Shown one piece after another: positions 1-64,000 of a DNA stretch of 64,000 bases. The notes beneath the pieces are model-generated. The model was not told the origin of the DNA. It saw only the letters and a list, made by a program, of their open reading frames with translations, and did not search any database. The first letter of the stretch is position 1. Each line of letters begins with the position of its first letter. The position numbers were made by a program, and so were the translations under genes. Source of the DNA: Narcine bancroftii. Its lineage: Eukaryota. The stretch covers positions 313,224,001-313,288,000 of the forward strand of contig NC_091470.1 in NCBI RefSeq assembly GCF_036971445.1, read 5' to 3'.

Positions 1-418
1 CTCTGAGTAAAGAAGTTCCCCCTCATGTTACCTCTAAACCTCTGCCCCTTAATTCTTAACTCATGTCCTCTTGTTTTAATCTTTCCTCCTCTTAACGGAA
101 ATAGTCTATCCACATCCACTCTGTCTATCCCTTTCATAATCTTAAATACTTCTATCAAATCCCCTCTCAACCTTCTACCCTCCAAAGAATAAAGACCTAA
201 TCTGTCCAATCTCTCCCTATACTCTAGATGCTTAAACCCAGGTAACATTCTCGTAAACCTTCTCTGCACTCTCTCCACTCTGTTTATATCCTTCCTATAA
301 TTAGGCGACCAGAACTGCACACAGAACTCCAAATTAGGCCGCACCAACGTCTTATACAATCTCAACATTACCTCCCAACTCCTATATTCCATGCAATGAT
401 CGATAAAGGCCAGCATAT
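1..418 (-). mobile_element. CR1 LINE 3' portion (degenerate RT C-terminus)
   Basis: Reverse complement resembles the plus-strand CR1 copies at about 5950-6540 and 27720-28110 (LYKTLVRPNLEFCVQFWSPNYRKD). Confidence 0.85.
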
Positions 419-420
419 AA

Positions 421-634
421 TAAAAACACAAAAGCTGAATCTTTATCTCCAATGAATGTTGCGAGTCCCAAAGAGTGCCTCCAGCATTTTTGTGTTTTTA
501 CTACATTCACAGCATCTGCAGACTTTCATATTTCAATAATTTCATTATCTATTCTTCATCTTTACTTTTCAGCAATGTGCAAGAATTTACATTAAGGGTA
601 AAACACGAGAGTCTGCAGGCATTGTGGTTTAATA
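421..634. repeat. Fold-back cluster of Penelope-type terminal (pLTR) fragments
   Basis: taaaaacacaaaagctg (421) is inverted relative to cagcatttttgtgttttta (about 482-500). cacagcatctgcagactttc (about 508) is inverted relative to gagagtctgcaggcattgtg (about 607). Confidence 0.6.
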
Positions 635-2487
635 CTTTGTGTCTTTGGAGCTCCAGTTCAAAGTTTACCACGTATTCAGAGAACAACCATTTACAATTTT
701 ACATTTTAAATAAGGACCTCTCAGCCCACGAGCCTGTGGTGGCCAATTACACCTAAATGACCTACAACCCCTGGTACATTAAATATTTTGAAAACTTAAT
801 ATGATGCCACAGAGCTTAGATTTTAAAATACTTGCATACTCCTTATTTTTTCACATTTAAAAGTTATGTTTACAAATACTGCCATAGTAGTTTTAATGAA
901 AAAGTAGCATCTTTTTCCAACAAAATCATAAATAAACTTTCATGATATTGTGGATTTAAATGGTTTTCTTCCTACAATACAGTTTTTCTTTTGATACCAA
1001 TGAACCCTTAATCAAAAATGCTCAAGAGACTTCCCATTGTCCATTCCATTCAGTGACAATCTTAACCATTTGGTCTAATGCTACCCTTCTATCTCCATTC
1101 CTGCAATTTCTGCAGAAGTATACATTCTTTATGTAAATACTTATCCTATCACAAAATTACTATTCAAACTGAACTCCGTGTTAATTTATTAAAAAATCAG
1201 ATCTATTTCTCAGACATTTAAACTTAATTTTGCTGTCAGAAGACAAATAAATCAATTACTCACACAAGAAACCAAGATTTACTAAGAGAAATTAATTTAT
1301 CATATTTAATTATTAATCTACTAAGTTACAAAATCATCATCTCTGAATGAATGCAATTTCTATAACTTCCTCCAAGGGGCACTAAAAACCTAATGAAGGT
1401 TTATAACTTACACAGCAGCAAAAAAAAAAGCAATTATTTATGGACTCTGCTCCAGCAAAATGGTTCCTTTAAATGTGGAAGGATTGTCTACTGAGTCAGT
1501 GTGGGTGGAAGTCAGAAGCAGGAAGGGAGCTATCACTCTATTGTTAGAAGTCGAGAGGCCCCCAAATAGCCCTCGGGACATTGAGGAGCACATAAGTCAG
1601 CAGATTGTGGAATGGAGCAAAAAGAAGCAGGGTTGTTGCTATGGGAAACTTCAATTTCGCTAATATTGACTTGGACTTCCTTACTGCAAGAGGGATAGAT
1701 GGGGTAGAATTTGTCAGAGTCCCAGGGTGTCCAAGAAGGATTTCTGACACAGTATGTTGACAAGCCGACTGGAGGAGAGGCCATACTTGATCTAGTACTG
1801 GGTCAGGTGACAGACCTCTTGGTAGGGTAGTATATCGGTGACAGTGACAACTTCCTGATCTTTAGCATAGGTATGGACAAGGATAGGAGTAGATAAAATG
1901 GTAAAGTGTTTAATTGGGAAAGGGCTAACAACAATGGAATGGCACAGGAACTAGGGAGAGTAAATTGGGAACTTATGCTCTCATGGAAATGCTAAAATGT
2001 AATGTGGAGGATGTTGAGGAACCCCTAGGGGGTCCTGCATAGATTTGTCCTACTGAGACAGGGAAAAGATGAGGGAATAGTGGTTGAGATAAGAGGTGAG
2101 GCAGCTAGTTAGAGAGAAAAAAGGAAGCATACACAAGATTTAAGAAGCAAAAGACAGGAAGGGCTCATGAGAATTATATGGTAGACAGGATTGAACTGAA
2201 CAAAAGACTTCAGAGAGTTAGAAGAGGTCACAAGAAGGCCTTAGCGTAGGATAAAGGAAAATCCAAATGGGTTTTATGCACAAGTAAAGAACTGAAAGAT
2301 GACTAGAATGAAGATGGGACTGCTTAAGGATAAAGGAGACAACGTGTGCCTGGAGGCAGAAGAGAGAAGAGAGGGGAGGTCTTTGCTTCAGTATTCACCA
2401 GAGAGAGGAATCTTGGGCAATGCAAGGTCAGAAAAGAACAAGTTTAAGTGCTGGAGCAAGGTTAAGAGTCATGCAGGATCTTGTTAA

Positions 2488-3859
2488 TGTTACGAGCCCA
2501 GAGGACCCATAAACTCAGCAGCAATAGATATTCACCAAGACAAATGGTTACTTAAACAAAAGTTGCTTTTAATTATCTTTAAACATGAAAATAGAATTAA
2601 ACTTTAACTTATCTATTATTAACTTACTTAACCCTTTTCTAATTCTAAGTGCATGTGTATATAATGCGTGTGTAAATTCAGAAAAGTTCTTTGGTTCACA
2701 GTCCGATCTCACTTCTCATTCCTCTAAGTTCACTGGTTGCAGGCAATTCTTATACTGTGCACAGAATTTAACATGTATAAAGTTCACTATGATTTGGTGC
2801 TCGAAAGGTAAATGGTTACCGATCAGGAAGGTTCTTGTTGGTTTTCAGAGAGAGATGTGTTGTTCCAGGACATCCACAACTGAGGTACTTCCCTCAGTCA
2901 CCTCAGTGTTCTTTCTTTGGCTTGGCTTCGCGGACGAAGATTTATGGAGGGGGTAAAAAAGTCCACGTCAGCTGCAGGCTCGTTTGTGGCTGACAAGTCC
3001 GATGCGGGACAGGCAGACACGGTTGCAGCGGCTGCAGGGGAAAATTGGTTGGTTGGGGTTGGGTGTTGGGTTTTTCCTCCTTTGCCTTATGTCAGTGAGG
3101 TGGGCTCTGCGGTCTTCTTCAAAGGAGGTTGCTGCCCGCCAAACTGTGAGGTGCCAAGATGCACGGTTTGAGGCGATATCAGCCCACTGGCGGTGGTCAA
3201 TGTGGCAGGGACCAAGAGATTTCTTTAGGCAGTCCTTGTACCTCAGTGTAATGCTGAGGAAACTTGCCCCATTGGGGTTCTCCAGAAGATAACAAATTTC
3301 TTTCAGGCTATCACAGAGTTCCTTTCTGTTTCATTTGCATGAAACTTCTTGCATGAAAAACAAGGGCTGTGACTCAGCCTTCTTCCACACTGGAGTTCTG
3401 TTTCAGTTCCAGCTGTTCCCCTGGCCGAAACACAGTCAGAGACTGCTCTCTCTCTCTCTCACACACACACTCACTCAGACTGAGACAGCCTGTTTGACTC
3501 TCTCTACTCGCAAAAACACATGAGCTTCTCCAGCAAACATTAGGAGCCAGCATTCTCCTTCATCTGTTGCTTTTGGATAAACAAGAACCATCAGTGAAGT
3601 CTCTCAGCACTCTTCAAAGCTCCTGCAAAAAGGTGTGAGAATCCACTGTCTCCTCTGTTGCTTTATAAACAATAGTCCATTTATTCCACAACATCAGTCC
3701 AATTAACACCTACTTGTGAAGTCTCCATAAAAATTCTTCAAAGTTTCTGTAGTCACTGTGGACATGAAGTCTCCAGTATTTCAAGTAAGATTTGTTTTGA
3801 AGTGTTTGTATGTAACGTACTCTATCCTTTCCCAATTTATCTCTATATACTCTGTCACA
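2488..3859. mobile_element. Solo LTR with 4-bp TTAA target-site duplication, inserted in CR1
   Basis: TTAA(2484-2487)-TGTTAC...GTCACA-TTAA(3860-3863). CR1 sequence resumes on both sides. Confidence 0.8.
2910..3239 (-). mobile_element. 5'-truncated RTE LINE 3' end inserted in the solo LTR
   Basis: Near-identical to 38340-38670. TSD acctcagtgt at 2900-2909 and 3240-3249. Confidence 0.92.
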
Positions 3860-4834
3860 TTAAAAACATTAGGATTGCCAAGTCCTCAGAACCAGATGAG
3901 ATATACTACAGGAAGCAAGGGAAGGGATTGCTGGGGCATTGGCAATGATCTTTACATCCACCCTGGACACAAAAATGGTACCGGAGAATTGGAGAATAGC
4001 AAATGTAGTTTCCTTGTTTAATAAAGGTCATAGGGAGAATCTTGAGAATTATAGACCAGCGAGTGATATGGAAACCATTGGAGAGGATTTATAACCATGT
4101 AGAGAAGCAATGTCTGCTCAGGAAGAGTCAGCATGATTTTGTGGAGGCAGGTCATGCCTCATAAGCCAAATTGAGTTTTTTTGAGGTAGTAACAAAAGAA
4201 ATTGATGAAGGTTGGGCAATAGATGTAGTGCATATGGATGTTATTGAAGCATTTGATAAGGCCCATCATGGTAGACTCAATCAGAAAGACATGAGGCATG
4301 GGATCCATGGAACCTTGGCTGTGTGGATTCAGAATTGACTTGTCTGCAGAAAACAGATGGTAGATGCAGATGGAACGTATTCGGCCTGGAGATTAATGAC
4401 AAGTATAGTTCTGCAGGGATTGTTTTGGGACTCCTGCCTTTGTGGTTTTTTTTTATATAAATGATCTGGAAGAAGAATTAGAAGTTTTCAGATGACATGA
4501 AAGTGAAGTGTTGTGGATTGTATAGAAGGTGGCCATAGGTTACAACAGGATGTAGAGATGGATTGAGAAGAGGCAGATGAAATTCAATCCAGATAAATGC
4601 AAAGTAATGCTTTTTGGAAGATCCAATTTGAAGGCAGAGTACATGGTCAATGGCAGGATTCTTAATAGTGTGGAAGAACAGACAGACTTTGGGGCCTAAT
4701 CCATCTTTATTTCAAGGTTTTCATGAAGGTTGACAGGGTAGTTAAGAAGGCTCATGACCTTCTGAGTCATGGGTTTGAGATCAAGACGTAATGTTGCATC
4801 TCTATAAAACTCTGGTTAGGCCATACTTGGAATA

Positions 4835-5087
4835 CAGGTGGTCCTCAACTTCTGACATATGCGAGTTACTTCCAACCTCACAGAAGACGAAAAAAATGTT
4901 AAATCTTTAATATAACTACTGTCCAAGTACATATTTTATATTAAAAGTACTGAATACAGTAGTCCCTGCTCCCAGCAAAGCCTGAAGTCCCCACTCCCCA
5001 TTCCCCATTGGCAGCCCGTGGTCCCCATTCCCCAACTTACAACCAATCCTTTGGTCCCCATTACTGCCATAAGTCAGAGACTACCTG
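4835..5087. mobile_element. Tc1/mariner-superfamily (Tigger/pogo-like) MITE
   Basis: TA-CAGGTGGTCCTCAACTT...AAGTCAGAGACTACCTG-TG imperfect TIRs. Interrupts the CR1 sequence gaata|ttgtgttcag. Confidence 0.75.
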
Positions 5088-5383
5088 TGTTGTGTTCAGT
5101 TTTGGTCACCTCATTACAGGAGGGATGTAGAAGCTTTAGAGAGGGTGCATTAGAGATTTACTAAAATGTTGCATGGGTTGGAAAACGAGTATTATGAAGC
5201 AAGGTTAGCAGGCTTTTCTCTTTAGAACGAACAAGGATGAGAGATGAGTTAATATAGATCCATAAGAGTATGAGAGGCATAAATAGGATGGACACCCTGC
5301 ATTTTTTTCCCCCAAAGTGACTGTAACAAATACGAGGACATCTGTATAAGATGAGGGGAAGAAAATTTAAGGGATAATTTCTT

Positions 5384-6715
5384 TTATATTCCATGAAAGC
5401 TGACAAAGGAAAGACTGTGGGTGTATTTTACATGGACTTTAGCAAGGCCTTTGACAAGGTCCCACATGGGAAGTTAATTAGGAAGGATAGGACATTAGGT
5501 GTTCATGGTAAAGTAGTGAACTGGATTTGACAATGGTGAGACGGGAGAAGACAGAAAGTAGTGGTGGATGATTGTTCCTCAGACTGGAGGCCTGTGACTA
5601 GTGGTGTGCCTCAGGGATCAGTGCTGGGACAATTGTTGTTTGTCATCTATATCAATGATCTGGATGATAATGTGGTAAATTGGATCAGCAAGTTTGCAGA
5701 TGTCTCTAAGATTGGAGGCATTGTGGAGAGCGAAGGAGGTTTTCAAAGCTTGCAGATGGATCTTGACCTGCTGTAAAAATAAGTTGAAAAATGGCAGATG
5801 GAAGGACAAACCAAGAAAGGACATACACAGTAAATAGTAGAGCACTATTGTATGGTAGAACAGAGGGATCTGGAAATACAGATAAATTTTTCCCTGAAAG
5901 TAGCATCACAGCTGGATAGGGTTGTAAAGAGAGCTTTTAGCATATTGGCCTTCATAAATCAAACTATTGAGCATTGGAGACAGGATTTTATGGAAAAGTT
6001 GTATAAGACATTGGTGAGGCCAAACTTGGAATATTGTGTGCTGTTCTGGTCACCTAACTACAGGAAAGATATCAATAAGATAGAAAGAGTGCAGAGAAGA
6101 TTTACTTGGATGTTGCTTGGACTTCAGGAACTGAGTTACAGGGAAAGGTTAAACAGATTAAGACTTTACTCCCTCATTCATAGAAGAATGAGGGAAGATT
6201 TGATAGAGGTGTAGATCAGTCACTGTTCATATCCTGTATATCCGGTTACTGGGGTTCCAGGGGATTCTTTATGGTGGCGTATTCCAGTGGCCACATTCTG
6301 TTACTTTGCATCCTCAATGTATATAGTTAATAAACTAACTATTAAGTTAATCCACTTGCTTTAATTTATCTAAATATGCAACAAGAGGTATTTAAAATTA
6401 TGAGCGGGATAGATGGAGTAAATGCAGATAGGCTTTTTTCACTGAGGGTAGGCGAGATACAAATCAGAGGACATGGGTTAAGAGTGCAAGGGGAAAAGTT
6501 TAGTGGGAACATAAGGGAAACCTTTTCACACAAAGAGAGTGGTGAGAGTGTAGAACGAGCTGCCAGCTGAAGTGGTTAATGCAGTCAATTTTAACATTTC
6601 AGAATTTCAACAGGGAGAGGTATGGAGGACAATGGACTGGTGCATGTCAGTAGTTTGCCACAGATTAGAAAGGCTGAAGAGACCTATTTCTGTGCTCCAA
6701 TGTTCTATGATTATG
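5384..6715 (+). mobile_element. 5'-truncated CR1 LINE (RT + 3' tail)
   Basis: DFSKAFDKVPH, VTSGVPQGSVLG, KFAD and LYKTLVRPNLEYC motifs; tgttctatg tail. Confidence 0.9.
6210..6383 (+). mobile_element. 174-bp solo-LTR-like insertion with 5-bp TSD
   Basis: AGAGG(6205-6209)-TGTAG...CAACA-AGAGG(6384-6388), AATAAA at 6329-6334. Removing it restores the CR1 peptide DLIEVFKIM. Confidence 0.8.
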
Positions 6716-8989
6716 GATACAAGTTAGGGTACAAGTAAGGGAAGGTTTAGATTGTTGAATACGTTTACATAGGTTGGCACAACATTGAGGGCAAAGGGCC
6801 TGTTCTGTGCTGTCATGTTCTATGTTGAGAAACTCTCCAAATGCTACTGTTCAACGGCATTGTGCCATGTGATATTTTTCCTCAAAATCGCAGGTTACAA
6901 AATCTGTAAGTGAGCACGTTAGAAAAGACAAGAAACACAATCTGCTGGAGAAACAAAAAAAAAATCAGAGCAGTGGGGAAAAAAATGGTTGACATTTTAG
7001 CAAAAGGTGAAAGATAAAATAATATGAACATGATCGATAATTATTTTTTGGACTGAAGATGAATTAAATAAAACTTTCTCAGTCTGGCAAGCTGTGACTA
7101 AGGGTGTATCAAAGAGATCAGTGCAGGGACCTAAATATTCACACCAGTTTCAATACTTTGGCTGAGGAGTCCAAAAGTCATATTTCCACGTTCACTTGTG
7201 ATGCAAAATTAAGTAGGATGGTGACTAGCAAGGAGATGTCCACAGATTGGAAGGATATTCAGAAATGCTGGGTGAGTGAACTCACACATTGTTTCTGCAA
7301 TAATAGTGAGTAAATTGAAAGTATCCACTTTGTAATTTCAAAGATGTACAAACTCCCTGAATAAAGGCATTTCTTCTTCTCTCAAATTTAAAGGGTTGAA
7401 TTCTAACTTCAAAAGAATGGATTCAAAGTCTGACAAAAATTCAAGTCAAAACATTCATTCTGTTTTTCTCTTTCACCAGATACTGGTAGATCTGCTGAAT
7501 TTTCCATTTTTATTACATTGAAAATATTTATAATTATTTTGCTTTAAGGTCTGGACTCACAAATACAACAAAATTAATTTCTCAGAATTTCTCATTTATT
7601 TAAATAACATTCACACAACATTCTTCCAAACTATTCTACAGAATCTCTTTTCATGGGTCAAAGCTCCCCAAATACTCAGAAAATAAATCTTTTCTGAGCT
7701 ACAGAAACTAAAACTGCACATTGTATTCCTGTTGCAGTCTCATAAGGCCCCTGTGCAATCGCAATAAAACTTTGCTACCCTTGTGCTTTTTTAAAAAAAC
7801 TCCTGCATTTAAGACTTGCATACCATTCACCTCTGAAATGATCATTTTCTACATTCCAATAGTCGATCTGATCCTTTTCAAGATCTACAGTTATTTTTAG
7901 CTTCTCACCAACTCTATGATTTCCACAAAAGTGAATAGCTCCATGCCTGCAGTTCATTTACCCACCTTACACTCAAAACATTTTGCAAACTGTATTCTCG
8001 CACAGATCACTCCAAGTGCTGTGAAGTCACACAGAAACAAGAGTCCACTATTAAGGCAGACACCGCGAAGCCAAGCCAAAGAGAGAAATAGCTGAGAACG
8101 CAGCACTCATTTTTGCAGGTCACCATAATTAGTAACCAGCCCAATCAAAATTGATTTGATTATTCCTGGAATTAAATCTGAAATAAATACTAAACCATGT
8201 CTCTTTCCACAGATGTTTATCTAGTCTGATAGTTGCAATCATTTTCTGTTTTTACTTATTCCTACTTTACAGTTAGGTCCTTTAACTAATTCTGAACTCA
8301 TGCAGTATTATATCTTATTGGATTGAACAACCTTTTGAGCGGTACCTTATCCAGATCCATTGATTCCCCATTGTCTACCTGCTTGCTACATCCTCAAAAC
8401 ACGGTTGGTTTGGTGTTCTGAGTACCTCATTATTACATTCTAATTAATGGTTTAAAGTAGATATCTGCCTTTCGAATATATCTTTTGACTAGTGCTTGCC
8501 TAATACATCAATTACAGAAAATGCAGGATGTAGTATCTTTCCAATGACCTTTCACTTCCACTAAACATAGGATGAATTCCTAATGGACAGACCTTTGTAG
8601 CAGAAAAAAAAGATTTAAATATTGGCAAGCTGCAATTAAGGGCATGGGGAGGATTTCAGTGACATTATGAAAAAAAACAGAAGAGCCAATAATTTTACAA
8701 TGTTGTTGCAGAGGCACAGCATCCAATAATAAGCCTAGAATTGTAGGGGCAGCTGCTACAAAAAGTCAGGAAAGCAGACAAGATAGAAAATCCAAATTCG
8801 CAACATGAACTATTTGCACGAACCCTGAAAGTATTGTGTACTCATTTCTAAAAAGTAGAAAAGTACATAAATCACAGATTACATTTTTTTTAAATAAAGA
8901 AAAATAACGACTGCCAAGAAAACTATTTAATGAGAATGCCGAAGTTCTTCCAGTGTGTCCAATTTCATCCAATTCCAACTATTATGCAC

Positions 8990-9239
8990 CTGTTGCTTTT
9001 GGATAAACAAGATCCATCAGTGAAGTCTCTCAGCACTCTTCAAAGCTCCTGCAAAAAGGTGTGAGTATCCACTGTCTCCTCTGTTGCTTTATAAACAATA
9101 GTCCATTTATTCCACAACACCAGTCCAATTAACACCTACTTGTAAAGTCTCCATAGGAATTCTTCAAAGTTTCTGTAAAGTCACTGTGGACATGAAGTCT
9201 CCAGTATTTCAAATAAGATTTGTTTTGAAGTGTTTGTAT
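8990..9239. repeat. Internal 250-bp fragment of the LTR family at 2488-3859
   Basis: Near-identical direct copy of about 3564-3811; no TG/CA termini. Confidence 0.9.
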
Positions 9240-9746
9240 TTCAGGTATTTTCAAATTCACCTGGGATTTCATCGAAAAGACAAAATTTGCCATCATTTCC
9301 TTACCTAACCTAGTCATCACTCATTCACAGGAGTATATTACCAAGAGCATGACTCCAAAAGCACTATTCATTCTTCACATACAATGAGCCTCAAAAGTAA
9401 ACAATTTCTTTGATCCAGAGTCATGCAGCATGGAATAGTCTCCTCAGCCCAATTTCTCTGCAGTCAATGAACTCAAAGAAGCTTGCACAAGCACACAAAT
9501 GTAATTTTGAACAAATCTTTGCAACTCCCATCAGAGGTCATTACAGAAGGGACAATACCATTCATTTATTTTGTAATTTTAAGAAAAGTTAGTTTATTTT
9601 CTTGTTCCCTAGCAAGGACTCCAATAATATATAACCCAAAATTATAATTATCTATTTTTATACACATCAATTTCAATTCTATATATTGAAAAATTGATTT
9701 GTAAATAATTAGCCCATATTGTAAAAAGCTTAAAAAGTAAAAGTTA

Positions 9747-9905
<159 letters not shown>

Positions 9906-10389
9906 TTAACCAAATTCATATTTCTGTGTATAATGAAGAGCTTGCACTAAAATAATGCTGGAATAACCATTTCATATCCAAACATTAAAAGAATAACTAA
10001 AAACTGAATAAATAATTTTCCATTTATCGCAACTGACATTTGCATATTGGACTCTACAACAAAAAAAAGTAATTGAAGTATGAATGCTAATTAAATTTGT
10101 TACATCAAATTGGAAAGAAAATTAAGGATATCAAAACATTCTTGCATTTTCAATGACACTGAAAATATTAAATGCTATTATTCAAAAGCAAAACAGAACT
10201 TTTTTTTAAAAATTGGCTGTTTGAAATAAATGAAACTGGCATTATGATAAATATCACAAACCGTCAAAATTTCTCTTCCTTCCCAATCCCCAGTGCAAAT
10301 GCCTGATATATTAACAAATGCAAACCAAACAAGAACAAATAATTTTGATGACTATTGAATTGAAAATAAAGATTAAATATCAGGCAACT

Positions 10390-10975
10390 GCTTTGTGAGG
10401 CATCTGCTTCCAATCCCCAGGGGAAATCCTGATTTTCCGGTTGTATGCTACTTCAATTCTCCTACTCTCACCTCTGCCTGTGGCCTCCTACATTGTTATT
10501 GCACAAGTTAAAGGAACATTATCTTGTCTTTTGTCTGGGCACAATATACCTTCTGGACTATCAAATTCTACAATTTTAACAACATGCTTTTATTTACACC
10601 ATAACCAACCAATTGTGTTGCAAGTAATCCATCTGTAAAGCTTGCTCAGTCTTTTTTTGCTCCATAAAAAAATCTGACCTGGTGGGCAATTCACATTTTC
10701 ATACCCCTTTATCTTGTCTGACAACCTCATTAACCAATCAACCAGATGCTTAACCAAACAATTTATCATCATGGCAACTCTGGCCTCTACAATAAACTTC
10801 CCTCAACCTCTCGCTCAATCTCACCTTCTCTATAATTTAAAATTCTTTTCTCCTTTTCCAGTTCTGTGAAAAATTTTAGATGTTAACTCATTCTCTTTCA
10901 ACAGATGCTGTCTGACATCTCCGTTATTCAGTAATTTATTTATATTTTAGATTCCCAACAACTGCTAGCTTTTGT
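10390..10975 (+). mobile_element. Old Penelope-like element 3' remnant
   Basis: Decayed KLKEH...FCLG...PSGL GIY-YIG tail followed by a pLTR-type cagatgctgtctgac motif. Confidence 0.5.
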
Positions 10976-12089
10976 TCGAGGGCATTCTATTAAATTTGCT
11001 GATTTAAATTCGAAATGTCTGCTTAAAAGCTCTGACTTTAAGCTTCCTGTGGTGAACAGCAGAATTCTTGATTACCTGGTTGCACCCCATTCTGTGGCCC
11101 CTCTCTTTTCACCTCACCTTGTACAAAGCCTCTTACACCTTGACCCTTCCCCAGAAAGCCCGAATCATGGCACAGGATGAGGTCCTTGTCCATTGTAAAT
11201 AAGAACCTGTAGATCAGTGACTCAGTCTCAGCCTCTCAAGTTATTTACTGTGCGGCACTTCTGCAAAATATTAATAACATGACCACTTTACCATCCTTCG
11301 CTCCTTCTGGGCTTCAAATTCTATGGTGAAATGTATCATCATTTGAGTTTTTTTTTCCCCCCAGTCCTAATGTTTCTAAGCAGCAAAACTGGATGGAAAT
11401 GACTGGAGCTTGACTTAAGCTTTTAAGAATTTATGCCAGATTTGGCCTCGCACGATCAAGACTATCTGTTGTTGATCATCACCCAATGCCCCTGCTCATC
11501 TAATCAATCAGCACTTTTTCATTTTTATCCAATGAGAATAGTAAAAAACTGGGTACTCCGTGACCAAGAAAAATCAATCACCACCGAACTTGATCTGAAG
11601 AATACAACTGCAGATTAGAATCCACGAAAATTAAAATAAAGAAATAATCTACCACATCCTTGAAAATCTATCTGCTGTGATTGCATCTCCTCATTATGCA
11701 TTGAGGAAGTGACTTTTGTGTAGTCCTTGTCATGCCAGCTTGAATTTGCAGATCTACCAGCAAAAGGCATCATGGGATATCAGCAGCTATGAAGTCTACT
11801 GCTATTTCCCGGCCTGGTATTCCTGCTTGCATCATTACCTTCACAGGAAAATAATCATTGTTCATCGAAAAATATTATAATACATGCTCAGGGGGCAAAG
11901 TTTTAATACCAACAACAAAATGAATATACCTACAAGTTAACACACAACTATGGACTAATTTATACCTCTGCAATCTTAATACATGCAATCAGGAATATTA
12001 TTTTTCCTTTATTTCTCAATTGTGGAGATACCTTGCATCCAAAATTGATTTTCTTTTCTGAAAATAGCGGCAAAATATGTTCTTGAAAG

Positions 12090-13030
12090 AACTCCTCATT
12101 GATCATCATCACTGGCACATCCCAAGGATGCGAGCTTAGCCCACTGCTCTACTTATTCTTCACCCATGACTCTGTGGCCAGGCACAATGCCAATGCGATC
12201 TACAAGTTTGCCAACTGTACCACAGTTGTTAGTAGAATCACAAACCGCAACGAGGAAGCAGATAGGAGGAAGAAAGATCAGCTCGTTGAATGGTGCAATG
12301 ACAACAACCTTGCGCTCAATGTCAGCAAAACCAAGATGATTGTGGACTTCAGGAGGAAGTCAGGGGAACACAACTTAGTCCTCATCGAGGGCTCAGTAGT
12401 GAGAGGGTCAAGAACTTCAAATTCCTGGGTGTCGACATCTCCGAGGATCTGTCCTAGAGCCTCCATATTGATGCAATCACAAAGGTGGCTCGCCAGTGGC
12501 TATACTTTGTGAGATGCCTGAGGAGATTCGGTATGTCACCAAAGACATTTGAAAACTAATACAGGTGTACCGTGGAGAGGATTCTGGCTGGTTGCAGCAC
12601 TGCCTGGTATGGAGGCTCCAAGTTTTAGGACAAGAATAAACTCCAGAGTTGTTAACTCGGCCTGCGACATCACAGGCACTATACTTCACTCCATTGAGGC
12701 GGTGAATTAAAAAGAAAAGCAACCTATAATCCTCAAAGACCCCCACCACCCAGGCCATGCCCTCTTCACTCTGCTACCATCAGGGAAAAGGTACAGGAGC
12801 CTAAAGACGAGCACTCAGCAGAACAGCACAGCTTCTTCCCCGCTGCCATCAGATTCCTGAATAATCAATCAACTAAAGACACTGCCTTACTTTTCATGCT
12901 CTATTATTATTTTTTTATATATATAGTAATTTCTTAAGATGGTTATAAATATGAATGTTTGCTCTATGATGCTACCACAAAACACTGAATTTCATGACTT
13001 GTTCATGACAATAAATACATACTAATTCTG
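12090..13030 (+). mobile_element. Rex1/Babar-like LINE, 5'-truncated
   Basis: TGTSQGCELSPLLYLFFTHD...IYKFA and LNVSKTK..VDFRR peptides, then HPGHALFTLLPSGKRYRS; aataaa...ttctga end. Confidence 0.8.
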
Positions 13031-14032
13031 AAATTTTCCATGATTTTGGTCATTTCAATTCACAATGGCAAAGGATCAACAAAAAAGTTGTTTCCAAGTT
13101 GTTTCCCTTCATAGTTTTCAAGAGAATGCCATTTTGGAAGAACCCTTGCCTAACCACCGATTGCATTTTTGTAAATAATACATTCTATAAAGCATGAGCA
13201 TTTTGGATGCTGAATTAGAGGTTTTGATTTGGAAATATCTGATTGCTGGTCTAACTTGGTTACTTTGTACTTCCCCTACAGAGATCTCCTTTTTATTTCA
13301 GATATTCAGCATTCACAATATAGCCATTCCATCTGTTATGAAGGGATGAGTTTCAGAGTTTCATGCTAAATTTTATAAATTGACAAGGATGGAAAAATGC
13401 ATTCTGGTTATTTCATATCAATGTATTCATAGAGTGGCATACTATTTGTTAGAGTGCAAAAAAGCTTCAAAACTAAAAAGACAGGCAGGCACCAGAGTCA
13501 ATGATTCTGTGTCAAAATTAATAAATTGAACATTTGCATCAAGGAATTTGCTTTTTTTGCTTCTGTATGGTTCAAGAGTGTTAAGCTTCTTGACCCAGAT
13601 TCATCGAAGAAAGTGAAGATTATTCCATCACACAACTTACAAATGAGGGAAAAGCTTTGGGGAATCCATGGATAAGATTGATAGCATAGTCTTTTTTACT
13701 AGGTACAATGTTTTATATGTCTAGACTAGTTTACTTTCTGGTCAAATGAGATGGAATGGAATGGACTGGTGGGGATCAGCCACAGAAACACTATTGAAAG
13801 TCTTCTTGGGAAAATGGCTCTTGCGAATAATCCACTCATGAACTTCAATGCAACTTGCTTTTCCACCAACCCCCTACTCACAGAGAACTTCAAATCACAA
13901 AAAGATAAAGGTCTTGATGAAGAATTCCACTGATTCAACTCAACCTGTCAAGTATTTCCAGCAGATTTTTATTCCAGAATCCAGCATCTATACTATTGCA
14001 TGTTTCAAACCACATGACTGCAAAACAATTTA

Positions 14033-14505
14033 CCATATATTCCATCATATAGAACTCGTGTGTAGGCCAACCCAAGAATTTCTACCTAAAATGTTGGTTT
14101 TGAGTGATATCCTTTATATAAGATGATCCCAAATCTGGCACTTAAAGCTGACCAGTGGATGCTGTTAAAAGCCATATCACAATATTTTAATAACAAATCA
14201 TTATTTAAAGGTTTAAATTTTATTTGGATATTTTAAAATAAACCACTGTTGGCTCCTGTAACAGGCTGTAAAAGCCTGTGGAGAGCTGAAAGCAAATGGA
14301 CTGGACAGATAGAACCGGAGGAGGAGATGCGTCTTCACCATTAATGCATCATGCACGAGACTGCATCAGAGCTGGTGGGAAGATAGCGGCAGTGTTGTGA
14401 CTTTGTCATCAAGGTAACAAATTTATCCACTTCGTATTGGACAACCCCGATATTAAGGTGACATTTTTAAGTTTTAAGGACTGTCCTAGACAACAGCATA
14501 TACAG
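14033..14505. mobile_element. Old pogo/mariner-type MITE
   Basis: TA-CCATATAT...ATATACAG-TA degenerate TIRs with TA on both flanks. Confidence 0.5.
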
Positions 14506-14679
14506 TAATTTCTTTTTCTAACATTTAATGGGATTTATTAAAAATATTGGATGTTTGTAATTTGCACACATTTTGAACATAAAATGTTAAAATTGGCCTG
14601 TTTCTTATTGCCATGTGACCATCCACATTCAAAGCAATATACACAAACAAACACAGTAAGAGTATAGTTTCTGAAATAC

Positions 14680-15245
14680 AATGCACAAAAAATGCAAATT
14701 TTATTCACTAGTCAATAGAATTTTTCCACTATATTTCAATGCAAGTTAATGTTATATACATCAACACAATATACAAATATATACACAACCTTTGGTGATC
14801 TGAGTGTAGTTTAGGGATAGGGTAGTATGAGGAGGTTCCTGAGCCTAGTAGCTGTTGTATAAAAACTATCCTTGAACAGATCTTCAGATTTCTGTATCTT
14901 CTGCCTGAAGGGAGGAGCGAGAAGAGTTTGATCATGGTGATTAGGGTCCTTCATGATGTTTGATGCCTCTAGGCAGCTTCTCACATAAATGTTTTCAATG
15001 GATCGGAGATTGGTCCCAGTGGTGGGTTTGACAACTTTTGCTACTTTCTGCAACCTTCTGTGTTCCTGAGCATTCAAATTTCTTAGCCAGGCTATGATGC
15101 AACCAGTCAGTATACTTTCCATAGTATAGATATACAAGTTAAATACAGCATTCGATAATATGCCAAATTTCCTCAGACTTCTTGGAAAGTTGAGGTGTTT
15201 GTGTGCCTTTTCCATGGTTGCTGATGTGCTGGACTTCCAGGAAGT
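14680..15245 (-). mobile_element. Rex1/Babar-like LINE 3' fragment
   Basis: ESILTGCIIAW...RRLQKV and LFSLLPSGRRYR peptides. Confidence 0.8.
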
Positions 15246-16474
15246 TGAAATTCATTCAATTTTGTTGAATTGCAGGCACAAAGAACTTATATTTGTAATA
15301 ATTTTGGGTACTGAACTCATTCCATTCTATAATTACCCAAAACTAATCATCAATATTGTACAAGGTAATGATAACTGACTAAATGTTTATGAAAAAGGAT
15401 CTCATCTCGATAAATTATGAAAATATCAAATGCAATTGAAAGCATATTACTCAGGAACTTTAACATCCAGAATGGGAAGCCAATATATTACATGAATGAA
15501 ATTCGCACAGAAAGTATAATTTTCAAGTTTGCCAATGTGAAGTTGTTTCTAAAACTGGCTTCACCAGGCTATTTTTAAGTATCTGCTGTTTACCTGCAGG
15601 TATAAATGAGACAGAAAGTGGAATTATGTGACAGCAGTCAAGGTGCCCTTTACTGTATGCTGAAATAATTCCTGCTTTAAAATGGATTGTGCTCACGAAC
15701 AAAATGCAACACACCAGGATATCTGTCATTCAAGGACTAATGCTGTATTTTTTTCAAAAAATGATTGTTTAAACCATCATGATCTGATTTCTCTGTTAGC
15801 ATCTTGTCAATTAGTTACCAAATAATTGAGTGCTATATTAAACATTTCCTCAATACATTTTTAATTGGACTTTGAAAAAAATCAGGACAAGTCAAATTCT
15901 GCAGTAAACATAAAATGGCAACACCAATATGAAAGTTCAATATTTGGAAGCATACTATTGTGTTTATATTTATTTTTGAACATTTTCCCATGCTGCCCTA
16001 AGACCTTTAATGACCTTTAAAGAAAGCTAAAATGTACAAGTTAGCACTGAAGGTAAATACAAAAAATTACTTCCATCTCAGTGTTAAATTTCTAGTGCAT
16101 GAAAAATCACGTTAAAGTTTTCACTAAGCTGTAAAGATTGTTCATTTCAGTGAATTGGTCTGATACCTTATCTGTCATTTGATCGTTAATTCCATAGGGT
16201 ATCCTTTACATCTGATTCAGCTACAGTGCATATATATTGTAAAATTAATCCAATCTTTATCTCTTTAATTATTATACAAACTTTAAAAATTTTCACTCTT
16301 CCAAAGTATTGTCAACATCCAAAGGTGTGCACAAGGTCCTTAATCATTCGTGCTTTACATCATATTTTGTGCCATCATTGCTTTCATAGTACTAACCAAT
16401 TATTCTTCAGAACAAACAAGTCACTAAACCAATTCATCACTAAAAATGAGGAAAAGCTTCTTCACTGTAAACAC

Positions 16475-17820
16475 AAGAAATAAGAACATATGGCCCAGCA
16501 AGCCTGCTCCACCATTCAACAAGATCATGGGTGATCTGGCCATGGTCTTAACTCCATTAACCTACTTCCACCCACCCTCCCCCCATAATCTTAATTCCTC
16601 TACTATGCAAAAATCTGTGTCTTAAATTTGGCAGACACTGGTGCTTCCTTGGAAAAAGAAATCCACAGGTTTACTGGTCACTGGGAATTGCAGATCCTTC
16701 TTATCTCTCCTTCAAGTCTATACCTTTATCTTGAGGCAATGTATGCTCTTGTCTCACTTACCTGCTTCAATCTTGTCTATTTGTTGTATAATTTCACATG
16801 TTTCTATAAGATCCCCCTCAATTAAAAAAAAAATTGCAGTAAGTATAATCCAAAGTGAAAATCTCTCCTCACAGGCCAACTCTTTAACTCTGGAATTAAC
16901 CTAGTGAACCTCTTCTGCTCTGCTGCCAAGGCCAGTATATCCATTCTCAAGTAGGGAGACCAGAACTGTACACTGTTTTCCAGGTGTGACCAAAGCAGTA
17001 TTCTGAAGAGTTGCACAGATATTACCTGCTATTAAATTAAATCTGTCTAACAATGAAAGCCAACATCCCATTTGCCTTCTTGATTACCTGTTGCACCTGC
17101 AAACTATTTGTGATTCACGCACAAGCACTCCAAAGTCTCTCCACACAACAGCATGCTACTTTCTTCATTTGAACAATAATCTGATTGTCTTTTCCTTTCC
17201 AAGTGGATGACCTCACATTTAACAACATTGCAGATAGAGACATAGATATGTGAAAGATCTGGCAGATAGAGTACAGATTGTGCTCTCAAAACAATTTGCT
17301 TTTCCACTCCATTTGGTGTCATCACTTATTGCCAATTATACAAACCCATTCATCCCAACTCTGCCTTATATTAGCAAACAAATCCTTTATTAACGTTAAT
17401 ACATTACCCCTAACTTAATGCACTCTTATCTTAGGATGTCTTTTAAACAGGACCTTATCAAACACCTTCTGGAAATCCAAGTATACAACATCCACCTCTA
17501 TACACTGCAGTTTATATCCACAGAAAACTCCAGTAAGTTAAACATGAAATGTCCTTTCTGAATCCATGGTGCATCAGCCTAATGGAAAAATTTCTATCCT
17601 GTTATCTTTCTATTACTTCATTAATAATAGCTTCAAGTGTTTTCCCTGGCTTCAAACATTGCACCAATTGGAGTATTGTTAACTGCTTTTTGTCCACATC
17701 CTTTTTCAAACAGTGATGTGACATTTGTTGTCATCAATCCACCGGGACTTGCCCAGAGCTTGGTAAATTACCAGAAAACACACACATGAAAATTTCTGCT
17801 ATTTCTTTCAATACTGTAAG
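16475..17820 (-). mobile_element. Degenerate CR1 LINE
   Basis: HLENSVQFWSPYLR...QKRFTRLIP, KCEVIHL and DFQKVFDKV peptides. Confidence 0.8.
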
Positions 17821-18199
17821 AATTGAAAAAAAATTTAAAATTTCAGATAAATGAAGATATCTGAAACAAATCAGAAATCCTCATTTACCCAAATTTTTTT
17901 CAAAGCCGAACTGACCAGGAACCTCAGACTCCCAGTGGCAGCGGGGTCCTCCATCTCCCAGCACGAGCATGGACCTCGAGCTCCCACCATGAGCAAGACC
18001 TCAGTGGGGAGGTCTTGATGATCGGCAGCAGTGTTGTGGCCAACATTTTTTTGGTGAGAATAAATTAACCTTATCTTAATGCTTAAAAAGCCTTCCATTG
18101 TTGTTTGTTGTTTAAACATTGATACAGGTGATTGCTGTTACTACTTGGTTCTTTTTTTAAAAATGACCAGTTCTTTGAAAGAAAAATGTTTATCTGACA

Positions 18200-18990
18200 T
18201 AGGCCCAGTCCTGTCCATTTTGAATAATCAGAGTTGCACTGTACATCTAATCATCTTTTTCCAACCTTCTTTGCAAGATATTATCTTTAATGATTAGCAC
18301 AGATTGGGTATTAAATGTTTTGAAGACCTTTTTATTCAAAACAATTTTTCTTCCTTTGAACAATTAGTAGCAAAATTTAATTACCAAACACTACAAGTTC
18401 CCGAGGCAAACATTCTTAATATACTTTTTGATTTATAACTTTCTCATAAAGGTTTAATATCACTTATTTATAATAATTTGCTTCATTTAAGGATAGCCCT
18501 GTTAGTTAAAATCAAGAACGATTGGGCACAGGATTTGAAACTTTCATTCTCAAATGAGGTGTGAGACTCTATTTGTAATCTGATTAATACTCCCTCCTTT
18601 TGTGTGCAACCCTATTGCAATTTAAAGTGATCCATAAGGTACATATGTCTAAAGTTAAATTGTTTCATTTTTATTCAGATATAAATCCTCCATGTGACAA
18701 ATGCAAAATTGGTGATGGTTCTTTGCTTCACATGTTCTGGACTTGCCCTAGTTTAGAACAATTTTGGAAAGATATCTTTCAAACATTATCATTGATTCTT
18801 AATTTCAAATTAGGACCTTGCCATTTAATTGCTCGATTTGGATCATTTCAAGATGATGATGACGACTCCAACTCAAAACCAAATTTTTTCTTTTACTTCA
18901 CTGATAGCCACACATGCAATTTTGATTAAATGGAAAGATAAAACCCCACCTACACATACTTAATGGTTAAGTAATATTATGTCTTGCTTA
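18200..18990 (+). mobile_element. L1 ORF2 C-terminal fragment
   Basis: LLQFKVIHKVH...CDKC...SLLHMFWTCPSL cysteine-rich L1 C-terminus. Confidence 0.85.
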
Positions 18991-19139
18991 AGCGAGTAGG
19001 GACATCAAGTTCCTCAAGCAGATTGTGTTCAGCTTTGGAGTTCTGTGCATGTTGGTTTTCAAGTGTTCATAAATGCAAGAGGAGTTTTGGACTTCATATT
19101 TCCAGGCAGCAAGTTTCTTTCCTCTCATTCCCAACACCC

Positions 19140-19440
19140 CTTTCTTATCACCCCTCATGTATATCTACAGTATATATGCACACACTCTCCTATTTTATCT
19201 CCCTTTAATCACCTTTGTTCAAAGGAAACACCCCAGTCTGGTAAGACTCCCCTCATAATTACAACTTATAATGTATGGAAGCATCTTCATTTGCACAATG
19301 GTGTCATTACACCTTTCCTGTAAATGCACAGACCAAAACTGCACACTATTTAGCTGTGGGCCAGATAAAAATTTATGACAGTCTGGCATGATTTCCTTGC
19401 ACTTGTACTCTGTGTCTTGCATGCTTTCTTTACCACATTA
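19140..19440 (-). mobile_element. CR1 LINE fragment
   Basis: EYKCKEIM...PQLNSVQFWS peptide. Confidence 0.6.
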
Positions 19441-19459
19441 ACTTCTTATTCAAAAGTAC

Positions 19460-19630
19460 TGTCGGTGACCCAGGTTCAAATCAAGTATTTTATGTAAGGA
19501 GTACGTTCTCCCAGTGTCTCCTTGGGTTTTCTCCAGGTGCTTGGATTTCCTCCCTTCAAAATGTATGGGGGTTAATTCGGGTATTTGGATGGCATGGGCT
19601 CGTGAGCTGGAAGGGCCGCTTTCCATTTTT
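19460..19630 (+). mobile_element. tRNA-derived SINE fragment
   Basis: B-box-like ggttcaaatc followed by the core tacgttctccc..gtgtct...tgggttttctcc shared with 29325 and 51100. Confidence 0.6.
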
Positions 19631-20479
19631 ATCTACCTCTCCTGCTTCGTTCAGGGATCTGTAAATATGTATTCCATGCTCACCTATAGCTGCTTTATAC
19701 AATACAGCAGGATGCTATTAAGTCAAGTCCCATTCCATTTTCCAATTTTGTTGTAGCCCTGCATATTATTTTCTTTCACCTGCTATTTATCCACATCAAG
19801 TGGCAACTTGTAGTCACCAGTAAACCTATCTTTGGGATGCAGAGGAAATACAAGCAGATACAGGGAGAACAATAAAACACAGATTTCAGCTAAGATCAGA
19901 TTGAACCCAGATCCCCCAAACCATTAACAGCTATGCCACTATACTACCCAATTGGTATCCTATTGTTCATCATGCCCTACTTGTCCAATCCAAATAAATC
20001 CCTTTCATGTATCTTGAGATTAATTTCCACGTGCTACTTTTGTGTCCAATGCTATCTCATCAGTTCTTCAATATTTGACTACAGCTTATAGCCCACTTCC
20101 TCAAAATGTAGAAAACACTTTGACAATTCTTCATTTTGTTCTCTAACAAGTCTAATTCCATTATATGCAGCACAGTACAAAGGAACTAATGGCGGGTCCT
20201 GAACCCAAATGTTCTCAATTACTCTCTGTTAATTTTTACTTCAACATTCCACTTTCATTTGGATCTCTAGGAGCTTTTATATTCATCATAAATCTGCAAC
20301 ACATGGACATTGTCAAATGTCCTGTTGTCAAATTGGATGTTTACAATATTCTTTTTACTGGTCGGTAATCTGTGCACCTCTATTTTTAAATTGAAGGATT
20401 GATTGGGACATGGTGGCTGACAAATAAATCTACCAATTTAATAATTAAAAATAATCTTGCTACTTTAATTCAGCAGGTA

Positions 20480-21180
20480 ATTAAGGATGGTTGCAATATA
20501 AATGTTGTATTTTAAATTCATGTTTATCATTATATGACTGCACATGTACAACCAGACAAAATAGCATTTCTCCAGACCATGGTGCACACACATAATATAT
20601 TTCTAACAGAGCACATAATAACTACATACATAGAGAAATATAATACAAAACAAATATGTATAAATATCCTGGAAAAATGGACTCCAATTCATTCATAACA
20701 GATTCAAAGCTACAGGATACCTTTCAATTTCACAGCCTGCGTGAAGAAGCCATTTCTCAGCCTGGTGGGCCTAATTTTGATGCTCCTATACCTACTAATT
20801 GATGGTAGTCAAAGATACTATGTGATGGAAGGCAAGGATCCTCAATAATTCTTTGAGCCCATTTTAAGCAATGCTCCCAGTGAAAAGGGAGAGCCCAGTG
20901 ATCTTCTCAGTTGTTTAATGATCCTCTGTATCAACCTCGTGTCTGATGCTTTAAAGCCAGACAGGTCACTCTCAATTGTGTTCCTGTAAAATGTTGTAAA
21001 GATAGCCTTGTTCTCTTCAACCTACAATTGGAAGCATTTTTGTGCCTTCCCAACTAGTGAGGAGGTGTTATGAGTCCAGGCTTGGTCATCCTTAAAATGT
21101 ATACCAAGGAATTTTGTGCTCTCCACGACAGAGCCATTGATGTATAGTGGAGAATGTTTGACCTTTATCCTCTTAAAGTT
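20480..21180 (-). mobile_element. Rex1/Babar-like LINE 3' fragment
   Basis: Reverse strand resembles 12350-13000 (STKFLG.H and RYRSIK...RLRNGFF remnants). Confidence 0.65.
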
Positions 21181-21379
21181 AAAATTAAATTCTTATAGTT
21201 CACTCTCATCCTTTGCGATAACCTAAAACTCTTGTCACTTCCAATGTCAGAGCTTGACGTCAGATGATATTAATCATCCGACATCAGATAAATCAGGCAG
21301 ATGACAAAAGAACACATGCCAAGTTTATTAAAGTCACCATGAAATTTAATCTCAAAGTTATAAGTTGATATGCCGTTAC

Positions 21380-21525
21380 CTATTTTTTTGCTCCTTTCTT
21401 CACTGCGGTGATGTGCAATAATTGGTGAGTAAATAAAAGGGCTCTTTGAAGATGTATTCTGACCAAGTGTGTTTCTTATTTTCAATGGACGGAGGTTAGG
21501 TGGAAGATTCAAGAGCTTCGCCGAC
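21380..21525 (-). CDS. TRAPPC9: TRAPPC9 coding exon (146 nt): (R)[48 protein letters not shown](E)
   Basis: Acceptor ttatgTAG, donor ATAG|GTAACG, phase 2 to 1. Contains the [12 protein letters not shown] motif. Confidence 0.95.
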
Positions 21526-23729
21526 CTACATAAAAAGAATAGAAAGAAAAGAAACAGATTTATGGCTCACATTTTTAGTTTTAAAAATTAGTTCAGACCA
21601 CTTCTTCCACAAAAACAATTGGTGATGATAACCACAGGAGTTAGTTTTCTCTGTGGGTTTATAGTTCTCAAACAGTTTAGCAAATCAGAGGTAGCCCTGC
21701 GGAAAAGTTAGCATTTTTATCCTTAATTTCTAACCAGCAATCGTCAAAATTTTGATTTGAAGTAGGCTATTCATGACCCTTTTATTAATATTTTGATATC
21801 GTCGATATTGTCACTTGATCATCTGATGCATTGCAATTTACAAGCTCACACGATAGAACTGGGTGGGGGAGGGGGCGAGATGAAAAGGGGAGGAGCGGCA
21901 TTGCTCATCATGAAAAATATCAAAGCTATGCTCAGGAAGGACACACTAGAGGGCGTGTCTACTGAGGCTATATGAGAAGAGCTGAGAAACAGGAAAGGTA
22001 TGACTATACTCATAGGGTTGTATGATATACCACCCAATAGTCATGAGAATTGGAGGAGCAAATCTATAGAAAGATAGCAGACAGCTGCAGGAAACACAAG
22101 GTTGTGAAAGCAGGAGATTTTAATTGTCCACATATTGACTGGAGCTCCCATACAGTAAAATGGCTGGATGGCTTAGAGTTTGTCAAATGTGTTCAGGTAA
22201 TTTTCTTTAAAATATTTTTATTGGTGTTTATATTATACATTATAAATACTTAAACAGTGCAGTTATATATTGTGCTATGATTCAAAAGGAAACAAATAAA
22301 TTATTACAAAAAAAGCTTTTAATTTTTTTTAATCCAGAGCACAAATCACATTGAAGAATAGAATTAACCACACAATGAAAAACCCAAAAGAAAAAAAATC
22401 TGTCAAAACCCTCTGTCACTAAGCAAGGTTAAAGTTAACATATAGGAATCAAGTGATAACTACTTGGAAATGGAAAGCGCAGCACCAAAGTTTCAGAGCA
22501 GCTCTATTCTTAAGATTATGATAATAGTCCATAAATAGGCTCCATGTCTTTTGGAAGTAAATATTTGAATCTTTGATAGCATATCTAATTTTTTCTAAAC
22601 TTAAACAAGACATGATCTCACCTAACCATTGAGTATGTGTAGGTGGAGTATTATCTTTCCATTTAATCAAAATTGCATGTGTGGCTATCAGCGAAGTGAA
22701 AGATAAAATTTAGTTTTGAGTTGGAGTCATCTTGAAATGAACCAAATATAACAATTAAAGGGCAAGGTTCTAATTTAACAATTTTTTTCTAAACTAGGGT
22801 AAGTCCAGAACCTGTAAACTAAAGAAGCTTCACCAATTAAACATTTGTCACATAGAGGATTTATTTCTGAATAAAAATGAGACAATTTAACTTTAGACAC
22901 ATGTACTCTATGGACAACTTTAAATTGCAAGTGTCGTGCACAATAGGAAGTAGTATTAATCAGATTCCCACACCTCATCTGGGAATAAAAGATTTAAAAC
23001 CTCTTCCCAGTCACTCTTCATTTTAATTAATGAGGATATCCTTAAATGAAGGAAATTATTATAAATAAAAGATATTAAACCTTTATGCGAAAGTTGCAAA
23101 TCAAACTGTATCAAGAATCTTTGCCTCGGAAATTTGAGGAAAGTCAGGGATGAGACTGAACAAAATGTCTATCATGTAAAGATCTTTAAAAAAAATTAGT
23201 GTTTGGAAAGTTAAATTTTACCACCAATTGTTCAAAAGAAGCAAAGGATTATTTTGAATAAAAAGGTCTTTAATACCCAATCTATGCCAGTCATTAAAGA
23301 CAGCATCTTGCAAAGAAGATGAAAAAGATGATTAGATAAAATAGGGCTATCAAGAGAAAAACTGAAATTCAAAAAAACCTTCTAAATTGTACCCTTATTC
23401 TCAAGCTATGTCTAATTATTGGATTATCAGTTAATTTATATAAAGAAAAAGATTTTTAAAAGACGCTAGAATTGGCAACATAGTATGGCAACATAGAATG
23501 GCAACATACTTCAAATTTGAAGTACTTTTAGTAAAATTCAGTTCCAAGTCTACCCATAAATGGCAGTCATGTGTACCCTTATCTGAGGATCTAAGGGACA
23601 AGATTTTGAAATGGTAAATACATCTTCTATGATTACATTCATTCATCCAATTCAAAGAGGAGCATAGTGTTTGCATGTCCAAAAATAAATTGGCTAGTAT
23701 TTTTTTCTAATATTAACCTTATTTGTGAC

Positions 23730-24480
23730 AGATGGGAATCTGAAATTGCTACATTGACACATATGTTTTGGCTTTATTCATCCTGAGAGAACTATTGGAA
23801 ATAAAGTTTTAATATATTTTCAATTATACTCCAGGAGGAGCTATGACCCAATCCAATAACTGCTCTTTTCGGGGTTTTTGACCCAGACATAGGGAGTTTT
23901 TCTGTACCTGTTTAACAGATTGTGGCCTTCTCTACATTGTTGCCTCTAAGAGCCATCCTATTCAAATAGAAAGGCCCTAGACCACCAACAGTGTTTCAAT
24001 GGTTTTCTCATGTTATGTTTTGTCAAAGCCTAGAAAAAAACTAGATATCATGTATTTGATTCATCAGTGAAATTTGAAGATACAAGTCAAGCTTTTATGA
24101 CTTATTTTCATATGATGCAAATATTTCCAATTGATTAGAAGTACTTACTCTTCCAGATGAGATATAATCTTACCTTTGTTTTTTGTTTTGCAGAGGAAAC
24201 CAAAAACTACAAAATATATGTAATCCTCAGGATAAGCTGCTCAGCTGTTTTTTTATTAGAATAAGTTAGGTGGGGTTTTTTATATACTTTTGATGGTTTG
24301 TTTTTTTTCCACCATTGCAGTGGAAGGGGGAACCAAGCTTACACAGTTTCAAATTTTAACTTTATACATATATAATACACACACACACACACACACACAC
24401 AATTGTATTTTCAGTTTGGTTCCCTTTTCTTCTTTGTATTGTATATCCTATAAAAACCAATAAAAACATCAAAAAATAAA
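23730..24480 (+). mobile_element. Second L1 3' fragment nested in opposite orientation
   Basis: THMFW, AILFK..PRPPT.FQW and SLEK.RY remnants; aataaa plus A-rich tail. Possible TSD gattatc at 23422 and 24481. Confidence 0.65.
24377..24401. repeat. (CA)n microsatellite
   Basis: About 12 units. Confidence 0.9.
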
Positions 24481-25506
24481 GATTATCGAAGTGTAACAAA
24501 AGAAGAAAATTAAATATATTGACTGCCCAGTAATAAAATCTAAAATTAGGAAACACCAATCCACCATTCCTTTTAGCTTTTTGAAGATGAGCTTTATTTA
24601 AGCAGGAACATTTTCCTTGCCATATGTAGGAAGATGTAAGTGAATCATGTGAGTAAAAAAAAAGGATTTGGGAATGAGGATTGGTATAGATTGGAAAGGA
24701 TACAAAAATTTAGGTTAAATGTTCATTTTAATAGAATTGCTGTGACCAATCATGGAAATAGATAAAGGTGACCATCTTGATAACAATAATTTGACCTGAT
24801 TGAATAAAGTAGAAATTTTTTCTTGAAAAAGATGTTTCTAACTCCAAGTAATTGTAAATTGATCTCTCACAATCTTAAAAGGAAAATTAAAATATCTTGG
24901 TATAAAACTATATTGGAATCAAGTAACATTTTCTAAATCAATATATAGAGGTACCAACTAGAGACAGTGCAATATTGGTTCCCCTTTTAGGGAACAAGTC
25001 AGGACAGTGACAGAGGTATGTGTTGGAGAACATTTGAGGTCCAGTCATCATAATGGAATTAGTTTCAAGTTAATTATGGAGAAGAATAGGTCTGAGCCTC
25101 AGGTTGAGTTTCCAAATTGAAAAAGACCAATTTTGAAGAAATGAGAAAGGATCTTGAATGCACGGATTGGGATAAGTTTTTTTTGGGCAAGGATGTGCGA
25201 GGTAAGTGGAAAAACTTCAAAGGTGAAATTTTGAGAGTCTGTACGTTCCTGCCAGAATTAAAGGCAAGGTTCAGAGGGAACCTTGGGTTTTTGAGGGATA
25301 TTGGGGATCTGGTTCAGAAGAAGAGAGGTGTATAGCAGGTCGAGGCAACATGAAGCAAATGAGGTATTTGAGGAGTATAAAAAAATGCAAGAAAAACCTC
25401 AAGAAAGGAATCAGGATTGTGAAAAGAAGATACAAGGTGGCTTTGGCAGATAAAGTGAAGGAAAATCCTAAGGGTTTCAACATACATATGAAGAGCAAAG
25501 GGAATG

Positions 25507-26609
25507 TGTTATGGACTGTGGACAATTTTATTTTTGGACCCGGAACAGGACTGAACCTACGGGGGAAAAGAAAGGATTGTGTGCTGCAGTGAAGCACTGA
25601 AGTAGCACTGGAAAAACAGACAACTGAATGGGAATTGCTGAAATAGCACTGGGGAGCTGACAGCTATCAAATGTGCAAGAGCCACGTAGAGAGAGTGCTC
25701 GCTACTATTAACCTCTCTCCACCAAGCACACTGGCATCTTCAAATGTCCCAGCGCTGAGTTTTTGAACCGGTTTGTCAGTTGGTCGGTTGGTTAGAGGGC
25801 AGTCGGTCAGACTGTCAGTGTGCTCACCCAGTACCTTCAGTGGGAGAAAAAAAGACTAAGCTACTTTGTATATGGGTGCCAGCACTGTTGTCCTGACAGC
25901 AGTTTGTGGCACTCTGATACGCAGAGTGCTTGTATGTGTACCCAACCTGGGCTTCCCCGCCCCTTCCATAAGAAGGACTTCATGTGACAGGAGTCACTTG
26001 ACGACCCAAGAGAGGATGTTTAGAGGAGAAGACTTGTGTGACAGAAAGTTACTGGTTAACCCTAAAGTGGCCTTCAGAGGCATGAACTTCATGTAGTGAC
26101 TAGCAGGCCACTGGGTGAAGATTCCAGTGTGAAGAAATCAAAGGTAGTTGTTGCCACAGTCGAAACTCAGGAAAGTCAGAAGAAGAGAGAGGTGTATAGC
26201 AGGTCAAGTCTACAGTGATCTTGGCCATCTGTGTCCACATCTAGCTAAAAGACCAAAGTGAAACCAAACTAAGAATCCCAAACCTGGACACCAGATTCTG
26301 CAAGCTTTTCCTTTTTGACTGACAAACTTGATGTAACAAACTTGTCATGACTGACTTAAGGTTCTGTTTTGTGAGCTTTCTTTTGGGACATTTTGAGCTT
26401 GGACTGTAATGGTCTGTGTTTTTCTCCCCCACCTTACATACATACACCTTATAAATATCTGATGTTAATGTAGAGTTGCCATAAAAACTTATGTTTGGGA
26501 GTTAAGTTTATTGAAATAATTCTGTTATTGTTAATTTCTTAATAAATTTTGTGTTAAACTTAACTCATCTGTTTATGTGTCTCTCAATTGCTACTGGTGA
26601 GGTGTAACA
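25507..26609 (+). mobile_element. Solo LTR (~1.1 kb) inserted in CR1
   Basis: TGTTA...TAACA inverted termini and AATAAA at 26541. Flanks aatg/atag are an imperfect TSD. CR1 resumes on both sides. Confidence 0.75.
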
Positions 26610-28364
26610 ATAGCAAAGGGAAAAAATTGGTTCCCTTGAAGGTCAGAGTGGTCGGCTTTGTATGGAGCCAAAGAGATGGGGGAGATCTTAATTTTTTTTC
26701 CATCAGTATTCACTCAGGAAACGGGCACAGAGTCATGGGAAGCAAGGAAAACAAGTAGTGAGGTCATGAAACCTAACCTGATTAAAGAGGAGGAAGCACT
26801 TGCTATCTTAAAGCAAATAAGGGTAGATAAACCCCCAGGACCTAACAAGATATTCTCTCTGACCTTAAGAGAGACTAGGGCAGATATTGCAGGGTCTTTG
26901 GCAGATATATTTAAAATGTCCCTAGCCATGTGTGTGGTGGCAGAGGATTGGAGGGTAGCTCACATTTTTCCATTGTTTAAAAAAGGCTCTAAAAGTAATC
27001 CTAGAAAAATAGGCAGGTGAGCCTGTCAACAGTTATTGGAAGATAAAAACACACAAAGCTGTCCTTTATTTAGCAAAGGTAAAAATACATAACCATTTTT
27101 TTGGGCTAGAGCCCTTCATCAATGTATGGGAAAAGGTCAGTAGGCATCCTAATAAAAGAGAGAAGGGGGAGAGGTGGTCACAAGGCCGAGATCGGATATA
27201 CAATTATTTGTATAGTCAGAGACTGATTAGCGATAATCCACATGGTTTTGTGCATGGTAGGTCGTGTTTAACCAATCTTATGGAGTTTTTCGAGAAGGTT
27301 ACCAGGAAAGTTGACGAAGGCTGTGGAGGTTGTCAACAGGAACTCAAGTAAGGCCTGTTACAAGGTCCCGCAAGGTCCTATTACTGTATATCAATGATTT
27401 GGATGATAGAGGGTAAATTGGATCGGCAAGTTTGCAGATGACACTAAGATTGGAGGTATTGTGGAGAGCAAAGAAGGTTTTCAATGCTTGCAGAGAGATC
27501 TGGACTAGAAGGTAAAATGAGCTGAAAATTGGCAGATGGAATTTAATGTAGACAAGTGTGAGGTGTTGCATTTTGGAAGAAAAAACCAAGAAAGGACATA
27601 CACAGTTAATGGTAGGGTGATGAGGAGTGCGGTACAACAGAGGGTAATGGGAGTACAGATAGATAATTCTTTAAAAGTGGCGTTACAGGTGGATAGAGTT
27701 GTAAAGATAGCTTTTGGCATGTTTGCCTTCATAAATCAAAGTACTGAGTGCAAGAATTGGGAAGTTAAAGTTGTATAATATATTGGTGAGGCCAAATTTG
27801 GAATATTGTGTGGTCACCTAACCACAGAAAAGATATCAATAAGATAGAAAGAATGCAGAGAAGATTTACTTGCACGTTGCTCAGACTTCAGGAATTGAGT
27901 TACAGGGAAAGTTTAAACAGGTTAAGACTTATTCCCTGGAACATAGAAGAATGAGGGGAGATTTGACAGAGGTATTTAAAATTATGAGGGGGATAGACAG
28001 AGAAAATTGGCTTTTTCCAATAAGGGTAGATGAGATACAAACCAGAGGATATGGGTTAAGGGTGAAAGGGGAAAGTTTAAGGGGAACATGAGGGGGAACT
28101 TCTTCACACAGACAGTGGTGGGAGCGTGGAACAAGTTGCCAACTTAAGTGGTTAATGCAGGATCAATTTTTAACATCTAAGAAGAATTTTGACAGGTACA
28201 TGGATGCGATAAGTATGGAGGGCTATGGACTGGATGCACGTTTGTGGGACTAGGTAAATAAAAAAAATTGGTTCAGCACAGACGAGAAGAGCTGGGAGGG
28301 TCTGTTTCTGTTCTGTAACGTTCCATGGTTCTATGATGATAGTTATTTTAAATTTATCATGTTA

Positions 28365-29272
28365 ACTCAGCCCTCACCCGCACCACCTCCAATTCTCACA
28401 CAACTACCCTGGCCCCTTCTCTTCCCCTCCCTCACCCAGCAGAAGCAACAAGGATAAGATTACCCTTGTTCTTACCCATCATTCCACCAGCCTCTGCATT
28501 CAACATTCATTCTCTGCAATTTCTGCAACCTCCAAGCAGGATTCCACCAGCAGATACATCTTCCCCTCCCTGCTTTCCATAGGGGTCACTCCCTCCATGG
28601 CTTTCTCGTCCACTCATTGCCCCTTTGGTACCTGCAGTTGTGACCACAAATGCTGCACATGCACCTCCTCCCTCACTCCTATTCAGGCCACCAAATAGTC
28701 CTTCAAAGGGAAACAACACTGGACTTGTGAATTGGTAGGTGTTATTTACTATATCCATTGCTCCCAACACAGACTTCTATACACCAGGGAGACTGGACGC
28801 AGAATGGGAGATCACTTCTTTGAGCACCTCCGCTCTTTTTGCTGCAACAGCCCCTCCCCAGTGGCCAGGCACTTCAATTCCACTCCTCCTTGCCACACTG
28901 ACATGTTTGTACTACCAAAATGAGTCTCCCCATAAATTGAAGGAACACCTTGTATTCTGTCTCAGCAGTCTCCAACTATACAGCAACAATGTTGACCTCC
29001 AACTTCCATTAACCCCCTCCCTGGGTCTCTCTTTCTCTCATCCCTCTGTCTCCCCTCCTCCAGTTCACCCTCCTGTTCTTTCCTTCTATCAGAAAGCCAT
29101 CTTTCTTTAACTCTGCCCTTTCCCCATATCACTTCTCAGCTTCTTTCTCTTCTACCTTCCAAACTGTATCCACTCTTGCCTGAAGACAGCTCAGGCCCAA
29201 AACGTTGAGTCTTTTATTTCCTGTGGATGCTATGTGACCCAACAAGTTTCTCCAGCATTTTTGTGTACTCAA
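28365..29272 (+). mobile_element. Penelope-like element 3' remnant (GIY-YIG endonuclease + pLTR)
   Basis: GVIYYIHCSQHRLLYTRETGRRMGDHFFEHLRS...VARHFNS and KLKEHLVFCL peptides; terminal ggatgct..tgacc...tttctccagca motif. Confidence 0.85.
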
Positions 29273-29324
29273 GAAGGTAGAAGTCAAGGCTGACCATCCA
29301 GATCCTCATTCAAGCATCTGCTCA

Positions 29325-29570
29325 ATGAGCAGTGCGGTTACTATTGGGGTTAGCGCAAAACTATTACAGAACCATTGATGCGGGTTTGAATCCAGCTCTG
29401 TCTAAGAAGTGTGTGCGTTCTCTCCATGTCTGCATGGGTTTCCTCTGGTTTCCTCCCACTCTCTTAAAAAAAAAATACAGGGGTCATTAGCGTTAATGAT
29501 TATTTGAGCAGTGTGGCTCATGGGCCAGAATGGCCTGTCACCATGCTATATTTCTAAATTAACAATTAAA
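29325..29570 (+). mobile_element. tRNA-derived SINE
   Basis: A-box-like ggggttagcgc and B-box-like ggtttgaatcc, followed by the core gttctctccatgtctgcatgggtttcctc. Confidence 0.7.
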
Positions 29571-29744
29571 ATTAGTTTAGTAAACTTTGAACAGTTTCTA
29601 ATATGTGACAGCCTTGTTAAAATAGGACTAATATTGCACATAGTACTTCAGATTTGGCTTCATCAATGCAGATGAAGCATGAGCTCTGCATTCTTGTTTT
29701 AATTCCTCTCGCAATAATCAATAACATTGTTAGCATGGAGACAG

Positions 29745-30320
29745 AGACAGCTGGAATCTAGAGCAAAAAAAAAACAAACTGCTGGAGAAATACACCAAGT
29801 TAGACTGTATCCAGGGAGGATAATGAACATTGATGTTTCAGGTCAAAGAGTTGCTTCAGAATTAAGGAGAGGGAAGACGGGCACTTCCAAAGATGGCGGA
29901 GCAGTAAAGATAGGGGAGCCCAAGAGGGGTGAAGGATGACAGATAGAGCAAGGTGTGGAAAAACACGAAGGATAGACTTTGGAAATACTAGGCAGAAGAG
30001 TGATAGGGAAACAGAAAAAGAATAGAGAAGACTGGTGTTATAGGAATGAGATACATGGAATCATAGAAGAGAGGGCAGTTAGAGAAAGGGGAAAGGAACT
30101 GGGTCACAAGATTACAAGATGGACTAGTTGGAGAGAGTAAGGAACCGATGAAGACAATTATTTGAAATTCGAGATTTTAACACTTGTGCCATTTGGGCTG
30201 TAGGTTACACATGCAAATTATGAACTACTACCCTTCAAACTTGCATTTGGCCTCACTCTGGCAAAGGAGAAAGTCAGTGATAGGCAGGTTGATGTATGAA
30301 TGGGAAGGGAAATTAAAATG
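29745..30320 (-). mobile_element. Penelope-like 3' remnant
   Basis: Reverse pLTR (tgctggagaaa...) and a CQSEAKCKFE tail peptide. Confidence 0.6.
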
Positions 30321-30439
30321 CTTAACAAGTAGTGCACGAGGATGTTGCATGACCTGCTGAGTTTCTCCAGCACTTCTGTGTACTACATGACAATCCCCCT
30401 GTCTGCACACTTCCCTGTTTAATTTTTTTTTTTAATTTA

Positions 30440-30670
30440 CACTAACAGGACAGTAACAGGCCATTTCGTCCTATGAGTGTGGGCTGCCCAATTTACTCCC
30501 AATCAACCTACACCTCCAGTACATTTTGAACAGTGGGAGGAAACTGAAACCCCAGGGGAAAACCCATGCAGACACGGGGAGATCGTCCAAATTCCTTAGA
30601 CAGCATGTAATTCAAACCCCAGTCCCATTTGGTGGCATTGTACTAAACCCTATGCCAACCATGCCGGCCC
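30440..30670 (-). mobile_element. tRNA-derived SINE
   Basis: Reverse complement of the SINE core (gggaggaaactg...aaaacccatgcagacacggggaga). Confidence 0.7.
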
Positions 30671-31039
30671 TTAACTGGCAAAGTGGTTGCCTGGATTGCA
30701 CTTGGTCTCACCAAAATAGAGGAGGCCACAATAAAAGAACTGAATTCTTTCATCTTGAAGGGTTGGTATGTCCCTGGGTGAAGGCGAGGGGCAAGGTGCA
30801 GGAACAGACATTATATCAATCAAGGCTGCTGCAGAATGTGGTAGGGCAAGCAGGGAATGAGAGGTTGGAAGAAACTGCAAAGTCACAGAAAGTGGTCTTT
30901 GCAAAAAGTAGACAGACGTGGCAAAAGGAAGATACAAAGGATCATGTGGAAGCAAGCAGAATTTCAAAGAACAATGTGCTAGATGCAGAGACTTGGTAGG
31001 GTGAAAGAGAAGGGTGGTACCACTTCCCAACTTTCCACT

Positions 31040-31945
31040 ACATTGCATCTATGCAGAACTCTTCATTTTTTTTAAATCAACTCCCTCAAATTAACTTGGA
31101 ATATTTCTCACACTGCTGTCCCCTTTTTAGATCTCTCCATTTTCAACATGGGAGACAAATTATTCATTTAAATTTATTACAAATCCACTGATTCCCACAA
31201 TTACCTGGAGAACATCTCTACCCATCCTGTCTCTTGCAAGGATACTATCCCTTTCTCCCCATTCCTCTGTCTTTTCTGTTCCTGGGATGAGACAGTCCAT
31301 CCCAGGACATCCAAAATGTTCTCTCTTTAATAAACATTGATTCCCTCCGCTGTCATCAAACCCTGACACACATCACTTTCACCCCACCTCCCTCTAAACA
31401 TCCTTGGTCCTTACTTTTCATCCACCACCCCATACATTTAGCATATCATTCTTCTACAATTCCGTCAATGTCAACATGATCTCACAATCAGCCACATTTT
31501 CCCCTCTCTATCCCTTTCAATATAGATTATTTTAATTTCCACAGACTTGTCTGGCCCTGGCAAAACAAAGGGCAAACTTGAGGAGCATAACATTTTTCTA
31601 GAACCGTCTAACCAAACAGCATAAATCTGAGATAAACCCACCTTCATCTATTCTTTATCTGCTCCCATTCTTACTTTTCCATCAAACCTCCCAGTGATGA
31701 ATTCTTCCTGTCTCTCCACCTCTCCCACCTTTATTTGATGCTATCACCTCTTGGTTCCATATCCAACCCTTTTCCCATCCTTTTCTACTTATCACCTCCT
31801 CTTTTCACTTTACTCTTGAAAAAGGGTCCCAATCAAAAACGCCAAATGTAGTTTTCTCTCCAAAGATGTTGCCTGACTTAGTGAACCCTCCAGCTTCTCA
31901 TTATTTGCTCAAGCCTGCAGTATCTGCAGTTCTTCAATTTCTCTA
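31040..31945 (+). mobile_element. Penelope-like remnant (RT C-terminus to pLTR, internally deleted)
   Basis: YKSTDSHNYL...HPVSCKDTIPFS peptide; terminal cagatg-type/tgcctgac..ctccagc motif. Confidence 0.65.
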
Positions 31946-32134
31946 AGGAAACTCTATCCCTATTCAGACTTTGGGTAGGCAGGATGAGAGCGGTGAGTCT
32001 GTTGAACATTTCTGATCTTTCTGATTGTATTTCACAATCCAGCATCTGCAGTGTTTTTCTTTCATCTACGGAGAGAAAACTACATTTGGATTACATTATT
32101 AGCAACTAATCTTGAAAGTACAGACCAGCCTTAC

Positions 32135-32258
32135 CTGACTATGGGAAGCTTAGTAAGGGGGACTGGCAGTAATTTCACATCAGGAAGCGATACAATCTCC
32201 ATGGTACCAGGGCATTTTGCTGTGTAGTTCTCTAAACTCTGAGAAACCTCCTTCTTCT
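32135..32258 (-). CDS. TRAPPC9: TRAPPC9 coding exon (124 nt): (E)[40 protein letters not shown](R)
   Basis: Not in the ORF track; translated by hand. Acceptor ttttgCAG, donor TCAG|GTAAGG, phase 1 to 2, which fits both neighbouring exons. Confidence 0.94.
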
Positions 32259-35204
32259 CTGCAAAACAGCACGACAAATAGAAATATATCGCTTGACTGT
32301 TAACAAGATATAAATTATGAAATTTTTGCTATCTATCCATGAAATTGAGCCTGGCAAAGTATCCGTAAATTAAATGAAGAATCTGAATGCCAGTTACTTT
32401 GAACTATTCAACAGCAGAACTATTTGCAAAGTTATAGTATTGTCCACATTAAAAATAATGGCTTTCCTGAACAAGAAATTGTATCTAATTACTGCAAATC
32501 CATGGTCAAAACCACAATCTGCAAAAGAATTTGCCAATGCCAATAAATACAAGATGCAAAATAAATTCTGCGTCCCAAACACATTTTTTCCTTGCAAAAG
32601 AGGCAAGGTGTTTATTTCAGGCCGAAGACCCTCTGCCAGATCAGAGAAAACAGACAATTAAAATTTCAGAGAAGGTGGGAGCTTGGTTGAATTGGAGAAA
32701 AGAATACCTGATAAGGCAACACTGAGGTTGTTTTGGGAAGGGGGGGGGGGTTAGCTATTGCCAACATATATAAAATGATAACATACATAAAGTTCTGTGA
32801 AATATTGGGTACAGTATATTAGTTTATGAAAATAATGTTTAAAAACTAATGATAGTTAGTTGAAGATGCCTAACAGTTTTTAGTCAGAGCAAAATATTGC
32901 CAGTTCTGATTCAGATAGAGAAAGCAAATTTCTGAAGCTGAAGAATTTTATGCTTAGTCTCAAAGGCTGCAAACATACCTAGACAAATCAGGTGTTATGG
33001 TTCAAGCTTTCAGTTTTTTTTAATTATTACACAGAAATTCTGCGATATTTCTGTACGGAAGACCCACCATTCAGCTGGCTTTGGTTGTTTACAGTGAAAC
33101 AAACAAAGCCAGCACTTTACCGGGTCAATGTTTCTTTTTCCACAACAGCCGGCATTCCATGAGAAAAAGAGGCAGGACGTATAACTCAACAGTGTTTGCG
33201 TCTAGTGTCACGTATATTTGCCAGCATGTTAGATCCACTTTTTTCCAAAAGAATGGCTCAAAAATATTCCCCCCCCCCCTGGTCTTATATGTGAGGTTGA
33301 AATTAGGGTGATAATGGTGAGTAATGCCAACAGTAACACTGCCAACCCACACACTGGCCAATGTTGTGTAGAGAACGTGTCAATTTTGTGAGAGACAAGT
33401 CTGGACACAAGGGTTTACAATCAAATGTTACTTTTATTAACACACAATTAATAGGAGAATGGGAAAATCGTAGCGGGAATAAAACACCCGAGCACAAATT
33501 ATAAAAGCATGGGAGAAAACGCGCACAATTTAATAAAACATACATGCGCAATGTCTAAAAGAATGTGGGAAGATCTACTGTAAGTATTGATCTCTCGCAG
33601 TGTATTTCAAACTTTTTCTTTCCACTCACATGCCATCTTAAGTAATCCCTTACTAATCACTGCCATCTATCGTTGGAGTCTGGTTGCCATTGGGAGGGAA
33701 GCGGGGCAGTGGGCTTCAGACTGTTCAAACTGAGGACAAACTCATAGACCAGCTTGCTCACAGCACAAAGTGATAGGAGACACCTGGGATCAGTGTGGGG
33801 GGGGTCTGGTCTTTTATCACAATGCCACTCCCTAGCACTAATCTCTTCTCCCTTAATATCTAAAGGTCTGTCAGTGACTGTTCTGAATACATTCAGTAAC
33901 TGAGCATTCACACTCTCTCCTACTGTCAAGTTCCAGATTCAGTACCCTTTCATTATTTTTATCTTATTCATGAATAATCAAGCCCTATTTTGAAAATCCA
34001 ACAGCCACCCCAATTCTGTCCTGTCAAAACCATGAATTATGAATTAAATCATCTCCCATTCTCCTCCCAGCAACACATCAGTGCTTCACCATGTAACATC
34101 ACAGCGAGTCTAATTGAGGATGCCTCACTATTTCACCACCAGCTCATTTAATCTCCAGGTCATTTCAAACTTCTGCATTTATGGGAGCATGCATTGACAT
34201 CCAAGATGGGCTAAACTCCAAATGCCTGCCTAGTGAACTACTCACTGTCAGCCAGATCAGCTCTGACTTTTACCTTTGCTGTATAATTGCAGCTCAATAT
34301 GACAGACCTAGTGTTAAATTAGTAATGTACTGTCAATGATATCTTACCGAGTTGATGCTGGATTGTGAGGGTGATTGCCCTCACTTCTCTTTATGAGCAG
34401 ACCACAACAACAGAGCAGGCAGTGGGCCACCAGGGCAGAGCAGGGCAGTGGAATTATCATTAAAAATTTTTTTACTGATGTCCTACTTGCATGTTTTGTT
34501 AAAGTTTTAAATGCTTACCAGTAAACACACTAAAAAATATTACAGTACATATACACATCCTTATCTGAATTGGTTCCAGAATGCCAGAAGCTCCTTTTAC
34601 ACTAGTGGTGTTCCACAAATTTTACTAGATCTATTCCTCAAAAAAAGCCAGGACTAAAATGACGCTACACCACCCCCCTACTCTATTCCATCTCGATGCT
34701 TTTTACATAGCAGGTGTTCCAGGACAAAAGAGTAAAGGTCCCGGAATGAAAGGGCTGTGTGAAAAGCTCAGTCCACAGATGGATAGGTCAGACTAAGAAT
34801 GGGACAGATTTTAAATTATAGGGCACAGAAAGCTCAGTGTGGCCTCTGCAGAATAAGCAAAAGTTCTTTGCAAAGCAGTCACAATATGCAATTAATTTCA
34901 CTAATGTAGAGGAGACCACATTCTGAACAGAGAATGTAGAATATTGATAGTATATTTTATACTCCTTTGTCTGCATTATCACTCACTAACAATGACATAC
35001 TGGCCTCATGACAATCATGGCTTCACAGACATTCCCTTTGTCCTATGTACCTCTCCCCATTTTCTCTGCAAATTAACATCAACAACTTTTGCTCCTTTGA
35101 TTACTTCCAACAAATGGTTCCATTTCTTATACTTGTTCATGACAACCAAGAAAATTGAAAATTGTGACAAAAAATGGCAAGTAGAAAAACAAGAATGCAT
35201 AGAT

Positions 35205-35680
35205 TCATAAAGTCACAGAGAAATACAGCACAGAACAAACTCTTTAACCCAAATTGTCTATGCATGCATTCTGTACAAGTTCCATTTATTTGCATTTAAC
35301 CCATATCCTTCTGATCCCTTCAATTCCAAACATTTTTGTCTTTTGAACATCAAAAATCACCCACATCTATAGCTTTCTCTGGTAATTTGTTCCAGATGGT
35401 AACCATACAGAGTGGTAATGTTTCTCCTTTGGTCCTGATGCCCTCTAGTCTGTGACACTCCATTATTCCAAGGAATAAAAACCCAGCCTGCCCCAAAAAC
35501 CTAAGCCTTCAAGTCCCAGGAATATCTTGGTTCATCTCTTCTGCACTCTTTTCAACTTAATAACATCCTCCCTATAGCTAAGTGACCAGAATTGCACACA
35601 ATACTCCAAGAGTGGTCTCACCAACAACTTGGACAGCGATGTCATGACATCCAACTTTTGTACTCCACTCCCTGCTGTCG
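35205..35680 (-). mobile_element. CR1 LINE 3' end
   Basis: LVRPLLEYCVQFWSL peptide on the reverse strand and a CR1-type 3' tail. Confidence 0.75.
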
Positions 35681-35699
35681 CAGTTAAAATTTATTTCAT

Positions 35700-36345
35700 G
35701 CTCACAATCTAGCCAATAATTAGAATTGCTTCAAACAGTGATTCTACATTTAGTTACAAGCTGGTGAAATGGGAGAGACCAATGGAAAATGGAAAGCGTC
35801 TAAGTTTCTGCACGTAATGGTTGAAGATGCTTAACAGTTTTCAAATTGATGAGGCAGCTTTCACGATGGACACTTTGATGACAAAATTTGAGGAGTATTT
35901 TGTTTTAAGTAAAAACGTCACATTTGAGGTATTTAAGTTTTTCTCCTGTGACCAGAAACAAGATATGAACTTTGACCAATACCTAGCCGAGCTTCACACA
36001 CTATGTTCTGTGAATTTGGAGATTTGAAAAATTCCCTCATTAAAGTCAGAGTAGTTTGTGGAATCCCAGATAATGGACTTAGAGAAAGATTGTTGAGTGA
36101 AAAAGATTTTACTCTGTAAATACATATAGGGCAGCAGAGACCACACGAGCACAAGTTAAGGAGCTACACAGGATAGACACAACCGTTAAGGAACTGCAGA
36201 GGATAGACACAACAGTGCACATGATGAAGCAGAGCACCAGGAGTTTCCCAAAGCAACAACAAAGCAAAGTGGTAAGCTCAAACAGCAAATGCAGCAGGTG
36301 CGGAAGTAGACATATTCCAAAGATACGTCCTGCCTATGGAATAGA
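35700..36345 (+). mobile_element. Ty3/Gypsy gag pseudogene fragment
   Basis: KFEEYF..KNVTFE.FKFFSCDQ..FDQYLAEL and VVCGIPDNGLRERLL peptides, plus a degenerate zinc knuckle KCSRCGSRHIPKIRPAYG. Confidence 0.75.
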
Positions 36346-36582
36346 ACCTGGATCAAAGTAGTTAATTTCCTATATGGAGGTAAGTGAACAGAATGCAACT
36401 CACTGGATAAAAGATTCTGCCTGTATCTAGACTTTTAAATTCCTTGGATGCTTTTTCCAAAAAAATCAATGGCAGAACAAAAATCAAACCAGATAGGTTT
36501 TGTGCAAATAATTTCATAGAAAACACCTGTTCAGAATTAAACTGAACATTTAGCAGTCACATGATTTATTGCCATAATGTAC

Positions 36583-36726
36583 CTTGATCCGAGAGGAAAT
36601 CCAACATGGTTTGAAGAAGAAAGGACAGGTGACGAACTGCAAGAGCAGGGTTTCCCATTCGTCTTGAAGCATAAACAAGCTCGTGTAGCAAACGCATTTG
36701 TACTGCTGGCCAACCTTTGTGGGTTC
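36583..36726 (-). CDS. TRAPPC9: TRAPPC9 coding exon (144 nt): (G)[47 protein letters not shown](E)
   Basis: Acceptor actgTAG, donor CAAG|GTACAT, phase 1/1. Conserved peptide. Confidence 0.96.
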
Positions 36727-36899
36727 CTACAGTATAGATGAGAATTAAGATCATAGATCCTTCAGATATGACCGAATTAAGAAATAAACATACAAATTAA
36801 TGCATTTTGAAGTGAAGATTGGGAATCTTTGTGCGCACAATCAGTAATTATAACCAGCAACACAAGTGAATAAGGCTCAAAGAACAACAAAATGAAGTT

Positions 36900-37845
36900 T
36901 TTGAATTGCAATTTGCTCAACTCTATTCCTCAACTCGTTTCAAAAATACAACATGTCAACAGATTCGGATTTACTGTCAAAATACATACATGACATCCTA
37001 CCCTTTTTTTCTTTTTCTGCAGGCAAGGCAGAATTACCATTTATTGGTAGTACAAAAAAAACACTGTACACTGTGTAAACATATAAATAAAGAACTGTAA
37101 ACAGATAATGAATGTAAACAAAATGACAGTGCAATACAGAGATAATAAAAGAAAATCAATAAAGTACACAAGCAAGAGTCCTTAAATGAGTACCTAATTG
37201 AGTTTGTTGTTGAGGAATCTGACAGGGAGGGGTTGCAGCTGTTCCTGAACTTGGTGGTATGAGTCTTGTGGCACCTATATTTCCTTCCTGACGGTAGCAG
37301 CAAGAACAGAGCGTGTGGCTCCTTGATTATTACTGCTGCTCTTCGACGGCAGTGTTCCCTGGAGATGTTCTCGATTGTGGGGAGGGTTTTGCTTGTGATG
37401 CCCTAGACTCTGTCCACTACCTTTTGTAGGGCTTTACACTCAAGGGTATTGGTGTCCCAATACCAGACTATGATACAGCCAGTCAGCATACATTCCACCA
37501 CACATCTGTAGAAATTTGCCAGGGTTTCTGGTGTCAAACAAAACCTCTGCAAACTCTTGAATAAGTAGGGGTGCCCTAGCATTTGGTCCAGGAAAGAGCA
37601 ACTCCGAAGAACTTATTGCTCACCATCTCCACTTCAGATTCTCTCAATGATCATTGGATTGTTTATATCTGGATTCTCCTACCTGAAGTCAACAATCAGC
37701 TCCTTCATTTTGGTGACAATGAGTGGAAGATTGCTGTTGGTGTACCATTCAGACAAGTTTTCAATCTCCCTCCTTCATGCTGGCTCATCACCTTTCTTTA
37801 TACAACTACACTGGTAACATCAGCAAATTTATTGATTTGTCATTC
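36900..37845 (-). mobile_element. Rex1/Babar-like LINE, 3' part; continues at 43770-45270
   Basis: LLPSGRKYRCHKTHTTKFRNS peptide and aaatttgctgatg (KFAD) at the insertion junction. Confidence 0.8.
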
Positions 37846-38337
37846 TGTTACGTCAAAGACCAGTGGCAATAGAAATTCACCAACACTATTGTATTTTTAA
37901 AACAATAGTTTTAATTACTAATAATATAACACCAGAGGTTCGTTTGTATGTGCTGTGTGCGCATTACCCAAACCATAACAGCTTAGGGACAATTCTGAAA
38001 AGTCACTTCAAAGTTCAGTCTCAGATTTCCCGTGTTGAAACTCAGAACCTTTAAATTGATGTTCCAAAGTAATTACAAAGTAGATGAGACACCGAGTCAT
38101 CAGACTTCTCAAAACTCATGAATCCTGAGAGTTGTTTCCGGAAAACTGTTCTTCAATCAAATGAGTTCACACCTCCACTCTTCCTTGCAAAGGGAAGACA
38201 AAACTTTTTTTTTAATTTATTTAAGATTTTATAACATGAATAACATATAGGATTACATTAAAAAAAATTAAGAATAAAATAATAAAATTACAATTCAGTA
38301 TCAGTAATCTAAATAAACTATACCCTCCCCAATAATT

Positions 38338-40497
38338 CTTTTTTCTTTGGCTTGGCTTCGCGGACGAAGATTTATGGAGGGGGTAAAAAGTCCACGTCAG
38401 CTGCAGGCTCGTTTGTGGCTGACCAGTCCGATGCGGGACAGGCAGACACGATTGCAGCGGTTGCAAGGGAAAATTGGTTGGTTGGGGTTGGGTGTTGGGT
38501 TTTTCCTCCTTTGCCTTTTGTCAGTGAGGTGGGCTCTGCGGTCTTCTTCAAAGGAGGCTGCTGCCCGCCAAACTGTGAGGCGCCAAGATGCACGGTTTGA
38601 GGCGTTATCAGCCCACTGGCGGTGGTCAATGTGGCAGGCACCAAGAGATTTCTTTAGGCAGTCCTTGTACCTTTTCTTTGGTGCACCTCTGTCACGGTGG
38701 CCAGTGGAGAGCTCGCCATATAATACGATCTTGGGAAGGCGATGGTCCTCCATTCTGGAGACGTGACCCATCCAGCGCAGCTGGATCTTCAGCAGCGTGG
38801 ACTCGATGCTGTCGACCTCTGCCATCTCGAGTACCTTGACGTTAGGGGTGTGAGCGCTCCAATGGATGTTGAGGATGGAGCGGAGACAACGCTGGTGGAA
38901 GCGTTCTAGGAGCCGTAGGTGGTGCCGGTAGAGGACCCATGATTCGGAGCCGAACAGGAGTGTGGGTATGACAACGGCTCTGTATACGCTTATCTTTGTG
39001 AGGTTTTTCAGTTGGTTGTTTTTCCAGACTCTTTTGTGTAGTCTTCCAAAGGCGCTATTTGCCTTGGCGAGTCTGTTGTCTATCTCATTGTCGATCCTTG
39101 CATCTGATGAAATGGTGCAGCCGAGATAGGTAAACTGGTTGACCGTTTTGAGTTTTGTGTGCCCGATGGAGATGTGGGGGGGCTGGTAGTCATGGTGGGG
39201 AGCTGGCTGATGGAGGACCTCAGTTTTCTTCAGGCTGACTTCCAGGCCAAACATTTTGGCAGTTTCCGCAAAGCAGGACGTCAAGCGCTGAAGAGCTGGC
39301 TCTGAATGGGCAACTAAAGCGGCATCATCTGCAAAGAGTAGTTCACGGACAAGTTTCTCTTGTGTCTTGGTGTGAGCTTGCAGGCGCCTCAGATTGAAGA
39401 GACTGCCATCCGTGCGGTACCGGATGTAAACAGCGTCTTCATTGTTGGGGTCTTTCATGGCTTGGTTCAGCATCATGCTGAAGAAGATTGAAAAGAGGGT
39501 TGGTGCGAGAACACAGCCTTGCTTCACGCCATTGTTAATGGAGAAGGGTTCAGAGAGCTCATTGCTGTATCTGACCCGACCTTGTTGGTTTTCGTGCAGT
39601 TGGATAATCATGTTGAGGAACTTTGGGGGACATCCGATGCGCTCTAGTATTTGCCAAAGCCCTTTCCTGCTCACGGTGTCGAAGGCTTTGGTGAGGTCAA
39701 CAAAGGTGATGTAGAGTCCTTTGTTTTGTTCTCTACACTTTTCTTGGAGCTGTCTGAGGGCAAAGACCATGTCAGTGGTTCCTCTGTTAGCGCGAAAGCC
39801 GCACTGTGATTCTGGGAGAATATTCTCAGCGACACTAGGTATTATTCTATTTAGTAGAATCCTAGCGAAGATTTTGCCTGCAATGGAGAGCAACGTGATT
39901 CCCCTGTAGTTTGAGCAGTCTGATTTCTCGCCTTTGTTTTTGTACAGGGTGATAATGGTGGCATCACGAAGATCCTGAGGCAGTTTACCTTGGTCCCAAC
40001 AAAGCTTGAAAAACTCATGCAGTTTGGCATGCAGAGTTTTGCCGCCAGCCTTCCAGACTTCTGGGGGGATTCCATCCATACCTGCTGCTTTGCCACTTTT
40101 CAGTTGTTCGATTGCCTTATATGTCTCATCCAGGGTGGGAACCTCATCCAGCTCTAGCCTTAGGGGCTGTTGAGGGAGCTGGAGCAGGGCGGAATCTTGG
40201 ACTGAGCGGTTGGTACTGAAAAGAGATTGGAAGTGTTCTGACCATCGGTTGAGGATGGAGATCTTGTCGCTGAGGAGGACTTTGCCGTCTGAGCTGCGCA
40301 GCGGGCTTTGGACTTGGGGTGAGGGGCCGTACACAGCCTTTAGAGCCTCGTAGAAACCCCTGAAGTCGCCAATGTCCGCGCTGAGCTGTGTTCGTTTGGC
40401 GAGGCTAGTCCACTCACCTTACAAAGCCGTCCTGTCCAGAGAAGAAACAAGCCTTCCGTCGCGCATGCAGCCATCTTCAGCGCAAACTCCGGGAGAT
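38338..40497 (-). mobile_element. Young 5'-truncated RTE-clade LINE with inverted 5' segment
   Basis: 14-bp TSD cctccccaataatt at 38324-38337 and 40498-40511. 3' end ccgcgaagccaagccaaagaaaaaagaa. Confidence 0.95.
38397..40334 (-). CDS. RTE reverse transcriptase ORF (uninterrupted 645 aa; N-terminal endonuclease missing)
   Basis: NYRGITLLS, QCGFR, FVDLTKAFDTV, GVKQGCVLAP, LFADD and FTYLG motifs; C-terminal CNRC...HKRAC zinc finger. Confidence 0.93.
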   Translation of the reverse strand: MYGPSPQVQSPLRSSDGKVLLSDKISILNRWSEHFQSLFSTNRSVQDSALLQLPQQPLRLELDEVPTLDETYKAIEQLKSGKAAGMDGIPPEVWKAGGKTLHAKLHEFFKLCWDQGKLPQDLRDATIITLYKNKGEKSDCSNYRGITLLSIAGKIFARILLNRIIPSVAENILPESQCGFRANRGTTDMVFALRQLQEKCREQNKGLYITFVDLTKAFDTVSRKGLWQILERIGCPPKFLNMIIQLHENQQGRVRYSNELSEPFSINNGVKQGCVLAPTLFSIFFSMMLNQAMKDPNNEDAVYIRYRTDGSLFNLRRLQAHTKTQEKLVRELLFADDAALVAHSEPALQRLTSCFAETAKMFGLEVSLKKTEVLHQPAPHHDYQPPHISIGHTKLKTVNQFTYLGCTISSDARIDNEIDNRLAKANSAFGRLHKRVWKNNQLKNLTKISVYRAVVIPTLLFGSESWVLYRHHLRLLERFHQRCLRSILNIHWSAHTPNVKVLEMAEVDSIESTLLKIQLRWMGHVSRMEDHRLPKIVLYGELSTGHRDRGAPKKRYKDCLKKSLGACHIDHRQWADNASNRASWRLTVWRAAASFEEDRRAHLTDKRQRRKNPTPNPNQPIFPCNRCNRVCLSRIGLVSHKRACS

Positions 40498-41723
40498 CCT
40501 CCCCAATAATTATTACACATTAATAACCCAACTCAAATTAGTCCAACCCCCCCTTCCCCCAAAATAAAGAGTGAAGAACTAATAAAGTTAATAATATATG
40601 TGAGAAAAAAAACCCACTTACAAAAAAAACATAACCGATTAAAATACTAACAAAAAGAAAAGTAATTAATACTAAGATATCAGACTTAAAAAACATATTT
40701 AAATCAAACTTAAATGCATATATTTAACAAATGGAGTTAAGATGAAACATATATTTAACTCAAACTTAATATAAAAAATTAGTAAAGTAAGTAACATTAT
40801 CTATCAAAAATTCTTAAACAATAATCAATTCTTAAAAAAATTGTAGCATGAAAAAAATGAAAAAAAACTTTCTCTATAGAGATAAACCTTCACCAAATAT
40901 CAACTAACTTCACATCTATCATCATATTAGTCACATAAACCACCATCTTAAAACAAAATTCAAACCTCATTAATCATTGTACAATTCAATTTTAGTACTC
41001 TTCCACCATTTTTCCCTTTTACTCTTGAATAGTTATCCAATAAAAGCTCCAATACCACATTTAAATATCCCCAATCATTACGTTAAAATTCAGATATCCA
41101 AATAATAAAAACACATCTACAACGAAATCTATATCTTCAACAAATGGAGCATAAACCACAAACAAAATTCAAGCCTCATTAAGAATTGTACAATTCAATT
41201 TATAATTTTCACCATTATTCCCTTCGTTCTATAACTAAAATAGCAAAATAATATACACCAGAATTACCACTCCTTTCACCTTAAAGTTAAAGAAAAAATT
41301 AAAAACTTATCCATCCCATTCACATTTAAATTTCAGATATTCCTTATCTACTGAATAAACTTTACAAAAAAAACCACATCAATTTTTAATTTTTTTAAAC
41401 AATCAAATACTTTCTTATGCTTTTTTTTTTATATTTAAACAAAAAAAAACCCCTTCACTCTTTAATCTAATAATACAAAAAAAGGAAGAAAAAAAACAGG
41501 TAGGAGGTTAAAAATACCCCCTCCCGTCTAAACCACGCAATGCGGTAACTCCCAAAATAAAAATGGGTGTGAGATAACTCACACATAGCAGATGACTTTC
41601 AGGAAATAGTGCCTATCCAGTTCTCTCCCCCAACTCTCACTTCATCTTAAACTAACATCATCATTATTTAATATCCCTTTTTTTCAAAAAAAACATTAGA
41701 AAAAAAAAGGAACAACTCTTCTT

Positions 41724-43099
41724 TTAATCAGCTCCAACTGCCGAGTCACCATTACAACCATTCCTTCTTGGAGCACGGCTCTTTTCTTCCATCTCTTGTC
41801 TCCTTGGAGATCGCGGCGGACTATGTCTCTGTTGAAACTGAGTAATTGGCAGCTCTTAAGCAAATGCTATAGCTTCCTTTGGAAAATCAAAGAACTTTGG
41901 TTGGTAACCATCTTAAAAAACCTTCAAAACAGCTGGATATCTAAAGGTTGCCTTGTAACCTTTCTTCCACAACAACTCTTTAGCAGGATTGAATTCCCGT
42001 CGTTGGAACATAACTTCTTGTCTCAAATCCGCATAGAAGAAAACTCGATTATTTTGAATCATCAAGGGTGATTTTCTCTGTTGTGCATTTCTAATAGCCA
42101 CTCGTAAAATTATTTCTCTGTCGTATTTCAAGCAACGAACCAAAACAGGTCTTGGACTTTGACCTGAAATAGGTCTTCTACGCAAGGCTCTGTGAGCACG
42201 TTCCAGTATTATACCTTCCAGGAAATGTTCTTGACCCAGGACCTGCGAAATCCATTCAGTAAAAAATTTTCTTGGGTCTGGTCCCTCCATACCTTCCGGC
42301 AAATCAATAATCTTTATATTGTTCTGTCTGGATTGGTTTTCCAAATAATCAATCTTTTTCACCAAATTTTTATTTTGAGTTTGTAAGTCTTCAATCATTT
42401 TGGTCACATCAAAAACTTGATCCCGTATTTCGTCTATATCTTCTTCATACGAATTAAATTTATCTCTCACTTCAAGCTTAAAAGCTCCAAACTCAGCCAT
42501 CTGTTGAGAATGTATTTTCACCAGAGTATTAAACCTAGTACCAAGTTCAGTCATAATCTTGGATAATCCCTGCATTGTATAAGATCATTTAGATTCAAGA
42601 TTCACAAAAATCTTTTCAATTGGAAGAGATTTTGGCTCAACAGATTCCTGCTTCTTCTGCATGACCAAAGGATCTTCTGTTCCTTCCCTCATTCTGGTTG
42701 CCTTCCTTGTAGTATGACTGCGTGTGGAAACCCCAGCCACAGCCTCTCCAGCAGTGACTGGAGGACGGTGGCCGGGGTTTTCCCCAGTCCATAATGTATT
42801 AAGTTCTCCCAGTACATCAAGTTGTATAGGTTCTTCTATCTCAAGAGGTGCAGTTTGCAGCGCCACCTCTACAGTTGACAAATGCCTTTGAGTAACTCTT
42901 TGTTCTAAAGGCTGTTTGGCGCCCTCTTAGGGGGCTCTACCGATGTAACATAGAACTCTACATCCGAAAACTCCACCTCTCTCCTGGGATCCATTTCACG
43001 CTGAGTCCCGGTGTCTTTCCTGCAGGTAGGCTCCAAAACTGTAGTTTTTTGATGATCTGTTGTCATTTTTTTTTTGCTCTTTTTCACCAATTGTACCAT
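41724..43099 (-). pseudogene. Disrupted L1 ORF1p (coiled coil + RRM + CTD)
   Basis: KIDYLENQSRQNNIKII.LPEGMEG, ILERAHRA, PRPVLVR, FFYADL..EV..QRREF and FRYPAVLKV motifs. ORFs 42585-42881 and 41913-42575 are in frame across one stop, and the frame continues through two more stops to TAA at 41724. One frameshift near 42900. Confidence 0.88.
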
Positions 43100-43769
43100 A
43101 AGTTATATTAACAGCACTGAAATTATCTAAACTTTTAAAGAATTTTAACGGGCATTTCTAGACAAAACATAAGATAGAGTCAGGAGAGGACTGGAAGGCA
43201 CGTCTGATCCTTACGCCATCTTGCCACGCCCCCCGGGAAGACAAAACTTGTGACTTCCATGATGCTTCCACGAACCTGATGCTTCCATGAACCAGGGAAA
43301 GATTAAATAAAATGACTATTAGAATAATCATGATCCAAATCCAGACAAGGGTAAATCAAAATGGCCATTATAATGGTCACAGCAATCACCGTTTCCCACT
43401 GACAAAGAGAAATAAACAGCAGTGTCCATCTCACACATTACTTCATTTCTGTCTTTTCAAATGACTGGCTGATGATATTGAATGCTACTTCTTCATGTGT
43501 CTCAATCACATGACTTGCTTGATCAATACTGGTTTCAGTTTCCATTTCGCAAAAGCATAAGTCATAGACCTATAACTTCTCTTCTCACCAGATGTCTGTT
43601 TCTTGGGTAAACAATCCAATATTATAGTCTTTAGTTGAGAGCATTAACTCTGTTTACAGCTTGGACTTGGATGCCTCTGCATCTATTCAAAATGTTATTA
43701 TGAAATATGTGAGTGTTTGCACCATGTTCCAACCCCAAAGAAACTCACTAAAAAAAAGCCTGCAGCAGC

Positions 43770-45270
43770 ACCGAGCCACATAGTCGTAGGTATAAAGGAG
43801 TAGAGAAGGGAGCTAAGAACGCAGCCCTGTGTTGCTCTGGTAAAGGGAGATTGTGGAGGAGATGTTCTTGCTAGTCCTCACTGATTGAAGTCTGGAGGTG
43901 AGGAAATCCATGATCCAATTACACAGTGGCATGTTGAGTCCCAGGTCAATTAGTTTTCAGGGGATGATGGTGTTAATGCCAAACTGTAGTCAATAAAGAG
44001 CATACTGATGAATGCATCTTTACTGTTCAGGTGTACCAGGGCTTTGTGTAGAGCCAGTGAGATGGGATCTGCCGTAGACCTTGTCACGGAAATGGAATTG
44101 GAAATGGTCCTGGTCGCCATTGATGATGTCAGCGGTGTGACATGCAGGGGAATAGCATTCATGCACGGTTGTGTTAAGTGTCAGTATACAGCGATGAATC
44201 TCAGATGTAGAAGGAGGAGTGAGAGTGACAGGATCACCCTTGTGGCAGTGAGCCATTGAGAAGGACAGAGGAGTTTAGCTGGGTGGTGTTCAGGGAGTTG
44301 AAGTATACAATGTTGTGTCCAGGGAAATAAAAGAAAGTCGACTTCATGATGTGCTGAAAGAAAGGAGAGAGTGTATTCTTTATTTGTTTGTAATCTGCGG
44401 TAAATCAGTGCCAATACAACCTGTTGCTAATATAGTCGAAATGCAACGGATCTATGTCACTGCTCAGGCAGTAGCTGACATGCTTCAACACCAGCCTTTC
44501 ATAACTTTTCATCAGTGTTGATGTAAGTGTTACTGGTCGATAATTATTAAGGCAGGTTACTGCACTCTTCTTGGGCACCTGCTTGAAACAGGTAGGTTCC
44601 ACACCCTGCTGGAATGAGATATTGAAGCTATCTGTGAATACATTGGCAAATTGTTCAGCATAGATTTTTAATACTTGGCCAGGTACTCTGTCCAGGCTGC
44701 AATGCTTTCCTCGGATTCACTCTCCTGAAGACAGCACACACATCATCTCTGATACAGACAGGATGGGATAATCAGGAAATGGGAGAGTGTGGAGGGCTGG
44801 TTCATCACTGTTACTGTCGTCAAATCAGGTGTAGAAGGCAGTGAGTTTCTCTGGGAGCAAAGCTTTGCCATATGTTACTTCACTGGATTTGGGTTGTAGC
44901 AGGTTATGGCATGTGGGCTCTGCCACAGCTGTCAGGTGTTCCTTGCTCTTTCCATTTTTTGCCAGAATCTCCACTTCATCAGGGATAAAGCTTTCGCAGG
45001 ATATACCTGCTCCTTCTGTATTGATTTGGATATCTGGATTTAAATGCCTGTGATCTGTCTCTTAGTAGGTTCCAGGGCTTATGATTAGGGAAAACCATGA
45101 ACGATTTGTTGGGGGGTGGGGGGGGGGGGGGGGGTGGAGGAGGATTGGCGAAATGTTTTGATAAAGTCTGTGACAGCCCTAGTGCAATCATTCAGATCTT
45201 CAGCTGAGTCCTTGAACAACACCCAATCCACTGATTCGAAGTTGTGAACCATTCTTCAGTCTCCTGTGAC
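43770..45270 (-). mobile_element. Rex1/Babar-like LINE, 5' part of the copy ending at 36900
   Basis: CLNNYRPVTLTSTLMKSYERLV, STADPISLALH...MLFIDYS and QGCVLS peptides. Confidence 0.85.
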
Positions 45271-45624
45271 CAGCTGTTCTAAATAGAGATCCTTCCATTT
45301 TGAGGCTGTAGCTTCTGATTTTGGACTTTCCCATTGATGGAAACATCTTTTCCACATCCACTATCTGGTCCTTTCGATATTCAATAGGTTTTAATGGGGA
45401 TTCTCCCCACCCCCCACAAATCCAGTGAATACAGGTTCAGAGCCATTCAACACTCCTCACATGTTAACCCTTTCATCTACAGGATCATTCTCTTAAATTT
45501 CCTCGACCCTCACTGATGCCAGCACATCCTTCCTTCGATGTGGGATCCAAAATTGCTCACAATTCTCAACATGTGGTTCAAGCCACATCTTATAAAGCTC
45601 ATATTCTAGTCCTCTCTAAATGTA

Positions 45625-46735
45625 CGATAGAAGAACAATGTTTCATATGCAAGGCTGCTGTTCATTGACTTCAGCTTGACATTTAATGTGATCATTCCCT
45701 AGAGGCTGGTGGAGAAGCTATCCTTGCCTGGACTCATCACCCCTCTCTGTAACTGGATTCTGGACTTCCTAATGGAAAAATTAGTCTGTTTTGGGTCGGC
45801 AGTAGAACTTAAGAGCACAGTCACACCTCAGGGCTGAATACTTCTGTTCAGATTAATGACCCATGATTGCAATGCCAGATTAATCTCCAAACTTTGCAGA
45901 TGACACAGTAGTAGACGGCCTCATTAGCAACAAAGATGCTATACCACACAGAAGAGGTGGAAAATCTCATGAAATGGTACGAGAAAAACAACCCAAGTCT
46001 CAAACAAAGGAGATGATTATGGACTTCAAGAGGACCAAGGACGACCACCCTCCACTACACATTAATAGCTCCGTAGAGAGAGAGAGTAGAGAACACCAAG
46101 TTCCTTGAAGTCAGCCTATAACACATACTGGACAGGCAACATCTCTTCACTTGTCAGGAAGTCAAAACAGCAACCACACTTCATGAGAAGATGAGGCAAG
46201 TAAGGTTACCAGCCACCATCCTATCAACTTTCGGCAGGAGCTCGATTGAGCGCATCCTGGACAGCTCCATCAGTGTGGTTGCTGTCGAGCATTGGGTCAG
46301 AAGACAATCCACAGAACCACAAGAGTGGCAGAGAAGGTGACTGGAGTCGCCCTCCCCTCCATCAATGAGATCTACTGGGATCATTGTTTGAAGGCAGCTC
46401 ACAAAAATCACTGAGGATCTCTATCATGTCACACACACACACTTTTCAGCTCCTACTGTTTGGAAAGAAATAAAGGAGTATCAGAGTCAGAACCATCAGG
46501 CTGAGAAACAGCTTCTTGCCAGGGGGAGTGAGACTGTTGATGGAGGAATGGTGCTCATACACACCCTCCGAGATTCTACTACTTATTTAGCAATATTTAT
46601 TTTTCTATATGTATATACATTTTGCATATGTATTATTTGCCTGTATGTGCATTTGTATGTTTTTGCACCAAAGACCTGAGAACGCTGTTTTGTCAGGTTG
46701 CACTGTACAACTGAATAACAATAAACTTGAACTTC
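45625..46735 (+). mobile_element. Rex1/Babar-like LINE nested in a minus-strand CR1 fragment (45290-45620, 46736-46915)
   Basis: ARLLFIDFS..FN, CNWILDFL and KLCR/FADD remnants; aataaacttgaactt tail. Confidence 0.75.
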
Positions 46736-47799
46736 AATTATGTTGCATTTGCCTTCCTTACTTCAAACTCAATATGCAAATTAACTTTTAAGAAATCCTG
46801 CATAAAGATTATTTGGTCCTTTTGGATCTCTGCTTTTCTCCCCATTAGAAAATAATTTATTTGTTTATTCCTTCTCACAAAGTACATTTCCCTACACAGT
46901 CTTCCATCTGCCACTTTAGATAGAAGTTAGATCTTCATTCCCTGTAGTAGAGATTAATGGGGAACATATTTAGAGAATGCCTTTTGAGAGGTACAAGTGA
47001 GGAGACAGTGGCAGATATTCAAACCATTGATCTCAATGTTCAACAAGAGATTATCCCAAACAGAAAAGGAAATTTCATGAGAAAGGTGCATTCCATGGTT
47101 AGCAGAGGTTAAAGACAATGTTAAACCCAAAATTAAAACATAAAAAAATGGGAGGGGGTGGTTGTGGATCAGATAACTGAGGTGTTAGGATCCAGCAATA
47201 GTTGACTAAAAAGTTCATAAAAAGAGGGAATACAATTTTTTGAAAACTTTGGCTAATGGAACAAAAAGATTAAAATTTTCTATGGGTATTTTAATACAAT
47301 GGACTGCAAGAAACTACCCCTTCGCCCAACCCCCGTAAATAAAGCTAGAGGACATAGATTTAGGGAAAAGGGTTAAGAAATTCAGAGGGGGTACAAGAGA
47401 GATCTTCTTCGACCATAAGGGTGATAAGTACCAGGAATGTACTGCCTGACAGCACTGAAACTGGGTCACTGATAGCATTCAAGTGTTGGAACACTTGAAT
47501 TACTTGTGGCATGGAGGACTATGACCAAATGCAGTTTGAGGATGAACACCAGAAGTACTAATCAACATCTTCAATTTAAATGAGGGCAAACTCATGATGG
47601 CAGGAGGGAGTTGTCCAAGGTGAACTTTGCGTACAAGCCAGTATATGAACAGTGACAATATTCAAAAGCTGTTCAATAATGCTCAGCAGAAGTGTTCCCC
47701 CCCCCCACCCCGAAAGAAAGGATTCCATGACAAAGCAGCAAAATCTGTGATTACAAAAGAAGTCAAGGAAAAAGCAAAATTGTCAATTTGGTTATATTG

Positions 47800-49090
47800 A
47801 ATTAAGCATGAAAGTCTGCAGATGCTACGATTATAGCAAAAACACACCGAAATGCAGGAGGAACTCAGCTGGTCTTTTCAGTGTCCGTAAAAAGCAAAGA
47901 TATATTGCTGATGTTTCGGGCCTGATCCTTCTTCAAGGAATAAGCAGAATGAGCCAGAAGCAGGAAATCTCAGAAAGTCTCAGAATTCAGACAGTGGGGG
48001 AGGAATCCAGACCAACAACAGGTGTTAATTGGATATGGTCAGGGATGAGATAAGAATTTATCCTGCTTGAGTAAAAGGAGATAGGGAAGGGAGAGACAGA
48101 GCTGGGGGAAGTGATGTTGGGTGGGGTGTTGTTAAATGAAAGCCAGATAAGTTGATATTAATGTCATCTGGTTGTAGAGTGCCTAGCCGGAAGAGGAGAT
48201 GTTGTTCCTCCAATTTGCAGGTGGTCTCAGTCTAGCAGTGCAAGAGTCTTGCAGATATGTCAGCATGAGAATGGGGTGGGGAATTGAAATGGGTAACCAC
48301 TGGGAGATCCATGCTATTGCGGCAGACAGAGCCAATGTGCTAAAGACAGCCATCTCCCAGACTGCATCCAGTCTCTCCGACATAGAGGAGACCACAATTG
48401 GAGCACTGGATGTAGTAGATTACTCCTGCAGATTCACACAAAATGTTGATTCACTCAGAAGGACTGTTTAGGGCCATGAATGGTGGTGAGGGAGGAGGTG
48501 TGGATGCAAGTGGAGTATCTCATGGTATGTCCTAAGGGTACAATAGGTGGGGAGGGATTAGTGGACAAGGGAGTCATGAAGGGAGTAGTCCCTGCGGAAG
48601 GCAGAGAGGGGAATATGGGCCTAGAGGTGGGATCACTTAGTAAGTGGCAGAAATGGCGAAAGAGGATGTGTAAGAGATAGCCTGTCCTTCTTGCATGTAA
48701 GCATGGAGGGGGCCACGGCAAATGTGCGGTTAATGAAGGATATGCGATGAGCGCCAAATTGATGGTGGTAGAGGGAAAGCCAAATTGTTTGATGAAGGAG
48801 AATGTCTCTGAAGATCTGCATGGAAGTCCAGATCCTGGGTACAAATGTGATGGAGACAGAGGAATTAGGAGAATGGCATCCTTAGAGGGGACGGGGTATG
48901 AAGAGGTCAAGGTCGCTGTGGTTTTGTAGAAGATGTCTGTCAACAGTTTGTCTCACCAGATGGAGACAGAGAGAACAAGGAAAGGGAGAGTATTGCTAGA
49001 GATGGGCCAAATGAATTTGAGGTTGAGGTAGAAGTTGGCAGCAAAGAGGATGAAGACAATGAGCTCATCATCGGTACATGAGGCAGCACC
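47800..49090 (-). mobile_element. Penelope-like element (RT C-terminus + GIY-YIG + pLTR), decayed
   Basis: TDIFYKTT...PSKDAI and KLEEQHLLFRLGTLQPDDINI peptides; reverse pLTR at 47800-47950. Confidence 0.85.
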
Positions 49091-50005
49091 AAAGTAGTCA
49101 TCAAAAACATCATAAACATCAGCAATTTAGCTTTGTTTTTTATGGATGCTGAAAAAAAACCCAGCATTTTGGTATGTTTTAACTAGGTTATACCAACTGG
49201 CAAGGGCTAGTGGTGGACAAGGGGAATGAGGAGTTTTTAAAATCCAGCTACAAAATACCACAATAACAGCACACTAACAAATAGTAACATTTCCTATGTA
49301 TATACAAATAGGAAGCTCAAGGAAGATTAGAAACAGATGAACAAGAGACAAGAACACTTCTGTAGGGTTTAAGAAATTAAATGAGTTAGGCAAAAGGAGA
49401 AATGGGATGTAATGTGGGCAATGAATATAGTAGATTTTTACAAGTGTATTAGTTACATCAAAAAGGCAACTCAAGCCCACTTGAGGATCTGACAAAATCA
49501 AAATTACATTCCAAGATTGACGATGTGGTAGGGGTAGAAATAGGCAAGTGTTGAGACAAGCTCAATGTGAAAATTAAAATTCAACTCCGAATCAACAGAA
49601 CACCAAGGTTATCATCAATCAGGTTAAACTTAAATAAAAAAGCCAGGAGGATGTTTACAGCTTTGATGAATGTTTCCCCAATTAAGCATCACACCATTTG
49701 CTTTCCCCACTGATAAACATCAAAAACATACCCTCACATGTCAAAATTGAGTTTCATACAAGATCTTTCTTCAGTTCTTCCATAATAAGACTAACCTCTT
49801 CTATGGACAATGATCCAATTAGATACTGTTGGGTAATACAATGTTGGCTTTCCTTTTTGAAATTACAAATACTCCATCCAAGTGTAGAATAAAATGATCA
49901 TGGTCAAGATTTGTACAAAAAAAACACTCAAGTGTTTGAAAGAATCAATTCTTATTTGAAAATATAACTTGCAGTTGTCTCATCCAAAGACTGATAAGAT
50001 ATTAC

Positions 50006-50222
50006 CTTTGCTAAAATCTTGAGGATCCAGGGACAGGCTATATCCATGTAATGTTTCTAACAACAGCTTGTAGCAAGCTCTCCACCCAGGATCAACAATC
50101 GATGGTGTTACACATTGCATTGCAGCTACACGTTTGAAGAAGGCAGCCTTACGATGAAATCCTATCAAATCATACAGCTCAGAAAGAATACTGTATCGTT
50201 GTATCTTCTCCTCTTCAGAAAG
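50006..50222 (-). CDS. TRAPPC9: TRAPPC9 coding exon (217 nt): [72 protein letters not shown](G)
   Basis: Acceptor ctttgTAG, donor AAAG|GTAAT, phase 0 to 1. Conserved TRAPPC9 peptide. Confidence 0.96.
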
Positions 50223-50516
50223 CTACAAAGTAGGACAAATAATGTAAATTCTAAACATATATTGATTAATTAGTGTGGAATGCAGACAAATAATTTTACT
50301 TGGTGTTTAGTACAAAGCACTAATTCTAATTTTAATTCTGGCAAGTATAAAGAAATTCCACAGGATAGGTCAAAAGAAGCAAGACTAGTAGCCTTGCAAA
50401 ACAATCAAAAGGCTTGAACATTCAAAACTAGAGGACAATCAAGTTTATTCTATGAAAGTCATGAAGTATCAAATGAGCTTTTCAATTATGAATTGAAAAA
50501 AAAATTAAAACTGTAC

Positions 50517-50642
50517 CTGGCCAAGATTGATGTACACAGCATTCTGAAGGAATTCGGAGGCTTCCATACTTTTCTTCTGAATGGCCAGCACCCTAACAGC
50601 CTTCACACATGCTTCTAGTTCAATCACACCAGCATTTTTGTA
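50517..50642 (-). CDS. TRAPPC9: TRAPPC9 coding exon (126 nt): [42 protein letters not shown]
   Basis: Acceptor ttaCAG, donor CAG|GTACAG, 42 codons, phase 0/0. Directly continues the previous exon's peptide. Confidence 0.96.
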
Positions 50643-51099
50643 CTGTAAAGTAGCATTAATGTAAACCATTTTACATTGTGCTGTATATTTCCTCCTCCTC
50701 AAAATAAAACTACATTCTAATTAATTCAAACATTGCGGCTAATTCATGATAAACATCAAAGTTCCTATAATCCAAATTACTAGTTCATTTACCATCAAAA
50801 CTTATTACTGACTGATTTGAAATATTTGATAATACCAAATCCAAATGGGCCATTATTGTTCAAATATATAAAGCATACAATTCAGCAGATGTCACCTTCA
50901 AAATGTGAATTAATAAAAATTCATTGAATATTTAGAGAGAACATTCAATTGAGAAAAATTTTGTGCCATTATATACAGACCTCCAGGTATTTTAAGTTAA
51001 ATTAGTGAAGCATGCATGCAGAACATATTTATTCTTCGAGAAAATTGACAATTTTGCCACACAACAGTTACTCTTAGATTCCAAGTCACATGTAACATT

Positions 51100-51395
51100 A
51101 CTGGGTAGCATAACTGCACAAACAGAACAGCTGTTGCCTCACGTCTCCACACCCCATGGCCTCATCCTGAGTTTGGGTCTTGCCTACGTGGAGTTTCCAT
51201 ACTTGCTCCATGATCAAATGGTTTATCTCCAACTGCTCTAGCTTCTTCCCACATCCCAAAGACACATGGATGGGTAGGTTAATTACACAGATAAAGCGGC
51301 CCCGGTGTGGTAAAGTCTGGAGGGAGTTGACCAGTATGTGGAGAACACAATAGTTGCTTGATTGTTGGCACTGATCAAATGGGCCAAATGGCTGC
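51100..51395 (+). mobile_element. tRNA-derived SINE (old)
   Basis: Core ...gtggagttt...tgctctagcttcttcccacatcccaaagac followed by a CR1-like tail gggccaaatggc. Confidence 0.65.
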
Positions 51396-52593
51396 AAGAC
51401 GGACTATGTAACTCAAGCTGCCATCTAAAGATTTAAGTCAGTGAATTTACAGTTTTCCAGCAGCAGATAATACCTTACATAAATTAAAGAGAACAGAAGT
51501 GACATGACCAAGTTTAATTCACAAATGAACATACATTTGATAAATATCAATTTTCCTGTTGCTAAAATCCTCAGTAATATTGCAGATCATGCAAATGTCT
51601 GATTTTCAAAACACTTTTCAATTTGTGATTTGCTAAATGGAAATGACCATCAAACCACCATTGACAGATATTTGTTTAAATATCAGCCAATTCAAAATAG
51701 GCACCATCACAAATTGTAACATGCTTACTCTGCTCAACAGAACGACAGAGTCAGTTAAGAAGGGCAGACTGACTAACATTTTGAAAAATCAAATCTGCAT
51801 AGGCAGGAAACCTGCTCTTAAAACAAAAATTCTGGAAGTACTCAGCACAACAGACAACAGACAACAGTGTGGACAAAGAGTTGAAGTTTCAGGTCAAAGA
51901 TCCAGCATCAGAACTTATTGAGAACAAAACTTCCCACCTCCACACATCAAGTTGTAGCCTTTTCTACATTGTTGGCTTGAAGAGCTATTTTATTTAAATA
52001 GATAGATATGAATCCACCTACTTTGACTCAATGGTTCTCTCAAATTATGTCATGTTTCAGTTTAGAGAAAGTTAGGAGTCGTACAAGTGTGTTAAATTTG
52101 AGGAGTCTTGGCGACCTTTTATAAAATATTTCCACATGACTTAGTATAATTATTTTCCCTTCCAGACTATATTTAATTTTATTTCTTCTCTCTTCTCTCT
52201 TTGGGGTGATGAGAACATATTTGTTCATTGTGGTGTCATCCAATGTTATATCATATGATGTCATATAGTGATTTTTTTTCCCCCTTTCTGATTATGTGCT
52301 CCTATTCTCCCAATGTATTTTTTTTACCTATGATTACTAACAAGAATGAAAGAAATAGAGAACAAAACATTCATTATAATTTACAGAGATGGCGAGGTAA
52401 GGATGGATAAGACAAAGGGAAATTCTGTGATGGGGTGAGCCCAGAGTTGCAATGGGAATATGTTGTTAAGGTTATACAGTTGATGGGTTAATGGAGTTAA
52501 AGAAAATTGCAAAATTAGCTGTGAGATCAATTAGAAAATGAGACTAAAAACAAATAAATGTGGATCGATGTACAATGCAGGCTGTAGGGCATA

Positions 52594-54096
52594 CACAGGC
52601 ATGCAAATGTTTGGGTACTCCTGGTCAAAACTTCTGTTTCTTTGAATAGTTAAGTGAGTAGAAGATAACTGATCTCCAAAAGTTAAATATGAAACATTCT
52701 ATTACACATTTTAAGCAAGATTCATGTATTATTTTTGTTTTGTACAATTTTAGAGTTGAAAAAAAAAAGGAAAGGAGCATCCCAAGAGATTTGAGCTCTC
52801 AGATAACTTTTACCAAGGTCTCCGACCTTAATTAGCTTGTTCACAGTCATCTTTAGGAAAGCCCAGGTGATACATATTTCAAAGCTTTATAATTATTCTG
52901 ACTCCTCAAACCTCGCACCTAACATTCTGAAAATTAAAATAAATGGTGCCTGCAAAGCAGAAGGCGGCTATAAGAAGATAGCCAAGCATTTTCAGGTGGC
53001 CATTTCCTCAGTTCATGAAGTAATTAGGAAATGACAGTTAACAGGAATTGTGGAGGTTGAGTTGAGGTCTGGACGACCAAGAAAACTTAGAGAGAACTGT
53101 TCGTACGATTGCTAGAAAGGCAAATCAAACCCCTTCCCCCACCGCCCCCCCCAACCCCCATTTGTCTGTAAAAGACCTTCAGGAAGATTTAGCAGACTCT
53201 GGAGTGGTGGTGCACTCTTCTGCTGTCCAGCTACACTTGCACAAATATAACCTTCATGTAAGAGTTATCAAAAGAATACCTTTCCTGCATCCTCACCACA
53301 AAATGCAGTGTCAAAGTTTGCAATGGAACATCTAAACAAGCCTGATGCATTTTGGAAACAAATCCTGTGGACTGTTGAAGCTAAAAGGCATGTTTGGAGA
53401 AAAAAAAAGGTGCAGAATTTTATAAAAAGAACACCTCTCCAACTGTTAAGCACAGGGGTTAATTGACCATGCTTTGGGCTTGTGTTGCAGTCAGTGACGG
53501 GGGAATATTTCACTGGTAGAGGGAAGAATGAATTCAATTAAATACCAACAAATTCTGGAAGCAATCACACTGTCTGTAAAAAAAGCTGAAGATGAAAAAA
53601 GGATGGCTTTTACAAAAGGATAATGATCCTAAGTACACCTCAAAATCCACAATGGACTACCTCAAGAGGTGTAAGCTGAAGGTTTTGACACGACCCTCAC
53701 CGTCCCCCAACCTAAACATCAAAAATCTGTGTATAGTCCTCAAATGAGCAGTGCATGCAAGATGGCTCAAGAATCTCACAGAACTAGAAGCCTTTTGCAA
53801 GAAAGAATGGGTGAAAATTTCCCAAACAAAAATTGAAAGACTCTTAGCTGGCTACAGAAAGTGTTTACAAGTTGCGATACTTGCCAAAGAAGGTGTTACT
53901 AAATAATGGCCACAAAGGGTGCCCAAACCTTTGCTTCGGGCCTTTTTCATTTTTTGTTATTTTGAAACTATAAAAGATGGAAATAAAAAAGTAACCTTGC
54001 TTAAAATATTAAAGAAATGTTTAATCTTTTACTCACTTAGCTATTCAAAGTAACAGAAATTTTGACCAGGGGTGTCCAAGTTTTTGCATACCACTT
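52594..54096 (+). mobile_element. Tc1-like DNA transposon with decayed transposase
   Basis: TIRs: gcatgcaaatgtttgggtactcctggtcaaaacttctgtt...aatagttaagtgagta versus tactcacttagctatt..aacagaaattttgaccaggggtgtccaagtttttgcat. Peptides GYKKIAKHFQVAISSV and QKDNDPKYTSKST...PSPSPNLN. Confidence 0.92.
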
Positions 54097-54965
54097 TTTC
54101 CACCAGTCAGCCCGTGTCATTGGAAAAATTAAAATTGAGACCACACCACAGATGGATGACTTACAGGAGAAAAGTTCAGTTTTGATTCAGACAGAGTAAG
54201 TGAGTTTCATTGCCTGAACCATGTTGTAACGAAAGAAAAAATGCTGTTTCAGAAACTTGCATGGACACTGTTATAACAGTTTTAGACTGCAGATAGGTTA
54301 AAAGGAGTAGAATAAAGAATTAATATCACAAACAACAGGAGCTCCACTGAGAATTGTTTTAGTCATTGTGACCCGAGCTGCTGAAATCAAGCTGAAGCAC
54401 CATTGGCATTATCTGCATTCTTTCACTGGGTTTAAAAATTTCCAATGTTAAAGGTTCAAAGTCCTCAAATGTCTATACAATGTACTAGTTTAATTATGTT
54501 TTATGATGATCGTTTCTTTCTAAACAGTCTAAATTGACAGAAGACCAATCAACAATTTACACAACATTTTAAAATACTATTCTGCACAAAAGAGTTTCTT
54601 ATTAAAGTTTCAATTCTGTGAAAGTGCACTGATGGGGGAAGGGGTAGAGAGCAACTCAGTCTGATGTGACTTATTAAACACCTTATGGTCTTTTTTGTCT
54701 AAAATTTTCACTTTTAAAAAAAAATAAAAGATTCTGTAAAATTGGAGTTTATCAAATTTTCTGCTAAAAGTTATATAATCAATGCTTTATGAAGATTTCC
54801 CAAGACAAATCAAGATCTGTTTATGTCAAAGAAATGCATTCAAGGTTATGGCATTTTTGAAAATACAATTCAATGCATTAAAACTTCAAATGAAAAGATG
54901 CATTGAATTTCAATAATGAATGAATGCCACAGAAATCTCAAATTTGCAACAAGTTTCATGATTAC

Positions 54966-55087
54966 CTTCCCAAAGTAAGAAATGGCTTCCTTGTATTTGT
55001 CAATAATATCCTCGGGACTCAAACAGTTCTTCGCTCTTCCAATCTCTGCACTAGTGTCTGCGCTGATACCATTTGTTGTCAATGCAC
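54966..55087 (-). CDS. TRAPPC9: TRAPPC9 internal coding exon (122 nt): (G)[40 protein letters not shown]
   Basis: Peptide matches vertebrate TRAPPC9 as recalled ([38 protein letters not shown]). Acceptor ttcTAG, donor AAG|GTAAT, phase 1 to phase 0. Confidence 0.96.
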
Positions 55088-55699
55088 CTAGAAGTTTAAA
55101 AAAGCATTGAAAAGGCATGTGCAAATCTTAATTTTTTCCAACCCAGCAACAAAAAAAGGCAACAACGCATTCATTTTCACACCCAATACACTTCATGAAT
55201 TATTTTCCAGACAAAGACCAACACAGGCTACTTTCCTTTCTGCAAGCATTAAATAAAACATTAAGTAATGGCACTACAAAATCCTTGGCAATGAGCAGTT
55301 GGGTGGTATGTTACTCAAATTTATGGTGAAAAGTAGGGCTTTTCAACTTTTGTTTTTTGCTAGCTCATAGATTAGACAAAATGAGTTGACAGAATAAGGG
55401 CTCCATAATGCAAAGTCCATGATAACGAATAACTAAGACTAAAATGTCATTCTCTACACATTCTCCTTCCACACTTTGCTTTGGAAATACTATTCACAAA
55501 ATTGCATTATCAAGAGTTCGACAATTGAACAAGCTATGGAAATGGTCCAATACTCGAGAGAAAGAAATGGTACTTTCAAGTCAATTTTTCCCCAGAGTCC
55601 ACAAAAGCCACAAAGAAGGAATTGATAAAGCATGCAGTTGCATGCCTTTGCGACAGAATACAGTACAGTAAAGAGAACATGCATTCAGTGACTAAGAAC

Positions 55700-58470
55700 T
55701 ATATAACTTGGGTAGAACAAGCTGCATTGCATGCAAGATAACAAGCCAGGCAAGTTTCCTGTCACAATTGGATCTCCCAAATTTGAATTTCAAAGAAAGG
55801 GAAGTGTTGAATGCTCATTTTACTCAAATTGAGATAGGGGAACCATTAGCCTCCTTGCAAATTAATAAATCCTGGGAGAGGACAGATTTCCACTGGAATT
55901 TTATAAATAATTTAAAGATTTATTAATACCTCTGCTTATGGAGGTATTAGATCAGGCACAGCCTCCTGGAGTCCTTTTTGACTGCAGTTATTACGGTGAT
56001 TTCCAAATAAGATAAGGATTCCCTGAAACCGTCATTTTATAATCACTTTTGAATATGGACTATAAGACTATTGCAAAAGCTTTGGCAAATAGATTAGCAT
56101 TTACTAATTTAGGCAAATAAGTTGCCAATCAAACTGGCTTTGTGCAGGGGAGGCAATCAGCAGACAATGTCTGAATATACATCTGATACAAACAAGAGAT
56201 GACTTGAGTGTCGCCATGGCTCTAGATGCAGAGAAAGCCCTTGACAGACTGGAGTTGGGCTTTTTATTCAAAGTTCTGCAACACTTTGGACTAGAACAAA
56301 CATTTATTAATTGGGTTAGAGCTCTATATTCTGAGCCTAAAGCTAAAGTGATAACTAATGGTCAAATTTCAGCAGCACTCCCAATGTCCACATCTAGAAG
56401 ACAAGGTTGTCCATTATCTCCGTCTTTCTCTCCTGGCTATTGAACTGTTAGCGGAATCCATCTGTCCAGATCCAGAATCAATCAGGAAGAATATAAAATT
56501 AATTTATTTACTGATTTACTTGACAGAATCAGTTAACTCATTACAAAAATTGCCATCTAGCTTTTATTGGGTTATAAAGTCAATTGGGACAAGAGCAAAG
56601 TTATGCCACTTACAGCTGAGAATTATGAACAAATTAAGAGAAATTCTCAATTTAAGTGGCTGCTCAATGAGATTAAATATTTAGATATTAAGGTAGATAA
56701 CAACCTGCAGAATTAAAGTTGAAATATCTTCCCTTGCTTCGGAAAATTCAGGATGATCTTAGTAAATGTGCTGCCTAAAGTACAAGATTCTTTTCAAAGT
56801 TTGCCTGTTCCTATACCTCAAATTCTTTCAAAACCTTAATAAATGCATCGGAAAGTTTCTGTGGAAAGGTAAGCCTTTCAAGAGACTCTTGATAAATTAA
56901 CTTGAAATTATGAATTGGGAGGATTAACACTCCCAGATTTCAAAAATTATTTTTGGGCAACCCAATTGAAGTTTCTTATCTCCCGCGTTGACAGAGGAGT
57001 AAAAGTGGAGTTATATAAGGTTTGTGCGGGGATAGCAGAAAACCTTTAAATGGAATTTTAAATTATTATCTGGCCCTAAAGAAGCCCCCCTATTAAAGCA
57101 TATAATTACAATATGGAATAAAATTAATTGTCAAAATGGGGTCAAGGGGGAGGGTCTTTCACCCAAAACACCCCTGGCTCAAAATAATTCCATTAACGAT
57201 TGTTAATAAAATCCTGGATACATGGTCCCAGAGAGGGGTCAAGTGTATTGAGGATTGTTATGAGCAGGGACAATTTATGACATTTCAGCAAATTAGGAAT
57301 AAATAGGGAGTTTGAAATACATCTTTTTTTCCTGCGATCTAAGTAAAGATCTTATTTACAGGACAAATTAGGTCCAGCACTAACCTTACCACAGTGCAGC
57401 GAAATTATTTCAAAAATGTATTCTTTACTTCAGGCAGGAACCCCTAAACAAGGGCTTGATAAATCAAGACAAAGGTGGGAATCAGATTTGGGTATAGAAA
57501 TTGATCCATTTTGCTGGTCCAACTTATGACGGGACATCATAATGAACACGATCAATGCAAGATATCAACTGGTGCAATACAACTTTTAGCATCAGATTTC
57601 CCTCACTCCACAAAAATTACATAAATTGAAATCGGAAATATCAAACTTTCTTGCATTCAACCTGGTCATGCCCTAAAGTGAGGCCTTTCTGGAAAGATTA
57701 GGGTAATCTCCTGGGGGAAAAAAATTACTGGAATTCAATACCCTCAGGCACCTGAATTATTTTTATTGGGGAATTTAGAAGACACGAGACCTAAAATGAG
57801 GCTGTTGAAATATCAATTAAAATTCATTAAGATCACTTTAGCAGTGACCAGGAAATGCATAGAAGTTACTTGGAAATCTGATTCCCAATTAGGTTTAGCC
57901 TAATTGGAAGATAAAAATGCATAATTGTGTTCCCCTGGAGAAGATCGCCTATAACCTCAGAAACAGATAGGATGTATTTTCAAGAATATGGAATTCATAC
58001 CCAATGTAAATCGGAGTAAACCTTTAACGATTCCTTCCTCCTGTCTTTTGCCCTGGTGCTCGCAGAACTGATGACCCTAGATACGTCAGGTTATTTGTCC
58101 CTTGATGGGAGTGGGGTTTATCCTTGGTGAAGCCAATCTTTTCTTTTTCTTTCTCTTCTTATTTCTTGAGGGGTGGGTGGGTTCCTTTTATTTTGTTCTT
58201 CTTTCTCTCTATTATCTTTCTATTATCTTTTCCTTCCTTTGGTTCAATATGGACATTGAATTTGCATTTTTGTGGTATTACTGTAATTCTTTTGTTTATA
58301 ATAATCGAAAGACATGTTGACTTTTTTCTCACTTTCTTTAATATTGACATGTGGATCGATATTTGCATTATTTTGTTAATATTATTGATATTGATGTTTT
58401 TCTTTTTGATTATTCTTCATTTTGACTTCATGCTGATTGAAAATTCTCAAATTAAAATATTCAAAAAAAT
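55700..58470 (+). mobile_element. 5'-truncated L1 (ORF2 RT to 3' UTR), decayed
   Basis: ALDAEKALDR..FLFKVL..FG...RQGCPLSP and GGLTLPDFKNYFWA peptides; A-rich end. Confidence 0.88.
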
Positions 58471-58719
58471 ATATCAAGCCAGGCTTCAGACCTCCAGAAT
58501 AAAGCACAAATCATTAAAGTTGGTCTTAAAACCCATTTCCAATGATTAGGCAACCAAGAATAAATATCCAAAAGTTACACGGTAAGTATTTTGGCTGTTC
58601 CTGGAATAAATAAGGTGTTGTGCATCTTCAACTACAACCTTATCACCAAATAAAGAGCAAACAACATTTTACAACTCTAAATAAATTATTTGAGACAAAC
58701 TGATAAGATATTGAATCAA

Positions 58720-59105
58720 CTGAACCACAGAATACTGCCACACAGGAAAAGCCCCTTCAGACCATCTCGTCTATGTCATGTCCAATCGACCTGCATCCAG
58801 AACCATAGCCTCCATACGCTCCCATCTATGTCCCTACCTTGAATTCAAACCCACATCCACTTCTGCTGGCAACTTGTTTCACACTCTCACCACTCTGAGT
58901 GAAGAAGTTCCCCTAAGGTAACTCTTAAATATTTAACCTTTCATCTTTAACTCATGTCCTCTTGTTCTTGTCTCACCCAACCTCAATTTAAAAAGCCTGC
59001 TTACATACATCTTGTCTATTTCCTTCATAATTGTATTCACCTATCAAATTTTCCCTCATTCCCAGACACTCTACTTTCCAGTAGGTAGGTGACCAAAACT
59101 GCACC
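58720..59105 (-). mobile_element. CR1 LINE 3' end
   Basis: ctctgagtgaagaagttcccc...taactcatgtcctcttgtt matches window positions 1-75. Confidence 0.8.
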
Positions 59106-60737
59106 CAGGAAAGACATTTCCTGAAAACTGATAACATGCCTCAAACCTAACATGATGGTGGCACTGCTGTGGTTGCCTGCCACTGGTGCAGACTCACGAA
59201 GAATGGAGAGCAGAGCCAAAACCTTCAGTGGCTCCTCTACAGAGTTCTATTGCCTGAATGTTCCATCCAATGGCTCCATGCAGATTGAACTTGCCTATAG
59301 ACAGGGCAATATTTGCAAAGATTTCCTCAGAGTCCAGATCAAAGATGTCAACGATATTCGACAGCCCAGGATTCAAGGGTTCCAGGAGCTGAGGAAGCAA
59401 TGGGTTTCCACAGGGTAATAGAGTGGCCACAAAGGAGAAGCCTTGGAAAGGAACCTAGTCAGTAGGAAACCACAGTAGCAGAACTTGGGGCTCAGCAGTT
59501 AAAGCTTCATAGCAGACTAGTGGTGGCCTGCTTCTGAAAACCAGGTACTAAGTCTCAGATTTAAGTAGGTGCGATGTAACCGTAGTTCCCAAAATAGCCT
59601 TGTGCGGCAACAGCTTCCAAACACTTTAACAGTTCAGAATCAAGGATCAAGGAGGCGCAACTCTGATGCCTTGAACTTGGGTTCTTCACTGGAGAGGGCA
59701 GGCTGGAGAGCAAAGGAAATTATGGAGGTACAGGAGACAGCAGGATCCATGGACAGGATCTGAATGGACTCTCTTTTGCTTCTCTGCCTTCTCTTTATAA
59801 TAGCACTGCATTAATAGTGCCTCTGTAGGTCTTTGCAGGGAAATAAAGGAAAGATTTTTATGTGCATTATCAATGGAATTTTGAAAATGCATCAACTGTT
59901 AGTACTATAGTTATGTCAACGTACTGTGCTCTGAATTCAGTTTAACAAAAAATGGAATTTCCAAGACAGGAATCCTGCAAGTATGTGTAGCAACAGTGAT
60001 TATGACATTCTGAGAAATACATAGATCTTGGGTACAAATTTAATGTTCCTAATTGTTTACAACAGACACATTAAAAAGATAACCAATGGTAACTCAACAA
60101 CACAAATCTCTACCCTTCTTTGTTCCAGTGAAATCTATTGCAAATGCCAGCTGCTTACATGTACCTTTCACATTTCTGATCTGGGCAATGAGTTTAAAAA
60201 GTATCTGTTATAGTCAGTAAGTGCACCAGTTAATAATAAATCAAGATCTTAAAACCTTTTGCCTAACAGGATTAACATGAATGATGAAATCTCCAAGTTT
60301 AAACAATGCAACTTCAGAAGCTTATAAAACCCTTGTCCAGTTCATAATTTCTGCACTTTAAGTTTTCAACTCCCCTCCTCCCCCAAAAGTATAGTGCCAC
60401 AAACATGAGATACACTTGGCCAAACCATTGTCCAAAGACGCATTATGGTTAACTTACTTTTGTGATCCATTTGTAAAGCTCATGATCCCACTTAATTTCA
60501 CTACAATCTTGAAATTCACTGTATGACTACCTGCTCAAGGTTCCAGCATCTCTAATTCTTGATTATCATTAATTTTAGGAAGGGGAGTCCAAAAGATTAT
60601 TGATGGCATGTGAGTCCATATTTCAGAAGACCCTTTCCTGGAGCTAGCACATCGAGGCCTCTTGTATACCTTGAAGAAGGTATACTAATGCCGATACGTT
60701 GAGGAGATTCGCATGTTGTCGAATGCCCAAATCAAAC

Positions 60738-60741
<4 letters not shown>

Positions 60742-60824
<83 letters not shown>
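60742..60824. repeat. (CA)n microsatellite, about 41 units
   Basis: Perfect dinucleotide run. Confidence 0.98.
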
Positions 60825-60825
<1 letters not shown>

Positions 60826-61250
60826 GTGTGGAATATACTTACTGGTGGATCATAGTTTGCCAATTCAAGTGCCCAGGAACTCAGAAGGTTGCAGTTGGTT
60901 GCAATCATTACCAGGTCCATCAAAGTCTCTGACCTTTCATCCATTGAAGACATCCTGGTGAGAGGCTGCCTCTCAAAGAACCCCCGGCACAACATCTTCA
61001 TTGTTACCTTCATGAAGAAGGTACAGAAGACTAAAGAACAGCAGATCTTTTGGTTCAAGAACGATTCCTTTCCAATAGCTATCAGGCTCTTGGACGACCA
61101 CCTTGATACACTAATCATCGTAACTGTCTGGAGTGTTTTAACATCACATTCTTCTTGCACTATGGTAACGCCTTTTCATTTCATGTACAGTCTACTATTA
61201 TAGCTTTTTTTTCCTTTATTCAGTTCCTGTTCGACCTGCAGCAAAGTAGC
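60826..61250 (+). mobile_element. Rex1/Babar-like LINE 3' fragment
   Basis: VEY.LTG, LSSIEDI..RGCL and FKNDSFPIAIRLL peptides. Confidence 0.7.
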
Positions 61251-61559
61251 TTGTGGTACACCAGCACTGATTGGTCAATGCTTTGCATATAGGAGCAAGG
61301 GTGTTGCACTGCACTTGATGACGATGGGATTATACTTGGATTACTGTGTGCAGTTTTGGTTGCCCAACTACAGGAAAGATGTCACTGAGCTGGGAAGGGT
61401 GTAGAAAGACCAAATAGGGTAGAACTTTTCTTCTTGGAATGTAGGAGGCAGAGAGACAATCTTACAGAACATGCAAAATCAAGGAAGGCAGAGATAAGAT
61501 CGTCACTGTATTTTTGGCAACAGTGTTGAAGAACAAAGAGAGCTTGTGGGAAATTGACA

Positions 61560-62060
61560 GCCTTCATTCTGTCCACAGCAAGGTGTTCTCAGTGCCCAAC
61601 TATTTTAATTCCACACACCATTGTCACAATAAAATGCCTGTTCACAGTTTCATGTACTGCTAAATGAGTCCATCTACAAATTGAAGGAACAAAAACTGGC
61701 AGTCTCCAACCAGACAGCATTAATGGCACTTTCTCCAATTTCCATTAACTCAGTCCCTCGTGTCTCTCCTTCCCTATCCTTCTGTTTCATTTCTTCTAGA
61801 TCCCCACCTATCAAAAGAACTTCCCTCCTTTCAGTTTTCTCTTCTACCCCCTTACCGGCATCCTCCACCTCCCACACCTTAACTTGTGCTCCGTCCCGTT
61901 ACTTTCCCCCCCCCCCCCCCCTGCCACACCCACCTTTTTATTCAGACATCTGCTTATGTTTTCTTTATTCCTGATGAAGGGCCCAGGCCTGAAATGCTGA
62001 ATATCCTTTATTTCCTATGGATGCTTGTGACCTGCTGAATTCCCTGGTACATATGGATAT
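61560..62060 (+). mobile_element. Penelope-like 3' remnant with pLTR
   Basis: YFNSTHH..KLKEQ..GSLQPDSIN remnant; terminal cctatggatgcttgtgacctgctga. Confidence 0.75.
61966..62003 (+). ncRNA. Minimal type I hammerhead-ribozyme-like motif (degenerate cleavage site)
   Basis: TATTC-CTGATGA-AGG(gcccagg)CCT-GAAA-TGCT-GAATA: stem I TATTC/GAATA, intact CUGANGA and GAAA boxes, stem II AGG/CCT. Confidence 0.6.
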
Positions 62061-62074
62061 AAATTTTAGGTGGG

Positions 62075-62320
62075 AGGGAAAACATTTAAAAAAGGACTCA
62101 AAGGGACCCTTTCATCAAACAGAATGTAACTGGTATGTGAAATAAGCTACCAGAGGAAGTGAAAATTGTAGATGTGGGTTTAACAGCAATGTTTAAAAGG
62201 CATATACATAGGTACAAAAAATTCATAAGGTTCAGAGGAACATAGGCCAAATACAGGCAAATTGGACTAGATTCAGCACACACTTTAGTTGGCATGGACA
62301 AGTTAGGTCTGTCCATCTGT
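62075..62320 (+). mobile_element. CR1 LINE 3' tail fragment
   Basis: Resembles the CR1 3' ends at 6490-6700 and 28070-28320. Confidence 0.6.
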
Positions 62321-64000
62321 TTAAAGACATCAGCTTCAAACACTGGCTATTTAATAGTGTGAAATAAAGTGCAGTTAAGATGCAAAAAATAAAATGCAAC
62401 TTGAAATGTTCTTCAAAGTATGAAAATATGAAACTCTGCAATTCTCCCCCAGCAATTGTTTAGCAAGACAAATCTTTTGTAAAAAAAAGAACATGATAAA
62501 ACTACTTAAAATATTCATATATTTTATATAAACATGCACAATTAATCTTATTTACTAGTTATGAAATAAATGCAAGTATTGGATGAACACTTTAACAACA
62601 CACAAAACTAGGAAGGAATTAATTCATGGGAGTTACAAATGGCAATTAGATTGAGAACAGTTACTACTTTACACAATTATGCATTTCTACCTCCCTATTA
62701 GCATGGTTATAGTCAACACCTGACCACTGTCCAGACAGCCTTCAACTTTGATAGCCTGAGCAATACTGAGCATAACTTCAAATGATGCATCCTCTTCATC
62801 ACCAAGGTCTCCCTCCATTGTATCATACCTTCCCTCTCCGAACCATGGCATTACATCATGCCTCTTCAAACTGGCCCATCTTTCAAATATCTGAACTTCT
62901 AAACTCACAATATTTTTGTTCTTTCTTGATCAGCCTCTCTCTTTCCATCAATAAACTCAAATTCCTGTCAAAATTTAAGAACCTGCAACATAGTTCTCAG
63001 AGGATTTCTGGTCAAGACCTTGCGATTAATATCCTCTTGAACAAATCACTCTACAACCATACTTCATTCCATTTTGAAACTCTTCCAGTCTTGTGTCTTG
63101 GGTACTCCACTTTTGAAATTTTCCTAACCTGATGCAAAGAGCTGATCATACTAATTCTCAATTCCCTGCATTCAGAAACTAGAAAAATGGACTCGACATC
63201 AAAATCTTAAATGACAACTGAAGTTCCACGCCAAAAACACATTTACGTTCTTTTGTAAGAGGCCCAAAGCATTTAAAAATGAAAACTGCTAAGTAGTCAT
63301 TTAAATGTTAACAAAAATCAGAGATTAAAAAGTTTTTTTTTTAAATTAAAAACTTTAAATAATTTGCTTTCTCTCCCCTTTATCTCATGGGGAGGAAACC
63401 CACTGATCTGATTCATTACTGTCTAGCATGGGACTGGAAAAAAAAAAACAGGTTTTCCCAATAAAATACTGGAAATTTCTATTTTATTCCATATGTGCCA
63501 ATATCTAGCTATCACCTTGCCCTAGATTTGCATACACAAATCTAAAGCTTGTGAATGCAAGTCTGGGATATACCCAAATGTTGGTGAATCCAACTGCATA
63601 GGCACCAATTGCTTTCCAATATTTTCTTTAATCTAGCTTTATTTCAGTTCTGGCATCTTGGTCATCCTTCAGTACCCCACCATCTGTGCCATATCTTGAA
63701 GTTTTGTTTTTCTTTGTCTTTGGTTTAATTCATCTTAATCACATTTGTTATTCCTTTCTTTTCACATTGAATTTGTACCAAAAATCCCTTTGGCACCATT
63801 AACTAAAGTTTTGGGCCCTCTTGTATCTTCACTTTCATAAACAATAGAAATTATTGATTAAAAGGCTGTATACTGTATGTTCCGATAAATATTTTACCCC
63901 ACACAGCAAAATAATGATCGTAATGAAGGGGAAAAAAAATCAAGAACAACAACAGGTTAATAGATGCCCTCAGGTAACATTGCTCAAGAAAAATGAAACA

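What the first reader, a model, noticed from the sequence alone, without database searches (positions are those of the whole stretch)
38207..43234. Complete ORF1-only L1 derivative (half-L1-like) that retrotransposed as a unit
Seen: a perfect 15-bp TSD (gggaagacaaaactt) brackets an element with an L1-type 5' end (GGGGGGCGTGGCAAGATGGCG, containing the YY1-like AAGATGGC core). It continues through a ~450-codon ORF1 (three premature stops and one frameshift) and ~1.3 kb of very AT-rich sequence to AATAAA and poly(A). No endonuclease or RT remnant is visible. Known: autonomous L1 needs ORF2; ORF1-only HAL1 elements are described mainly from mammals. Inference: this is a non-autonomous family that kept its own RNA-binding protein and borrows ORF2p in trans, possibly an independent origin in this lineage.
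Basis: partly seen in the sequence, partly recalled or inferred. Interest (0 to 1): 0.75.

Follow-up and report, generated by a model that had tools for sequence, protein, structure and literature searches.

The report
Half-L1 family with fossil endonuclease
This is one broken copy of a repeated 2.85-kb jumping gene, likely from an electric ray, that keeps the first LINE-1 gene but only a ruined stump of the copying-enzyme gene, so it likely borrows that enzyme from full LINE-1s; the stump is stripped of cytosines on one strand only, which likely records a mutation bias tied to how the element is copied.

Summary
The boundaries are right: exact 15-bp TSD, L1-type 5' end, L1 ORF1, AATAAA, short poly(A), 2,854 bp once a nested RTE is removed. 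It is a family: three ORF1 proteins 90-94% identical lie on three large Narcine bancroftii sequences, and contigs without the RTE join both halves in 4 of 4 runs laid. Other copies lack this copy's ORF1 stops.

About 610 bp of the AT-rich part (41428-40815) is a dead ORF2 endonuclease domain (57.9 bits; best of 100 shuffles 20.6), and its stops are shared by other copies. No RT or C-terminal trace was found.

The relic has lost an estimated 70% of its sense-strand C to T but only 0-7% of G to A (likelihood ratio 58-65). Six other L1 ORF2 remnants in the window show no such asymmetry. ORF1 keeps C at codon positions 1-2.

Verdict: a HAL1-like, ORF1-keeping L1 deletion derivative, probably of independent origin in rays and moved in trans (inferred). 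The type is known; I found no report from cartilaginous fish. The strand-biased relic is the more interesting part; its cause is untested.

The parts
43235..43249 (.). Target-site duplication, copy at the element's 5' side (15 bp)
   Evidence: Exact match to 38192-38206, only two occurrences in the window
43103..43234 (-). Short L1-type 5' UTR beginning with six G and the CAAGATGGC motif
   Evidence: Sequence; the motif is described as a YY1 site at mammalian L1 5' ends in PMC5381506 (passage); binding not tested
41724..43102 (-). L1 ORF1 (about 464 codons in intact relatives; long N-terminal extension, then coiled coil, RRM, C-terminal domain). This copy is broken by 3 stops (42587-42585, 41915-41913, 41858-41856) and 3 frameshifts
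   Evidence: Human ORF1p 2ykp E=3.7e-5; ESM Atlas models of Transposase_22 clusters TM up to 0.86; 326 of 351 residues identical to P0006; other contigs differ at all three stops
41429..41723 (-). T-rich inter-ORF spacer, about 295 bp
   Evidence: Lies between the ORF1 stop and the start of the endonuclease match; fish and frog L1 spacers are 257-1,032 bp in PMC5381506 (passage). No ORF2 start codon region was detected
40815..41428 (-). Dead ORF2 endonuclease relic (profile positions about 23-211 of 1,271), with stops, frameshifts and strong sense-strand C depletion
   Evidence: hmmsearch E=1.3e-5 on 18 frames; frameshift-aware score 46.5 vs max 21.1 in 200 shuffles, 57.9 vs max 20.6 in 100; C 27 of 540 aligned bases
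40882..41058 (-). Internal duplication inside the relic, similar to 41105-41270
   Evidence: Local alignment score 113 vs max 74 in 200 shuffles; blastn core 85 nt at 80%
40512..40814 (-). T-rich 3' UTR-like region ending in G tracts
   Evidence: No ORF2 match above shuffles; origin from an L1 3' UTR not shown
38338..40511 (-). Later RTE insertion (38338-40497; 5'-truncated, 673-codon open frame with RT, 5' piece 40414-40497 inverted) plus one copy of its 14-bp TSD
   Evidence: RVT_1 E=8e-36; TSD; skip joint 38323-40498 and opposite-strand joint 40413/40499 in 4 of 4 runs; translation of the inverted piece
38207..38337 (-). Element 3' end: rest of the UTR, AATAAA (38221-38216), A7 tail
   Evidence: Sequence; joined to 40498 in contigs of all four runs
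38192..38206 (.). Target-site duplication, copy at the element's 3' side (15 bp)

Best explanation
The stretch is a dead copy of a repeated L1 derivative that keeps the L1 5' end, ORF1, spacer and a ruined endonuclease stump but has no detectable reverse transcriptase; it likely arose by an old internal deletion, is likely transcribed from its own 5' end, likely coats its RNA with its own ORF1p, and likely borrows ORF2p from an autonomous L1 to insert. Shown: the anatomy, TSD and tail, other copies, ORF1 open in other copies while the stump's stops are shared, and sense-strand C loss in the stump. Inferred: ORF1 was kept by selection on the element while the untranslated stump drifted over many rounds of copying under a strand-specific C-to-T pressure. 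I favour deamination of C while the sense strand is single-stranded (as RNA, or as the displaced DNA strand in transcribed source copies) over selection for U-rich RNA, roughly 60:40. An RTE later inserted into this copy's 3' UTR.
For: TSD and tail. ORF1 homology. Three N. bancroftii proteins 90-94% identical on sequences of 376, 494 and 108 Mb. Contigs lacking the RTE join 38323 to 40498 in 4 of 4 runs laid, 3 organism codes, 4 studies (X1 may be the window's own source). At the three ORF1 stops, 88-100% of X1 depth and 99.8-100% of X9 depth read another letter. X9 contig 27 (40907-41255) and X11 contig 14 (40964-41274) each differ from the window at only 2 letters, one of them 41206, over a stretch with 8 stops in the relic's main frame. 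Endonuclease match far above shuffles; no match beyond it: 15.1 vs null mean 17.1, 15.4 vs 17.7. C at codon positions 1+2 vs 3: ORF1 169/800 vs 37/400 (p=1e-7); relic 20/360 vs 7/180 (p=0.53). 32 codons one C-to-T away from a stop survive in 400 ORF1 codons. Fitted C>T 0.69-0.72 vs G>A 0-0.07, LR 58-65; pooled six control remnants 0.05-0.07 vs 0.10, LR 3.7. In 84 simulations with no or symmetric decay (82 fitted) LR never passed 4.0 with C>T above G>A.
Against: No genome is held, so no second full-length copy with its own TSD was seen, and no listed contig spans the element. In X9 the depth over most ORF1 bins (684-2,586) exceeds that over the relic (416-717), which could mean ORF1-bearing relatives with another 3' part; 4,062 loose ends and 170 joints were not shown. 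The ancestral endonuclease is approximated by a profile of 33 proteins, mostly unnamed and where named from bony fish, not the true parent; controls cover RT and C-terminal parts, not the endonuclease. No young intact helper L1 was found; ORF2 remnants in the window are old. No sequence context for the lost C stands out. The 3' UTR was not traced to an L1 3' end (14-30 of 1,000 shuffles reach the best score).
Confidence: 0.78

Rival explanations
1. Recent 5' swap: a long-decayed, non-coding endonuclease-plus-tail element picked up a fresh 5' UTR and ORF1 from an active autonomous L1 by template switching. ORF1 would then be intact because it is borrowed, not because the half-element selected for it.
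For: ORF1 bins are deeper than relic bins in X9. Three ORF1 families exist among N. bancroftii proteins (43-72% identity between families) and their 3' parts are unknown. L1 is known to replace its 5' end in mammals (PMC5381506, passage).
Against: In X1 relic depth (69,000-91,000) is not lower than ORF1 depth (22,000-67,000) (depth is not a copy number). Spacer and ORF1 fourfold sites are as C-poor (11% and 10%) as expected for a shared history. ORF1, spacer and endonuclease start are in native order.
Confidence: 0.12
2. A host-domesticated ORF1 gene (L1TD1-like) sits at one fixed locus, its ORF2 decayed in place as a 3' UTR, and the copies are its processed pseudogenes.
For: ORF1 copies are annotated as host gene models, some with several isoforms. 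ORF1 shows the codon-position pattern of purifying selection. Transcription of a fixed locus could give a strand bias.
Against: Divergent high-depth variants exist (X1 contig 3: 9 differences in 154 nt, depth 758) and shorter variants skip 94, 182 or 602 bp of the 3' part, which points to several source elements. The internal L1 5' end is retained, so copies would carry their own promoter. A roughly tenfold C>T over G>A excess is more than I recall for host transcription bias (recalled, not checked).
Confidence: 0.07
3. A one-off deleted or rearranged L1 copy, not a family.
For: Only one whole copy was seen (no genome).
Against: RTE-free joints in 4 of 4 runs, long near-identical relic contigs in two other organism codes, and element depth of 21,855-96,997 against 289 in the next flank bin in X1. 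The relic is far more decayed than the 1-2% by which this copy differs from those contigs.
Confidence: 0.02

Closest known systems
HAL1 (half-L1) of placental mammals and marsupials (Smit 1999; Bao and Jurka 2010, neither seen; described in passages of PMC5753468, PMC5322556, PMC5786205)
   Same: L1-derived ORF1 as the only coding gene, poly(A), TSD, repeated copies, presumed dependence on L1 RT/EN; said to have arisen several times independently.
   Different: Cartilaginous-fish host (inferred), fish-type short 5' UTR and long spacer, and a 610-bp dead endonuclease relic with strand-specific C loss. The passages read place HAL1 in mammals and do not mention ORF2 relics; the primary paper could not be read.
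ORF1-present bipartite non-autonomous LINEs: HeT-A (Jockey clade) and Ag-Sponge (CR1 clade) (PMC5786205, passage)
   Same: Internal loss of ORF2 with ORF1 kept; the protein is proposed to multimerise with the autonomous partner's proteins.
   Different: L1 clade, dispersed with TSD; origin of the 3' part from the parent's 3' end not shown here.
Autonomous fish-type L1 (PMC5381506, passages)
   Same: Short 5' UTR, ORF1, T-rich spacer of several hundred bp, endonuclease in native position, T-rich 3' end, AATAAA and poly(A).
   Different: Endonuclease is dead across copies; RT and C-terminal domain not detected; 2.85 kb long.
L1TD1, domesticated L1 ORF1 gene of mammals (PMC4161310, abstract start and two passages)
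   Same: L1 ORF1-derived protein kept open.
   Different: This is a repeated element with TSD, tail and L1 5' end, with several variants; no fixed host locus shown.

Membership tests
HAL1-type non-autonomous L1 | Encodes an L1-derived ORF1p | tested here: met
   PDB 2ykp E=3.7e-5; Atlas structure matches to Transposase_22 clusters. Pfam itself gave no Transposase_22 hit
HAL1-type non-autonomous L1 | Encodes no ORF2p | tested here: met
   No RT or C-terminal match; endonuclease present only as a relic whose stops are shared by contigs of X9 and X11
HAL1-type non-autonomous L1 | Poly(A) tail and TSD | tested here: met
HAL1-type non-autonomous L1 | Dispersed family of the same architecture | tested here: met
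   Three ORF1 proteins on three large sequences; RTE-free joints in 4 of 4 runs. Limit: no second whole copy with its own TSD was seen
HAL1-type non-autonomous L1 | Mobilised by L1 ORF2p in trans | not testable with these tools
   Inferred from tail, TSD and lack of RT; helper not identified
Mammalian HAL1 lineages (by descent) | ORF1 nested within a mammalian HAL1 or L1 clade | not tested
   No HAL1 sequences were available and no tree was built; closest hits are ray proteins and human ORF1p is remote, so separate origin is inferred
Autonomous L1 | ORF2 with endonuclease, RT and C-terminal domain | tested here: not met
   Only profile positions 23-211 of 1,271 match, with stops and frameshifts
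Bipartite non-autonomous LINE (5' part plus 3' part of the parent) | 5' part from the autonomous LINE | tested here: met
   5' UTR, ORF1, spacer, endonuclease start in native order
Bipartite non-autonomous LINE (5' part plus 3' part of the parent) | 3' part from the autonomous LINE's 3' end | tested here: inconclusive
   1 of 10 comparisons with five resident L1 3' regions beat 100 shuffles, but 14 and 30 of 1,000 shuffles reached it on retest
Domesticated ORF1 gene (L1TD1-like) | Single syntenic locus conserved between species | not testable with these tools
   No genome held

The most novel reading that the evidence does not exclude
An old half-L1 lineage in rays carries its own neutral mutation reporter: an endonuclease relic that shows L1-type copying in this host converts sense-strand C to T about ten times more often than G to A, the opposite of first-strand cDNA editing by APOBEC3. 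This would point to deamination at the RNA or displaced-strand stage and give a direct mutational explanation for the strand-biased base content of fish L1s.
Probability: 0.35. Interest if true: 0.75.

Novelty: new variant of a known kind. Interest (0 to 1): 0.52.

Why it matters
It would extend ORF1-keeping L1 parasites from mammals to cartilaginous fish, and it shows the route of origin: loss of RT with the endonuclease left to rot while ORF1 stays open, which argues that ORF1p made in cis matters for the element. More useful still, the relic is coding sequence released from protein constraint but still copied by retrotransposition. [quoted passage not shown] Here the change is C-to-T on the plus strand, so mutation versus selection can be tested directly on the family's internal branches.

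Tried and rejected
Whole-genome BLAST: no genome held. blastn and tblastx of the element against the window: no other copy. Pfam on six frames of 40512-41723: 0 families; this blank was misleading, since tblastn and profiles found the relic. A profile of 7 ORF2 proteins that mostly lacked the endonuclease also missed it. RT or C-terminal remnants: none above shuffles, also with a C-to-T-aware score. A third copy of the internal duplication: not above shuffles. Sequence context of surviving C: nothing clear beyond fewer CpG. Match of the relic to 44.9-45.05 kb: weak (45 vs max 38 of 50 shuffles), region chosen after seeing it, treated as chance. Another endonuclease remnant in the window to serve as a like-for-like control: none convincing. 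Metagenome scan with P0006: 298 pattern matches, 0 confirmed. Expression: no RNA holder listed on record; X6 is only guessed to be RNA, so I draw nothing on transcription. RNA fold of the AT-rich part: no shuffles given, not used. Earlier findings by place or sequence: none. Bao and Jurka 2010: not held. No ORF1 tree or dN/dS: no DNA of other copies and no HAL1 sequences. Repbase and Dfam were not available.
Full report
Observation. The element lies on the minus strand, 43234 to 38207. A 15-bp word flanks it exactly and occurs nowhere else in the window; 500 shuffles of the two end zones gave at most 12. It starts with six G and CAAGATGGC, a motif described as the YY1 site of mammalian L1 5' ends (PMC5381506, passage), and ends with AATAAA and seven A. 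An RTE with its own 14-bp TSD occupies 38338-40511. Without it the element is 2,854 bp.

ORF1. The frame read with X at stops matches human L1 ORF1p over coiled coil, RRM and C-terminal domain (E=3.7e-5); a relative's Atlas model matches Transposase_22 clusters (TM up to 0.86). Pfam gave no L1 family. The nearest proteins are Narcine bancroftii gene models, so the window is likely from this electric ray or a near relative (inference). Three of them (P0002, P0003, P0006) are 90-94% identical and lie on sequences of 376, 494 and 108 Mb; two more distant ORF1 families exist. Against P0006 this copy has 326 of 351 identical residues, three frameshifts and a one-codon gap; intact length is about 464 codons.

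Family. Eleven of 15 listed runs, in 5 studies and 4 organism codes, hold part of the stretch. I laid 4 of the 15 (X1, X6, X9, X11). X1 may be the window's own source and X6 is only guessed to be RNA. All four have a contig that joins 38323 to 40498, that is, copies without the RTE. At the three ORF1 stops nearly all depth reads another letter (X1: 88%, 100%, 99.9%), and an extra base is seen at the 42926 frameshift, so these breaks belong to this copy. X9's four listed element contigs differ from the window at 8 of 753 letters. Depth over the element in X1 is 21,855-96,997 against 289 in the next flank bin; the tool states that this is no copy number, so I use it only as a sign of repetition. 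Against my reading: no listed contig spans the element, in X9 most ORF1 bins are deeper than relic bins, and most loose ends and joints were not shown.

The AT-rich part is not ORF2-free. tblastn with two full-length ORF2 proteins gave a weak endonuclease match. A profile of 147 ORF2 proteins (from; 5 of 152 dropped as longer than 1,420 residues) matched one minus frame at E=1.3e-5. My frameshift-aware alignment scored 46.5 bits against a maximum of 21.1 in 200 dinucleotide shuffles; with a profile of 33 closer proteins that I picked, 57.9 against 20.6 in 100. The match runs 41428 to 40815, profile positions about 23-211, through the DIW and RIDY motifs. The profile's ETH motif is gone, a frameshift falls at its GDFN motif, and its DH motif is not reached. 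A duplicated piece sits inside (113 vs max 74 in 200 shuffles). Contigs of X9 and X11 cross 8 stops of the main frame with only two differences each, so the relic is dead in other copies too. Beyond the endonuclease nothing scores above shuffles. The 3' region resembles L1 3' ends in make-up only.

Strand-specific decay. On the sense strand the aligned relic has 27 C in 540 bases against 807 in 4,680 for six other L1 ORF2 remnants in the window (p=2e-16), while G is not reduced (114 of 540 vs 749 of 4,680). Residues that need C (A, P, T, H, Q) are 5.4% of the relic and 16-27% of 11 homologous endonucleases. A codon model gives C>T 0.69-0.72 and G>A 0-0.07, likelihood ratio 58-65 against symmetry; pooled controls give 0.05-0.07 and 0.10, ratio 3.7. 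In 84 simulations with no or symmetric decay (82 long enough to fit) the ratio stayed at or below 4.0 when C>T exceeded G>A; 28 simulations at C>T 0.7 (26 fitted) recovered 0.69. The region is the most C-poor of all 600-nt windows tested. Limits: the profile stands in for an unknown parent, codon usage comes from the controls, and the controls are not endonuclease regions. ORF1 has C at 21% of codon positions 1-2 and 9% of position 3 (p=1e-7); the relic shows no such difference (p=0.53). The nested RTE has 47% C at fourfold sites, so the bias is not general to this locus. Resident L1 ORF2 remnants are also T-rich at fourfold sites (T 42%, C 14%), but there G is low too (12%).

How it likely works. 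An L1 lost most of ORF2 by internal deletion or early polyadenylation. Its RNA still starts at the L1 5' end, makes ORF1p and carries poly(A), and is likely reverse transcribed by ORF2p of an autonomous L1 (inferred from tail, TSD and lack of RT; no helper identified; the target site fits the T-rich L1 preference, as I recall it, only weakly). ORF1 stayed open while the stump decayed, which suggests selection for ORF1p in cis. The stump took up C-to-T changes on the sense strand over many rounds. A post-insertion genomic process would be strand-symmetric (general knowledge), and APOBEC3 editing gives G-to-A on the plus strand (PMC9099904, passage), so I favour deamination of the RNA or of the displaced sense DNA strand. 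Reverse-transcriptase error and selection for U-rich RNA remain open, and no context motif was seen. Confidence 0.78 for the family model; rivals are a recent 5' swap (0.12), processed copies of a domesticated gene (0.07) and a one-off (0.02).

What is known. HAL1 is described as an ORF1-only L1 derivative that arose several times in mammals (passages of PMC5753468, PMC5322556, PMC4161310), grouped with HeT-A and Ag-Sponge (PMC5786205, passage). [quoted passage not shown] PMC5203782 has no occurrence of HAL1 or shark. Eight searches (listings and abstract starts, plus the passages named) showed no HAL1-like family from sharks or rays and no strand-specific C loss in an ORF2 relic. The primary HAL1 paper was not held, Repbase and Dfam were not available, and no supplements were read, so a prior entry cannot be excluded. 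Unchecked notes from this scan list similar ORF1-only elements in other genomes, among them fungi and a protist, so the life style is recurrent.

Verdict. Works like HAL1 and meets its structural definition; descent from mammalian HAL1 is untested and unlikely. New variant of a known kind. Interest 0.52, carried mainly by the relic, which makes the origin of L1 strand bias testable.

Noticed in passing
window 40414-40497: The nested RTE has an inverted 5' piece: read on the + strand it gives an open RTE-like peptide that appears to precede the minus-strand frame, a twin-priming-like structure in an RTE. An opposite-strand joint at 40413/40499 is seen in 4 of 4 runs, as expected for uninverted RTE copies.
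   Followed up: partly
window 2909-3243: Second, short copy of the same RTE family, 96.7% identical over 335 nt.
   Followed up: no
proteins P0004, P0007, P0008, P0012 and P0010, P0171, P0172: Two sister ORF1 families in N. bancroftii (48-60% to this ORF1); whether they are autonomous or also half-L1 is unknown.
   Followed up: partly
protein P0011: A GALNT6-like gene model whose last part is a sister-family L1 ORF1, suggesting exonisation or a model artefact.
   Followed up: no
window 40597-40692, 40631-40814, 40874-41477: Contigs skip 94, 182 and 602 bp of the 3' part, suggesting still shorter variants; the 602-bp skip would remove most of the relic.
   Followed up: no
window 43057-43247: Depth rises at the 5' terminus in X1 and X6, suggesting the 5' end is shared with other L1 families.
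   Followed up: no
window 18259-18993, 22506-23437, 23579-24120, 24488-24897, 51927-52132, 55717-57698: Six old L1 ORF2 remnants of ordinary type, used as controls.
   Followed up: partly
window 43260-43293: A 17-bp tandem pair just outside the 5' TSD; no link to the element seen.
   Followed up: no
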